From: Escherichia coli
Lineage (GTDB): Bacteria; Pseudomonadota; Gammaproteobacteria; Enterobacterales; Enterobacteriaceae
Strand: one strand, 5' to 3'
Assembly: GCF_003790525.1 (NCBI RefSeq)
Contig: NZ_CP033635.1
Length of the DNA: 64,000 bases
Shown here: piece by piece, positions 1-64,000 of the stretch
How positions within the stretch are numbered: position 1 is the first letter of the stretch
Layout of the letters: every line of letters begins with the position of its first letter
The notes under the pieces: generated by a model
Databases searched by the model: none
The model's input: only the letters and a program-made list of their open reading frames with translations
Told to the model about the DNA's origin: nothing
Made by a program: the position numbers and the translations under genes

Positions 1-257
1 TAACATCATTCATCAAAAATATTCTTATCGATGTAGAAAACATCAATGTAAATAGAATGTTTAATTACCTCCCATTCAGAATAGCAATGAGCGTCCATCA
101 TGTTTTTTGATTAGAATCGTATAATAAATGTTGCACTAAAATATTTATAACGAAGTAACAATGCGCACCTCAATACTTAAAGATTGAATGGGCTACCAAT
201 CAATGTGGATACGTATTGACGGGTAGCCAGGAGATTGAAATTACGTTCGGTCAAGAA

Positions 258-1592
258 TCAGAACATACTCACCACAAGAAATCCCAGAAGCACTGAGAAA
301 GCAATAGCCAGTACACCCGGAATAAAGAAAGCATGGTTGAACACATACTTACCAATACGGGTCGTTCCTGTGTCATCCATTTGCACCGCCCCCAGAAGGG
401 TTGGGTAAGTTGGTAACACAAATAAAGCAGACACAGCAGCAAAAGAAGCTACCAGCATGTAACTGTCATCCGGATTCGCTGCAGTAATACCCAATGCAGT
501 CACAATAGCCGGAGTGATAGCTTTGGCAGTTGCAGCCTGTGAATACAGAAGCATCGCAGCCAGGAAAAATACCACAGCCAGAAGAGCTGGATACTGGGAT
601 ACAGTAGTTCTGGCAAGCTCCTTAATTTCTCCTGAATGACCAGATACAAAAGTGTCCCCCAACCATGCCACACCCAGTACACAGATACAGGCAACCATGC
701 CTGACTTGAACACAGAGGAGTCCGCAATCTTGTTTATATCTGCTTTACAGAAAAGGGTAATGAATCCGCCAACCAGTAGCATGAGACTCATAATAGCCGC
801 ATCACGACTAACAACAACGTTATCAATCAGACCCAGCGTCGGGCTAATGGCCGAAGCGTAAAGGACCACCAGGATGACGCCAATAAGGAAAATTGCGACA
901 GATCGTCTGGCATAAGGCTTGAGCTGTTTGTTAACACTCTTTACTGGCGCGCTTACGAGTCCTTTGGAAAGACGCTCCCGGTAAACCGGATCATTGTCTA
1001 ATTTCATGTCAGAAATCAGACTGATTATAAATGCGGTAAGCATGCAACCAACGAATGTGGTAAACAACCATATCCCAAGCAATACTGGATAACTCCACCC
1101 AAAGCCTTCCAGTACGCCAGACATATAGATAACGGCAGCCGATACAGGTGATGCTGTAATTGCAATTTGAGATGATACAACCGCAATTGAGAGCGGACAT
1201 GAGGGCTTAATGTTTTGTTCTTTGGAAACTTCGACAATTACAGGGATCATTGAAAATGCAGTATGTCCCGTACCGGCAAAGATTGTCAGCACATAAGTGA
1301 CAACCGGAGCCAGGTAATTAATATATTTTGGATTTTTACGAAGAATTCGTTCAGCGACCTGAACGAGATAGTCCAGTCCTCCCGCCAGTTGCATGGCCGA
1401 AATAGCAGAAATTACCGATGCAATAATTAGAATCACATCCCAGGGGATATTACCAGGCTTCATATCCAGACAAAGCCCCAGAATCAATACCCCAATGCCA
1501 CCGGCATAACCAATACCAATCCCGCCCATACGGACACCCAAAAAGATTGCCCCCAGCAGAACCACTATCTGAAGAACAGTGATAATATCCAT
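258..1592 (-). CDS. Dcu-family anaerobic C4-dicarboxylate transporter (DcuA/DcuB-like divergent paralog)
   Basis: 444-aa polytopic membrane ORF; N-terminal block (GGIGIG..GVLILG..KPGNIP.DVI) and C-terminal blocks (LLYSQAATAKA, LPTYPTL, QMDDTGTTRIGK) match the DcuA/DcuB family as recalled; differs from K-12 DcuA so treated as a paralog. Confidence 0.85.
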   Translation of the reverse strand: MDIITVLQIVVLLGAIFLGVRMGGIGIGYAGGIGVLILGLCLDMKPGNIPWDVILIIASVISAISAMQLAGGLDYLVQVAERILRKNPKYINYLAPVVTYVLTIFAGTGHTAFSMIPVIVEVSKEQNIKPSCPLSIAVVSSQIAITASPVSAAVIYMSGVLEGFGWSYPVLLGIWLFTTFVGCMLTAFIISLISDMKLDNDPVYRERLSKGLVSAPVKSVNKQLKPYARRSVAIFLIGVILVVLYASAISPTLGLIDNVVVSRDAAIMSLMLLVGGFITLFCKADINKIADSSVFKSGMVACICVLGVAWLGDTFVSGHSGEIKELARTTVSQYPALLAVVFFLAAMLLYSQAATAKAITPAIVTALGITAANPDDSYMLVASFAAVSALFVLPTYPTLLGAVQMDDTGTTRIGKYVFNHAFFIPGVLAIAFSVLLGFLVVSMF

Positions 1593-1747
1593 GATTCTCT
1601 CCCGAATTAGTGAGACACCTTTACCCCTGAGCTCCTCTCAACAAAGGCCTTATGGAATGTATTTTTACAAACATCCGGGCAGAGGACTGATACGTTTTCA
1701 TTCGCGCCATCCCCTGCCGGATCTCCCTTCTTACAGATTCTGAACAA

Positions 1748-3148
1748 TTATTGTTCGAACTTCGGAGCAATCAGATTATCCAGATTGAATGTCTTCTCCC
1801 ATTCTTCCTGTGTGAGTAGCTTACGTTCGACAACCACTATCTGATGGAGGGATTTGCCTGTATGGTATGCTTCGTGCGCCATTTCAGAACACACCTTATA
1901 TCCCAGATGTGGCTTCAGGAGAGTCACAATACCGCAGGAATGCATTACCATCTCTGCAGTTCGATCGGAATTAGCTGTAATGCCATCAATGCATTTAGTT
2001 CGGAGTGTGTTACAGGCATTCGTCATCACCTTGAGTGAGGTGAACAGCGCAAAGGTGATGACCGGCTCCATAACGTTAAGCTCAAGCTGACCAGCAGATG
2101 CCGCCAGCATCACTGTGGTGTCCAGCCCCTGAACCAGGAAGCAAGACTGGTTTGTTACTTCCGGGATAACGGGGTTAACCTTACCAGGCATAATGGAAGA
2201 ACCCGGTTGCAATTGAGGCAGGTTAATTTCAGCCAGGCCGCAACGGGGGCCTGAAGCAAGCAGTCGAATGTCATTACAAACCTTGGTAAGCTTCACAGAG
2301 AGGCTCTTCATGGCCGAACTGAGTGCAACATATGCACCACAGTCGCTTGTGGCAGCGATGAGATCTTCACTGTTCCTGAAATTAATGCCTGTGATCTGGG
2401 CCAGATATTTCACGGCTAAAGCGGGATAATCCGGGTGAGCGGTAACACAGGTACCAATCGCAGTAGCACCAAGGTTTACAACCCGCAGGTGTTCCTGTGC
2501 ATTACGGATGACCCGAATTTCATCATTAATTGTAAAACCCCAGCCATGGAACTCCTGGCCGAGAGTCATTGGCACTGCATCCTGCAGGTGAGTACGTCCC
2601 ATCTTGAGCACTGTGCTGAACTCGTCAGCCTTTTTGTAGAATGCTCCTACGAGGTGTTCAACAGCTTCAAGCAATACATTGCTTCGCAGCAGCAATGCCA
2701 GATGTAATGCTGTCGGATATGTATCATTGGTGGACTGACCAAAATTAGCATGGTCGTTTGGCGAAACGCGTTTGTAATCCCCTTTAACGCTACCAAGTTT
2801 TTCTGCAGCAAGATTACAAATCACTTCATTGCAGTTCATATTGGTTGACGTTCCGGCTCCCCCCTGAAGCCAGTCGGTCACAAACTGTTCCCGGTACTTA
2901 CCATCAATTAATTGGTCGCAAGCCCAGATTAAAGCATCCGCAACATCAGCAGGAATTGTACCTAACTCCTTATTAGCCATCGCAGCTGCTTTTTTCACAT
3001 AACCGAAGGCAATGATGAAGAAGGGCTCCTGACTCATTGGCATTTCAGTAATATGGAAATTATCCTCACCACGAAGTGTCTGAACACCATAATAGCAATC
3101 ATCCGGAACTTCACGCTCACCAAGGAAATCGCTTTCAATACGAGACAT
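1748..3148 (-). CDS. aspartate ammonia-lyase / class II fumarase family protein (copy A)
   Basis: 466-aa ORF; MSRIESDFLGEREVPDD..YYGVQTLRG N-terminus, GGAGTSTNMN and GSSIMPGKVNPVIPE signature blocks typical of aspartase/fumarase C family; near-identical inverted copy at 30835-32235. Confidence 0.88.
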   Translation of the reverse strand: MSRIESDFLGEREVPDDCYYGVQTLRGEDNFHITEMPMSQEPFFIIAFGYVKKAAAMANKELGTIPADVADALIWACDQLIDGKYREQFVTDWLQGGAGTSTNMNCNEVICNLAAEKLGSVKGDYKRVSPNDHANFGQSTNDTYPTALHLALLLRSNVLLEAVEHLVGAFYKKADEFSTVLKMGRTHLQDAVPMTLGQEFHGWGFTINDEIRVIRNAQEHLRVVNLGATAIGTCVTAHPDYPALAVKYLAQITGINFRNSEDLIAATSDCGAYVALSSAMKSLSVKLTKVCNDIRLLASGPRCGLAEINLPQLQPGSSIMPGKVNPVIPEVTNQSCFLVQGLDTTVMLAASAGQLELNVMEPVITFALFTSLKVMTNACNTLRTKCIDGITANSDRTAEMVMHSCGIVTLLKPHLGYKVCSEMAHEAYHTGKSLHQIVVVERKLLTQEEWEKTFNLDNLIAPKFEQ

Positions 3149-4013
3149 AATTTTCTAACTCCATTTTTCGAAAACAATGTGACAATAACAAATTGTTTTC
3201 ATAAAACACTTATCCAACATTAAGAATGAATACTTATAATCACCAGATGACATAACCATTACCATCTAATGGAATATATTTAAACTAATAAGATAAACTT
3301 AAAACGTGATATCAAGCACATTTTTATAACGTTAAAATTAGTGGGTTATTTAGCAATCAAATATAACCAGTAAAAGCCCGAAATATGCAGATAACGCTGC
3401 ACTAATATGATTAAGATCAAAAAAAACAATTCCGCAATCAAACTTATTATTAATGCTGATTTTTTAAATCATGATTAAGTAGAACTATTTTATAATAGCA
3501 TCCCGGTTTGGTCACATCCTTCAGAAAAACAACCTGTTTACCACCATAGAAAATCTATATCTCTGCTAGGTTTTCCAGCGTTGTAGATATAGTCACTCAT
3601 GGTGATTCTTATTAAGATAAGAGTTTTTACACGGGAATGTTATTGCACTTCTAATTGATAAATCTTGGAATAGAGTAGAAAACGTAATGTTTCCACTCCA
3701 TCTTCCGCTTTAATGGTTTGTAATTTGAGTTAGATCATGGATTTTAACATCCATTATGATTAATTATTTTTAGATGATTTGATCACTAAATCGTCTTTCA
3801 GGGTGTAACGGCATTAATCATCACAAGCTAAAAAAACGCCATACTGTAATGGAGTCTGTATTTTATGTTCAATCATGCAAAGGCTCTTCATAATTATCAT
3901 TTCTCTCTTGGAAAAATGACAGCCTGAACATAGCATAAATTCACGTTCTTCAGAGTCAGAAGGTGTTAATAAACTGTCCCTAAAATCTGGAAAATGTTGA
4001 AGAAGGCATCTCA
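3149..4013. promoter_or_regulatory. AT-rich divergent intergenic region between aspartase-like copy A (minus) and pepT-like gene (plus); likely carries both promoters
   Basis: about 865 bp without convincing ORF, strongly AT-rich, flanked by divergently oriented start codons. Confidence 0.3.
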
Positions 4014-5270
4014 ATGGATATTGTCGAACGCTTTATCAATTATACAAAAATTAATACCACTACCTCACGAGAAAACGGCGCAAAAGGGATCATGCCTTCA
4101 TCTCCTGGTCAGATGAAACTTGCGAAATTGTTGGTGAGTGAACTTGAAGCATTGGGTATGGAGGATATTATTCTCAGAGAGAATGCTATCGTAACAGCAA
4201 CACTCCCTGCAAATACTGACGAAACAATCCCCGTCGTTTCCTTTTTTGGACATCTGGACACCAGTGCCGAACAGACAGCCGATACAAAAGCGCAACGATT
4301 ACCTTATAATGGGGGCGATCTCTGTCTGAACCCTGAACTGAATATTTATTTGCGTGAGAGTGAATTCCCGGAGCTCAAAAATTATATTGGCGATGACCTT
4401 ATAGTGACAGATGGTACCAGCCTTCTGGGGGCCGATGATAAAGCGGCGCTGGCGGCCATAATGAACGCACTTCAATTTCTGATTTCTCATCCTGAAATCA
4501 GGCATGGAGAAGTTAAAGTTGGGTTTGTGCCAGATGAAGAGCAGGGGTTACGGGGGGCCAAAGCCTTCGATGTTTCAGAGTTTGGCGCAGATTTTGGCTA
4601 CACTCTGGATTGCTGCGGTATTGGAGAATTTGTTTACGAAAACTGGAATGCGGGTGATGCAGAAATTATCTTTACCGGCCAGTCTGCACACCCTATGTCA
4701 GCGAAAGGCAAGCTTAAGAACTCTCTTTTGATGGCTCACAAATTCATTTCGATGTTGCCAGGAGGAGAAGCGCCTGAATATACAGAAGGACGCGAAGGCT
4801 ATTATTGGGTGAAACAGTTACAGGGAAACAGTGCCAGAACTGTACTAAAACTGGATATACGAGATTTCAGCGAGGAAGGATATCACGCCCGGAAGACATT
4901 TGTACGCCAGCTTGCAGAAAGTGCTTGTGCATTATGGGGAGAAGGAAGCGTGATCTGCCAACTGAGCGATCGGTACGCCAATGTCTTTAACAGTCTGCAG
5001 GGAGAGGGGCATTATCCCATCGACATTGCCCTGCGAGCTTACCAACGATGTGGTATTACTCCGACACCGGTGGCGATGCGTGGAGGATATGATGGCGCTG
5101 TTCTTTCACAAAAAGGATTACCCTGCCCGAACATTTTTACCGGCGCACATAATTTCCATTCTATCTATGAATATCTTCCAGTCCGTTCACTTCGGGCGGC
5201 AAGTGATGTGGTTATTGCCATCATTCAGGAGACATTCAATGGGTTCACCACAGGGAATCGTGAGTCATGA
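4014..5270 (+). CDS. peptidase T-like tripeptidase (M20B family metallopeptidase)
   Basis: 418-aa ORF; blocks FFGHLDTS, TDGTSLLGADDKAA, VGFVPDEE, IFTGQSAHP resemble PepT/M20 family as recalled. Confidence 0.8.
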   Translation: MDIVERFINYTKINTTTSRENGAKGIMPSSPGQMKLAKLLVSELEALGMEDIILRENAIVTATLPANTDETIPVVSFFGHLDTSAEQTADTKAQRLPYNGGDLCLNPELNIYLRESEFPELKNYIGDDLIVTDGTSLLGADDKAALAAIMNALQFLISHPEIRHGEVKVGFVPDEEQGLRGAKAFDVSEFGADFGYTLDCCGIGEFVYENWNAGDAEIIFTGQSAHPMSAKGKLKNSLLMAHKFISMLPGGEAPEYTEGREGYYWVKQLQGNSARTVLKLDIRDFSEEGYHARKTFVRQLAESACALWGEGSVICQLSDRYANVFNSLQGEGHYPIDIALRAYQRCGITPTPVAMRGGYDGAVLSQKGLPCPNIFTGAHNFHSIYEYLPVRSLRAASDVVIAIIQETFNGFTTGNRES

Positions 5271-6628
5271 TTAAAGTTGTTATCGCGCTTCTTGTTATCG
5301 TGATAGTTGCTCGCTTAATCCTGAAAGGATATCGTGCAGAACCCGTGCTTTTTATTGCCGGGCTTGCGCTGATGGTTTGTACCTGGTTTACCGGTTGGGG
5401 CACAGTGTTACCGAAGGGCGTGTCCGGTACAGGAATTAGTTTTCTTGATCCTTTCGAAGTCATGCGCAATTTATTCAGTACCCGTGCGGCTGATCTCGGT
5501 CTGATGATTATGACCCTGATGGGATTTGCGCATTACATGGACCATATCGGTGCGAATGAAGCGGTTGTCCGTGTGGTAACCCGGCCATTACGGACATTAC
5601 GTTCCCCCTATGTTCTGCTTTTTTTCTCTTATCTTTTCGCCAGTCTTCTTCAACTGGCTATCCCCTCAGCTACCGGACTTGCTGTTTTACTGATGGGAAC
5701 CATGTTTCCTATTATGCTCGGACTCGGGCTGTCAGCAGCGTCTGCCGCAGGGGTAATTGCCACCTCTCTTGGTGTGGCGTACACACCGACAGCCATTGAC
5801 GCCATACGAGGCTCTGAAGCGGTAAATATGGATGTGGTGGAGTATGTTGTCTATCATCAGGGGCCTGCTGCTCTGGCGACTGTTCTGATTGTCGGTATCA
5901 GCCACTTTTTCTGGCAGAAACACTGTGATCGTAAAGCTGGAACATTACCTCATGAAATTGGTACGACAACGGTCATAAAAGCAGGCAGTACGCCGGCTTA
6001 TTATGCTCTGCTACCTATGCTACCGATCCTGATGGCCGTTGGCTCATCGGAGATTTTTGTCACCGGAATTAATCTCAATATCATTACGATTGTTCTTATC
6101 TCAATGGCAATTTGCATGCTGATCGAATGGGTCCGTAAATGTGATCTGAAAGCTGTATGTGACGGGTTTACCCATTTCCTGAAAGGAATGGGGACAGCAT
6201 TTACCGGCGTGGTGGGCTTACTGGTGGCCGCAGGTGTGTTTGCTCATGGGATTAAAAGCATTGGCGCGATAGATCAATTAATTTTGATGGCAGAGCACGT
6301 TGGGTTACCCCCTTTTGCGATGGGCATCGTTTTTGCTCTGGTTACACTGGCTGCAGCTGTCATTATGGGATCGGGCAATGCGCCATTTCTGGCTTTTGTT
6401 GAACTGATACCACAAATCGCTGCCAGCATGGGCGTGAATGCCATATCGATGATCCTGCCTATGCAGCAGGCTTCCCATATGGGGCGTGCGATGTCTCCCG
6501 TATCTGGCGTGGTTATAGCGGTTTCCAGTGGAGCAAATATAACTCCCTTCGAAGTGGTAAAACGCACTGCTTTACCCCTGATAGTTGGTTTTGTTTTTCA
6601 CTCTGCGATTATCGGTATTTTTTATTAA
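5267..6628 (+). CDS. DcuC-family (C4-dicarboxylate anaerobic carrier-like) transporter
   Basis: 453-aa membrane ORF; similarity to DcuC as recalled (ARLILKGY.., GNAPF.AFVE.IP, PVSGVV.AV); start ATG overlaps pepT-like stop (ATGA), so translationally coupled. Confidence 0.75.
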
Positions 6629-6639
6629 CTTGTTTTAGA

Positions 6640-8000
6640 TTGTCATCCTCCACGCCCAGAAGGATGTGGATTCCTGCTAATCAGGCTATTGCCGGAATCA
6701 TTTCGGTGGGCTCCTGCTTAAACAAAAGGCCTGACTGCACCATCTCTTTACAGGCAAGTACGGCGTGCCCTGCAGCTAAAATATTACGGGTGCCGTTTAC
6801 ATCGGCGCTCGCTGCATATGTGCGCCGGGCATGGCGCGTAGCGCCGTGACTGGCGCTGTTCTTCAACTGTGGTGGCTGAAGAACGACTAAGAGGTGAAAG
6901 TCCTCCACACACCCGGTGAGGGGAAGTGTTAGCGGAAGGCAAGGGTGTTCATCGCGAGGTGAAATCTGAAGGAAGCCGGATGCAAAATGCTGGCCTGACG
7001 AACAGGAAGCGGTTAAGGCGGCGCAGCAGGGTAAGGTGGCACAAATCACCAAAGCCCGATACTCACACGGAACGCTGTGACGTAAAGCCGACAGGCATAA
7101 GCAGGAAAGTCGCGTGAATTACCCCGGGAGATCTGTCGCCCTGCCAGTGTGCTACCGGTGCCGTGAGGCGCCGGGATGGGGCGGCAGAAGTCAGCCGACG
7201 CCGTAGTAGTGCTGCAAAACCGGCAGCATGAAGGGCCGAACATGATTAACTGTGATTAGGACATCCGAACCCGATGATGATTAATGAAGCACACGCGCAG
7301 GCAACTGCGGCCAGCGGCAGAGGAGACGGACAGTATCCGTCAGGGCTGCATGATGGCGCTGAAATCAGCACGGCGGCGGGTGGGCAAACGAAAGCGGAAG
7401 TGCCGCTGACGATGGAAGCGGTGATAACGAGAGAAAACCTGATGCTGGCTTATCAGCGCGTGGTGGAAAACAAAGGTGTGTCGGAGTTGAAACCGTGGCT
7501 GAAGAAGAACTGGCGCAGCGTATGGCAGGTATTGATTGACGGAAACTACCAGCCGCGGGCAATACGCCGGATGGATATCCCGAAGCCGGATGGCGGCGTG
7601 AGAACCTTAGGCATCCCGACGGTGGTGGACAGGCTTATCCAGCAGGCGATAGCGCAGCAGTTAAGCGCCATCGTGGACACAGCTTCTGCCGCTACGCAGA
7701 CGACTGCAACATCTACGTAAGCAGCCGGAAAGCGGGCGACCATCTGCTGAAGGACATCAGGGCGTTCGTGGAGAGCAAACTGAAACAGAAGGTGAATGAG
7801 AAGAAGAGCGCGGTGGCGCGCCCGTGGGAGCGGAAGTTGTGGGCTGACAGTGACGGACCGTGCTGCTTCACCAAACGCCTTGGACGGCAGGCGGAACTTG
7901 GATCGTTACGTACTTGAAAAGTGGATCAACAAGAGGGTTCAACGAGACTGGGGAGTTATATTTCTTTCTCAAGGTCCGGCATTTATCTCTTCCACATGAA
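6640..8000 (+). mobile_element. group II intron remnant (5' RNA domains plus internally deleted reverse-transcriptase/maturase ORF); boundaries approximate
   Basis: ORF 7274-7720 has the RT domain 0-2 signature (ENLMLAYQRV..IPKPDGGVRTLGIPTVVDRLIQQAIAQQL); a downstream frame has RYADDCNIYV..KLKQKVNEKKSAVARPWERK (RT domain 5-7 and thumb); the intervening RT domains are missing and no domain V/VI was seen. Confidence 0.7.
7274..7720 (+). pseudogene. group II intron reverse transcriptase/maturase, N-terminal fragment (internally deleted, frameshifted)
   Basis: see group II intron remnant; RT motifs split between frames, indicating deletion. Confidence 0.7.
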
Positions 8001-8243
8001 ATCTCGATATAAAGTCAGACACGGATGTCCTACTGAAAGCGGGGGGAAGTATGGTGATAGAGGTCAGCGGGAACCTATCCATAAAAGTCACTCATTACAC
8101 TAAAAAATATGTGCATATTATTTGCGTGCAATTAAATTTTGCAAAATCGAATTAGCATAATTTTTTTTGATAGAAGTCAAATAAACATAATGGAAAAAGT
8201 TTAAATATTTATATTGTATAAACTTCAGACAAAAGGAGGAGTT

Positions 8244-9275
8244 ATGAATAAAATAAAAGGTATAACAGTAATGGCAGCCTTCGCATTGTGTATAGGATAT
8301 GCTCACGCTGAATCTCAAACGCCAATACGCCTTGTAATTCATGGTGGAGCTGGCACCATAACAAAAGATACTATTACACCTGAACAAGAAAAACAATACA
8401 GAGAAAAGTTAACAGATGCACTAAATGCTGGGTATGCTGTGCTTAATAGTGGAGGAAGTAGCCTTGATGCTGTTCAGCGTGCAATTAATGTTATGGAGGA
8501 CTCTCCCCTCTTCAATGCTGGAAAAGGCGCTGTCTTTACTCATGATGGCAAAAACGAACTTGATGCTGCAATTATGGATGGAAAAACCAAAATGGCCGGA
8601 GCCGTTGCAGGAGTGACGACCATAAAAAACCCTATAAACGCTGCTTATGCAGTTATGACTAAAAGCCCTCATGTATTAATGATCTCTAATGGTGCGGAAC
8701 TATTTGCAAAAGAGCAAGGCTTAGTTATGGTTGAGCCAGCATATTTCAAAACTGATTTCCGTTGGCAACAGCTACAGAACGCTTTAAAAGACGAAAAAAT
8801 AACCCTTGATCATAATGGTAAATCAGCATCTCTTTTACTCCCCCCAAAGAACTACGACTATAAATATGGAACTGTTGGAGCAGTCGCGTTGGACAAAGAT
8901 GGTAATCTGGCAGCTGGAACATCAACAGGAGGTATGACAAATAAACGTTACGGACGCGTAGGTGACTCGCCAATAATTGGAGCAGGAACCTATGCCGATA
9001 ATAATACCGTTGCTGTTTCTGCTACAGGTACTGGAGAAATGTTTATTAGAACTTCAACTGCATACAATATTGCTGCTCAGGTGAAATATAAAAATACACC
9101 ATTGAAAGAAGCAGCTCAAAATGCGCTTGATGAAGTTAAAAACATTAATGGTAGTGGTGGTGTCATTGTTCTAGATAAGAATGGTAATTATACTATGAGT
9201 TTCAATACAGAAGGGATGTATCGTGGAACTATCGGCAACGATGGTAAAGCTATCGTATCAATTTATGAACAATAG
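8244..9275 (+). CDS. isoaspartyl peptidase / L-asparaginase family Ntn-hydrolase with N-terminal signal peptide (periplasmic)
   Basis: RBS AAGGAGG 7 nt upstream of ATG 8244; signal peptide MNKIKGITVMAAFALCIGYAHA; blocks GTVGAVALD.DGNLAAGTSTGGMTNK and GTGE.FIR match IaaA/plant-type asparaginase family. Confidence 0.85.
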   Translation: MNKIKGITVMAAFALCIGYAHAESQTPIRLVIHGGAGTITKDTITPEQEKQYREKLTDALNAGYAVLNSGGSSLDAVQRAINVMEDSPLFNAGKGAVFTHDGKNELDAAIMDGKTKMAGAVAGVTTIKNPINAAYAVMTKSPHVLMISNGAELFAKEQGLVMVEPAYFKTDFRWQQLQNALKDEKITLDHNGKSASLLLPPKNYDYKYGTVGAVALDKDGNLAAGTSTGGMTNKRYGRVGDSPIIGAGTYADNNTVAVSATGTGEMFIRTSTAYNIAAQVKYKNTPLKEAAQNALDEVKNINGSGGVIVLDKNGNYTMSFNTEGMYRGTIGNDGKAIVSIYEQ

Positions 9276-9304
9276 ATAAAATATTTTATACATCGTCTTG
9301 CCCT

Positions 9305-9338
9305 TAAGGCCCATTTTAAAAGCGGGCCTTTATTTAAT
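9305..9338 (+). terminator. rho-independent terminator after isoaspartyl peptidase gene
   Basis: stem AAGGCCC/GGGCCTT followed by T-rich run. Confidence 0.6.
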
Positions 9339-9571
9339 AAATATTCTTAACGCCTCCTTATTTCACAGCTAAAAGAAGAGTAATTCTTAGACTCATTAAC
9401 CGTCTCTCTACCGAGACGCTTACCCATATCCAGCCCGTACCCTGCAGAAATACCGCGATGTATAGCGTTTCTGTGTCATGGTGAAAAGTACAGGAGGAAA
9501 TTATAAATTCTGGGAATATCCCTGGTTATAACATTTTGTAATACATTAAGTGATATCATTATTTATGATGT

Positions 9572-9605
9572 AAAAAGGGGCCTGCAATAGCCCCTGAAAA
9601 ATCAG
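9572..9605. terminator. bidirectional hairpin terminator (AGGGGC..GCCCCT flanked by A/T runs) downstream of the minus-strand small gene
   Basis: perfect 6-bp stem with A-run upstream and downstream. Confidence 0.5.
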
Positions 9606-9612
9606 AAAACCT

Positions 9613-9891
9613 TCATTTTATACCTGCAGCGCTCATTGACTGCCGCAGTGCATCCAGTCCTTGCTTACAGGCCATATCCTGACTGGCGTCAGGTAAAGCT
9701 GCAATTTGTTTTCGGGATTGTTCATATTGCTGTTTCAGCGTATTAACCTGTGCTTCTGGTGTTCCCATTTCCTTCATCTTTGCTACAAAATTATCGATTT
9801 CTTTATAATACTCTTCACATGCCGGAGTCAGTGCTGCACTGGCTGACATACTGAATAATACTGTAGTAAGTAAGACTGTAATTGTTTTCAT
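9613..9891 (-). CDS. small secreted protein of unknown function (signal peptide, two Cys)
   Basis: start at internal Met with AAGGAG RBS; MKTITVLLTTVLFSMSASA signal peptide; 92 aa. Confidence 0.6.
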   Translation of the reverse strand: MKTITVLLTTVLFSMSASAALTPACEEYYKEIDNFVAKMKEMGTPEAQVNTLKQQYEQSRKQIAALPDASQDMACKQGLDALRQSMSAAGIK

Positions 9892-10249
9892 AAATACACT
9901 CCTTTTTTGTACAAAAACACTCAACCTTCCTGAGAAGGCCATAAAAGCAGAATGTTATTGGAATATCAGCAAAACGAGTATTCCCACAGGTTTTTTCTTG
10001 GTATCAGAATTCTGGGATATAAATCCAGTAAATGATGGAGTAAGTCCGAAAGAATATGTGGTGTGATTACGGACTACCAGTAAATATTACTGATTTCATG
10101 CCATGAAAATACTCATTATAAAAAGCGCCTGTATGCTGCTTATAAAATATCAGAATCCGATGTGTCAAAATGTGATATATATTAAAAAATAAATAAGACT
10201 GACCCAATATACCAAAAGAGGATGACAGAAGTGAAGGATAACCGTATTA

Positions 10250-11344
10250 TTCTGGACCAGAAAGGAGCCTGTACATAGATTTGTGTAATTGCCTGATTTT
10301 GATATGTTCAATTCACCTTCAAATGAAGGTGAATTTATGGCCGACAAACAATTGCAGGCTCTGGCTAACGAACTGGCCAAAAATCTCAAAACTCCTGAAG
10401 ATCTCAGTCAGTTCGATCGCCTGCTCAAGAAAATCAAAGTTGAGGCTGCTCTCAACGCTGAACTGACTCACCATCTGGGACATGAAAAAAATCAACCCAA
10501 ATCGGGAACCAACTCCCGTAATGGCTATTCCACGAAAACCGTCCCACTACCGACGGGCCGATGGAATTACGTACTCCACGTGATCGTGATGGTTCCTTCG
10601 AACCACAACTGGTGAAGAAAAATAAGACCTGCATTATCGGCATGAACAACCAGATCCTGGCGCTGTATGCCAGAGGGATGACTACTCGCGAAATTACCTC
10701 AGTCTTCAAAGAAATGTACGATGCAGACGTTTCTCCGGCGCTGATATCGAAAATCACCGATGCCGTAATCGACCAGGTTGTAGAATGGCAAAACCGTCCT
10801 CTGGATGCGATTTATCCCATTGTTTATCTTGACTGTATTGTCCTGAAAGTACGGCAGGACAGCCGGGTTATCAGCAAAGCGGTGTTCCTGGCTCTGGGTA
10901 TTAACCTTGATGGTCAGAAAGAGCTGCCAGGTATGTGGCTGGCCGAAAATGAAGGTGCAAAGTTCTGGCTGAATGTACTGACGGAACTGAAAAATCGCGG
11001 CCTGAACGATATCCTTATCGCCTGCGTGGACGGCCTGAAAGGCTTCCCGGAAGCGATTAATGCCGTCTACCCGGAGACGCAGCTCCTGTTGTGCATAGTA
11101 CATATGGTACGCAACAGCCTGCGGTTAGGGCGTGGAAAGACTATAAAGCGGTAACCCGTGACCTGAAACAGGTTTACCACACAGCCACGGAAGAAGGCGC
11201 GTTGCAGGCGCTGGATGCGTTCGGGAAGGAATGGGATGCACGGTACCCGCAGATAAGTCGCAGCTGGCAGGCAAACTGGCCGAATGTTGCCACCTTCTTC
11301 GTGTACCCGGAGGCGAGCCGCAAGGTTATAATAAATAACCGTCA
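10250..11344 (+). mobile_element. IS256-family insertion sequence remnant (3' end interrupted)
   Basis: transposase ORFs 10337-11340 match IS256-family (mutator-type) transposase blocks (TREI..FKEMYDADVSP, YPIVYLDCIVLKVRQ, LIACVDGLKGFPEAI); C-terminal about 80 aa missing at junction with IS50-like element. Confidence 0.75.
10337..11340 (+). pseudogene. IS256-family transposase (frameshifted, C-terminally truncated)
   Basis: coding split over three frames (10337-10615, 10561-11154, 11091-11340). Confidence 0.75.
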
Positions 11345-12760
11345 ATACGGTGCTCCGTTAACGCTTACGTCTGTTATGGTACTTTCTGATTGTTATTCAT
11401 GGGCTAACGAGCAGTTTGGACATGCCAGTCTCGGTGATCCGCGTCGTACACGACGCCTTGTGTCACTGGCCTCTTCTCTCGCTCAGCATGCAGGTCTTTC
11501 TATCGTGAAATCATCCCAGTCCACTGCTCAGGTTGAAGGTGCGTACCGCCTGATGCGTAACCCGTCAGTGTCTCCGGAAGCCATTGCCGAAGCCGGATTT
11601 ACCGCCACTGCAAGGGCATGTGAGGCACATCCGCTGCTCCTCGCACTGGAAGACACCACCACCATTAGTTTCAGCCACAGTACGGCATTTGATGACCTAG
11701 GGAATACCACTACTAACCCGAAGACGCGCGGGCTGCTGGCTCACTCTGTCCTGATGTATGCCCCCGACAGCGCCCTGCCAGTCGGTCTTATCGAACAGCA
11801 GCGCTGGAGTCGGGCCACGGACACCTACGGTGTTAAGCACCAGCGAAAAGAACGTCCCTGTGAAGAAAAAGAAAGTTATCGCTGGCAGCAGGCTTCGGAG
11901 CGTATGGCTGAACGGCTGGGGGAGATACAGAAACGGGTAATCACTGTCTGTGGCCTGGAAGCGGATATCTGGCATTACCTGCATTATAAAGTCAGCCACG
12001 GACAGCGCTTCGTGGTGCGTGCTGCACAGAATAGCCGGCAGGAAGAAGCACCCGGCAAGCTCTTCGAACTGCCGGAAGTCCTGACAACCGCATGAAGCCA
12101 CATGCTGAATGTGATGTAAAAAGGCGGGCGCGCAGCCCGCCAGGCCCGGATGTTCACCAGTTACAGCGAAGTCGGCATAAAAAATCCCGACAACAGCGGC
12201 CAGGCGCTTCCGCTCACGTATGTCTGTTGCCGGGAGCAGGCAGAGGACGGTGCCTGCTGGCATCTGCTGACATCAGAAAAAGTGGCGAGTGCCGCCGATG
12301 CGCGACGTATCGTCAGCCATTACGAGCGACGCTGGTTGATAGAGGAATACCACAAGGCGTGGAAAAGTGGTGGTACATGTGTGGAATCGCTGCGTATGCA
12401 GACCCGGGATAACCTTGAGCGCATAGTGGTTATCAAGGCGTTTATCGCGGTACGGGTGCTGGGCCTGCGGCAGGGAGGTATCAGTGAAGAAACACAAAAT
12501 GACAGCTGTGAGAAAATACTGTTGCCGACAGAGTGGAAACTGCTGTGGGTTAAGCTGGAAGGAAAACCGCTTCCGTCACAGACGCCGACACTGAAATGGG
12601 CCTGTCTGAAACTGGCGAAACTGAGGCGATGGCATGACAGCAAACGCACAGGTCGCCCCGGTTGTGTAGTCATGTGGGATGGCTGGTTCAGACTTCAGGA
12701 TATGGTTGAGGGTTACCTGGTGATGGAGTCTCTTGATCAGGAGCTCTGATCAAGAGACAG
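11345..12760 (+). mobile_element. IS4-family (IS50/Tn5-transposase-like) element inserted into the IS256-like remnant; left boundary approximate
   Basis: transposase similar to Tn5 Tnp as recalled (LGDPRRTRRLV, LALEDTTTISFSH, RWLIEEYHKAWKSG, WHDSKRTGRPG); right end CTGTCTCTTGATCAGAGCTC (revcomp at 12741-12760) resembles IS50 inside-end sequence. Confidence 0.7.
11376..12749 (+). pseudogene. IS4-family (Tn5-like) transposase, frameshifted (11376-12095 and 12150-12749)
   Basis: two consecutive ORFs in different frames together cover a Tn5-like transposase. Confidence 0.7.
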
Positions 12761-12905
12761 CTAGTACAGTAGGGGGTACCATTATTTAATTCCTGCAGTA
12801 CCAATTAACACAGAGCATTCTGCCTCTGTGAACATATGATATCCAGACTTGACTAATTGTTATTGTGAATGTTTTTATTGCTGTTTTAGCCTCTAATCGA
12901 TGCTT

Positions 12906-13619
12906 TCAGTGTTCCAGCGCGATAGCGCAAACATGTTCAAGCTTAGAGAGTGAATGGTATAGTTCTGGTAATGTCATTTTTTTTCTAATCACGACCTTAA
13001 GGTTAACTTCTATTCTTCCCTTTTTAACATCGCGAATAGTGAACGCTTCAATAATATTTTTTTGTTGATTAATACACTCTATCAGGGCTTGTAGCCCTGA
13101 TCTTTCGTCAAGAGTAACATGAACTTTTACTTTACCCGGAAATTGATTCTTAGCTTGCAAAAAGAGCACAAAATAGCTGAGTTTTATTGCAATCATGAAC
13201 AAAGCAGTGGTAACCAAAGCATGCATATAAAACCCAGCACCACATGTAATTCCCACCCCAGCCGAAGCCCAAACGATAGCTGCAGTTGTTAGTCCAGATA
13301 TAGCATCGTCATGGCGATGAAGGATAACACCTGCGCCGAGAAAACCTACACCGCTGATAATCTGTGCTGCCAGTCGCATCGGATCGCTACGTATATTCAT
13401 CGAGATTTCAGCGTAATATTCTGCAGACTGAATCGATACAATTGTCAGAACACAACTGGCGACTGAAATAATGACGCACGTTTTAAATCCAACAGGCTTC
13501 CCTTTCGATTCTCTTTCAAGGCCAATAATGCCACCAAGGATAAACGCGACGCAAATTTTGCCCAGTGTAATAAAGAGAGATTCTTCTTCACTGAATAATA
13601 AGAAGGATAACGTATTCAT
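12906..13619 (-). CDS. MgtC/SapB family membrane protein
   Basis: 237 aa; N-terminal hydrophobic domain with GIIGLERE motif typical of MgtC family, plus soluble C-terminal domain. Confidence 0.75.
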   Translation of the reverse strand: MNTLSFLLFSEEESLFITLGKICVAFILGGIIGLERESKGKPVGFKTCVIISVASCVLTIVSIQSAEYYAEISMNIRSDPMRLAAQIISGVGFLGAGVILHRHDDAISGLTTAAIVWASAGVGITCGAGFYMHALVTTALFMIAIKLSYFVLFLQAKNQFPGKVKVHVTLDERSGLQALIECINQQKNIIEAFTIRDVKKGRIEVNLKVVIRKKMTLPELYHSLSKLEHVCAIALEH

Positions 13620-13682
13620 ATTTCCTCCGGAAAAAACTCACTCCAAACTGTGTACGAAGGTCTCCTTTTCTGCCCCATGAGG

Positions 13683-14666
13683 CTACGCGCCGTAGTTCTG
13701 GATATAGTGCTCTATCAGCGAAATAAGCCGCGGGTTATCGATGCTCTGCAGAATTGTGACCTGTGCACCTTTTGGTTCAGGGATCCCAATATTGAGGCGT
13801 AATGTGTCACGTCCATAGCAACAAGTCATTCCGCGTGTAATGCCTTCCAGAGATACATCCAGATAATCTTCAGCCGTTGTTGCAAGAGAGGGATCCAGTA
13901 ACCAGGCAATGGTTAACACATCGTGGATCCAACACCCAGGCAGATTGCGGGTTTGCATAGAGTATGTAATCCATGGTCGAATGGTTTGTGCCAAATAACG
14001 GCTAAGCCCGTTTTCTGTTTTTGCTAGACGATCCAAATCGGCGTGAAGCATTTGGGTTTGCGTTGTCACATCCATCGGGACCAGCGTGACTGGCGCACCG
14101 CTGGTGAGCACCGCATGAGCCGCCTCAGGGTCCAGACCAAAATTTGTATCTTTCAGGTAGCCTGGAACATTGAACACGCCACCCATAACGACGATATTTT
14201 TGACCGCGTGAACAATCTGCGGGTAAAGCTGCAGGGCGATGGCTACATTAGTGAGGGGGCCGGTAGCAACCAACGTTATTTCGCCTGGATTACGACAGAT
14301 GAGTTCACCTATTGCTTCAGGCGCATGGGGTTCTACCTGCTGGCACAATGCTGGAGCAGGAACATTCGACCAGAGTTGCCGTAAACCAAACTGATCGACA
14401 CCATGATCCAGTTTTTCACGCCAGGGTTGCGGATCTTCCAAGAGCGCACGCGAGGCACCACGGTAGACCGCAACAGGAATATCCAATTGTGTAATGAGAT
14501 CTCTAGCGACCGCATATCCCACGTCTACCGGCGTATTTCCGGCAACAGTGGTGATCATTTCCAGCGCGATTTGCGGTGCGGCAATGGCCAGCGCCAGCGC
14601 CAGACCGTCGTCGATATTAGCGCCGGGAATGCCGTTCCCCGGATCGCAGTCAATAATGATACGCAT
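13683..14666 (-). CDS. inosine-uridine-preferring nucleoside hydrolase family protein
   Basis: N-terminal IIIDCDPG..DDGLALALA aspartate-cluster motif of IU-nucleoside hydrolases; start chosen at MRIIIDCDPG. Confidence 0.8.
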   Translation of the reverse strand: MRIIIDCDPGNGIPGANIDDGLALALAIAAPQIALEMITTVAGNTPVDVGYAVARDLITQLDIPVAVYRGASRALLEDPQPWREKLDHGVDQFGLRQLWSNVPAPALCQQVEPHAPEAIGELICRNPGEITLVATGPLTNVAIALQLYPQIVHAVKNIVVMGGVFNVPGYLKDTNFGLDPEAAHAVLTSGAPVTLVPMDVTTQTQMLHADLDRLAKTENGLSRYLAQTIRPWITYSMQTRNLPGCWIHDVLTIAWLLDPSLATTAEDYLDVSLEGITRGMTCCYGRDTLRLNIGIPEPKGAQVTILQSIDNPRLISLIEHYIQNYGA

Positions 14667-14676
14667 CGATTCATTT

Positions 14677-15708
14677 TCACTTTTTCTCGGGTTGAACTTC
14701 ATGCCCTTGGCAGCCACACGACTCTCCTGTTCGTAAATAAAACTCAAATTCAACACGGCGAACTTCTCCATCCCAATTTTTCAGCATGTCAATTGCCGCA
14801 CGGGCCATCTTATCGACAGGTTGTCGAACGGCGGTTAAAGAAGGGACGTTATAAGCCGATTCTTGTGTTGCGTTAAAGCAGACCAGCGCAACATCTTCAG
14901 GAACGCGCAGCCCATGTTCTGCCAAAGCGCGTAAACAGCCGAGAGCCTGTTGTTCATTTGTCGCGAACAGGGCGCGTGGCAGTTGGTGCTCAAGCATGCG
15001 TTTTGTCGCCTCGTAACCGCCGGCGCGGGTATAGTTGGTCGAAAAAATCCATGAGGGATTGACCACTAACGATGAGGCTTCCAGCGCCTGCTGCCAGCCC
15101 CGGATACGATCCTGAGTATTCAGCATTTCACGCGGGCCGCAGATGATGCCGATGTCGCGGTATCCGTGATCAATAAGATGTTGTGTTACCTGCATCGCCG
15201 CCAGTTGTTCATCAACCTGGATAACGCTGACGTTAAGCCCAGGATCCACACGATCGAGCATGACGCAGGGGGTACCGCTCTCCTGAATCAAATTGATATA
15301 AGGATGGCGATCAACACTGGTGTAGATCAGCCCGTCAACCTGGCGGTGTAGCATATTATTAATGAGTTCACGTTCACGGCAGCTACTATCGCCTGCGTCG
15401 CCCAGCAGGAGTACTTTGCCATCAGCAAAGGCTTCGTGTTGCAGGGCATGAGCCATAGAGGCGATAAACGGGTTCGAGATGTCCGGAGCGACTAGCCCAT
15501 AAGTTTGCGTACTCCCTGAAGCCAGCGCACGCGCGATGCCATTGGGTCGATAACCGGTTTTCTTAATGGCCTGTAGTACACGTTGTCGGGTCGCTTCGGC
15601 AACGGGGCGCGGGCCATTATTAATAACGTAACTAACGACAGCGACGGATGTCCCTGCTTCTTTTGCCACGTCAGAACGTGTTACGCGTTGTGAATGTGAT
15701 TGAGTCAC
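14677..15708 (-). CDS. LacI-family transcriptional regulator
   Basis: N-terminal HTH (VTRSDVAKEAGTSVAVVSYVINN) and periplasmic-binding-protein-like effector domain. Confidence 0.85.
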   Translation of the reverse strand: MTQSHSQRVTRSDVAKEAGTSVAVVSYVINNGPRPVAEATRQRVLQAIKKTGYRPNGIARALASGSTQTYGLVAPDISNPFIASMAHALQHEAFADGKVLLLGDAGDSSCRERELINNMLHRQVDGLIYTSVDRHPYINLIQESGTPCVMLDRVDPGLNVSVIQVDEQLAAMQVTQHLIDHGYRDIGIICGPREMLNTQDRIRGWQQALEASSLVVNPSWIFSTNYTRAGGYEATKRMLEHQLPRALFATNEQQALGCLRALAEHGLRVPEDVALVCFNATQESAYNVPSLTAVRQPVDKMARAAIDMLKNWDGEVRRVEFEFYLRTGESCGCQGHEVQPEKK

Positions 15709-15812
15709 GAAGCACCTACCTGATTGCGTTCAGAGTGATTTTTTCCAGACAGCATAAGGCGTTATGACCCAAAAATCTTTGGTAAAGAACGCGCATCTCA
15801 CGTTCTCTGGCC

Positions 15813-17207
15813 TTAAATTGCATCCTCGGGTAAGTTGAGATCCCGTCCGCGAGTCTCTGGTGCAAAGAAAGTGGTCACCAGTCCAATCGCGGCCATAAAG
15901 GCGAAATAGATAGCGATTGGCCACCAGTGCCCGTAATACGAGAGTAGCGCAGAGGCGATAAGTGGTGCAGTCCCGCCAGACAGAATGGAACCGAGCTCTT
16001 TTGCAAATGCCATTTTGGTATAACGATTAGTGACACCGAAAAGCTCAACGCCCCACGCAGCCTGAACACCAAAAATACCCAGTGAAGCCAGCCCCATCCC
16101 GGTAATGATCGTCGGGATAACAATCCACGGCTCACGAGAATCCAGCAACATAAATGCCGGAAAGGCATACAGGATCAGTAACAAGCAGAACCAACGATAG
16201 ATGATACGTCTACCGAATCTATCGGACAGCCAACCCGCCAGAGGAATAATGGCAAATCCCAGAACGGATGCAATAAGTACAGCTGCCGTGGGTACGGACT
16301 TATCCACCATCAGTACTTTCGCGACATAGCCAATGATAAATCCCTGAGCGAGATAAGAAGGACCATTCTCTCCTATGCGTAATCCGACCATGGTCCAGAA
16401 GGCACGGGTCCGTTTCCAGAAGCTACGACTGTCATGTTGTTGCTGTGCTTTTTCCTCACGAATAACCTTTTCTCGTTCAGCCTGCAGAAGGGCTTTTTGA
16501 CGTTCAAAGACTGGTGTTTCGCGTATATGACGACGAATTAATAGAGCTGCAGCAGCAATAAGAATGCTGCAAAGAAAAGGAATACGCCATCCCCAGCTTA
16601 ATAAGTCATCCTTGTCCATTTGCAGGACGATGAGCCAAACCAGCGAAGCCAGTAATGTTCCGCTGTTCGAACCCAGACCAATAACAGATGAAACCAGTCC
16701 ACGTCGTTTAACGGGAGCATATTCACCAAGCATCACAGTACCGCCTGAAAGTTCCGCTCCTGCTCCCAGCCCCTGAGAAAATCGAAGGATAACCAGACAT
16801 ATCGGTGCCCAGACGCCTATCTGGGCGTAACTGGGGATTAATCCTATTAGCATGGTCGACATGCCCATCAATCCAATAGTGATAACCATGACAATTTTCC
16901 GACCATGTTTATCGCCTATCCAGCCGAATAGTAATGCACCAATAGGGCGGGCAATAAACCCAACAGAATAGGCGGCAAAGCTGGAAAGTAATGCCATGAC
17001 GGGTGTCGCCTCCGGAAAAAAGACATCGCCAAAGATAATACCTGCGGCAAGGCCGTACAGGGCAAAATCGGCATATTCCATCGTGGTGCCTAACCAGCAG
17101 GAAACTGTTGCTCGCCAAAACTCGCGGCGTCCCTCGGAGGTTTCCAGCCGCTCCTGAGCTGCCTGTTGGTTATCTGTCAGGGAAACAGTGGATGAATGCG
17201 TGTTCAT
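15813..17207 (-). CDS. MFS transporter (metabolite:H+ symporter-like), likely nucleoside/metabolite uptake
   Basis: 464 aa, 12 predicted TM segments, MFS motif GWIGDKHGRK. Confidence 0.8.
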   Translation of the reverse strand: MNTHSSTVSLTDNQQAAQERLETSEGRREFWRATVSCWLGTTMEYADFALYGLAAGIIFGDVFFPEATPVMALLSSFAAYSVGFIARPIGALLFGWIGDKHGRKIVMVITIGLMGMSTMLIGLIPSYAQIGVWAPICLVILRFSQGLGAGAELSGGTVMLGEYAPVKRRGLVSSVIGLGSNSGTLLASLVWLIVLQMDKDDLLSWGWRIPFLCSILIAAAALLIRRHIRETPVFERQKALLQAEREKVIREEKAQQQHDSRSFWKRTRAFWTMVGLRIGENGPSYLAQGFIIGYVAKVLMVDKSVPTAAVLIASVLGFAIIPLAGWLSDRFGRRIIYRWFCLLLILYAFPAFMLLDSREPWIVIPTIITGMGLASLGIFGVQAAWGVELFGVTNRYTKMAFAKELGSILSGGTAPLIASALLSYYGHWWPIAIYFAFMAAIGLVTTFFAPETRGRDLNLPEDAI

Positions 17208-17263
17208 AAGAACTCCTTGATATTATCCGTCAGATATACATCACAGGTAGATATCTTTCTTAA

Positions 17264-17320
17264 ATCTACTCATGTAGATATTGTGTTTTATTACATATAA
17301 ATAAATCTACTCGCGTAGAT
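17264..17320. promoter_or_regulatory. two 16-bp palindromic operator-like sites (ATCTACTCATGTAGAT at 17264-17279; ATCTACTCGCGTAGAT at 17305-17320) upstream of the MFS gene
   Basis: perfect inverted repeats ATCTAC-N4-GTAGAT, duplicated 41 bp apart in the promoter region of the minus-strand MFS/LacI/hydrolase cluster. Confidence 0.5.
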
Positions 17321-17519
17321 AAACCATTCAATGGAAGTAAAATCGTGATGGAGATCACTCATAAGGTGTAAGCGCAAAGCTAACGTTGTCTGTTACCTCG
17401 CTCCTAGCGAGCTAAATTACGCTTAAAATATCAGCAATACACGAGCGCCTTGCTCATTTGAGCAGGGTGTTTTCTTTTGTCTTACATACAGTCATGACCA
17501 TGAAATTAGTCAACTACTC

Positions 17520-17657
17520 GGGCAGCGCGTTTATGGGCCGTGAGTAACGAAGTTGGATGCAAATGTCAGATCGTGTGCGCCTGTTAGGGCGCGGCTGGTA
17601 AGAGAGCCTTATAGGCGCATTTGAAAAACCTCCGGCTATGCCGGAGGATATTTATTT
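17520..17657 (+). mobile_element. solo IS200 end fragment (about 138 bp) in inverted orientation to the IS200 copy at 26.0-26.8 kb
   Basis: 137/138 identity to revcomp of 26031-26168, which encodes the TnpA C-terminus and hairpin of the IS200 copy. Confidence 0.75.
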
Positions 17658-18135
17658 TGCTACCACAGTGACAGTCACTGCTGGAAAATATACCTCTGTT
17701 CAAAACAGTCCTGTTGTGGATCCGAAAAATACACATCGCTCCCGTTATCTGTGGCTGTATGATTACCATCACTGAGTAAAAAAAATCCCCAGGATGCAGG
17801 GGACGGAAGGTAAACTATGCTGAATCTTGTCTGTTTGTTTTAATATTTATCTATCCGTCTTGCCAACGGACAAAGAAAAAATAACACGACGCAGAACAAA
17901 AGAAAATATTATTTTCATATCTTCCGGAAGACTATGGCCTCTTCCAGATAATTACCTTATGGTTGGCATCAATCAATGATTCACTCTCGTTCTGCCTCGG
18001 AACTCTATATGGATGTACAATCATATAATGTTCTAATATTCACGAGATGTGAATAAACAAATCCACTTAAGAAACGGGGGGGTATTTAATTAATAACTAA
18101 GTGAAGCGCCCCGGAAATCTTGGAGACTAAATTCC

Positions 18136-18470
18136 CTGAGAAAGAGGTAAACAGGATGGCTAAAAATACTCGTTTTTCCCCCGAAGTCCGTCAACGGACA
18201 GTTCGTATGGTTCTGGAAAATCAGGGCGAATATGACTCCCAATGGGCAGCAATTTGTTCCATCGTCCCAAAGATTGGCTGTACACCGGAGACTCTGCGTG
18301 TCTGGTGTACAACCAGCATGAGTGGGATACCGGGGGCGGTGATGGTGGACTCACCACCGCTGAACGTCAGCGTCTGAAAGACGCTGGAGCGTGAAAATCG
18401 TGAACTGCGCCACAGTAACGATATCCTTCGCCAAGCTCTTATTTTGCGAAGGCGGAGTTCAACCACCCCT
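18136..18470 (+). pseudogene. IS3-family (IS629/IS1203-like) orfA fragment, frameshifted and truncated
   Basis: [50 protein letters not shown] matches IS629-like OrfA as recalled; continuation is in another frame. Confidence 0.65.
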
Positions 18471-18804
18471 GGAAACTGTTGCCAGTTCATTTTCGCCAGG
18501 CAGCACGCTACCTGCTGGCAGTTCGCCGCACAGGATGCGCTCGGCAAGATGCTGAGTAACAGATTCGGAGAGACTAGTCTGCACAATTTTCATTGCATTT
18601 CCTAGCTAAAAAACGTCACAGTGATGAGCCATATAATAAGCTAAATAACAGCAAACTTACTAATTGTGAAGCAGGTGAACTCCACCCCCTAGTCAGTTCT
18701 TATCGTTGCTGGATACCCTCAAAGCAGTGTAATGCTATCCAGAATAGGCATGCTTAAGGAAGAGCTCAAGGGTAGAACCCCGACTTCGGCATCGCAGAGG
18801 ATAC

Positions 18805-20102
<1,298 letters not shown>

Positions 20103-20159
20103 TAAAAGAGAAGTTTGAACGAGACGACGCAATAGTTCAATAACTTGCTGGATACCTAA

Positions 20160-20235
20160 AGGATGTCTGATGTGTGCCAATAAAATACTTTATGGGGATC
20201 CTTAGTGTATCTGATGAATTTCCATCAGACATCCT
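20160..20235. repeat. 13-bp perfect inverted repeat (AGGATGTCTGATG / CATCAGACATCCT) with 50-bp spacer
   Basis: seen directly; lies upstream of the IS66 TnpB fragment. Confidence 0.4.
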
Positions 20236-20536
20236 AGATGGAGGAAACAGGACTATAGACGCTCTACCTTATTCTCCTGAACCTGTGTTGTTTCGCGGCG
20301 TCTTCCTGTAACGACTACTTCTGACGCTGGCGTTAAATTATTACCTGTTGAGATAACGCCGAATGAACAGAAAAATACGATGATGTCTATTGCTCCATCT
20401 TTATCCATTTCCCCCCATAACACAGTCAGTGTCAGTTCCTGTAAGGTTGAGTTCCGTCTCAGTAACATGATGTGTTGGAAAATCCTTCACCAGAGCTGCT
20501 CAAGGTGTTAATCCGTGAGTTAGCCAGGAGGAGACG

Positions 20537-20869
20537 ATGATCTCACTACCATCCGGTACCCGTATCTGCCTCATTGCCGGGGTAGCTGATATGCGTAAAT
20601 CCTTCAACGGACTGGGAAAACAGGGTCAACATGTGCTGAATTATAATCCCTTCTTCGGCCACCTGTTTATCTTCCGAGGCCGACGGGGTGACACTGTTAA
20701 AATACTCTGGGCTGATGGTCTGTGTCTTTTCACCAAGCGCCAGGAGGAAGGCAATTTATCTGGCTTGCGGTACGTGACGGCGGGGTATCCTTTACCCGCC
20801 CGCAGCTGGCAATGCTCCTTAGTAAGCTGGGCTAGCGTCAGCCAAAAACATCACGCCTTAACGCGCTGA
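20537..20869 (+). pseudogene. IS66-family TnpB (orf2) fragment, degenerate
   Basis: MISLPSGTRI..AGVADMRKSFNGL..GHLFIFRGRRGD..K.LWADGLCLFTKR matches IS66 TnpB; C-terminus diverges. Confidence 0.7.
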
Positions 20870-21082
20870 CAATGTGGTAAAAATATCATAGCCGGATTAT
20901 AAAAACGGTCATGAATCAGAACTACCTCATTCGCATCGCTGACGCTGGAAAAGCTGCTGTCTGAGTACTAAGTCGTTGAAAGCATACTCTTCTTTCCCTC
21001 CTGTTTAGCGCCTGATATCCCTTTTCCATTTCTGCCCGACGCATGTCATTTTTTTATGCATTGTTCTTTTTGTGATCTAAAT

Positions 21083-21112
21083 TGTAGTACAGTAATATAA
21101 GCTTGTACTACA
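21083..21112. promoter_or_regulatory. putative DgoR operator half-sites (TTGTAGTACA and TTGTACTACA) in the dgo promoter
   Basis: two near-palindromic TTGTA-N-TACA motifs 20 bp apart about 110 bp upstream of dgoR; GntR/FadR-type operators have this form. Confidence 0.5.
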
Positions 21113-21221
21113 TTACGCACACGGCAAACGCGAACGTTATCACGCTGGTACTACAAAGTTGCCGCGTTATGCATCGATCGGGGTAAAGTAGAGAAGAACA
21201 TACAGAGCACAAGGACTCTCC

Positions 21222-21911
21222 ATGACTCTCAATAAAACCGATCGCATCGTCATTACGCTGGGTAAACAGATCGTTCACGGCAAATACGTGCCAGGCTCGC
21301 CGCTTCCGGCTGAGGCGGAGCTCTGTGAGGAGTTTGCAACCTCGCGCAACATCATCCGTGAGGTGTTCCGTTCGCTGATGGCGAAGCGGCTGATTGAAAT
21401 GAAACGTTATCGCGGCGCGTTTGTGGCACCGCGTAACCAGTGGAATTACCTCGACACTGACGTACTGCAATGGGTGCTGGAAAACGACTACGACCCACGA
21501 CTTATCAGTGCCATGAGCGAAGTGCGAAATCTGGTGGAACCGGCGATTGCCCGTTGGGCAGCAGAGCGCGCGACTTCCAGCGATCTGGCGCAGATTGAAT
21601 CGGCGCTGAACGAGATGATTGCCAACAATCAGGACCGCGAAGCGTTTAACGAAGCGGATATTCGCTACCACGAGGCGGTGCTGCAGTCGGTACATAATCC
21701 GGTGTTACAGCAACTTAGCATTGCGATCAGTTCGCTGCAGCGGGCGGTATTTGAACGAACCTGGATGGGTGATGAGGCCAACATGCCGCAAACGCTCCAG
21801 GAACATAAGGCGCTGTTCGATGCGATACGGCATCAGGACGGCGATGCGGCAGAGCAGGCGGCGCTTACCATGATCGCCAGCTCGACACGAAGGTTAAAGG
21901 AAATCACATGA
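21222..21911 (+). CDS. dgoR: D-galactonate operon repressor (GntR/FadR family)
   Basis: 229 aa, GntR HTH plus FCD domain; first gene of the conserved dgoRKADT arrangement. Confidence 0.9.
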   Translation: MTLNKTDRIVITLGKQIVHGKYVPGSPLPAEAELCEEFATSRNIIREVFRSLMAKRLIEMKRYRGAFVAPRNQWNYLDTDVLQWVLENDYDPRLISAMSEVRNLVEPAIARWAAERATSSDLAQIESALNEMIANNQDREAFNEADIRYHEAVLQSVHNPVLQQLSIAISSLQRAVFERTWMGDEANMPQTLQEHKALFDAIRHQDGDAAEQAALTMIASSTRRLKEIT

Positions 21912-22786
21912 CAGCTCGCTACATCGCAATTGACTGGGGATCGACCAATCTGCGCGCCTGGCTTTATCAGGGCGACCACTGCCTGGAGAGCAGGCAATCA
22001 GAAGCAGGCGTCACGCGCCTGAACGAAAAATCTCCGGCTGCGGTGTTAGCAGAAGTGACGGCCGACTGGCGTGAAGAAAATACGCCAGTGGTGATGGCAG
22101 GAATGGTCGGCAGCAATGTCGGCTGGAAAGTTGCGCCGTATTTATCTGTTCCTGTCCGTTTTTCGTCTATTGGCGAACAATTAACGTCGGTTGGCGACAA
22201 TATCTGGATTATTCCCGGATTATGCGTTTCTCATGACGATAACCACAATGTGATGCGCGGCGAAGAAACACAATTGATCGGCGCGCGTGCTCTGGCTCCT
22301 TCCTCTCTTTATGTTATGCCCGGAACCCATTGCAAATGGGTGCAGGCCGATAGCCAGCAAATCAACGATTTTCGCACCGTAATGACCGGTGAATTACATC
22401 ATTTACTGTTAAATCACTCATTGATTGGCGCAGGTTTGCCGCCGCAGGAAAACTCTGCCGATGCCTTCGCGGCTGGCCTTGAGCGTGGCCTTAATGCGCC
22501 CGCCATATTGCCGCAGCTTTTTGAAGTTCGCGCCTCGCATGTGCTGGGAACGCTTCCCCGCGAACAGGTCAGCGAATTTCTCTCTGGTTTGTTGATTGGC
22601 GCAGAGGTTGCCAGTATGCGCGACTATGTGACCCATCAACACGCCATCACCCTTGTCGCCGGAACATCGCTGACCGCGCGCTACCAGCAAGCCTTTCAGG
22701 CGATGGGTTGCGACGTGGCGGTGGTGGCGGGCGACAAGGCATTTCAGGCTGGTATAAGGAGCATCGCTCATGCAGTGGCAAACTAA
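21908..22786 (+). CDS. dgoK: 2-dehydro-3-deoxygalactonokinase
   Basis: 292 aa; start overlaps dgoR stop; position and size as in the E. coli dgo operon. Confidence 0.88.
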   Translation: MTARYIAIDWGSTNLRAWLYQGDHCLESRQSEAGVTRLNEKSPAAVLAEVTADWREENTPVVMAGMVGSNVGWKVAPYLSVPVRFSSIGEQLTSVGDNIWIIPGLCVSHDDNHNVMRGEETQLIGARALAPSSLYVMPGTHCKWVQADSQQINDFRTVMTGELHHLLLNHSLIGAGLPPQENSADAFAAGLERGLNAPAILPQLFEVRASHVLGTLPREQVSEFLSGLLIGAEVASMRDYVTHQHAITLVAGTSLTARYQQAFQAMGCDVAVVAGDKAFQAGIRSIAHAVAN

Positions 22787-23387
22787 ACTCCCGCTGATCG
22801 CCATTTTGCGCGGCATTACGCCCGACGAGGCGCTGGTGCATGTTGGCGCGGTGATTGACGCCGGGTTCGACGCAGTTGAAATCCCGCTGAATTCCCCACA
22901 ATGGGAGCAGAGCATTCCCGCCATCGTTGATGCGTATGGCGACAAGGCGTTGATTGGCGCAGGTACGGTACTGAAACCTGAACAGGTCGATGTGCTCGCC
23001 AGGATGGGCTGCCAGCTCATCGTTACGCCCAATATCCATAGTGAAGTGATCCGCCGTGCGGTGGGCTACGGCATGACCGTTTGCCCCGGCTGCGCGACGG
23101 CGACCGAAGCCTTTACCGCGCTCGACGCGGGCGCTCAGGCGCTGAAAATATTTCCGTCATCGGCTTTTGGTCCGCAATACATCAAAGCGTTAAAAGCGGT
23201 ATTACCACCGGACATCGCAGTCTTTGCCGTTGGCGGCGTGACGCCAGAAAACCTGGCGCAGTGGATAGACGCAGGTTGTGCAGGGGCAGGCTTAGGCAGC
23301 GATCTCTATCGCGCCGGGCAGTCCGTAGAACGCACCGCGCAGCAGGCAGCAGCATTTGTTAAGGCGTATCGAGAGGCAGTGCAATGA
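22770..23387 (+). CDS. dgoA: 2-dehydro-3-deoxy-6-phosphogalactonate aldolase
   Basis: 205 aa KDPG-aldolase-family protein in dgo operon context. Confidence 0.88.
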
Positions 23388-24532
23388 AAATCACCAAAAT
23401 TACCACGTATCGTTTACCTCCCCGCTGGATGTTCCTGAAAATTGAAACCGATGAAGGCGTGGTCGGCTGGGGCGAGCCCGTGATCGAAGGCCGCGCCCGT
23501 ACGGTGGAAGCGGCAGTTCACGAGCTGGGTGACTATTTGATTGGTCAGGATCCATCGCGCATCAATGACTTATGGCAAGTGATGTATCGCGCCGGATTTT
23601 ATCGTGGAGGTCCAATCCTGATGAGCGCCATTGCCGGGATCGACCAGGCGTTATGGGATATCAAAGGCAAAGTGCTGAATTCGCCGGTCTGGCAACTGAT
23701 GGGCGGCCTGGTGCGTGACAAAATTAAAGCCTACAGTTGGGTCGGCGGCGATCGTCCGGCGAATGTTATCGACGGAATAAAAATCCTGCGCGAAATCGGT
23801 TTTGATACCTTCAAACTGAATGGTTGTGAAGAACTGGGGCTAATTGATAACTCCCGCGCGGTAGATGCGGCGGTCAACACCGTGGCACAAATTCGTGAAG
23901 CTTTTGGCAATCAGATTGAGTTTGGTCTTGATTTCCACGGTCGCGTCAGCGCGCCGATGGCGAAAGTACTGATTAAAGAACTGGAACCGTATCGCCCGCT
24001 GTTTATTGAAGAGCCGGTGCTGGCAGAACAGGCCGAATACTACCCGAAACTGGCGGCACAAACGCATATTCCACTGGCGGCGGGTGAGCGCATGTTCTCA
24101 CGTTTCGATTTTAAACGTGTGCTGGAGGCGGGTGGTATTTCGATTCTGCAACCGGATCTCTCCCACGCAGGCGGTATTACCGAATGCTACAAAATTGCCG
24201 GAATGGCAGAAGCCTATGACGTGACCCTTGCGCCGCACTGTCCGCTCGGACCGATTGCACTGGCAGCTTGCCTGCATATCGACTTTGTTTCCTATAACGC
24301 CGTACTTCAGGAACAAAGTATGGGCATTCATTACAACAAAGGCGCGGAGTTACTCGACTTTGTGAAAAACAAAGAGGACTTCAGCATGGTCGGCGGCTTC
24401 TTTAAACCGCTAACGAAACCGGGCTTAGGCGTGGAAATCGACGAAGCTAAAGTTATTGAGTTCAGTAAAAATGCCCCGGACTGGCGTAATCCGCTCTGGC
24501 GTCATGAAGATAACAGCGTAGCAGAGTGGTAA
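23384..24532 (+). CDS. dgoD: D-galactonate dehydratase (enolase superfamily)
   Basis: 382 aa; enolase-superfamily blocks; start overlaps dgoA stop. Confidence 0.9.
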
Positions 24533-24651
24533 TTCCTGCCACGTAAGCCCCTCATCGGGCACTAAAACAGCAATACAAAAATATAACCCTCTGTAAATTA
24601 CAGGGCATGGTGAGCGGCTTCGCTATGCCCAAAATCAGGAGAAAGCTCGCT

Positions 24652-25944
24652 ATGGATATTCCCGTTAATGCAGCAAAGCCGGGGCGTCGGCGTTATCTGA
24701 CGCTGGTGATGATCTTTATTACGGTGGTCATTTGTTATGTTGACCGCGCTAACCTGGCCGTGGCTGCCGCCCATATTCAGGAAGAGTTCGGCATTACCAA
24801 AGCGGAAATGGGCTATGTATTTTCGGCCTTCGCCTGGCTTTATACGCTATGTCAGATCCCCGGCGGTTGGTTTTTAGATCGCGTAGGTTCACGCGTGACT
24901 TATTTTATTGCGATATTTGGCTGGTCAGTGGCGACGTTATTCCAGGGCTTTGCCACGGGATTAATGTCATTAATTGGTCTGCGCGCGATAACCGGTATTT
25001 TCGAAGCGCCCGCTTTCCCGACCAATAACCGGATGGTGACCAGCTGGTTCCCGGAACATGAACGCGCTTCTGCCGTTGGTTTTTATACGTCTGGTCAGTT
25101 TGTCGGTCTGGCGTTTCTGACTCCGCTGCTGATCTGGATTCAGGAGATGTTGAGCTGGCACTGGGTGTTCATTGTCACCGGTGGTATCGGCATTATCTGG
25201 TCGCTGATTTGGTTTAAGGTTTATCAGCCGCCGCGCCTGACCAAAGGCATCAGCAAAGCTGAACTGGATTACATTCGTGATGGCGGCGGTCTGGTGGATG
25301 GTGATGCGCCGGTGAAAAAAGAGGCACGTCAGCCGTTAACAGCCAAAGACTGGAAACTGGTGTTCCATCGTAAACTGATCGGCGTCTATCTTGGACAATT
25401 TGCGGTGACTTCTACACTGTGGTTTTTTTTGACCTGGTTCCCGAACTATTTAACCCAGGAAAAAGGAATCACGGCGCTGAAAGCAGGCTTTATGACCTCG
25501 GTACCATTCCTCGCGGCGTTTGTCGGCGTCCTGCTCTCTGGCTGGGTCGCGGATCTGCTGGTACGTAAGGGCTTTTCACTGGGCTTTGCGCGTAAAACGC
25601 CGATTATCTGCGGCTTGCTGATCTCCACCTGCATTATGGGCGCTAACTACACTAACGATCCGATGATGATTATGTGCCTGATGGCGCTGGCATTCTTCGG
25701 CAACGGTTTTGCTTCGATTACCTGGTCGCTGGTCTCTTCTCTGGCACCGATGCGCCTGATTGGTTTAACCGGTGGCGTATTTAACTTTGTTGGCGGTCTG
25801 GGCGGCATCACCGTTCCGCTGGTGGTGGGGTACCTGGCGCAGGGTTACGGTTTCGCACCTGCACTGGTTTATATCTCCGCCGTCGCGTTGATTGGCGCGC
25901 TCTCTTACATTCTGATGGTGGGCGATGTGAAGCGCGTTGGATAA
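24652..25944 (+). CDS. dgoT: D-galactonate:H+ symporter (MFS, anion:cation symporter family)
   Basis: start at [16 protein letters not shown] with AGGAG RBS; 430 aa MFS transporter. Confidence 0.88.
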
Positions 25945-26030
25945 TCTCTTATCTGAGGAAGCCCTTTTTTCTCATACCTGTGCTGAACAGATAGAAATAT
26001 TCAGTAACCATCTCACCTGGTGGGAAGAAA

Positions 26031-26770
26031 TAAATATCCTCCGGCATAGCCGGAGGTTTTTCAAATGCGCCTATAAGGCTCTCTTACCAGCCGCGCCCTA
26101 ACAGGCGCACACGATCTGACATTTGCATCCAACTTCGTTACTCACGGTCCATAAACGCGCTGCCCAGGTAGGGAATCGATAACTGCTCTCCCATTTTATC
26201 CTCTTCAAGCTGGTGCTTTATGTAATCCTGTATCTTCGCCGTGTTCTTACCCACCGTATCGACTTAGTACCCACTGCACCAGAACTCCCTGTTCCTGTAT
26301 TTGAATTTCAAATCACCAAACTGCTCGTAAAGCATCAGACTGCTTTTCCCTTTCAGATATCCCATAAAGCCGGATGCGCTCATTTTGGGCGGGATCTCCA
26401 CAAGCATATGGATATGATCTGCACAGCACTCAGCTTCAAGAATCCGTACGCTTTTCCACTCACACAGCTTTCTCAAAATACTGCCTGTTGCTCTACGCTT
26501 CTCTCTGTAGAACACTTGTCTTCGGTATTTTGGCGCAAAAACTATGTGATATTTACAGTTCCATCGGGGTGCGCTAGCTCTTTTCGTTCCCCATTGGGTC
26601 CCCCTTTTGATTTTTTGTTTGACACTTGCTGTTGCCATACCGCAAGGTGTTTTAACAAATCAAAAGAGGTTTTAATAACTGGCTCAAAACTGAAAGCTTT
26701 CCGGAACCCCCAGCCTGGCTGGGGAGCTGTGCACAAAAAAGCACCTCCACAAACAGGAGGTGCAATTCGA
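26031..26770 (-). mobile_element. IS200 (IS200/IS605 family) element with characteristic left-end hairpins; boundaries approximate
   Basis: TnpA Y1-transposase ORF; left-end terminator hairpin GCACCTCC..GGAGGTGC plus T-run (26735-26763) and second hairpin CCCCAGCC..GGCTGGGG (26707-26725); no terminal inverted repeats, as expected for IS200. Confidence 0.8.
26138..26638 (-). pseudogene. tnpA: IS200 transposase TnpA (HUH/Y1) with in-frame nonsense codon (TAA at 26264-26266)
   Basis: WNCKYHIVFAPKYRR..ILEAECCADHIHMLVEIPPK matches IS200 TnpA; ORF stops at GY* and the same frame continues VDTVGKNTAKIQDYIKHQLEEDK to the natural stop at 26138. Confidence 0.8.
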
Positions 26771-27296
26771 TGAGTTTGTTTACATGATGTAGGTTTTATA
26801 CATGACCTGTAGGATACACTTACTATGAAATGTTGCCTCTCGACAATGATTTTCACAAAAAAATGTGATTCTGATCAATTTGTTTATACGCTGTCATTTG
26901 AATAAATGACTACACAATATAGAGTACGTTTCCGGTGTTTTCGACATAATGACCAATATTTGCTTCCACTGCTTTTCCTGGAACGTGCTGTAGTCATTAA
27001 ATACCGTTACGCGAGGATTGTCCAGCATTTTAATGACACTTAACTTATCTGGGACAACAAATAATTTATTATTACAATTATTGATTTTAGTATATTTTCT
27101 GTTATTAATTAAACAATGTTATTATTTACTATGTGAAAAGAGAAAAAAATACCTCTCAAAGTGATCTCAATGGCCAGAATTATCCTGAAGGAGATGAACT
27201 GATTAAAGCAAAAGACATCCAGTTTAACGAATTCCCCCCCTTCCCCCCAGAAAAACGTGGATTTGTCGTGCTCAACAAAAACTGTCCACGATGTTT

Positions 27297-28196
27297 CTAG
27301 CTATTCTCTTTAATGTTATTTCGTAAAATCGTCCAAAAGTGTTCAGCCGTTTTGTTCAGCCGAGTATCCATACGATAAATATAAGCCTGAATAGGCACTG
27401 CCCATTTAGCAGGCCACGGACACACAAGTCGTTTTGTGTTCAGTTCATCCGCGATTGACCAGAGAGGGAGCCAGGCAATACCAAGTCCATTGAGTGCCAT
27501 ATTTTTTAGTAGTTCACTCATTGAAGATACCAATATTGTGTGTCCGGCTATCCCTCCCTGTTCTGCCAAATGACGATTAACCAGTCTGCCCATATAAGAA
27601 GTTGGAGTATAGTCGAGCAAAGGAGCCTGTGAATTGGTAAGATCGAAAATCGGTTTTCCCTGTTGATCAGCAGCACATACCGGATACAACTCAGATTCAA
27701 ACAGTTTCATACAACAAAATGGCGATTGCATAAACTCCTCATCTCGAAATGAAATAATAAAGTCACTCTTCCCTTCTCGTAACGTATTTACGGCCTGGAC
27801 GACATCAATAGCCTCAACATGATAGATAAAGTCTCCGCCTAAGGTGGTGAGTGAGTGCAGAAGTTTAGGTAGCATGCTGAGGGATAATGAGTGCGCAGCT
27901 GCAATCTTAATATTAGGCAAATTGAATGAATTATCCCCCCCTAACTCATTCAGATTGCATTCAAGCTGTTGCACTAAACTGCGTGTCTGGGAGTGAAAAA
28001 GCCTACCCTCTTCAGTTAATTGTAAAGGAGAGGTTGTACGATCGAACAAAACAACACCTATAGCTGACTCTAACGCTTTTATTCGTCTGCTGAATGCTGG
28101 TTGTGAAAGGTTACGATCTTTTGCTGCCTGACAGAAATTGCGACAGGCTTCCAGTGTCAGGAAATCATATAACCATTTGGTCTCTATATTTTTCAT
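27297..28196 (-). CDS. LysR-family transcriptional regulator
   Basis: 299 aa; N-terminal LysR HTH (FLTLEACRNFCQAAKDRNLSQPAFSRRIKALE) and substrate-binding domain; divergent from racemase gene. Confidence 0.85.
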   Translation of the reverse strand: MKNIETKWLYDFLTLEACRNFCQAAKDRNLSQPAFSRRIKALESAIGVVLFDRTTSPLQLTEEGRLFHSQTRSLVQQLECNLNELGGDNSFNLPNIKIAAAHSLSLSMLPKLLHSLTTLGGDFIYHVEAIDVVQAVNTLREGKSDFIISFRDEEFMQSPFCCMKLFESELYPVCAADQQGKPIFDLTNSQAPLLDYTPTSYMGRLVNRHLAEQGGIAGHTILVSSMSELLKNMALNGLGIAWLPLWSIADELNTKRLVCPWPAKWAVPIQAYIYRMDTRLNKTAEHFWTILRNNIKENS

Positions 28197-28535
28197 TTCT
28201 ATTATCCAAGTATTATCAAATTTTAGTTAGTATACCCCCCGAAAACCGGGGTAATGAATGCAGATAGCATATTTAAGTTATTCGTTTTATGCATAATCCA
28301 TTCGTTTTCTGTATCTAAACCAGTTTAACACTTCTCCCAAAAGCGTTTATTTTCATCATTATGATAGGTCTTCATGCAACAATAGTATATGGTTCATGTA
28401 TATTGCAAAACTACATCATGCAAGTCTTGCATTGCATTGTACATCATTGCATTTCTCATAGCCTTTAGAGACTGTTAAAAAAGGAGAAATGGTTTTTTAA
28501 GTTTATGAGCATTGATTTTCTGAGAGGTAAGTATT

Positions 28536-29255
28536 GTGAAAGGTTTAATCGGTGTGCTCGGTGGAATGGGGCCGGCCGCCACTGTCGACTTATTTAATAA
28601 ATTTGTCACCTTTACAGCAGCACAACGAGATCAAGAACATATACCTTTAATTATTTCTTCTATCCCGGATATTCCTGACCGTACCGATGCATTAATGCAT
28701 AACGGGCTCTCGCCTTTACCCGTTATGCGTGACTATATGCATAAACTGGAAGATGCAGGAGCAGAATGTATTGTTATTCCCTGTAATACCGCACACTATT
28801 GGTTTAAAGAACTAAAAGATGCTTGCCATATTGATATACTAAGTATCATAGATACTACGGTCGATGAAGTTCGCGTCTGTGGTAAAACTAGAATTGGCCT
28901 CCTGGCCACTGATGCCACGCTGTATATGGGATTATACCAGAAAGGAATTGAATCGTTAGGGTTTAACTATATCACCCCGGATGCAGATGGCCAAAAAAAT
29001 GTGATGAAAAGCATTTATTCACTTAAAGCGGGAAATGTTACACATGCGCAAAAATTGATGGAAGAGCAGGCTGAAAATTTATTTTCCCGCGGAGCAGAGA
29101 TCTTGATTCTTGGTTGTACGGAAATTCCCATTATTCTGTCACAAGCCGTTAAAGATCAACCTTTACGCTATATTGATTCAACCGCTTCACTCGTTCGCGC
29201 AGGAATAAAATGGTATGAAAATCGTATCGGAAAAGATCAACATTTAACTCAATAA
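28536..29255 (+). CDS. Asp/Glu racemase superfamily protein (aspartate racemase YgeA-like)
   Basis: 239 aa; GGMGP and CNTAH..GCTE motifs resembling the Asp/Glu/hydantoin racemase family (paired catalytic Cys region). Confidence 0.75.
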   Translation: MKGLIGVLGGMGPAATVDLFNKFVTFTAAQRDQEHIPLIISSIPDIPDRTDALMHNGLSPLPVMRDYMHKLEDAGAECIVIPCNTAHYWFKELKDACHIDILSIIDTTVDEVRVCGKTRIGLLATDATLYMGLYQKGIESLGFNYITPDADGQKNVMKSIYSLKAGNVTHAQKLMEEQAENLFSRGAEILILGCTEIPIILSQAVKDQPLRYIDSTASLVRAGIKWYENRIGKDQHLTQ

Positions 29256-29313
29256 TTCTAAATCACAGCCAGAAAGTTATTTTACAAAGATTATATTTAC
29301 AACGGAGAACATC

Positions 29314-30612
29314 ATGGTTTGGCTGGAAATTATCGTTGTACTTGGCGCAATATTTTTTGGTATTCGTCAGGGAGGAATCGGCATTGGTTTATGCGGCGGT
29401 CTTGGCCTTGCGATCCTGACTCTGGGATTTGGTCTGCCTATGGGATCACCGCCAGTCGATGTGATCCTGATTATTATGACCGTAGTTGTGGCAGCTTCAG
29501 CCTTACAGGCGGCAGGTGGGATGGATTATCTGGTACGTTTAGCCAGTAATTTCATGCGACGTAACCCAAAATATATCAACATAATCGCACCGATTATCAC
29601 TTGGTTAATGACCATTATGGCCGGTACCGGGTTTATTGTTTTCTCCACACTGCCGGTAATTGCTGAAGTAGCAAAAGAGTCCGGTATCCGGCCTTCCCGC
29701 ACACTCGCTGGCTCAGTTGTCGCCTCACAGGTTGCAATTTCTGGCTCACCAATCAGTGCCGCAATGGCAGCTATGCTCACTATTATGGAGGTTAATGGCG
29801 TCAGTTTTATTCAGGTGATGTCGGTATGCCTTCCCACCTCTTTTGTCGCCGCGATGGTTGCTGCTTTTATCGCCTCCCGACAGGGGTGTGAATTACAAGA
29901 TGACGAAGTATATCTTGAACGTCTGCAAAAAGGTCTGGTGCAAAAATACGAGAATAATAACAGCATCAAACCTGGTGCAACGCTTTCCGTCGGATTATTC
30001 ATGCTGGCGACGATCGCCATTGTTATTCTTGCTGCATTCCCCCAATTGCGTCCGGGTTTTGATATCAGCAAACCGATGGAAACGCGCGATATTATTATTA
30101 TTTGCATGCTCTCTGCTGCCTGCCTGATGGTAATACTGTGTAAGATGTCTACTGATGACATTATTCTGACCTCCACATTTCGTGCTGGAATGAGTTCGCT
30201 GGCAGTGATTCTTGGTATTGTAACCTTAGGTACCACCTTTATTGATGCGCATTTAACTGAGATCAAAGATATCGCTGGTGATATTTTACAAACTTATCCG
30301 ATGCTTTTAGCATTAGTTCTTTTTTTTACCTGCGCTTTACTTTACTCACAGGGAGCGACTACGCCGTTAATTATTCCTCTGGCTGTAGCACTCAACATAC
30401 CAACCTGGGCAATTCTTGCATCTTATGTTGCCGTTACGGGAGTATTCGTGCTTCCAACGTATCCAACATCACTCGCCGCGATGGAATTTGATACTACCGG
30501 CACAACCCGTGTGGGCAATTATTTATTAAATCACCCATTTATGCTACCCGGGTTGGGTGGTGTTATTGCAGGAGTGACATTTGGGTTTGTGATTGCACCA
30601 ATGATGGTCTGA
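29314..30612 (+). CDS. Dcu-family anaerobic C4-dicarboxylate transporter (second, divergent paralog)
   Basis: 432 aa; same family blocks as 258-1592 (NPKYI, LPTYPTSLAA, EFDTTGTTRVGN) but a clearly different sequence. Confidence 0.85.
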   Translation: MVWLEIIVVLGAIFFGIRQGGIGIGLCGGLGLAILTLGFGLPMGSPPVDVILIIMTVVVAASALQAAGGMDYLVRLASNFMRRNPKYINIIAPIITWLMTIMAGTGFIVFSTLPVIAEVAKESGIRPSRTLAGSVVASQVAISGSPISAAMAAMLTIMEVNGVSFIQVMSVCLPTSFVAAMVAAFIASRQGCELQDDEVYLERLQKGLVQKYENNNSIKPGATLSVGLFMLATIAIVILAAFPQLRPGFDISKPMETRDIIIICMLSAACLMVILCKMSTDDIILTSTFRAGMSSLAVILGIVTLGTTFIDAHLTEIKDIAGDILQTYPMLLALVLFFTCALLYSQGATTPLIIPLAVALNIPTWAILASYVAVTGVFVLPTYPTSLAAMEFDTTGTTRVGNYLLNHPFMLPGLGGVIAGVTFGFVIAPMMV

Positions 30613-30834
30613 TAGAATCATAATTTTCATTCTTTATGGAAGTAGTTACAGAGTTACTATTTGATAATTAGTCAGGCAGTTAATCTGCATTCAGTTACTG
30701 ACTGTCAGAAGAATTCTGACAGATTGATATCACATGTTATTTCAATGATGTAAGAATTCAAATTCCGAGAGCATAGCTCCGGTTAAACAATTTGTTATTG
30801 TCACATTGTTTTCAAATAATGGAGTTAGAATATT

Positions 30835-32235
30835 ATGTCTCGTATTGAAAGCGATTTCCTTGGTGAGCGTGAAATTCCGGATGATTGCTATTATGGTGTT
30901 CAGACACTTCGTGGAAAAGATAATTTCCATATCACTGAAATGCCAATGAGTCAGGAGCCTTTCTTCATCATTGCCTTCGGTTATGTGAAAAAAGCAGCTG
31001 CGATGGCTAATAAGGAGTTAGGTACAATTCCTGCTGATGTTGCGGATGCTTTAATCTGGGCTTGCGACCAATTAATTGATGGTAAGTACCGGGAACAGTT
31101 TGTGACCGACTGGCTTCAGGGGGGAGCCGGAACGTCAACCAATATGAACTGCAATGAAGTGATTTGTAATCTTGCTGCAGAAAAACTTGGTAGCGTTAAA
31201 GGGGATTACAAACGCGTTTCGCCAAACGACCATGCTAATTTTGGTCAGTCCACCAATGATACATATCCGACAGCATTACATCTGGCATTGCTGCTGCGAA
31301 GCAATGTATTGCTTGAAGCTGTTGAACACCTCGTAGGAGCATTCTACAAAAAGGCTGACGAGTTCAGCACAGTGCTCAAGATGGGACGTACTCACCTGCA
31401 GGATGCAGTGCCAATGACTCTCGGCCAGGAGTTCCATGGCTGGGGTTTTACAATTAATGATGAAATTCGGGTCATCCGTAATGCACAGGAACACCTGCGG
31501 GTTGTAAACCTTGGTGCTACTGCGATTGGTACCTGTGTTACCGCTCACCCGGATTATCCCGCTTTAGCCGTGAAATATCTGGCCCAGATCACAGGCATTA
31601 ATTTCAGGAACAGTGAAGATCTCATCGCTGCCACAAGCGACTGTGGTGCATATGTTGCACTCAGTTCGGCCATGAAGAGCCTCTCTGTGAAGCTTACCAA
31701 GGTTTGTAATGACATTCGACTGCTTGCTTCAGGCCCCCGTTGCGGCCTGGCTGAAATTAACCTGCCTCAATTGCAACCGGGTTCTTCCATTATGCCTGGT
31801 AAGGTTAACCCCGTTATCCCGGAAGTAACAAACCAGTCTTGCTTCCTGGTTCAGGGGCTGGACACCACAGTGATGCTGGCGGCATCTGCTGGTCAGCTTG
31901 AGCTTAACGTTATGGAGCCGGTCATCACCTTTGCGCTGTTCACCTCACTCAAGGTGATGACGAATGCCTGTAACACACTCCGAACTAAATGCATTGATGG
32001 CATTACAGCTAATTCCGATCGAACTGCAGAGATGGTAATGCATTCCTGCGGTATTGTGACTCTCCTGAAGCCACATCTGGGATATAAGGTGTGTTCTGAA
32101 ATGGCGCACGAAGCATACCATACAGGCAAATCCCTCCATCAGATAGTGGTTGTCGAACGTAAGCTACTCACACAGGAAGAATGGGAGAAGACATTCAATC
32201 TGGATAATCTGATTGCTCCGAAGTTCGAACAATAA
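30835..32235 (+). CDS. aspartate ammonia-lyase / class II fumarase family protein (copy B)
   Basis: 466 aa, differs from copy A at about 2 residues (V14I, E28K); about 50 bp of upstream sequence is also shared. Confidence 0.88.
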   Translation: MSRIESDFLGEREIPDDCYYGVQTLRGKDNFHITEMPMSQEPFFIIAFGYVKKAAAMANKELGTIPADVADALIWACDQLIDGKYREQFVTDWLQGGAGTSTNMNCNEVICNLAAEKLGSVKGDYKRVSPNDHANFGQSTNDTYPTALHLALLLRSNVLLEAVEHLVGAFYKKADEFSTVLKMGRTHLQDAVPMTLGQEFHGWGFTINDEIRVIRNAQEHLRVVNLGATAIGTCVTAHPDYPALAVKYLAQITGINFRNSEDLIAATSDCGAYVALSSAMKSLSVKLTKVCNDIRLLASGPRCGLAEINLPQLQPGSSIMPGKVNPVIPEVTNQSCFLVQGLDTTVMLAASAGQLELNVMEPVITFALFTSLKVMTNACNTLRTKCIDGITANSDRTAEMVMHSCGIVTLLKPHLGYKVCSEMAHEAYHTGKSLHQIVVVERKLLTQEEWEKTFNLDNLIAPKFEQ

Positions 32236-32239
32236 AATG

Positions 32240-33175
<936 letters not shown>

Positions 33176-33179
33176 TGTT

Positions 33180-33670
33180 CTAAGGTGAGCATATTACCTA
33201 TGCTCAGGTGGCCAAATTCAGTATGCCAGAACCAGAACATCTTGTGGTCAGGCAGAGGAAGAGCAAACTGTTACTGGACTCACTGCATGCGTGGATGGTG
33301 GAGAAAAATGCCACGCTGTCCAAAAATCCAGACTGGGAGAATGGTTCAGCTGTGTACTGAATCAGTGGGGCGCACTCTGTTATTACAGTGTTGACGGTCA
33401 GGCGGAGGCAGACATAATGCCGCGGAAAAAGCCCTTTGTGCCATCTGTCTCGGAAATAAAAACTTTATGTTCTTCGACGGCGAGCGCAGTGCACTGTTGT
33501 ATGGGCTTATCGGCACTTGCCTTCTGAACGACATTGATCCGGAAGAGTATCTGCGCCATATCCTGAGCGTACTGCCGGAATAACCTTCCAACCGTATTGA
33601 TGAACTCCTGCCATGGAACGTAGTTCTCACCAATAAATAAGCATCAATATGATTCTCCATTAACGCTTAC
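33180..33670 (+). mobile_element. IS66-family transposase C-terminal fragment with IS66 right end
   Basis: translation NQWGALCYYSVDGQAEADN..LCLGRKNFMFFDGERSALLYGLIGTCLLNDIDPEEYLRHILSVLPEWPSNRIDELLPWN typical of IS66 TnpC C-terminus; a related end copy is at 59829-60010. Confidence 0.7.
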
Positions 33671-33778
33671 CTTTTCTCAGGCTATTTTTGATTTTTTTTG
33701 CTTTTCCCCGCCACTTTATGGTGATTATCACATCAATATACATCGACAGATATTAACGTAACTGAAGTGAGGTGAAGC

Positions 33779-34993
33779 ATGAAATTTGAACGCCATCATG
33801 AAATATTGAAACGACTCAGTAAATTCGGTTCTGTAAAAGTATCCGATCTGTCCAATAGCCTCAATGTAACGAAAGAAACTATTCGATCAGATCTTAATGA
33901 ACTTGCCAGACTTGGCTATCTGACTCGATGTCATGGCGGTGCTTTTATCGTCCTAGACTCGCTTGATACTATTGCGAAAAATGAAATCGCTTATGCGCTT
34001 GAAAATTATGATACAGCCCAGGGAATAAAAAAAGGCCACTCAACTATGAAAAGTCAAGTATGCGTTATTGGTTCGTTTAATGTTGATATCATCAGTTATT
34101 TGCCGAGGCTTCCCACTATCGGAGAATCGCTTCTGGCAAGTAATTTTATATTTTCACCGGGGGGAAAAGGTTGTAACCAAGCGCTGGCAGCAAGCTTTGC
34201 CGATACTGATGTTTATTTCATAACAAAAGTAGGTACAGATCACTTTAGTGATTATGCGATCAACTTTATGAATTCGTCTAAGATTTATAAAAGTATAATT
34301 TATCAAACGAAAGAAACGCAAACCGGAACTGCCACGATCCTTGTTAATGAAGGTACTGGCGATAATGTTATTGCGATCTATCCCGGTGCCAACATGACAA
34401 TGTCGTCCGATGAAATAACTATTCAGAAAGAAGCGATTATTAATTCTGATGTCATACTTCTGCAGCTCGAAACAAATTATACCGCTCTGCAACAAGCGAT
34501 CACATTGGCGCAAAAAAACAGTATCCCGGTCATTATTAACCCGGCACCCTATAATGATATCGTCAACGAACTTATTCAGGATGTTGATTATATCACCCCC
34601 AATGAAACAGAAGCTGGTTTACTGTCCGGCATAGACGTACACGATCTTGAATCAGCTAAACGAGCTGCAGAAGCTATCCACAATAAAGGGGTAAAAAACA
34701 CGGTTATCACGCTCGGTAGCAAGGGCTCACTCGCATTTGATGGCAAAAAATTCATTCATTCGCCAGCGTTTCCAGCGGTCGTTAAAAATACGGCAGGAGC
34801 CGGGGATGCTTTTAACGGCGCTCTGGCATCAGGACTTGCGAAAGGAAAATCACTGGAATCAGCACTGTGTTATGCCAGTGCCTTTGCATCCCTGGCGGTG
34901 GAGACAAGCAATGCTTCCGACATGCCTGAACATGAATCTGTGATACATCGAATTCAGAGTATACATTATCAGCAAACTATTTTTACGCATTAA
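33779..34993 (+). CDS. fusion protein: N-terminal DeoR-type HTH domain and C-terminal PfkB/ribokinase-family carbohydrate kinase
   Basis: first about 60 aa HEILKRLSKFGSVKVSDLSNSLNVTKETIRSDLNELARLGYLTR (DeoR HTH); remainder has ribokinase-family motifs (GGKG.NQA, NTAGAGDAFNGAL). Confidence 0.75.
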   Translation: MKFERHHEILKRLSKFGSVKVSDLSNSLNVTKETIRSDLNELARLGYLTRCHGGAFIVLDSLDTIAKNEIAYALENYDTAQGIKKGHSTMKSQVCVIGSFNVDIISYLPRLPTIGESLLASNFIFSPGGKGCNQALAASFADTDVYFITKVGTDHFSDYAINFMNSSKIYKSIIYQTKETQTGTATILVNEGTGDNVIAIYPGANMTMSSDEITIQKEAIINSDVILLQLETNYTALQQAITLAQKNSIPVIINPAPYNDIVNELIQDVDYITPNETEAGLLSGIDVHDLESAKRAAEAIHNKGVKNTVITLGSKGSLAFDGKKFIHSPAFPAVVKNTAGAGDAFNGALASGLAKGKSLESALCYASAFASLAVETSNASDMPEHESVIHRIQSIHYQQTIFTH

Positions 34994-35006
34994 GAAGGGA
35001 CAGAGA

Positions 35007-35765
35007 ATGAATAACACCAAAAAATCACTAAAGGTGCTCTTTATTGGAGAATCCTGGCATATTCATATGATTCATTCAAAAGGATATGACAGTTTTACCT
35101 CAAGTAAATATGAAGAAGGTGCGACCTGGTTACTCCAATGTCTGAAAAATAGTCAGGTAGATGTCACCTATATGCCGGCACATACGGTACAAATTGCCTT
35201 CCCTGAAGATGTGGCACAGTTAGAACAATATGATGCCATCGTTATTAGTGATATTGGTAGTAATACTTTCCTGCTACAAAATGATACTTTTTATCAGCTT
35301 CGCATAAAACCAAACGCTCTCGAACTGATTAAAGAATATGTGAATAACGGTGGTGGGTTATTGATGATTGGCGGCTATCTCTCATTCATGGGAATTGAAG
35401 CAAAAGCCAATTATAAAAATACAGTTCTGGCTGATGTGCTCCCGGTTACGATGTTAGATGGTGACGATCGTGTCGAAAAACCAGAGGGTGTTATTGCACA
35501 GCCATCACAACCTGACCATCCGGTTATTAAAGGGTTCTCTGAATATCCTTTTTTCCTAGGTTATAACCGGGCGATCGCTAAAGAAAATGCTGAGGTGGTA
35601 TTAACAATAAACAACGATCCATTACTGGTCTTTGGTAACTATCACAACGGGAAAATAGCCTGCTTTATGAGTGACTGTTCACCGCACTGGGGTACACAGC
35701 AGTTTATGTCCTGGCCGTTCTATACCGCGTTGTGGGTAAATATACTGACTCATATTGCAAGATAA
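35007..35765 (+). CDS. hypothetical protein, possibly class I glutamine amidotransferase-like fold
   Basis: 252-aa ORF directly after the kinase gene; assignment from weak pattern only (LLMIGGY, CFMSDCSPHW). Confidence 0.45.
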   Translation: MNNTKKSLKVLFIGESWHIHMIHSKGYDSFTSSKYEEGATWLLQCLKNSQVDVTYMPAHTVQIAFPEDVAQLEQYDAIVISDIGSNTFLLQNDTFYQLRIKPNALELIKEYVNNGGGLLMIGGYLSFMGIEAKANYKNTVLADVLPVTMLDGDDRVEKPEGVIAQPSQPDHPVIKGFSEYPFFLGYNRAIAKENAEVVLTINNDPLLVFGNYHNGKIACFMSDCSPHWGTQQFMSWPFYTALWVNILTHIAR

Positions 35766-35821
35766 TAATAATAATGGGGTAACACCAGTTACTCCATTTA
35801 CTATAATAGAAGGATTGATGT

Positions 35822-36787
35822 ATGAAAAAGAATAAGTACTCAACTCCCTTATGGATGCTTGCCACGATTCTTGCGGGTATGCTCTCCCCTATGCAATCAG
35901 CGGTGAATGGTCAATTAGGTCACTGGTTACAGGACGGTAATGCATGCGCAGTTATCTCCTTTGCCAGTGGTTTAGTCGTGATGTTTTTTATTATTATGGC
36001 GCGAAAAGAAACCCGGCAACAATTTGCGGCAATTCCTTCTCTGATTAAAAACCGAAAAGTTCCTCTCTGGAACTGGTTTGCCGGTCTCTGTGGAGCGATG
36101 GTGGTATTTTCTGAAGGCGCATCAGCCAGCGCACTCGGGGTCGCAACGTTTCAGACCGCACTGATCTCCGCGCTATTGCTGTCTGGTTTACTTTGCGATC
36201 GCTTTGGTATCGGTGTCGACGAGAAAAAATACTTTACCCCTTATCGCATCATCGGTGCATTATTTGCGGTTATTGCTACGATTTTTGTTGTGTCACCGCA
36301 GTGGCATTCTACCTCTTTCATTTTACTTGCCATTCTTCCGTTCTTAGCTGGTTTGCTTGCAGGATGGCAGCCCGCTGGAAATGCAAAAGTAGCTGAAGCT
36401 ACGGGATCCATGCTGGTTTCAATCACCTGGAATTTCATCGTTGGATTTTGTGTTTTAGGCACAGCGCTAGCTATTCGTGTCGCATTAGGGCACGTCACTG
36501 TTCAATTACCAGATGTCTGGTGGATGTATCTTGGCGGCCCGCTTGGACTAATGTCTATCGGTTTAATGGCCATTTTGGTCAGAGGTCTTGGGTTACTGAT
36601 GCTGGGGGTTGCTTCAACGGCGGGCCAGTTACTGGGATCAGTATTGATTGACGTATTAATTCCATCGCTGGGCAATACCGTTTATCTGGTCACGATCATC
36701 GGAACACTGTTTGCACTGGTCGGTGCAATTGTTACCACTATTCCGGAATACAGAGCCTCGAAAACAATGAAGAAAATGGAGGTATAA
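35822..36787 (+). CDS. DMT-superfamily membrane transporter (YdcZ/DUF606-like, duplicated 5-TM units)
   Basis: 321-aa hydrophobic ORF with internal repeat architecture. Confidence 0.6.
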   Translation: MKKNKYSTPLWMLATILAGMLSPMQSAVNGQLGHWLQDGNACAVISFASGLVVMFFIIMARKETRQQFAAIPSLIKNRKVPLWNWFAGLCGAMVVFSEGASASALGVATFQTALISALLLSGLLCDRFGIGVDEKKYFTPYRIIGALFAVIATIFVVSPQWHSTSFILLAILPFLAGLLAGWQPAGNAKVAEATGSMLVSITWNFIVGFCVLGTALAIRVALGHVTVQLPDVWWMYLGGPLGLMSIGLMAILVRGLGLLMLGVASTAGQLLGSVLIDVLIPSLGNTVYLVTIIGTLFALVGAIVTTIPEYRASKTMKKMEV

Positions 36788-36789
36788 TC

Positions 36790-37824
36790 ATGAAAGATTA
36801 TCTACAAACTGTGACGGGCCCCGTCGCCCGTGAAGATATGGGGCTAACACTTCCTCATGAACATCTGTTCAACGATCTTTCCTCTGTTGTGGATGCTCCT
36901 TGCTATCCTTTTTCACAACGGCTTGTTGATAAAAAAGTCACGGCAGAAATCCAGTGGGCATTAAAACACGATCCTTATTGCTGCGCTGATAATATGGACC
37001 GCAAACCTATTGAAGATGTGATCTTCGAAATTAATAACTTTATCTCGCTCGGTGGTCGCACCATTGTTGATGCCACAGGGTCTGAGTCTATCGGACGAGA
37101 TGCGCAGGCATTACGAGAAGTCGCATTAAAAACAGGTCTGAATATTGTTGCTTCCTCCGGTCCCTACCTGGAAAAATTTGAAAGCCAGAGAATTCATAAA
37201 ACGGTTGATGAACTAGCGACAACGATCGATAAAGAATTGAATCAAGGGATTGGCGATACGGATATTCGTGCCGGAATGATCGGTGAAATAGGTGTCTCAC
37301 CGACATTTACCGAAGCCGAGCATAACAGCTTGCGGGCTGCCTCGCTGGCACAGATTAACAATCCTCATGTGGCGATGAATATTCACATGCCGGGCTGGCT
37401 TCGTCGCGGTGATGAAGTACTCGACATTGTGTTAGGTGAAATGGGCGTCTCGCCAAATAAAGTCTCTCTCGCACACTCGGATCCGTCAGGAAAAGACGTG
37501 GCGTATCAGCGGAAAATGCTTGATAAAGGTGTCTGGCTGGAATTCGACATGATTGGCCTAGACATTACCTTCCCGAAAGAGGGAATAGCGCCAGGGGTGC
37601 AGGAGACTGCCGATGCCGTCGCTCATCTCATTGAGTTGGGATACGCCGATCAGCTTGTTCTCAGCCACGATGTCTTCCTTAAACAAATGTGGGCTAAAAA
37701 TGGCGGTAATGGCTGGGGATTTGTTCCAGATGTTTTTCTGGCCTATCTGGCGGAGCGCGGCGTCGATAAAACGATCCTCAAAAAACTCTGTATCGATAAT
37801 CCCGGACGATTATTGACCGCATAA
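36790..37824 (+). CDS. phosphotriesterase-homology protein (amidohydrolase superfamily; putative lactonase/esterase)
   Basis: 344 aa; N-terminal metal-binding motif TLPHEHL and later HxH/D blocks resembling the PTE/Php family. Confidence 0.75.
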   Translation: MKDYLQTVTGPVAREDMGLTLPHEHLFNDLSSVVDAPCYPFSQRLVDKKVTAEIQWALKHDPYCCADNMDRKPIEDVIFEINNFISLGGRTIVDATGSESIGRDAQALREVALKTGLNIVASSGPYLEKFESQRIHKTVDELATTIDKELNQGIGDTDIRAGMIGEIGVSPTFTEAEHNSLRAASLAQINNPHVAMNIHMPGWLRRGDEVLDIVLGEMGVSPNKVSLAHSDPSGKDVAYQRKMLDKGVWLEFDMIGLDITFPKEGIAPGVQETADAVAHLIELGYADQLVLSHDVFLKQMWAKNGGNGWGFVPDVFLAYLAERGVDKTILKKLCIDNPGRLLTA

Positions 37825-37833
37825 AACCATTAT

Positions 37834-37856
37834 CCCCCGGCACATTGCGCCGGGGG
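37834..37856. terminator. bidirectional hairpin (CCCCCGGCACATTGCGCCGGGGG) between the PTE-like gene and the ggt fragment
   Basis: perfect 9-bp GC-rich stem. Confidence 0.5.
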
Positions 37857-37859
37857 ATG

Positions 37860-38200
37860 TCAATTAATACCCCGCCGTTAAATCATCCACCAAGCGCGAG
37901 TCGGATGCGCCGTACAACTCACCATCCGACCCAACCATAATGCTTTGCGTGCTGCCCATCGCCTCATTCAGCGCCACTTTCTGACCTTTTGCTTCCAGCA
38001 GCTTGAGCGTATCCGGACTAAACCCTTTTCAACACGCAGCTCGTCCGGCAACCACTGATGGTGGAAACGAGGCGCATTGGTCGCTTCGGCAACATTCATT
38101 CCACAATTGATGCTGTTCACCACCATTTGCGGCACGGTAGTGATGATCCAGCTACCGGTAACAAAGTGAGTACATAAAGGCCATACTGTCACGAACAGTG
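37860..38200 (-). pseudogene. ggt: gamma-glutamyltranspeptidase 3' fragment (C-terminal about 110 codons only, frameshifted)
   Basis: minus-strand translation MNVAEATNAPRFHHQWLPDELRVEKG then FSPDTLKLLEAKGQKVALNEAMGSTQSIMVGSDGELYGASDSRLVDDLTAG matches the Ggt C-terminus as recalled; no upstream part. Confidence 0.75.
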
Positions 38201-38475
38201 CAAAAGTGGCTCTTCCTCAACCTAGGTGAAGATTTTCATGCCAGTGGACTCATTACCCTCCGCCTAAGTAGTTCAAGTCCGGCTCGACCATACATCTGGC
38301 GTATCAGCACCTTCAGGCGATTTACATGACCTTCGACAACACCAGTACTCCAGCGACTGCTGATTGCCTCACATATAGCCGCAGCATCAGCTTCCATCCC
38401 CGCAGCTACGCACCGAAGTTCTGCTGAGCCGCTTTCGTGGACCCGAGTGAACCAGCTGCTTAGCTGTGATTTATT

Positions 38476-39855
38476 TTAGGTTTTCAGAATACGGTAGAAC
38501 TCGAGTACCAGTTGCTGCGCTATTTTCAACTCCGGTTCTTTTTCACACATCAGACTAATAAATCGGAAAGCATAATTTTCTCCACCCCTGATTATTCTCC
38601 AGGGCATCAACCAGCGGCTTACCCGGGACACTGAAGGAAGTCTTGCGGCAGTAGTAACCGGTGGGATCCAGCCTTTATGCCATTTGGCAACAGCATCCCT
38701 GACGATGGTTTCACTGCCTGTAACCCCCCTGGCCACCATTTCCCGCCATATCCGGCCGGAGTTATAATTACCACATTCTCGTTGCTCTTTTAACCACTCC
38801 CTCCATGGGTCCAGAAGCCCTCGCTTTGGAGGCCTGGTTGACATTTCAGGGAATGTTCCTGAACCCACCCAGCGACTGACTGTCACTCGCGACAGGCCTG
38901 TAATACGGGATATTTCCCTGAAACTACATCCCTTGTTATGCAGGGCCATAACCTCTGTCCAACGCTGATGCCGTTTTTTGCGGATGTGCTGTTTAAGGCG
39001 TTCCAGACGACGGAGCGATGCTACAGGCACAGATATTTCTGGCTCAGGTGATTTCTTCAGTGATAACTCTCTGACAACAAGACGTATCAGAGGCATATGT
39101 CTGTACATCATTCGTTCAGGCTCATCACCAATATTTTTTAGCAGGTGCCATCGATCGGCCACCTGTCTGGCCTGAGGTGCACCTTCACGTGCTGCTGTCG
39201 CATAGACTCCACTGCGATCACGCGAGACAACCTGTATTTCCGGATATTTTCTGAACCAGGTCGCCAGCGTACGCTGATCACGGCCGGGAAGCAGGACGAG
39301 GGGACGGTGAGTATCAGGATTGACTATTAACATACCGCAGCAGTGGCCCCGATGCCACGCCCACTCATCAATACCGACATGAGGCGCGCCTGACTGTTTC
39401 GTCTCCGGGGTATTGATAAGCCTGCGAAGAAGAGTATCAGCACTGCAACGGAGACCCACTGCCGTTGCAGCCCGTTTTCCAGCCTCACCTCCAGCTATTA
39501 ATCCCAGTTGACATTGTTAATTTTGTAACGCCTGTGAAGACTGCTGGTGTGAACTGGCGAAGGGAGCAAGCGACTCGGCAAAAATTTTACGTGAACAAGC
39601 CGGGTTACGGCAGTACCAGTGGCGGACGGAAAATACAAGCCATAGCGTCTGCCCTGAGCAGGGTAGATGCTGTATCCGGCGCCGACGACAACTATGAACA
39701 GAGTCGCTACGCTTAAAGCATTCAGGACATTGTGCTGTTTTGCGTTTTCCGTGGAGATGGAGGGTTATACCGTCAGAGCTAATAATTTGTCGACTGCATC
39801 GCCATCCGCAAGGTAACTGTAGAAGTGTCTTAAGAGAGTGCATTGCGTTGCCCAT
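38476..39855 (-). pseudogene. transposase with ISL3-like zinc-finger and DDE signatures, frameshifted (39517-39855 N-terminal part; 38476-39459 C-terminal part)
   Basis: N-terminal CPECF..YCRNPACSRKIFAE zinc ribbon; GIDEWAWHRGH..VVSRDRSGVYA..QVADRWHLLKN DDE region; domain order atypical, family assignment tentative. Confidence 0.5.
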
Positions 39856-40138
39856 AACTTAAAACAGCTTAGATCCTTGTTCGCCAGAAAGTTTCATCCA
39901 TTTTCTTCCACCCAGGTTGCGGAAGAACCACTTTTCATCCGTCGTTGACAGATGTGAAGTATGCGGGAGAAAAAGTGAATATCTAACTGTAATAACTCAG
40001 ACCGGTACGAGTACTCGGGACGTCTACAATCATTCAGGGCAAAGTGCTAAAATTTCTCTATCCCGGGATGCCCCTACCAACGCAGCACTCCCGGAGATAT
40101 CATTACAGCTCTGCAACTGATTTCCGCGACTGAACCGC

Positions 40139-40546
40139 TCAGTTCCTATCCTTCCAGTTGCCCTCCTGCCCCCCCTCCCTGCTGTATACCCCGGTACCAC
40201 AACTCGGGCAGCACTTTTCCCCCTCATAATTTTCGTCACACATCACACAAAACCACTTTCTCACCTTCACCGTATAATCCGGAACCGTCATACCCTGCAG
40301 ATGCAAACGACGGGCCTCTTTCTCTGCCGGGTCAAGCCAGGTGCATCGCAGCAGGATTTTCTCAGCGACAGTCATCTGGTCATGTTCAAACCACGGTGGT
40401 TGTCCGTCATTGCCCCGCTGAAGTGTTAACGGGCATCCACAGGACACACAGCACAAAACGTCCTGGCGGTTGTGCTTCGCTGCTTCTTTCGCCGTAACAA
40501 AATGGCCTTTGCTGTCATTCGCCATATAACAGTTCAGAATTCGCAT
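40139..40546 (-). CDS. zinc-ribbon hypothetical protein (paralog 2; motifs CxxC..PWFEH..CxxC)
   Basis: paralogous to the adjacent upstream ORF; two Cys pairs flanking a conserved WFEH motif; start taken at MRILN. Confidence 0.5.
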   Translation of the reverse strand: MRILNCYMANDSKGHFVTAKEAAKHNRQDVLCCVSCGCPLTLQRGNDGQPPWFEHDQMTVAEKILLRCTWLDPAEKEARRLHLQGMTVPDYTVKVRKWFCVMCDENYEGEKCCPSCGTGVYSREGGQEGNWKDRN

Positions 40547-40941
40547 ATTTCCTCCTGAGTTGTCCGGGGAATACTGAATCCTCCGGTCTGGCAGTGTGTG
40601 CAGTACCGCTCCCCATAATAATCGTGGTGACATTGTCTGCAGTGCCAGCTGGCTTTACGCACCACGGGTAAGGCATCCGGTACGAATTGCTGCAGACGTT
40701 TAATCAACTGTATTTCTCTGCGCTCCGGCCTGACATAAGGGCACTGTTGACCGTGCTCTGTCAGCCTGTCGTCAGTGTGTTCAAACCAGGGAAGTTCAGT
40801 GTCGTATTGCGGATGGTATCTGAGTGCACTGCCACACAAGTGGCAGGTGTAGTTAGCATAAGGTGCGGCCTGTGCAGTACGGGCGCCCGTCAGACGTCCG
40901 TTGCCATCAAGAGCGATAAAGGATTTTGCGTACATAGTCAT
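40534..40941 (-). CDS. zinc-ribbon hypothetical protein (paralog 1; motifs CxxC..PWFEH..CxxC)
   Basis: 135 aa; CHLCG..PWFEHTDD..CRQCHHDYYGERYCTHCQ. Confidence 0.5.
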   Translation of the reverse strand: MTMYAKSFIALDGNGRLTGARTAQAAPYANYTCHLCGSALRYHPQYDTELPWFEHTDDRLTEHGQQCPYVRPERREIQLIKRLQQFVPDALPVVRKASWHCRQCHHDYYGERYCTHCQTGGFSIPRTTQEEICEF

Positions 40942-41194
40942 ATTCCTCAGCCGCCAGACGACACGCAGGCAACAGCCGTCCCGGTACGGGCAGCGTGGTC
41001 AGGGTGTGAATGGCGGTTCAGTTAAAATCTGGACTGGAGTTTGGGTAAAGCAGGCTGGTTGCTGTTACAGCACTGTGGTTGTCACACAATGGAACACTGA
41101 CGTAAAAAACAGTCAGTGGGCGAGTGGATACATCGTTGCCGCCAGACAACAACCCATACTTTTGGTTTGCCGGGTATTGGCGCGCCAGTCGTGC

Positions 41195-41764
41195 TCAACT
41201 CCGGCTACAGCCAAAATTGCGCTCACCGGTGCAGTGAGCTTTGGTATGTTCCTTCGCCAGATAGTCAGCACGTTCCAGCACCTGCTGAAAGCCAGTGTCA
41301 TCATCGCGTTCCAGCCACACCGCCGGCCAGGCCGGAAAATGCACCAGCGTGGCATGGCACCCGACATCCACTCCCAGGGCACTGCACCACGCCTGTTTAA
41401 TCATCCCGGCCAGTGATCCCGGAGCACGGTAATCACCGGCACGACACCAGGTATCCCGGTTAACCAGCAGCATCAGGTGATAGTGTTTTTTACCTTTGCA
41501 CTCCCCAAACTCCCGGGCCCAGACGTAATGCAGGGTTGTGGGATGCACGCGTTTACCTTCCCGATGCTTACGTTTCTGGTAAGCGTCGATTCGGGCTTTC
41601 AGGGCATTGATGAAGCGGGATATCACAGCTGCGTCCGTTGCTGCCGGTACATCCGGGAAACGCAGGTCAACCCGCAATGCCGTCAGGCGGGGATGAACAT
41701 TCAGTGCGTGCCGCACCGTCTCACGAATACGTTGCTGCCAGAAGGGGTTGTATTTGTAGGTCAT
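41195..41764 (-). CDS. YagK/YfjJ-family (inovirus Gp2-like) protein, putative
   Basis: 189 aa from MTYKYNPFW with GGAG RBS; family assignment from context and pattern (HYHLMLLVN), tentative. Confidence 0.45.
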   Translation of the reverse strand: MTYKYNPFWQQRIRETVRHALNVHPRLTALRVDLRFPDVPAATDAAVISRFINALKARIDAYQKRKHREGKRVHPTTLHYVWAREFGECKGKKHYHLMLLVNRDTWCRAGDYRAPGSLAGMIKQAWCSALGVDVGCHATLVHFPAWPAVWLERDDDTGFQQVLERADYLAKEHTKAHCTGERNFGCSRS

Positions 41765-41960
41765 GGTTAAATCTCCGTATGGTTCATACGGAATAGCCAC
41801 GTCGTAAAAAATGCGCAGAGTCCCTGAAGTGACCTCCGGCAGGACACTGTCTCAGGCACTCTGTGATAACCCGAACGGTCGTCTCCGGACTGACGGTTGA
41901 ATTTTCAGCGTTGTTTTTTTAATGTAAAAAACCGGTTACGGGTAAGGCTGTGAGGAGGGA

Positions 41961-42164
41961 GTGATGGTGATACGCAAAAAGAAGTGCAGGGACTGTGGAA
42001 ACGCGATTACTCATAATACAGTGTGTTGCCCGTATTGTGGTTCTGTCGACCCCTTCGGCTATTACCGGAATACAGACCGTATCGTTACCATACTGCTGGC
42101 ACTGATTATTGTGGTCCTGCTGACTACTGTCAGCGTCAGTGTGTATATACTGTGTAGCTGGTGA
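41961..42164 (+). CDS. small zinc-ribbon membrane protein (CxxC..CxxC plus one TM helix), hypothetical
   Basis: 67 aa; KKCRDCGNAITHNTVCCPYCG followed by hydrophobic segment ILLALIIVVLLTTVSV. Confidence 0.4.
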   Translation: MMVIRKKKCRDCGNAITHNTVCCPYCGSVDPFGYYRNTDRIVTILLALIIVVLLTTVSVSVYILCSW

Positions 42165-43117
42165 GATAACGGTTCATGTATCCCCTGAGCTGACAGTGTA
42201 CCGGGTATATTAAGCGTAACCGACAGGTTCTCCTTCATACCATATTAAATTTTTCCAGGTATTGCCGCTGCCTTATTTCGTCCCATACAGGAAAACTCGT
42301 CTGGGTTTCTGACAAATACGCGAAACTCACAGCCCCTCAATATCAACCACACGCTGTAAGCCGGTAATACCTGAAAATCAGCCTATTACCGCCCGCGCCT
42401 CCGTTACCGAACGCTCAGGTGACCAGACTGAAGCCCAGCACGCACTCGTAAAATTTGCGGTCAGTTCCGTCAGTCAGTGGGCAACCGCAGAGTTACGGGC
42501 TTCCAGGTCCACAGGAGTGAGTCTATAACGCGTGTGGGAAATCATTTTTTCTGGCGTTGACAGAACGCCTTACGGGCTGCTACTTACCCGGTGTCCCGCA
42601 ATACAGCCTTAGTGTTCCGTTATCGGGGATCCGGACGCACCGCAACAACCGGGGAAGTATTTCTGGTTAGAGCTGTGTCAAGAGGGATTTCTCAGCCCCT
42701 CACTCACCGGCTCAGTCTCAGGGCAGAAGCATTAATACACTCAGTTCATGTCTTATACAGGAATGGGCATAGGGGGAGCTGGCGTGTCACTGCTGATTTT
42801 ACGCATCAGCGTTCATGTATCTGCACTCTGATACAGAATGCTTCACAGCGCTCTGTTACCGGAGAGATTTACTCTCTTAGGTTATTCTGGCAAATCCTTT
42901 ACGTTACTCTCTGATGACTTCTTATATTTATAATACCAATCAGACAACCTTATCCCATCGGTGATATCAGTCTCCTGCTCGCCAGGAACGGGCTGACTCA
43001 CTGTAACCACCTCCGAAAACAACTCTGCAATTATCAGAACGCCTGCTTCTCTCCCTGTCCTCACGAAAACTATCCCCTCTTTATCGCGCGTGCGTGCGGA
43101 AGCATCTTTTCGCAACA

Positions 43118-43130
43118 CCCCCCCCCCCCC
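43118..43130. repeat. homopolymeric C13 tract about 165 bp upstream of alpA
   Basis: 13 consecutive C residues seen directly. Confidence 0.8.
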
Positions 43131-43294
43131 GGGATTCCGCTACGGCTCTGCCATCGCAATCCCCCCGTTTATCTCCGGACAGCCACATTCCCGATTATTT
43201 TTTACGTTTCTCCCCGGTTGTTATGCCGGTGAAGGTGGCGCGCTGTTTTCATGACCACACCGGCTGGTTTAACAACATCCGGAGGAACATTCTC

Positions 43295-43501
43295 ATGGCT
43301 ACCCCAGTTTCGCTGATGGATGACCAGATGGTCGACATGGCGTTTATCACTCAACTGACCGGCCTAACCGATAAGTGGTTTGACAAACTCATCAAAGATG
43401 GGGGCTTTCCTGCGCCCATCAAAATGGGGCGCAGCTCCCGCTGGCTGAAAAGTGAAGTGGAAGCCTGGCTGCAGGCGCGTATTGCACAGTCCCGTCCGTA
43501 A
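43295..43501 (+). CDS. alpA: AlpA-family prophage transcriptional regulator (HTH)
   Basis: GGAGGA RBS; 68 aa; FITQLTGLTDKWFDKLIKDGGFPAPIKMGRSSRWLKSEVEAWL typical of AlpA. Confidence 0.8.
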   Translation: MATPVSLMDDQMVDMAFITQLTGLTDKWFDKLIKDGGFPAPIKMGRSSRWLKSEVEAWLQARIAQSRP

Positions 43502-43579
43502 TTTTTAACCACTAACCCTTCGCCCACAGCAGACGCAATCTCCGGCCTGCCGGCGGCGCTCTGCTGCCTGTTATCCCCC

Positions 43580-44197
43580 GTGAGGAATATGAAAATGAAA
43601 CAACAGTATCAGACCCGTTACGAGCTGCTCCATGAAAACTACCAGAAATGGCTGACCGGCTTCACCCGGCACGCCGTATCATGGGGCGTGTGTCATCCGA
43701 ATATCTACTATTTCCATAATCTGACGCCCGGGTGGGTGTCATTCAATGGCGAAAAACCGGAGATTGCCATCGTTCCCCAGAGTCTGCACCGGCTGATTTA
43801 TGGTCCGGACAAACGGAGCTCCCCGTCCCTGGATGATGATCTGGTGGTGAATTTATGCACCAGCGAACACCTGCTGGTTCATCATCCGATGCTGGAAGGG
43901 ATCCTGCTGTCTGAATGTGAGCGCCTGAAGCAACATTCTCTGGCAAACAAACTGATCAGCCTCTTCCGTCAGTTTGGCGGCACGGAGTTACGTCTCAAAC
44001 TGGTCTGGCTCTGCTGGCTTGACTTAATGACCGGAAACAGCCTTGACGACTGGACGAAAAACCTGAAACACAAATCAGAAAAAGATCTGGAGCAATGGAT
44101 CATTGCACGTCAGGGTCAGAGTGAACCACTGACAAATCTGATGGATCAGTACGTGCTTATGGCATACCGTACATCGGTTGATGCCGCTCACAGTTGA
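43580..44197 (+). CDS. hypothetical protein (CP4-island backbone, unknown function)
   Basis: 205-aa ORF downstream of alpA; no recognisable motif. Confidence 0.5.
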   Translation: MRNMKMKQQYQTRYELLHENYQKWLTGFTRHAVSWGVCHPNIYYFHNLTPGWVSFNGEKPEIAIVPQSLHRLIYGPDKRSSPSLDDDLVVNLCTSEHLLVHHPMLEGILLSECERLKQHSLANKLISLFRQFGGTELRLKLVWLCWLDLMTGNSLDDWTKNLKHKSEKDLEQWIIARQGQSEPLTNLMDQYVLMAYRTSVDAAHS

Positions 44198-44739
44198 TGT
44201 CTGAGAACCACAGGGCTGGCAGCAGAAAACCAGCCCTGTGGTAAAATACAGTAATAGCGGCGTACATCAGGCACGCCGCTCACTCGTCCACAGATCATAT
44301 ACGTCATTATACTGCGCGATAACGGAGGGCTTCAGCACCCGGTCATTTCTGAGCGGGTATGAATACCATTGATGATGCGAAGCAGCCACGTGCAGAAACG
44401 TTCTTCACAACCAGGTGCCTCCATCTTCACTGCAGTCTGAATGTGCCGGCTTGTTATCCACCAGAAATGGTATGCTCCGGTACATGCATACCCCGGAGAC
44501 TATAAACGCACTGAATCATAGCCTCCCACCTCAGCAGGAGGCAGTCAGCTTTCAGGCGGAAAAACGTTGCAGTTAAAGATCGTGAGAATCGCTGTTTCGT
44601 TGCATAGCAACCCGAACAGTTGTAGTGAAACATTTTACCTGCATCAGCACATGGTCAGGCGCCGTCTGTATGGCGTGGAATACTGATGTTTCGGCTGATG
44701 GCAAGCCTCATTCTGTACTGACCCCAAAAAGTTGGACAG

Positions 44740-45591
44740 TTAAACACGAGGCATATAGGTCTGATTCCGATATTCAATTGGAGTCAGACTTTTTAATTTC
44801 AGGCTAATTCTTCTGCTGTTGTAGTATTCAATATATTCCGTAACAGCATCCTTCAGTTCGCTTATATTACTGAACTCATCAAGATAAAAACACTCCGACT
44901 TTAAGGTTCCAAAGAAACACTCCACCACAGCATTATCCAGACAATTGCCTTTTCTGGACATGCTTTGTTTAATACCATGTTCTTTAAGAATATTTTGATA
45001 TTTTCTCATACGATACTGCCATCCCTGGTCAGAGTGCAGAACAGGATGCTCGTGAGGATTAAGCTTTTTGAATGCCTGATCGAGCATATTCTCAACCATG
45101 TTCATCACTGGTCTTTCCGAAAGGCTGTAAGAAATAACTTCGTTGTTGAAGAGATCTATTACTGGAGACAAATACAGCTTGCGCCCATTGACTGCAAATT
45201 CAGTAACATCGGTAACCCACTTCTCGTTTGGCCGCGTAGCCTTGAAATCTCTTTGGAGAACATTAGGGGCGGTTTGCCCTACCTCTCCTCTGTAAGAGCG
45301 GTATCGCTTGACCTTAATCGCTGCTTTAAGTGAGAGGGTTCCCATCAGGCGCTGAACAGCTTTATGGTTAATCTGTTTCCCTTCTCGATGAAGAGACAGC
45401 GTTACCCTACGGTATCCGTATCGGCCTCTATTCTCGTGATAAATCTCACCAATACGCTTTTTAACGTCCGCATACTTGTCAGGCTTGCTGAGAGCCTTTA
45501 GATGGTAATAAAACGTACTGCGCGGTATCTCCGCAGCCCTGAGAAGCTCATCAAGAGGATAAAACTGCCTTAGCTCGTTGAGTACTTTCAC
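44740..45591 (-). CDS. insK: IS150 transposase OrfB (DDE domain)
   Basis: 283 aa; DDE blocks; overlaps orfA end as in IS150. Confidence 0.9.
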
Positions 45592-46109
45592 TTTTTCGTG
45601 GGATGAGCTAAGGCTTTCAGCTTTTTTAGATACATAAGCCGCGTTTCAAGAAATCGAACTTGCCTTTCAAGATCCTCAATACGTCGGTCTTTTGACAGCT
45701 CCAATGCTGATGCCGCTTTTTCTGGATCAACTGATATTGCAATGTTTCTTTTGGTGCCAATCTTGAGCGCGCGTAAACCAGCTTCTCCGCGCTCTTCATA
45801 AACCTTCAGCCACCTGGCTACAGAACCACTACCAGCAAGCATAAAGTGAGCAGCAGCCTGATTAAGGGACATGTGCTGCTCGATCACAGCTTTCACGACC
45901 TTAATACGCAACTCTGGATCAGCACTAACACCTTTAGGTTTGGGAATTAAACCTTTTTCTCCATGTTTTTCATAGAGGGCAACCCATGTCCTGACCTGGG
46001 TTCGGGGGACACCAAAACGTGCCGAGATGATCCTGTAACCATCATCAGTAGTGAAGTAGTGATTCACGACTTCAAGGCGCTTTTCAAAAGGGTATTTTGG
46101 CTTTGACAT
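45588..46109 (-). CDS. insJ: IS150 transposase OrfA
   Basis: 173 aa MSKPKYPFEKRLEVVNHYFTTDDGYRI.. matches IS150 InsJ as recalled. Confidence 0.9.
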   Translation of the reverse strand: MSKPKYPFEKRLEVVNHYFTTDDGYRIISARFGVPRTQVRTWVALYEKHGEKGLIPKPKGVSADPELRIKVVKAVIEQHMSLNQAAAHFMLAGSGSVARWLKVYEERGEAGLRALKIGTKRNIAISVDPEKAASALELSKDRRIEDLERQVRFLETRLMYLKKLKALAHPTKK

Positions 46110-48024
46110 ATCAGGGGCTATTCCATTTCATCGTCCAACAAAATGGGTGCAGTACATTCTCTGTGGAAACAGGGGCGCGCATTAGCTTCTCAACCAGAGA
46201 GTGTCACAAAGACAAATATTGCTGAAAATCGCATTCATCGTTCAGGCGTGAATGCCCGGAGACAAAAGCCGCTGTCCACACAGTCCCCCTCTGACCTGAA
46301 CAAAAAGCATACACACAACAGGCTCACCTGACCCCGAAAAACCATAACTTCAGCAATACCAGTGACACCAGCACGTTACCTCAGTGCCACATCTTCAGAC
46401 CGCGATCAATCTGAAATGTGACTATCGGGGCAATATCCCTGCTTTGTGGTACACGATAACCAGAAAACATCCCCTGAACCGCCAGCCAGAAAGACTGGCC
46501 ACAAAAGGGGTAAGCTGAAATCGTTTATGGATTACATCGACATATGCCTGGCAGAGAATGTCCGGAATGACGAGGTTATCTTTGCGGAGATTAAGGCAAT
46601 GGTATACGGGCCGACGTTCCATGCCGCGTTACTACATTCAGCCCGGACGTAAAATGCGCCCGTCAAAAAGAACGGTTCGCTTCGAAACTCAGCCAGGATA
46701 CCACCTCTCCGCCACACCCGGGAAGAAGTTGATATGGTGGTTGCCGGACAACAGCGCTCCTGGATTGACTGCTGCATCACTCAACCACGCTGAATATCAA
46801 AGGAGAGCGTTACCGGTTAAAAGAGAAACGTAAAGCTGTGGTGATGACCCAAAACGCAACGCCTGTCAGTGAGGATGAAATGGTGAAAAGCGGACAGCAT
46901 CAGTAACGGAAGTATCTTAGCGGGTACGAAAATGGCAGGATCGTGACATTGACAGAATATCTCCTGATCATCCTGAATGACTGCAGTTGCTGTAGAAAAG
47001 TAAGCTGTCTCCACCCACGGCACCACTTAACAGGCATTCCGTAACTTCCCCCAGACTTACTATGACGCATTATCGGTGCACTGAAAACGGGAGAGTGCGC
47101 TTAAAACCGCAGACCGCATGCGGGTGTTACTGCATGACAGTCTGGCCGTATTGTGAGATGTCGGCAGGAACCGATGTCCGCGCAGGGGGGAACTTCCTGC
47201 AGTACCTGACGCTTCAAATGGTATTAACCGTAGGGTGTTGTTGGTTCCGGATCGCGGAAATGGGAGCACAGGTCTGCTACGGGGTGTACCTCTGACAGTA
47301 AATCCGGCTCGCTCATCTGACAGCCTCTCTCCCGGAAAAGACCAAAAATGAGATCGTCTCCTCAACAGCAGAGAAGAGGTCTTGACAGACAGGCTACATT
47401 GCATACGATTTATGAAGAAAAAGACAGCAAATATGGAGGTTATAGCGGAGAATACCCTACGAAATTCCTATGAAAAACGATTGAAAAAAATATCAAATTC
47501 GATTCGTTTTTATATGCTTTTTGGGAGCGTGGCGATGACGAACTGTTGCATGTGCAGAGGAGAATGCACCCGGAAGCACCAGAATCATCCAGAAAGGCAG
47601 AACGATTACGCATCAAACCAGGAGACAGCAATATCAAGGTAATATACTGATTTAAAATGAATTTACAGCAATACGTGAAAACATTTTTTACTTAAAGGAG
47701 ACAGATGCGCTGAAGAGAGTGCAGGTATTTTTATATAAAAATGAGAAGTTTACGGGATGTATATCCGGCACACTATGACCGGAGAATATCAGTCAAGCTT
47801 AAAAAGACAATAAATACAGTGAGTTAAATACACAGAGAAAACGTAGTATCAGAGGGTACATCTTACAACAGAGACTGAATTTCCGGTTTTTCATAACCGG
47901 CGCATTCCGGAAAGTGCAGGCGGCCCGGAGGTTTTCTGACGCCACTACCTGGTAGATTGTTCTGTACATCATGTACGGAGGTTTTTGTTTGCTTTTTTAA
48001 AATCTGCAAATGTGAGAAAAGCAG

Positions 48025-49188
48025 GTGAGGTGTATTGTGGGAAAGGAACTGGATGATATCTGCACCAGCTGTCCGTATATCGATACTGTAAAACGGCACA
48101 AACAACAGCTCGGTGCCATAGAGGAATATACACAGTGGTTAAAAAAAGAACCACGGGCATCTTATTTTTTTCTGTTCCAGCTGTATACCCGCATTCACAA
48201 TACATTTTTCTCCCAAAAGCAACAACTCCCGTTCACTCCCGGTGGCACTCACTGCCCGGAACCTGATGTCACCCTTCGGGACTTAACGCTTTCCCCTGGC
48301 TACCACAGTGATTATGCCCCTCAACCCATTCCGGAGATGGACAGTTCTGCTGTTGTTCCCCCAACTAATGAAAACACCTCGCCTCCGGAAGATACTCCCG
48401 ACAACACTCCGGCCGGAGGCAATACCGGACAAGCGGAAAAGACCAGAAACGCAGGACTCACACCCATTCCTGAAAAACGTTCAGGAATGCCCCCGGAACA
48501 TCTGCGGTTTGCCACGGGGTTTCCATCGCAACCGAAGATTGCCGGTCCCAGAGAAAAGCCGATGCGCACCGTGCATCCGGATAAAATCTACCGTGAAATT
48601 ATATGGTTCTGCTCCAGTTACCTGCTGAAATCCGGACCAGAGGCTACGAGGACGATTATCAACTCAGTATTCTCTGAATGGGCCAGCATAAACAATGATT
48701 ACCCCTCCCCCTTTTCGTGGGTGGACAGCAGGGACAGTGAACAGTGTGACTGGTTATGGAACGCCATGCAGATCCGGTGTGTGGGAACCCCGCTGAATCC
48801 CCTTACCCCGGAGCAGAAATACTGGTTTGCCTGCGCCACGTTTGATAACTGGGAGGGCTGGAATGAGCAACAGGTACAGTTTTTACTGGAAAGTAATCCC
48901 AGACGGAACAGAGCGAAGTTTACGCAGGTCTCCTTCCAGGCCCCCAGGATTCAGCATAAAGCGATTCTTCTTGATGAGCTGAAAAGTGCCCGGGAGCAAC
49001 AAAAAAGGCGTGATGAACGTGCTGATGGTTCCGTCCCTCTGAAACTGTCCGGAAAAATCCACAAACAGCTTGAAAGTATTGCCCGAAGTCGTGGTGTCCT
49101 CCCAAAAAAACTGCTGAATGAAATGATTGAGCAGGCGTACCATGATTTGGTGGCAACCAGGCAGAACAGCCAAATCGATTCCAGATAA
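48025..49188 (+). CDS. hypothetical protein with Pro/Thr-rich low-complexity linker (island backbone, unknown function)
   Basis: 387-aa ORF ending 45-84 bp upstream of the YeeP-family GTPase gene; start codon uncertain. Confidence 0.5.
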   Translation: MRCIVGKELDDICTSCPYIDTVKRHKQQLGAIEEYTQWLKKEPRASYFFLFQLYTRIHNTFFSQKQQLPFTPGGTHCPEPDVTLRDLTLSPGYHSDYAPQPIPEMDSSAVVPPTNENTSPPEDTPDNTPAGGNTGQAEKTRNAGLTPIPEKRSGMPPEHLRFATGFPSQPKIAGPREKPMRTVHPDKIYREIIWFCSSYLLKSGPEATRTIINSVFSEWASINNDYPSPFSWVDSRDSEQCDWLWNAMQIRCVGTPLNPLTPEQKYWFACATFDNWEGWNEQQVQFLLESNPRRNRAKFTQVSFQAPRIQHKAILLDELKSAREQQKRRDERADGSVPLKLSGKIHKQLESIARSRGVLPKKLLNEMIEQAYHDLVATRQNSQIDSR

Positions 49189-49271
49189 TTTCAGACAGAT
49201 ATTATTTCCGTGAATCCCCCGCCACCTTTCCGGTGCGCGGGGTTTTGTCTTTTTTCACCGGGAATACATGT

Positions 49272-50144
49272 ATGAATCCGTCTGATGCCATTGAGGCAAT
49301 TGAAAAACCGCTCTCCTCCCTGCCTTACTCACTTTCCCGTCACATCCTGGAACATCTGCGCAAACTCACCAGTCACGAACCCGTGCCTGGCATTATGGGT
49401 AAAAGCGGGGCCGGTAAATCCTCACTCTGTAATGCGCTGTTTCAGGGGGAGATCACCCCGGTCAGTGATGTTCACGCCGGCACCCGGGAAGTGCAGCGCT
49501 TCCGTCTGAATGGCCATGGTCACAGCATGGTTATCACTGACCTGCCCGGGGTGGGCGAGAGCCGGGACAGGGATGCAGAGTATGAAGCCCTGTACCGTGA
49601 CATTCTGCCCGAACTGGACCTGGTACTGTGGCTGATTAAAGCCGATGACCGTGCCCTGTCTGTGGATGAGTATTTCTGGCGACACATCCTGCACCGGGGA
49701 CATCAGCGGGTACTGTTTGTGGTGATGCAGGCCGATAAAACGGAGCCCTGCCATGAATGGGATATGGCCGGTATTCAGCCTTCTCCCGCACAGGCACAGA
49801 ACATTCGCGAAAAAACGGAGGCGGTATTCCGTCTGTTCCGGCCCGTACATCGGGTTGTTGCCGTATCGGCCCGCACCGGCTGGGAACTGGATACGCTGGT
49901 CAGTGCGCTCATGACAGCACTTCCCGACCATGCCGCCAGTCCCCTGATGACCCGCCTGCAGGACGAGCTGCGCACGGAATCTGTCCGCGCTCAGGCCCGT
50001 GAACAGTTTACCGGTGCGGTGGACCGGATATTTGACACGGCGGAGAGCGCCTGTATTGCCTCTGTTGCACGCACGGTTCTGCGTGCCGTCCGTGACTCGG
50101 TGGTCTCTGTTGCCCGCGCGGTATGGAACTGGATTTTCTTCTGA
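49272..50144 (+). CDS. YeeP/YfjP/YkfA-family small GTPase (50S-ribosome-binding GTPase fold)
   Basis: P-loop GIMGKSGAGKSS, DLPG (G3) and Mxxx ADK-like G4; start taken at MNPSDAIEAIEKP. Confidence 0.8.
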   Translation: MNPSDAIEAIEKPLSSLPYSLSRHILEHLRKLTSHEPVPGIMGKSGAGKSSLCNALFQGEITPVSDVHAGTREVQRFRLNGHGHSMVITDLPGVGESRDRDAEYEALYRDILPELDLVLWLIKADDRALSVDEYFWRHILHRGHQRVLFVVMQADKTEPCHEWDMAGIQPSPAQAQNIREKTEAVFRLFRPVHRVVAVSARTGWELDTLVSALMTALPDHAASPLMTRLQDELRTESVRAQAREQFTGAVDRIFDTAESACIASVARTVLRAVRDSVVSVARAVWNWIFF

Positions 50145-50260
50145 ACCCGGTGGTGATGTACCAGGCTGTTGTTACAGATTTTTAACTCCATGAAAACACT
50201 ATGCAAACGCAGCCATACCCGGGTTGTCCCCTTGCGTTGTGTTTCTCAAGTTAATAGAAT

Positions 50261-50305
50261 GCATCGATCGTTACTATCATATCGATCGTTATAAACGATC
50301 GTTTG
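50261..50305. promoter_or_regulatory. cluster of three GATC-containing palindromic repeats (ATCGATCGTTA x2, AAACGATCGTTT) upstream of the dynamin-like operon; candidate Dam/OxyR-type phase-variation switch
   Basis: GATC at 50266, 50284 and 50297 within 35 bp, embedded in direct/palindromic repeats; sits where the agn43 (flu) regulatory region lies in CP4-44. Confidence 0.5.
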
Positions 50306-50361
50306 TAGTAAATGACCTCCTCCGTGGTTGTCATGAAAATGCGTCTTAGGAAGGTTAAATA

Positions 50362-52758
50362 ATGCACGAAAAGAACATCGCCCTGCTTTGTGATGAAGCC
50401 GACCGACTTTTGCAACTGAACATTAATCTGCTCCGGCAAATGGTTGAGGAGCCAGATGTGTTATCTGACAGTAAGAACGAAAACAGACTGCTTTTTGATA
50501 AACAGAAAGCACTGAAAAGAATTGAGGAGCTGGAGGGCGAACAAATCAAAACCGCCCGCAGGGAGATGGTGCTGGCTGTTGTCGGCACGATGAAAGCAGG
50601 CAAATCAACCACCATCAACGCCATTGTGGGGCAGGAAATTCTGCCTAACCGTAACCGCCCCATGACCTCTGTACCGACGCTCATCCGCCACGTTCCCGGA
50701 AAAACTGAGCCGGTTCTCCATCTGGAACATATTCAGCCTGTCCGCAATTTATTAATCACACTGCAGGAAAAACTCGCCACCCCGGCAGGACAGCAGGTCG
50801 CACAGACCCTGCAGCAAACCGGGGATACCCGCGAACTGCTGGATATTCTGACGGATGATGGCTGGCTCAAAAATGAATACCACGGGGAGGAGGAAATCTT
50901 TACCGGACTGGCATCGTTAAACGATCTGGTTCGTCTTGCTGCGGCAATGGGGACTGAATTTCCTTTTGATGAATACGCAGAAGTGCAGAAACTGCCGGTG
51001 ATCGACGTGGAATTCAGCCATCTGGTGGGGATGGATGCATGCCAGGGAACACTCACACTGCTGGATACCCCCGGCCCTAATGAGGCCGGACAACCGCAGA
51101 TGGAAGTGATGATGCGGGATCAACTGCAGAAAGCCTCTGCGGTTCTGGCTGTGATGGATTACACCCAGATGAACTCAAAAGCGGATGAAGACGTCCGTAA
51201 AGAGCTTAATGCCATTGCTGACGTATCAGCCGGCCGCCTGTTTGTACTGGTCAATAAATTTGATGAGAAAGACCGCAATGGCGATGGGGCAGATGCCGTA
51301 CGCCAGAAAGTTCCGGCAATGCTGAACAGCGATGTGCTGCCCGCCTCCCGCGTTTATCCCGGATCCTCACGCCAGGCATACCTGGCTAACCGTGCGCTTC
51401 ATGAGTTACGGAAAAACGGAACCCTTCCTGTTGATGAAGCCTGGGTCGATGATTTTATCAGAGGTGCCTTCGGTTGCATGAAAAAAGAATACGTCTGTAA
51501 AGACAGTGAACTGGCAACTGAAGGGGCGACAGACCTGTGGGAAGGCTCACTTATCGATCAACTGATAACGGAAGTCATACAGAGCTCACATTCCAGAGCT
51601 GCGGCACTGGCGGTTGACTCTGCCGCCGCAAAACTGATGCAGAATGCAGAAAATATCAGTGAATACCTGTTGTTACGCCATCAGGGGCTACAGCAAAGCA
51701 TTCAGTCACTGCAGTCGCATATCACCAGCCTGCTTGCGGATATCCGGGAAATCGCGGACTGTCAGGAGCAGATGACCACTGATGTCAGAATGGCCATGGA
51801 GGAGATCGATACTAAAACCCGGGAATTACTGACGGGGGTCTGCACCTCACTGGAAGAGGAGCTGAATGACTATTTCAGAAGCGGTAAACGCAAAGAACAG
51901 CAAATGCTGGAGGAAGAAGACGCAGAACAACGAAGGTCTCAGTCCGGATTATGGGGGAAAATTTCTCAATGGTCCGGTATCAACAACCAGGGCCGGGAGG
52001 ATTACAGGAAACGAGATTTTGCCCCGGACAGCCCCGAAATAAAATTCAGTGATCGCAGGGAAGCCCTTGAACTGATGACGCAAATCGAATCGACCGTGAC
52101 CAGCCTGCACCGTGAGGCTGAAGCACAGTTCCGGCCTGAGCTGGAGAAAATCGTCAGCGGGATTGAAACAGGTTTTCGTGGCACGGCCCTGTACGCCACA
52201 GAAAACATTGCCGGTCGCATCAATGCCCGCCTGGAGGATGAGGGCTTTACCGTAAAAATCAGTTTTCCGGCAGTCAGCCAGTTACAGACCCGGCTCGCGG
52301 TAAAAATAAATCTGAGTGCGCTTATGGAGGAAAGAACGGAGACCGTCACCCGTCGCCGTCGGCAGAGTGGCGTATGGGGAACCGTTTGTCGATGGTTTGG
52401 CACCAGTGACCTGGGCTGGGAAAACTATGACGAGGATGTGAGTCGCAGCGTGATCAATATCAACAAGGTCAGAGAGGAAGTTATGTCACTGACCCGGGCA
52501 TATTTCGGGGAGCTGCAGGCATCCATTGAGCAGGATATTAACCAGCCCGTCCGCCAGGAAATCGATGCCTTTTTCTGCGCATTCAGGGAGAAAGTTGAAC
52601 AACTGCGTAACACGCTGATTCAGAGCTCTGAAGATCATAAACGCGATCAGCAGGCGCAGGAACGGCTTACCGGGCGACTTCAGGCATTAAATGAAAGGGT
52701 TCCTGAGCTCATTACTGACAGTAAGGCGCTGAGGGAAGAGCTGGAGACAATGCTGTGA
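50362..52758 (+). CDS. dynamin-like GTPase (bacterial dynamin-like protein; CrfC/YjdA paralog)
   Basis: 798 aa; AGGAAGG RBS; P-loop GTMKAGKST (G75-S82), G3 LLDTPGPNEAGQ, G4 VLVNKFDE; N-terminal 330 aa closely parallel K-12 YjdA/CrfC as recalled; long coiled-coil C-terminal half. Confidence 0.85.
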   Translation: MHEKNIALLCDEADRLLQLNINLLRQMVEEPDVLSDSKNENRLLFDKQKALKRIEELEGEQIKTARREMVLAVVGTMKAGKSTTINAIVGQEILPNRNRPMTSVPTLIRHVPGKTEPVLHLEHIQPVRNLLITLQEKLATPAGQQVAQTLQQTGDTRELLDILTDDGWLKNEYHGEEEIFTGLASLNDLVRLAAAMGTEFPFDEYAEVQKLPVIDVEFSHLVGMDACQGTLTLLDTPGPNEAGQPQMEVMMRDQLQKASAVLAVMDYTQMNSKADEDVRKELNAIADVSAGRLFVLVNKFDEKDRNGDGADAVRQKVPAMLNSDVLPASRVYPGSSRQAYLANRALHELRKNGTLPVDEAWVDDFIRGAFGCMKKEYVCKDSELATEGATDLWEGSLIDQLITEVIQSSHSRAAALAVDSAAAKLMQNAENISEYLLLRHQGLQQSIQSLQSHITSLLADIREIADCQEQMTTDVRMAMEEIDTKTRELLTGVCTSLEEELNDYFRSGKRKEQQMLEEEDAEQRRSQSGLWGKISQWSGINNQGREDYRKRDFAPDSPEIKFSDRREALELMTQIESTVTSLHREAEAQFRPELEKIVSGIETGFRGTALYATENIAGRINARLEDEGFTVKISFPAVSQLQTRLAVKINLSALMEERTETVTRRRRQSGVWGTVCRWFGTSDLGWENYDEDVSRSVININKVREEVMSLTRAYFGELQASIEQDINQPVRQEIDAFFCAFREKVEQLRNTLIQSSEDHKRDQQAQERLTGRLQALNERVPELITDSKALREELETML

Positions 52759-53660
52759 CTTCACCATTTATTCAACAAATTGCTGATAACCGGGTATGTC
52801 AGGTACTCACCTGTCTTCCTGAAAAATTTGTGGTTGATTTCGCAAACGGAATCGATGTTGCACAGGAGCATATCCGCACGGCCGGAGAGCGCACGTTCTT
52901 CCGGCGTTTAAAAGAGGGGCTGACCGGCGAAGGCGCTGCACGGCAGAATGCCATCAATGCGTCGCTTGCACAGGGCGTTGAGGCGTCCCTGCGCTGGCTG
53001 ACGGAGATGACAACGTCACTTGCCACCACAAACTACGCGATTACCCGGGTAAACGACAGGGTCAGTTCACTGGTCAGTGATACAGCCAGGCTGGCGCATT
53101 ATTCCGCAGATACGCGGGAGCAGTTACTCACCCTGGCCGATCAGGTTCACCATAAACTGAATCATCTTGAAGAAAAACTCCACCGTGTTGACCAGGTTCA
53201 GCGGGCGCAGTTACATCTTGAGCAGATATTCTCATGGTGGAGCGCCGGGCGATATGCGTCATTTTCCCCTGCCGGACGTTGTTATGTGGCACTTGAAGAG
53301 CTTCGCTGGGGCGCGTTTGGTGATGTGATACGTCAGAGCGAAACAGGCCAGGTTAACCAGCTACTGGATATTCTCAGACATAAAGCATTAACGCAGATGG
53401 CACAGGAGAGTGGCGGTAGTGCAACCGTGCGTCTGAACACTCTGGACTGGCTTGGTGGTCAGGGCCGGGAGCAGGCAGATAACGAGTGGCATGACGCGAT
53501 TAACTGGCTGGGAGACTGGTGCAGTGAAGAGCAGCATCCGGTGATCTGGTCAACCACGCAGGCTGCAGAACACTTACCGGTTCGCATGCCTCGCCTCTGC
53601 TCTGCAGAACGCCTCTCTGAAAGTATGGTCGATGAAATATTTCAGAAGGGGGCTGCATGA
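52755..53660 (+). CDS. YjcZ-like protein (partner of dynamin-like GTPase), unknown function
   Basis: 301 aa; GTG start overlapping upstream stop (GTGA); same gene order as yjdA-yjcZ in K-12. Confidence 0.6.
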   Translation: MTSPFIQQIADNRVCQVLTCLPEKFVVDFANGIDVAQEHIRTAGERTFFRRLKEGLTGEGAARQNAINASLAQGVEASLRWLTEMTTSLATTNYAITRVNDRVSSLVSDTARLAHYSADTREQLLTLADQVHHKLNHLEEKLHRVDQVQRAQLHLEQIFSWWSAGRYASFSPAGRCYVALEELRWGAFGDVIRQSETGQVNQLLDILRHKALTQMAQESGGSATVRLNTLDWLGGQGREQADNEWHDAINWLGDWCSEEQHPVIWSTTQAAEHLPVRMPRLCSAERLSESMVDEIFQKGAA

Positions 53661-54727
53661 GTACAGAAATGAAAACGGGGCTGGTGCTGTCCGGTGGCGG
53701 GGCGGTGGGCGCTTATCAGGCGGGAGTGGTTAAGGCACTGGCAGAGTGTGGTACACAGATCAGCATGGTTTCAGGGGCCAGCATTGGCGCATTCAATGGT
53801 GCCATTATCGCGGCCTCTACCGATCTGTCAGAAGCTGCCGTACGCCTGGAGGCGCTCTGGGATCATCTGGGGAATAATCAGGTGCTGTCGGTAAACAGAT
53901 TGGTTTACTTTTCATTGCTGAAAAAATTGTTCCAGGCAATGAACCTCTGCCAGATCCCCGGACGTGCAGGAGCACTGCTTACGACGCTTCTTCGCCATAT
54001 ATCGACAATCAACGGGTTTGACAATCTGATGGCTCAGCCGTTGTTGTCAGATGAGCCCCTGACAGCGCTGATGGATCATTATCTTGATACTGATGCTCTG
54101 GCAGACGGGCTACCGCTGTATGTGTCGCTGTACCCCACAGAAGGGGGCATGCAGGATATTATTGACTGCATTCGTGCTGAACTGGGTGTCGGAACCACGA
54201 AAAACGCCGTTTTTCAGCATATCCAGAGCCTGCCCCGCGGACAGCAGAAAGAGGCTCTGCTTGCGTCAGCCGCGCTGCCCCTGCTGTTCCGTCCCCGTGA
54301 GGTTCAGGGGACAATGTTCGGTGATGGTGGTATGGGAGGATGGCGAAATATGCAGGGAAATACCCCTGTGACGCCTCTGGTCGATGCCGGATGCAATATG
54401 GTGATTGTGACGCATCTGAGTGACGGTTCTTTATGGGATCGCCAGGCTTTTCCGGACACCACAATCCTTGAGATCCGTCCCCGGAAAAGGCTGAAATATG
54501 CAGGTGATGGTGGCAACAGCGGCGGTCTGCTCAGTTTTACATCGGCACATACCGACGCCTGGCGTCAGCAGGGCTATGAAGACACGATGCTGGCGATGGA
54601 GCATATCCGGAAACCGCTGGCAGCACGTCAGGCACTGACCCGGTCAGAGGCGGTATTGCAGAAAAGCCTGGATATAACGGAAGAGGCAGATTTGGCACTG
54701 AGAAACGCGATGGCCCGGATTAAATAA
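53657..54727 (+). CDS. patatin-like phospholipase
   Basis: 356 aa; oxyanion/glycine-rich loop GLVLSGGGAVGAYQAG, nucleophile elbow GASIG (Ser42), catalytic Asp motif FGDGGM; ATG overlaps upstream stop (ATGA). Confidence 0.85.
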   Translation: MSTEMKTGLVLSGGGAVGAYQAGVVKALAECGTQISMVSGASIGAFNGAIIAASTDLSEAAVRLEALWDHLGNNQVLSVNRLVYFSLLKKLFQAMNLCQIPGRAGALLTTLLRHISTINGFDNLMAQPLLSDEPLTALMDHYLDTDALADGLPLYVSLYPTEGGMQDIIDCIRAELGVGTTKNAVFQHIQSLPRGQQKEALLASAALPLLFRPREVQGTMFGDGGMGGWRNMQGNTPVTPLVDAGCNMVIVTHLSDGSLWDRQAFPDTTILEIRPRKRLKYAGDGGNSGGLLSFTSAHTDAWRQQGYEDTMLAMEHIRKPLAARQALTRSEAVLQKSLDITEEADLALRNAMARIK

Positions 54728-54859
54728 AGACGCCCCAAAGAAACGCCACCGCCTGTGGTGGTGTTTTTCCTGTCTGGTGTTATTGAAAATATTTTCAGAT
54801 ATATATTACCTGAGAGAAAGTTTTACCCCTCACCTGTCAATTCACTCACTGGAAATTTA

Positions 54860-55546
54860 ATTATGAAATTACCTGTAAAGTTATTAATGAGCCTTATATC
54901 TCTGGTCAGCGTTATTGCACGTGCCGGGGAATATAAAAATTACAGCCGGGATGAAATAAAATACTGGCGATATACATCATACAAGGGGGGGAAACTTCCG
55001 GAAGGTTTCACTGATGAGAAATTTTCCAGCGCCATTTACAACGGAAGAATATTTACAATGAAACGTTTACATACCCTTATGTTATTTCTGGCGGTTCTGT
55101 TCACGGGCTTTAACTTTAACGCAGAAGCGGCTACCGTAAAACAAGCTCTTAGTTGTAACCCGGAAGCCTGGGCTGAACAACCTGGAGCGTGTCCATCAAC
55201 GTACGAGTTGTACGAAGGTGACGCTACCTACAAAGCCGCTATCGACAAAGCATTAAAACCGGTCGGACTGAGCGGCATGTTCGGTAAAGGCGGCTATATG
55301 GATGGCCCTGGTGGAGGTATCACGCCAGTAAACATTAACGGTACAGTCTGGTTCCAGGGCGACGGTTGCAAAGCCAATACCTGCGGCTGGGACTTTATCG
55401 TAACACTCTATAACCCAAAAACCCATGAAGTTGTTGGCTACCGTTACTTTGGTTTAGATGACCCGGCCTACCTGGTTTGGTTCGGTGAAATTGGCGTGCA
55501 TGAATTCGCGTATCTGGTGAAAAACTACGTAGCTGCGGTTAACTAA
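54860..55546 (+). CDS. secreted/periplasmic protein of unknown function (possibly lysozyme-inhibitor-like); start uncertain (alternative ATG at 55060)
   Basis: in-frame ORF with two signal-peptide-like segments (MKLPVKLLMSLISLVSVIARA and MKRLHTLMLFLAVLFTGFNFNAEA); Cys-containing C-terminal domain. Confidence 0.45.
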   Translation: MMKLPVKLLMSLISLVSVIARAGEYKNYSRDEIKYWRYTSYKGGKLPEGFTDEKFSSAIYNGRIFTMKRLHTLMLFLAVLFTGFNFNAEAATVKQALSCNPEAWAEQPGACPSTYELYEGDATYKAAIDKALKPVGLSGMFGKGGYMDGPGGGITPVNINGTVWFQGDGCKANTCGWDFIVTLYNPKTHEVVGYRYFGLDDPAYLVWFGEIGVHEFAYLVKNYVAAVN

Positions 55547-55561
55547 TTTAAGGAGTCTATC

Positions 55562-55972
55562 ATGAAAACTTTTATCAAAACTTTACTCGTTGCTGTAACT
55601 ATTCTGTTCTCTGTCTTCGCTACTGCGAAACAAGTAAAACTGCCAAATAACATCAAATACGTTAATACTACAGAAGCGTTTTCCTGTACCGAAATTGACG
55701 GTATGAATTGCCAGACAAAGAATCAGTTCAACTATAAAGATAACAGCTATGTTTTCGTGCTTGAGCGTGGTGGTGCCTGGTGCTACGACTACACTGTCTC
55801 GGTAGTTAACCTGAAAACCGGGAAAGCACAAATGATTGAATACGGGGACAATCAACTGTGCTCAGGTAGCAACAAACCGTTCTTCGAAATCAAAAATGGC
55901 GTACCGACGGTAGGAGTCATCGACACATCCGGAAAACCTGTCGTTGTAGCCCAGGACAAACTTAAAATCTAA
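55562..55972 (+). CDS. small secreted protein of unknown function (signal peptide, 6 Cys)
   Basis: AAGGAG RBS; MKTFIKTLLVAVTILFSVFATA signal peptide; 136 aa. Confidence 0.6.
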   Translation: MKTFIKTLLVAVTILFSVFATAKQVKLPNNIKYVNTTEAFSCTEIDGMNCQTKNQFNYKDNSYVFVLERGGAWCYDYTVSVVNLKTGKAQMIEYGDNQLCSGSNKPFFEIKNGVPTVGVIDTSGKPVVVAQDKLKI

Positions 55973-56192
55973 GGAGTAAACCATGCGTTTCTCTGCACAT
56001 TATTAATATCAAAGGTAAATACAGCCCCAGCCATTGTTACCGGAAAGCCGCTTAATGCGTGGCTCGCCAGTGAAAGGCCTCTCAGACAATAAACCTTATT
56101 CATTTCACCCGTCAGGCCGCGTCTTCTCCGGGAGACGCGGCTTTTTTCATTTATTGCACCAGTAAATCTTAACCACCGATAAGGAGCAAAGT

Positions 56193-57013
56193 ATGCGATT
56201 AGCCAGTCGTTTTGGTTATGCTGCAAACCAGATACGCCGTGACCGTCCGCTGACACATGAAGAACTGATACGCCATGTACCCAGTATTTTTGGGGAAGAC
56301 CGGCACATCTCCCGCAGTGAACGGTATGCGTACATTCCCACCATTACCGTCCTGGAAAATCTGCAGCGGGAAGGCTTTCAGCCGTTCTTCGCCTGCCAGA
56401 CCCGTGTGCGCGACCCGGGCCGCCGGGGATACACAAAACACATGCTGCGTCTGCGGCGGGCCGGAGAGATAAACGGAGAACATGTCCCTGAAATTATTCT
56501 GCTCAACTCTCATGACGGTACCTCCAGCTACCAGATGCTGCCGGGTTACTTCAGGTTCGTCTGCCAGAACGGGTGCGTCTGTGGCCAGTCTCTGGGGAAG
56601 TGCGTGTTCCACACCGGGGAAATGTAGTGGAGAAAGTTATCGAAGGGGCTTACGAGGTGGTGGGCGTGTTTGACCGGATAGAGGAGAAGCGTGATGCCAT
56701 GCAGTCGCTGGTCCTGCCGCCACCGGCACGCCAGGCGCTGGCACAGGCGGCACTGACTTACCGTTATGGTGACGAACATCAGCCCGTCACCACCGCCGAC
56801 ATTCTGACGCCGCGACGCCGGGAGGATTACGGTAAGGACCTGTGGAGCGCATATCAGACCATCCAGGAGAATATGCTGAAAGGCGGGATTTCCGGTCGCA
56901 GTGCCAGAGGAAAACGTATCCATACCCGGGCCATTCACAGCATTGATACCGACATTAAGCTCAATCGCGCATTGTGGGTGATGGCAGAAACGATGCTGGA
57001 GAGCCTGCGCTGA
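56193..57013 (+). pseudogene. DUF932 (YfjQ/YafZ-family) gene, frameshifted
   Basis: two overlapping ORFs (56193-56627, 56573-57013) in different frames; LLNSHDGTSSYQ motif. Confidence 0.6.
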
Positions 57014-57094
57014 TGCCGTTTCCCTGAGTGAGGGAATCATTCAGCTTTCGTTCCTGAAAAACACACATTTATTTGTTATTTAAGGAGTTATCTC

Positions 57095-57574
57095 ATGAAA
57101 ACCGTTTCTCAGAATACCCCCACAATTTATTCAGCTACAACACCAGAGAATAATCCGCCTCAGTTGGTTGCCAGCCTCGTCCCTGATGAACAGCGCATCA
57201 GCTTCTGGCCGCAGCATTTTGGCCTCATTCCACAGTGGGTGACCCTGGAGCCCCGTGTCTTCGGCTGGATGGACCGTCTGTGCGAAGACTACTGCGGTGG
57301 TATCTGGAATCTGTACACCCTGAACAACGGCGGGGCATTTATGGTACCCGAACCGGATGACGATGATGACGAAACATGGGTACTGTTCAATGTCATGAAC
57401 GGTAACCGCGCTGAAATGAGCCCGGAAGCCGCCGGCATTGCTGCCTGTCTGATGACGTACAGTCATCATGCCTGTCGTACAGAGTGTTATGCCATGACGG
57501 TCCATTATTACCGGCTGCGGGATTACGCCCTGCAGCATCCGGAATGCAGCGCCATTATGCGCATCATCGACTGA
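57095..57574 (+). CDS. antirestriction protein (KlcA/ArdB-like, YfjX family)
   Basis: 159 aa; GGIWNLYTLNNGGAFM and acidic DDDDDE patch typical of CP4-island antirestriction proteins. Confidence 0.75.
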   Translation: MKTVSQNTPTIYSATTPENNPPQLVASLVPDEQRISFWPQHFGLIPQWVTLEPRVFGWMDRLCEDYCGGIWNLYTLNNGGAFMVPEPDDDDDETWVLFNVMNGNRAEMSPEAAGIAACLMTYSHHACRTECYAMTVHYYRLRDYALQHPECSAIMRIID

Positions 57575-58066
57575 ATGGAGAGAAGCACAATGCAACAACT
57601 TTCCTTTCTGCCAGGAGAGATGACGCCCGGCGAGCGCAGCCTCATTCTGCGGGCCCTGAAAACCCTGGACCGCCATCTTCATGAACCCGGCGTGCCCTTC
57701 ACCTCCACCCGTGCGGCACGGGAATGGCTGATTCTGAACATGGCGGGACTGGAGCGTGAAGAATTCCGGGTGCTGTATCTGAATAACCAGAATCAGCTGA
57801 TTGCCGGTGAAACCCTCTTCACCGGCACCATCAACCGCACGGAAGTCCATCCCCGGGAAGTGATTAAACGCGCCCTGTATCACAATGCCGCTGCCGTGGT
57901 GCTGGCACACAATCACCCGTCCGGTGAAGTCACACCCAGCAAGGCAGACTGCCTTATCACGGAACGTCTGGTACAGGCACTGGGCCTGGTGGATATCCGG
58001 GTGCCGGACCATCTGATAGTCGGTGGCAACCAGGTTTTCTCCTTTGCCGAACATGGTCTGCTTTAA
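57575..58066 (+). CDS. RadC-like JAB-domain protein (YeeS/YfjY family)
   Basis: JAMM-like motif HNHPSGEVTPSKAD. Confidence 0.8.
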   Translation: MERSTMQQLSFLPGEMTPGERSLILRALKTLDRHLHEPGVPFTSTRAAREWLILNMAGLEREEFRVLYLNNQNQLIAGETLFTGTINRTEVHPREVIKRALYHNAAAVVLAHNHPSGEVTPSKADCLITERLVQALGLVDIRVPDHLIVGGNQVFSFAEHGLL

Positions 58067-58128
58067 CCCGTCACAACCACATCACACCTGTTTTCACTTT
58101 TATCTTCTGTCTTCAGAGGTATCCCATT

Positions 58129-58350
58129 ATGAAAATTATCACCCGTGGCGAAGCCATGCGTATTCACCGTCAGCATCCGGCATCCCGTCTTTTTTCGTTC
58201 TGTACCGGCAAATACCGCTGGCACGGCAGTGCTGAGGTTTATACCGGTCGTGAAGTGCAGGATATTCCCGGTGTGCTGGCCGTGTTTGCCGAACGCCGTA
58301 AGGACAGTTTTGGTCCGTATGTCCGGCTGATGAGCGTCACCCTGAACTGA
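58129..58350 (+). CDS. yeeT: DUF987 protein (YeeT family)
   Basis: 73 aa; position between RadC-like and cbeA as in CP4-44. Confidence 0.65.
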   Translation: MKIITRGEAMRIHRQHPASRLFSFCTGKYRWHGSAEVYTGREVQDIPGVLAVFAERRKDSFGPYVRLMSVTLN

Positions 58351-58423
58351 GTGGGAATTCTGATGAGCAGAATTATCGCCACTACCGGACCATTCTTAGC
58401 CGATTTTCTGTAAGGATTTTATC

Positions 58424-58792
58424 GTGTCAGACACACTCCCCGGGACAACACTTCCCGACGACAATCACGACCGCCCCTGGTGGGGGCTGCCCTGCACCGT
58501 GACGCCCTGTTTCGGGGCACGTCTGGTGCAGGAGGGTAACCGCCTGCATTACCTTGCCGACCGCGCCGGTATCAGAGGCCTGTTCAGCGATGCAGATGCG
58601 TACCACCTGGACCAGGCCTTTCCGCTGCTGATGAAACAACTGGAACTCATGCTCACCAGCGGTGAACTGAATCCCCGCCATCAGCATACCGTCACGCTGT
58701 ATGCAAAAGGGCTGACCTGCAAAGCCGATACCCTCAGCAGTTGTGGTTACGTTTATCTGGCTGTTTATCCGACGCCCGAAATGAAAAATTAA
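58424..58792 (+). CDS. cbeA: type IV antitoxin CbeA (YeeU), cytoskeleton bundling-enhancing factor
   Basis: 122 aa; sequence matches YeeU as recalled (MSDTLPGTTLPDDNHDRPWWGLPCTVTPCFGARLVQEGNRLHYLADRAG..). Confidence 0.85.
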   Translation: MSDTLPGTTLPDDNHDRPWWGLPCTVTPCFGARLVQEGNRLHYLADRAGIRGLFSDADAYHLDQAFPLLMKQLELMLTSGELNPRHQHTVTLYAKGLTCKADTLSSCGYVYLAVYPTPEMKN

Positions 58793-58880
58793 CTCTCCAG
58801 AATAGCCTTCTGCTACGGCCTGGTGTTTTCACCACGCCACTTTTCCATTTTTATATCTGCATATCAGGAAAATCTTCAGT

Positions 58881-59254
58881 ATGAAAACATTACCTGTATT
58901 ACCCGGGCAGGCGGCCAGTTCTCGCCCGTCTCCTGTTGAAATCTGGCAGATACTGCTGTCCCGACTGCTGGACCAGCACTATGGCCTCACACAGAATGAC
59001 ACACCTTTTGCCGATGAACGTGTGATTGAGCAGCATATTGAGGCAGGCATTTCACTGTGTGATGCGGTGAACTTTCTCGTGGAAAAATACGCGCTGGTGC
59101 TACCGACCAGCCGGGATTCAGCGCCTGTACCCGCTCTCAGTTAATAAACAGCATCGATATCCTCCGGGCTCGCAGGGCGACCGGCCTGATGACCCGCGAC
59201 AATTACAGAACGGTAAATAACATTACCCTGGGTAAGTATCCGGAGGCGAAATGA
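58881..59254 (+). pseudogene. cbtA: type IV toxin CbtA (YeeV), inactivated by a 1-bp frameshift near codon 73
   Basis: N-terminal 72 aa match YeeV; ORF then reads [14 protein letters not shown] while the +1 frame encodes the expected INSIDILRARRATGLMTRDNYRTVNNITLGKYPEAK C-terminus. Confidence 0.8.
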
Positions 59255-59445
59255 TGACACTGGAAGCCGACAGCGTTAACGTACAGGCGCTGGATATGGG
59301 GCACATTGTCGTTGACATTGATGGTGTTAATATCACTGAACTGATTAATAAGGCCGCTGAAAACGGTTATTCACTCCGCGTGGTGGATGACCGTGACTCT
59401 ACCGAAACACCGGCAACTTATGCCAGCCCTCACCAGTTGCTGTAA
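59251..59445 (+). CDS. yeeW: YeeW-like small protein
   Basis: 64-aa ORF overlapping the cbtA stop (ATGA), as in CP4-44. Confidence 0.6.
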   Translation: MMTLEADSVNVQALDMGHIVVDIDGVNITELINKAAENGYSLRVVDDRDSTETPATYASPHQLL

Positions 59446-59828
59446 GACAATGCAGTGATGCAGGGTATAGTGCCATTAACCACAGAAACAGCACTGTTGT
59501 CCTGTATTAAGCAGGCAAGAGAAGATGTCCTTACCCTGCGCCATCTGCAGCTTCTGCACCAGAACCGGTGAATCTCACTCAACAGGCTTCATTTCCCCTG
59601 ACGCCAGCCTGAATACAGCTGGCGTTTTCATTTATAAACAGAAAGGAAAACCGATAATAATGGAATGGACGCCCCGACCATGAAGCAACGGTAGGATATT
59701 ACTGATAAACCTTCCAGTGGAGGTGCGTTATGGCCGTTTTAACGATTAGCATTGACCTGACAAAAAATGAATTCCAAATCCACGGTCTGGGTAGGAACAG
59801 AAAAATCTAAGCTCAGAAAACGGATTAA

Positions 59829-60010
59829 AGTAAGCGTCAACGGAGCACCATATTGACGCTTATTTATTGGTGAGAACTACGTTCCATGGCAGGAGTTCGT
59901 CAACACGGTTGGAGGGCCATTCCGGCAGTATGCTCAGAATATGGCGCAGATACGCTTCCGGATCGATACCGTTCAGACGGCAGGTGCCTGCTTTTCCGGC
60001 AACAAGCAGG
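59829..60010 (-). mobile_element. IS66-family right-end fragment (transposase C-terminal about 45 codons plus terminal sequence)
   Basis: about 90% identical to revcomp of 33590-33670; minus-strand translation GIDPEAYLRHILSILPEWPSNRVDELLPWN. Confidence 0.7.
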
Positions 60011-60014
60011 AATC

Positions 60015-60242
60015 TCAGCGCTGAAGCAGGAATTAGAGGTAAAAACGCCCTACCGGGCCATGAATCACCCGGTCATTGGAGTAGTAACCAAAGCAGATTT
60101 AGCCAGCATGGAACAAATATCTTTGGTGAAATGTTGGTTACGGGAAGCTGGAGCGCACAACGTGTTAGTAACCAGTGCGGTTAATAACAATGGAGTTACA
60201 GAACTTTTTGCCTTGCTGCATACAGAAGAAGGCTGCCGCTAA
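60015..60242 (+). pseudogene. yoeF: yoeF-like pseudogene (C-terminal fragment of a EutP/PduV-type GTPase), truncated by the IS66 fragment
   Basis: translation VIGVVTKADLASMEQISLVKCWLREAGAHNVLVTSAVNNNGVTELFALL resembles EutP/PduV C-terminus; sits next to yeeX as in K-12. Confidence 0.6.
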
Positions 60243-60342
60243 TTTCGATAGGTTCTCAGATGAGAATGATGACGGTGATACACAGATAAGAATCAATGAG
60301 CAATGAGGGTTGCCGGGCAACCCTCATTGAATAAAACAGGAA

Positions 60343-60672
60343 TTACTTCGCTTCGCCGTTTTTCATTTCGCCCATAGCTTTCAGCTTTTTGGAGATATCG
60401 CGGCGTTCTTTGGAGAGCTCGGCATTTTTGATGATGTAATCGTCAACGCGATCTTCATAGTCACCTTTCATGCTGGCGATGATGCCCTGGATTGCTTCAA
60501 CGCTCATCCCTGGCTTGATGTAATCGCTCAGGTTGTCCAGCAACAGGACGCGCTTCTGGTTGTCACGGATCTTTTTCTCAACGTCCTGAATTTCACGTTG
60601 CAGTTTGTTCTTACGACGGAACAGACGAACAAATTCCAGTACGTCCTGGAATGAAGGCTTGGTAGTTTCCAT
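60343..60672 (-). CDS. yeeX: DUF496-family protein YeeX
   Basis: 109 aa from [30 protein letters not shown]; conserved core gene. Confidence 0.85.
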
Positions 60673-60843
60673 TTTTATACCCCTGATAATGTGAGAGTCG
60701 GATTCGTTTAAGCAACCGCTATTCGATAGGGCCAACATTACTCATAGCTGCCGCAGATGACAATGCTTTTATCCCTTTTCACTATCATACCCTTTATCCT
60801 TGCTGAATCGAAGCAGCAGCAAGATGATTCTGAAGTTCAGGAA

Positions 60844-61902
60844 TTATTTGCGCAAGGCCCGGCAAATCAGATTCGATAGCAACTCAAGCTGATGCGCCGT
60901 TTCCATGTTCAGCCACACATAACCATAGATTGGTGTTTCCACAACCTTCAGGTCATGGTGGTTATTAAGCAACAGACGCAGCTCTTCCACAGCATCGTTC
61001 AATTTTTCCGTATTGGCAAAAACCGGCTGCGGATTACCTTCGTACAGCGCATGAACAAGGCTCAGCAGTATTTGCTGCATCATGTGCTGGGTATCACGAA
61101 GTTTTTGCGCGTTCAATAACACGAAATGGCTGGGGCGCGTGGCCCAGTATGCATTGATTTGCAACTCCAGCATACAAACCAGATTGCGGTTAATGGTCTG
61201 GATACCTTCATATATCGATTTTGGAATACGGGTTTCTTTGCTGGCGGGCGCAATCAGCCCACGCATTTTCACGGCATCGGTCAGCAGTTTTTGTAGATGG
61301 CTTTCCAGACGTGGGCGTTCGAGTAAGTTCGGTGAGAATGCAGATTGATAGACCCGATTATACTCGGTCAGACTTTTCGCCAGTTGAATGCGCCAGTGGA
61401 TGAACGCCCGTTGTGGCCAGATACCGGTAAACAACATTGCCAGTAAAGAGCCGAGGATCACATCGCCGCTTCGCCATAACGCCGTATCAATTTCACCTGT
61501 CGGGGAACCCACAACAATTGCCAGCGTCACCCCAATCAATAATCCTTGATACGGTTTCTTGCCCAGCGCCAGCCAACCGCAAAGAAACATCGCCGCCGCG
61601 CACCAGACTAACATCAGCGGTAACGAAATTAACTCCAGTTGCAGAGCGATAAGACCTAAAATCGAACCCAACACCGTACCGCCAATACGTTCGAAGGCAC
61701 GAGGGACAACGTTCCCCCAGAACGAGATTGGCCCCATAATCACCACCATGGTGACCAGCGGCCAGGTGCTTTCCGGGATAGTAAACAGGCGGATAATGAG
61801 AAAAGTGAGCAGGAATGCCAGCGCGACCCGAGTACCATGCACAATGCGGTAATGGCGGTATACCCGGATTTCAAACGGGCTTAATGACTTATCGGCACGC
61901 AC
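60844..61902 (-). CDS. yeeA: inner membrane protein YeeA (FUSC-like)
   Basis: 352-aa membrane protein in conserved yeeX-yeeA-sbmC-dacD order. Confidence 0.8.
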   Translation of the reverse strand: MRADKSLSPFEIRVYRHYRIVHGTRVALAFLLTFLIIRLFTIPESTWPLVTMVVIMGPISFWGNVVPRAFERIGGTVLGSILGLIALQLELISLPLMLVWCAAAMFLCGWLALGKKPYQGLLIGVTLAIVVGSPTGEIDTALWRSGDVILGSLLAMLFTGIWPQRAFIHWRIQLAKSLTEYNRVYQSAFSPNLLERPRLESHLQKLLTDAVKMRGLIAPASKETRIPKSIYEGIQTINRNLVCMLELQINAYWATRPSHFVLLNAQKLRDTQHMMQQILLSLVHALYEGNPQPVFANTEKLNDAVEELRLLLNNHHDLKVVETPIYGYVWLNMETAHQLELLSNLICRALRK

Positions 61903-62099
61903 GCAGAAACTCCGTAATGAAGATTAAAAGCGCTCATAACACATCTGTCGGCCAGAAGGCGCGCCTCTGAGTTATCCGACGGACATACCGGGAACAGTGT
62001 AATTTCCCGGCAGGAGCGAAAAATTTGAAAGGCGCATCTTACTCTTTTCGCTTTCAAAAAAAGAGTGGTCTTCGCGTCAACACACCGCCCTGAGATGAA

Positions 62100-62573
62100 T
62101 TAGTGATGTTTTGGCTGCACCGCAACATACATTTCGATATCCCAGTACCCATCTTCCGCGCCATTGTTCAAGTAAACCTCGAAGCAGGGCTTTGGTAACA
62201 TTTCATAGGCACTGTCCTGCAAGAGGCTATTAAAGAACTGATACCAGGGTTTAGCAAAATCATCACCGACTACACGAGCCACCGCCACCGCATACTGACC
62301 ACCTGAAATTTCTGTCAGAATGACGCCCTCACTGTTTTCGGGGAGCGTAAAGTTATTCGGCACCGTCACGACGGTGTCGCAGCGTAATTTTTCGGCGGGT
62401 GTTTCATCTGGATTGTCGTAATAGACAGCAACCCACTCCTTCGGCACAATATTTTTGCTATCTATCCACATCATCAACTGCTCAAAGCCTTTCTTTACCG
62501 TCTGTTCCCACGGGCCAACGAGATGGAAACCTGCAACGGTACGTTTATCTTCCTGCTTAATCTCGTAGTTCAT
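62100..62573 (-). CDS. sbmC: DNA gyrase inhibitor SbmC (GyrI)
   Basis: 157 aa; [25 protein letters not shown] matches SbmC as recalled. Confidence 0.88.
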
Positions 62574-62691
62574 GACGCCCCCATTAATACTGTTTTTATA
62601 TACAGTATAGTTGCAATATTAAAACCACAAGGAATGAGTGTTGATTATGCGAGCAGACTCGCACTCCTGCCAGTCTGCTGCAAAAGAAAGG

Positions 62692-63864
62692 TCAGGCCTT
62701 ATGGTGGAAATAATCACTCAGCCGGGAAAACATGCTGCCTTCCCCGACAGATTCCAGGGTAACCAGCGGCCAGTGCGCCACCTGTTTATCACGGTCGTAA
62801 AGTTCAATTTCCCCTACCCGCTGATGGGCGCTAATTGGCGCGGTGAGTTCTTTACCATCAAGGGTATATTTGGCTTTGATATGTGGAATTTCGGCTTTCG
62901 GTAGCACCATCCAGAACTCTTGTTCCGTTCCCAGGGCGATATTTTCTTTATCGCCATACCAGATGCGTTCCGTACCAACCTTTTTCCCACGGTGCAAAAT
63001 TTGCACCGTAGTAAAGTTTTGTTGACCCCAACGCAGTAATTTTCTTGCCTCTTCCTCACGACCTTTTGCGCTGTCAGCCCCCATTACCACTGCAATGAGA
63101 CGACGCTGCCCATCTACAGCCGAAGCAATGAGATTAAACCCGGCACCAGAAGTATGACCCGTTTTCAGGCCGTCAACATTCATGGTTTTATCCCACAATA
63201 ACCCGTTACGGTTTTGCTGGGTGATACCGTTCCAGGTGAGGCTTTTCTCACTGTACATATGATAAAACTCGGGCTCGCCGTGGATGATAGCGCGAGAAAG
63301 CACAGCTAAATCATAAGCCGAGCTATGCTGGCCAGGTGCATCCAGACCATGCACTGTTTCAAAATGCGTATCCTTGAGATGCAGCTTCTCGGCATAGTTG
63401 TTCATCATTTCAACAAACTGCCGTTGCCCACCGGCAATATAGTCAGCCAGTGCAACACAAGCGTCATTTCCGGAATCCACAATTAAACCACGGCTTAAAT
63501 CACGTACCGATACGCGATCGCCCTCTTTCAAAAACATCAGTGAAGAACCGACAAACACCGGATTATCTTTCGCCCACGCATCACGCCCCACGGTGACAAT
63601 ATCGTCTGGCGTAATGCGATGACTATCGATAGCACGATCCACGACATAGCCCGTCATCAGCTTTGTCAGGCTGGCGGGATTGCGCTGTTGATGCTCATTA
63701 CCCGCGGTGAGAATCTGACCGGTGGTGTAATCCATCAATACCCAGGACCCGGCATGAATCTCTGGAGGCTGAGGTGAAAAAGGAATGTTTTCCGCCGCAA
63801 AACCAGACGATAAATTAAAAACGAACAAAGAAGCAGCAATAATAAGACGGCGTTTCAACAGCAA
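62692..63864 (-). CDS. dacD: D-alanyl-D-alanine carboxypeptidase DacD (PBP6b)
   Basis: signal peptide, SxxK active-site motif (ASLTKLMT), SGN and KTG motifs. Confidence 0.9.
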   Translation of the reverse strand: MLLKRRLIIAASLFVFNLSSGFAAENIPFSPQPPEIHAGSWVLMDYTTGQILTAGNEHQQRNPASLTKLMTGYVVDRAIDSHRITPDDIVTVGRDAWAKDNPVFVGSSLMFLKEGDRVSVRDLSRGLIVDSGNDACVALADYIAGGQRQFVEMMNNYAEKLHLKDTHFETVHGLDAPGQHSSAYDLAVLSRAIIHGEPEFYHMYSEKSLTWNGITQQNRNGLLWDKTMNVDGLKTGHTSGAGFNLIASAVDGQRRLIAVVMGADSAKGREEEARKLLRWGQQNFTTVQILHRGKKVGTERIWYGDKENIALGTEQEFWMVLPKAEIPHIKAKYTLDGKELTAPISAHQRVGEIELYDRDKQVAHWPLVTLESVGEGSMFSRLSDYFHHKA

Positions 63865-64000
63865 ACCCTCAGGTGTTTCAAATAGCTGTTCTTTTTACGG
63901 AAATACTTATGAACTGGCTGGAATAAAGTGCAAGAAAATGTGACTACTATCTCATTTTTATCTGACATGATCTGTTGCCACTCGCTGCCAAATTGTCGCG

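Follow-up and report, generated by a model that had tools for sequence, protein, structure and literature searches.

A very common frameshift allele of the toxin gene cbtA beside an intact cbeA antitoxin gene in Escherichia coli

At the right end of a CP4-44-like island of Escherichia coli, the type IV toxin gene cbtA (yeeV) has lost a single G within codon 74 and lies next to an intact antitoxin gene, cbeA (yeeU). The frameshift is an already known, RefSeq-annotated and very common allele. This allele, cbtA c.221delG, is most probably null, its 87-residue product being predicted to be non-toxic or strongly attenuated, and its presence on diverse chromosomal backgrounds is most simply read as the result of homologous recombination. 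A frameshifted cbtA beside an intact cbeA is thus an ordinary finding.

The two genes occupy positions 58424-59254 of the window, by which we mean the whole stretch of 64,000 nucleotides that was analysed, and they belong to a yeeS-yeeT-cbeA-cbtA-yeeW block (table 1). The island ends on the right with this block, which adjoins the chromosomal genes tmaR (yeeX), yeeA, sbmC and dacD. Scans with Rfam and for promoters and terminators returned no locus-specific feature at cbeA-cbtA, and the spacer between the two genes matched no Rfam family. In the frameshifted cbtA translation stops 106 nt before the native end of the gene. The ATG of the following gene, yeeW, overlaps the native cbtA stop codon in the sequence ATGA (59251-59254); yeeW also has a GGAGG of its own at 59242-59246, as read from the sequence, and consequently need not rely on translational coupling to cbtA. 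A paper of 2026 ties DUF5983, together with an AntiFam-flagged domain, to cbtA operons (PMC13294457). From yeeW onwards (59251-60320 of the window) there follow remnants of DUF957, transposase and EutP/PduV genes, so that the island is degraded at its right end.

Table 1. Position of the cbeA-cbtA locus, its neighbouring genes and the RNA features found elsewhere in the window
Feature	Position	Strand	Evidence or remark
Group II intron domains D1-D4, adjoining maturase gene	6948-7236	+	Rfam, above gathering score, 140 and 72 bits
isrC sRNA	19872-19994	-	Rfam, above gathering score, 150 bits
STnc490 sRNA	26604-26727	-	Rfam, above gathering score, 122 bits
yeeS (RadC/JAB)	57575-58066	+	Pfam and annotation; upstream, same island block
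yeeT (DUF987)	58129-58350	+	Pfam and annotation; upstream, same island block
cbeA (yeeU), intact type IV antitoxin gene, 122 aa, GTG start	58424-58792	+	ORF list; Pfam PF06154
cbeA-cbtA intergenic spacer, 88 bp	58793-58880	+	Identical to K-12
cbtA (yeeV) pseudogene, former coding span of 374 bp versus 375	58881-59254	+	RefSeq 'frameshifted' on identical span
Remaining ORF, 87 aa (CbtA residues 1-73 plus 14)	58881-59144	+	TAA stop at 59142-59144; ORF list
1-bp deletion site, G of codon 74 (CGT, Arg74)	between 59100 and 59101	+	Alignment with K-12 MG1655 and SMS-3-5
Out-of-frame remnant, native CbtA residues 75-124	59102-59254	+	Frame-3 translation; tblastn 100% over 50 aa
yeeW, 64 aa, DUF5983 N-terminal domain only	59251-59445	+	ORF list; Pfam PF25638; annotation

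The lesion itself is simple. Frame 1 of cbtA encodes 73 native residues, ending in EKYALV, and then 14 others before the premature TAA, whereas the native tail, from ATDQPGF to GKYPEAK, is found in frame 3 and runs to the original stop; in this other frame tblastn recovers residues 75-124 at complete identity. Alignment with K-12 places the absent G at the second base of codon 74, so that c.221delG produces Arg74Leu and a shifted frame that meets a stop after another 14 codons. The gap at codon 74 is present in all eight carriers that were sampled and absent from five intact alleles. Within the out-of-frame remnant there are no substitutions among the eight aligned carriers and a single G>A change among 10 further loci. 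The cbtA of the window additionally carries L38Q, at position 58993 in codon 38. A preliminary description of this DNA had reported a full-length cbeA, a 1-bp deletion that shifts the frame of cbtA and a native C-terminus encoded in the downstream frame, all of which the present analysis bears out; only its placement of the deletion after codon 72 needs to be moved by about one codon, since 73 native codons are kept.

In genome collections the allele is abundant. A 67-bp probe for the junction is 100% identical in 1,499 of 5,426 complete E. coli genomes (about 28%, a frequency inflated by heavy sampling of O157:H7), and the exact intact junction of K-12 occurs in 1,789 records of the same collection. 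The whole 831-bp interval of cbeA and cbtA recurs with 100% identity in at least 40 complete-genome records. The exact 87-residue product (protein P0121) is present on at least 1000 contigs of a protein collection and is indexed in 3,289 blocks of an assembly collection; databases list it, for example, as 'toxin of the YeeV-YeeU toxin-antitoxin system'. The RefSeq label of cbtA is 'frameshifted' in each of the seven carrier records that were sampled, namely SMS-3-5, O157:H7 PV15-279, SC516, an ST38 isolate, S1-INA-02-A, DSM 101139 and Res13-Lact-PEA06-10.

The carriers of the deletion include O157:H7, O55:H7, ST38 and SMS-3-5-like strains, as well as several commensal and animal backgrounds, and in every carrier sampled the deletion lies at one chromosomal locus, that of tmaR-yeeA-sbmC-dacD. 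O157:H7, ST38 and SMS-3-5 belong to what we take to be phylogroups E, D and F, respectively. The preliminary description spoke of a loss "in this lineage", a wording too narrow for an allele that occurs on all these backgrounds and in the mosaic haplotypes considered below. The window is nearly identical to SMS-3-5 and to ST648-type genomes, differing from SMS-3-5 by one mismatch and one gap in 14.6 kb.

How the same deletion came to lie in such different chromosomes can be approached by comparing the diversity of the block with that of its surroundings. Among eight carriers, the cbeA-cbtA-yeeW block shows 0-6 substitutions in 1,023 bp (about 0.3% diversity), the core flank from tmaR to dacD 35-59 substitutions in 3,518 bp (1.0-1.7%), and the upstream island genes 25-56 substitutions in 2,253 bp. 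The same pattern is seen in 10 further loci encoding the exact 87-residue product: They lie at most three substitutions from the window in the block and diverge in tmaR-sbmC by as much as 1.3%, and in the upstream part by as much as 2.3%. A sliding-window analysis delimits a trough of diversity at approximately 58326-60074 (pi 0-0.005), comprising cbeA, cbtA, yeeW and the downstream remnant genes; outside this trough, pi is 0.017-0.025 upstream and mostly 0.01-0.02 in yeeA, sbmC and dacD. The trough is common to deletion carriers and to intact alleles such as those of K-12 and APEC O78, and it could have been caused either by recent recombinational spread or by homogenisation with paralogues. 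Mosaic alleles add a second line of evidence. A second truncated variant (P0124), found at the same locus, has the same deletion-bearing 3' segment joined to paralogue-like 5' sequence, and the alleles L026-L029 (compared over the equivalent of 58350-59445) join the same cbtA deletion to a paralogue-like cbeA and 5' part of cbtA, with a changeover at about 59066-59081. The mosaic breakpoints thus lie just 5' of the deletion. The simplest reading is a single origin of the deletion in a K-12-like cbtA allele, with a shallow genealogy of the block and repeated transfer by homologous recombination: c.221delG would have arisen once and then moved onto many chromosomal backgrounds.

This reading raises a further question: Did the null allele become common because the loss of CbtA is advantageous, with positive selection driving its recombinational spread across phylogroups? 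A frequency of about 28% among complete genomes, and backgrounds that differ by 1-2.5% in both flanks, would fit such an advantage, but the collections over-sample O157:H7 and clinical clones, and the intact K-12 junction, with its 1,789 records, is about equally common. The trough of low diversity is shared by the intact alleles of K-12 and APEC O78 and so is not a sweep signature of the deletion. There remain the joining of the deletion-bearing 3' segment to several distinct 5' haplotypes and the many other truncated or frameshifted CbtA-family forms among cluster representatives, both of which point towards selection. On the whole we regard a selective spread as possible but rather doubtful.

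The state of cbeA has been thought to bear on the same issue. Its complete 122-residue ORF lies directly upstream of a CbtA-family gene, as is characteristic of the family, and the protein matches the Pfam family CbeA_antitoxin (PF06154) from end to end (model positions 1-100 of 101, E 4e-53). The product, WP_001285585.1, is the same as in strains with an intact toxin. Among the resolvable carrier loci, cbeA is intact in 19 of 21; a frameshift by an additional C, equivalent to position 58443, is found in a metagenome scaffold (L027), and an in-frame deletion of 15 bp (58439-58453) in another locus (L029). A cbeA of 34 residues at locus L019 is only apparent, being produced by an assembly gap of 2,065 N, and was discarded.

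From the loss of the toxin with retention of cbeA the preliminary description had drawn relaxed selection on the toxin, or counter-selection against it, but the observation says little about selection of any kind. In a toxin-antitoxin pair the toxin must fail first, as loss of the antitoxin beside a working toxin is lethal; an intermediate with an intact antitoxin and a dead toxin is accordingly what one expects, and selection is not needed for it. Moreover, the diversity of about 0.3% in the block corresponds to fewer than about one substitution per 369-bp copy of cbeA since the deletion, and the block is consequently too young for the intact cbeA of 19 in 21 loci to be informative on selection. 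The antitoxin gene would stay intact simply because decay of such a pair is viable only when the toxin is lost first, and because too little time has passed for a disabling hit.

A continuing use of CbeA is nevertheless plausible by analogy with what has been reported for the protein of K-12, which acts on the targets rather than on the toxin, bundling the polymers of FtsZ and MreB (Heller 2017, PMC5624674). CbeA also protects against several unrelated FtsZ inhibitors (Masuda 2012 as cited in Heller 2017, PMC5624674), and CbeA, YafW and YfjZ are interchangeable against all three K-12 toxins (Wen 2017, PMC5371832). The antitoxin might thereby stabilise FtsZ and MreB polymers, or counteract division inhibitors, whether paralogous CbtA-family toxins or others. 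Homologous loci number three per E. coli genome in the median, and within its 64 kb the window contains one copy only of the toxin-antitoxin pair. A query with a paralogue, too, was placed best at the copy of the yeeX locus.

Whether the truncated toxin is truly dead depends on what lies behind the frameshift. The 87-residue product matches the CbtA_toxin family PF06755 over model positions 1-73 of 112 only, whereas a functional toxin consists of an uninterrupted ORF covering about 112 model positions (124 residues in K-12) and, when expressed, is marked by inhibited growth and lemon-shaped, filamentous or round cells. The conserved C-terminal core, formed by R74, D76 and the motif DILRARxATGL, follows the frameshift in its entirety. 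Aligning 27 intact family members gives 45 invariant columns, of which 20 fall in the lost residues 74-124, among them R74, T75, D76, G79 and the SIDILRAR stretch; in a more divergent alignment, R74, D76, D93, A97 and G102 are nearly invariant down to 32% identity. Even the shortest true homologues of CbtA still reach approximately residue 100. The AF2 model obtained with the divergent alignment (mean pLDDT 83.6, pTM 0.75) has helices at residues 18-34, 46-54, 59-70, 91-101 and 109-117, predicting for CbtA one compact five-helix domain from which the frameshift removes the last two helices. Deprived of the R74-x-D76 linker, of the DILRARxATGL helix and of these last two helices, the product would be non-toxic or strongly attenuated.

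These models need to be qualified with respect to the depth of the alignments, on which the AF2 confidence for the C-terminal part of CbtA depended. A first run with a shallow alignment returned pLDDT values below 50 at residues 78-124, as if the frameshift fell at a domain boundary, an idea that was rejected as an artefact of alignment depth. Searching both models against the PDB for similar folds gave nothing with E < 1, and no solved structure of CbtA was found.

The truncated variants themselves offer additional information. They present L38Q (at least 1000 contigs), D40N (418 contigs), L38M and V19I, all at positions that are invariant in the family, and one has R15H, at the MreB-contact residue, which is variable across the family. 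Changes at invariant sites amount to 4 of 10, versus about 34% expected without constraint; judged from the sequences, this is consistent with a relaxed constraint on the truncated variants after the lesion. L38Q is found in the commonest truncated variant, O157:H7-type carriers retain L38, and residue 38 is invariant in the 27 intact members. In the wider CbtA family, most representatives of clusters at 50% identity match only part of the profile, which is consistent with frequent truncation, although fragments at contig ends also contribute.

Against a null allele it may be argued that the 87-residue CbtA is still a working toxin, perhaps attenuated or single-target, which acts through its N-terminal helices on FtsZ and/or MreB and for which cbeA is still needed. 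The residues of target contact, R15 for MreB and F65 for FtsZ, the substitution of which abolishes the respective binding (Heller 2017, PMC5624674), both precede the frameshift and are kept in the product, but conservation is equally strong in the lost and the retained segment, as indicated by the 20 invariant columns of the former and by residues that persist there down to 32% identity. The helices at 18-34, 46-54 and 59-70 are confident in both AF2 runs; if CbtA is the compact five-helix domain of the better model, however, the loss of two helices should destabilise what is left. The lesion leaves promoter, ribosome-binding site and start codon unaffected and the allele is very common, yet common truncated variants have L38Q, D40N, L38M, V19I or R15H replacements, and at least one carrier (L027) has a frameshifted cbeA besides. 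Tan and colleagues (2011) reportedly found that YeeV truncated at its C-terminus still elongates cells; a phrase search of the literature for truncated YeeV or CbtA found nothing. Considering both sides, we judge residual toxicity to be unlikely.

A variant of this argument would give the truncated product a role in its own success: If it is a stable three-helix protein whose activity is residual or altered, it might have aided the recombinational spread of the allele to about a quarter of E. coli genomes. Such activity might be that of a weak single-target division inhibitor, or of a decoy competing with paralogous full-length toxins for FtsZ and MreB. We find this improbable. In a genome-wide association study, resistance of E. 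coli to microcin J25 (MccJ25) had its strongest gene-content association with a non-wild-type cbtA 'allele' (PMC10926693); no link of that allele to the frameshift allele is claimed.

Returning to the allele as a probable null, one may ask if programmed -1 ribosomal frameshifting or transcriptional slippage could yet yield full-length CbtA, a possibility that we consider very remote and have rejected. A -1 shift is required to restore the frame, and the -1 frame is indeed open from 59063 through the native stop; GAA AAA (59082-59087) could permit a -1 slip of a single tRNA-Lys, and a 6-bp hairpin (59093-59111) begins 5 nt after it. However, no in-frame heptamer of the form X XXY YYZ exists in 59040-59100, the AAA codon being followed by TAC, which leaves the single-tRNA A AAA at 59084-59087 as the sole slippery element; the hairpin is weak, the run of A is only five bases, too short for transcriptional slippage, and terminator-like hits in this region do not greatly exceed what shuffling would predict. 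Furthermore, intact alleles have the same A run and hairpin, and in them a shift would do harm, so that these elements did not evolve for recoding. The only in-frame start of the downstream frame gives a tail peptide of 21 residues (beginning MTRDNY), so that no sizeable C-terminal fragment is encoded.

That the base is missing only through a sequencing or consensus error, with cbtA intact in the organism, was named by the preliminary description as the finding that would undo it and is effectively excluded: Single-base indels are the commonest class of assembly error and a suspect one does occur elsewhere in the window, but the cbtA site lies outside any homopolymer (GTGC[G]TACC), the junction is shared by 1,499 independent complete assemblies, the work of many laboratories on many platforms, and both the identical 831-bp block (at least 40 records) and the exact truncated product (3,289 blocks of the assembly collection) recur. 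The suspect indel just mentioned concerns the DUF932 gene at 56193-57013, which is split into two ORFs by the loss of one G from a run of five at 56593 (G5 to G4). Its junction is shared by one of 2,447 records, SMS-3-5 and all sampled relatives having G5, and it may be a mutation private to this genome or a consensus error in the homopolymer.

The remainder of the island is of the same general character. Positions 1-56000 of the window constitute a large mosaic island with elements and remnants of IS150, IS3, IS66, IS4, IS256, ISL3 and IS200/605, and also contain dgo galactonate genes, a second aspA/dcu set and dynamin-like, patatin-like and RdcB-family genes. The SMS-3-5 equivalent of this portion has 50 annotated features, 14 of them pseudogenes; for the entire window the count is 17 pseudogenes among 74 features, many of these pseudogenes being IS remnants. 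The island as a whole is decaying.

The locus carries a caution: When cbtA or yeeV is tallied as a toxin from its name or a Pfam hit, the number of functional type IV toxins will be overestimated in about a quarter of E. coli genomes, O157:H7 included. It would also be a clean natural example of toxin-first decay in a toxin-antitoxin pair and of the transfer of a null allele from one phylogroup to another through recombination. The natural truncation after residue 73 provides a ready construct for asking how far the C-terminal third of CbtA is needed in the inhibition of FtsZ and MreB; residual or altered activity of this truncated form, if true, is the one reading that would raise the interest of the allele.

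Among known systems, the closest is the CbtA/CbeA (YeeV/YeeU) pair in the cryptic prophage CP4-44 of K-12, which lies at the same locus beside tmaR(yeeX)-yeeA-sbmC-dacD and has the same gene order, yeeS-yeeT-cbeA-cbtA-yeeW. From cbeA to yeeW the two differ by four substitutions in 1,023 bp (99.6% identity), and the common locus and near-identical DNA establish the cbtA of the window as an ortholog by descent. The CbeA proteins differ by one residue (G108 in the window, D108 in K-12), whereas the cbtA of the window has one G fewer in codon 74, L38Q and a product of 87 residues versus 124. The upstream part of the island is different, with DUF932 and antirestriction genes in the window and flu-yeeR in K-12. 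The pseudogene ECSMS35_RS05295 of SMS-3-5 has the identical lesion at the identical locus, with 100% identity over 831 bp and no difference in the toxin-antitoxin block. In O157:H7 PV15-279, the pseudogene ECpv15279_RS14500 again combines identical lesion and locus, but has L38 where the window has Q38, together with three other substitutions. Finally, YkfI/YafW of CP4-6 and YpjF/YfjZ of CP4-57 belong to the same Pfam families as the pair described here, PF06755 for the toxins and PF06154 for the antitoxins, but reside in other islands, and their toxins are intact in K-12.
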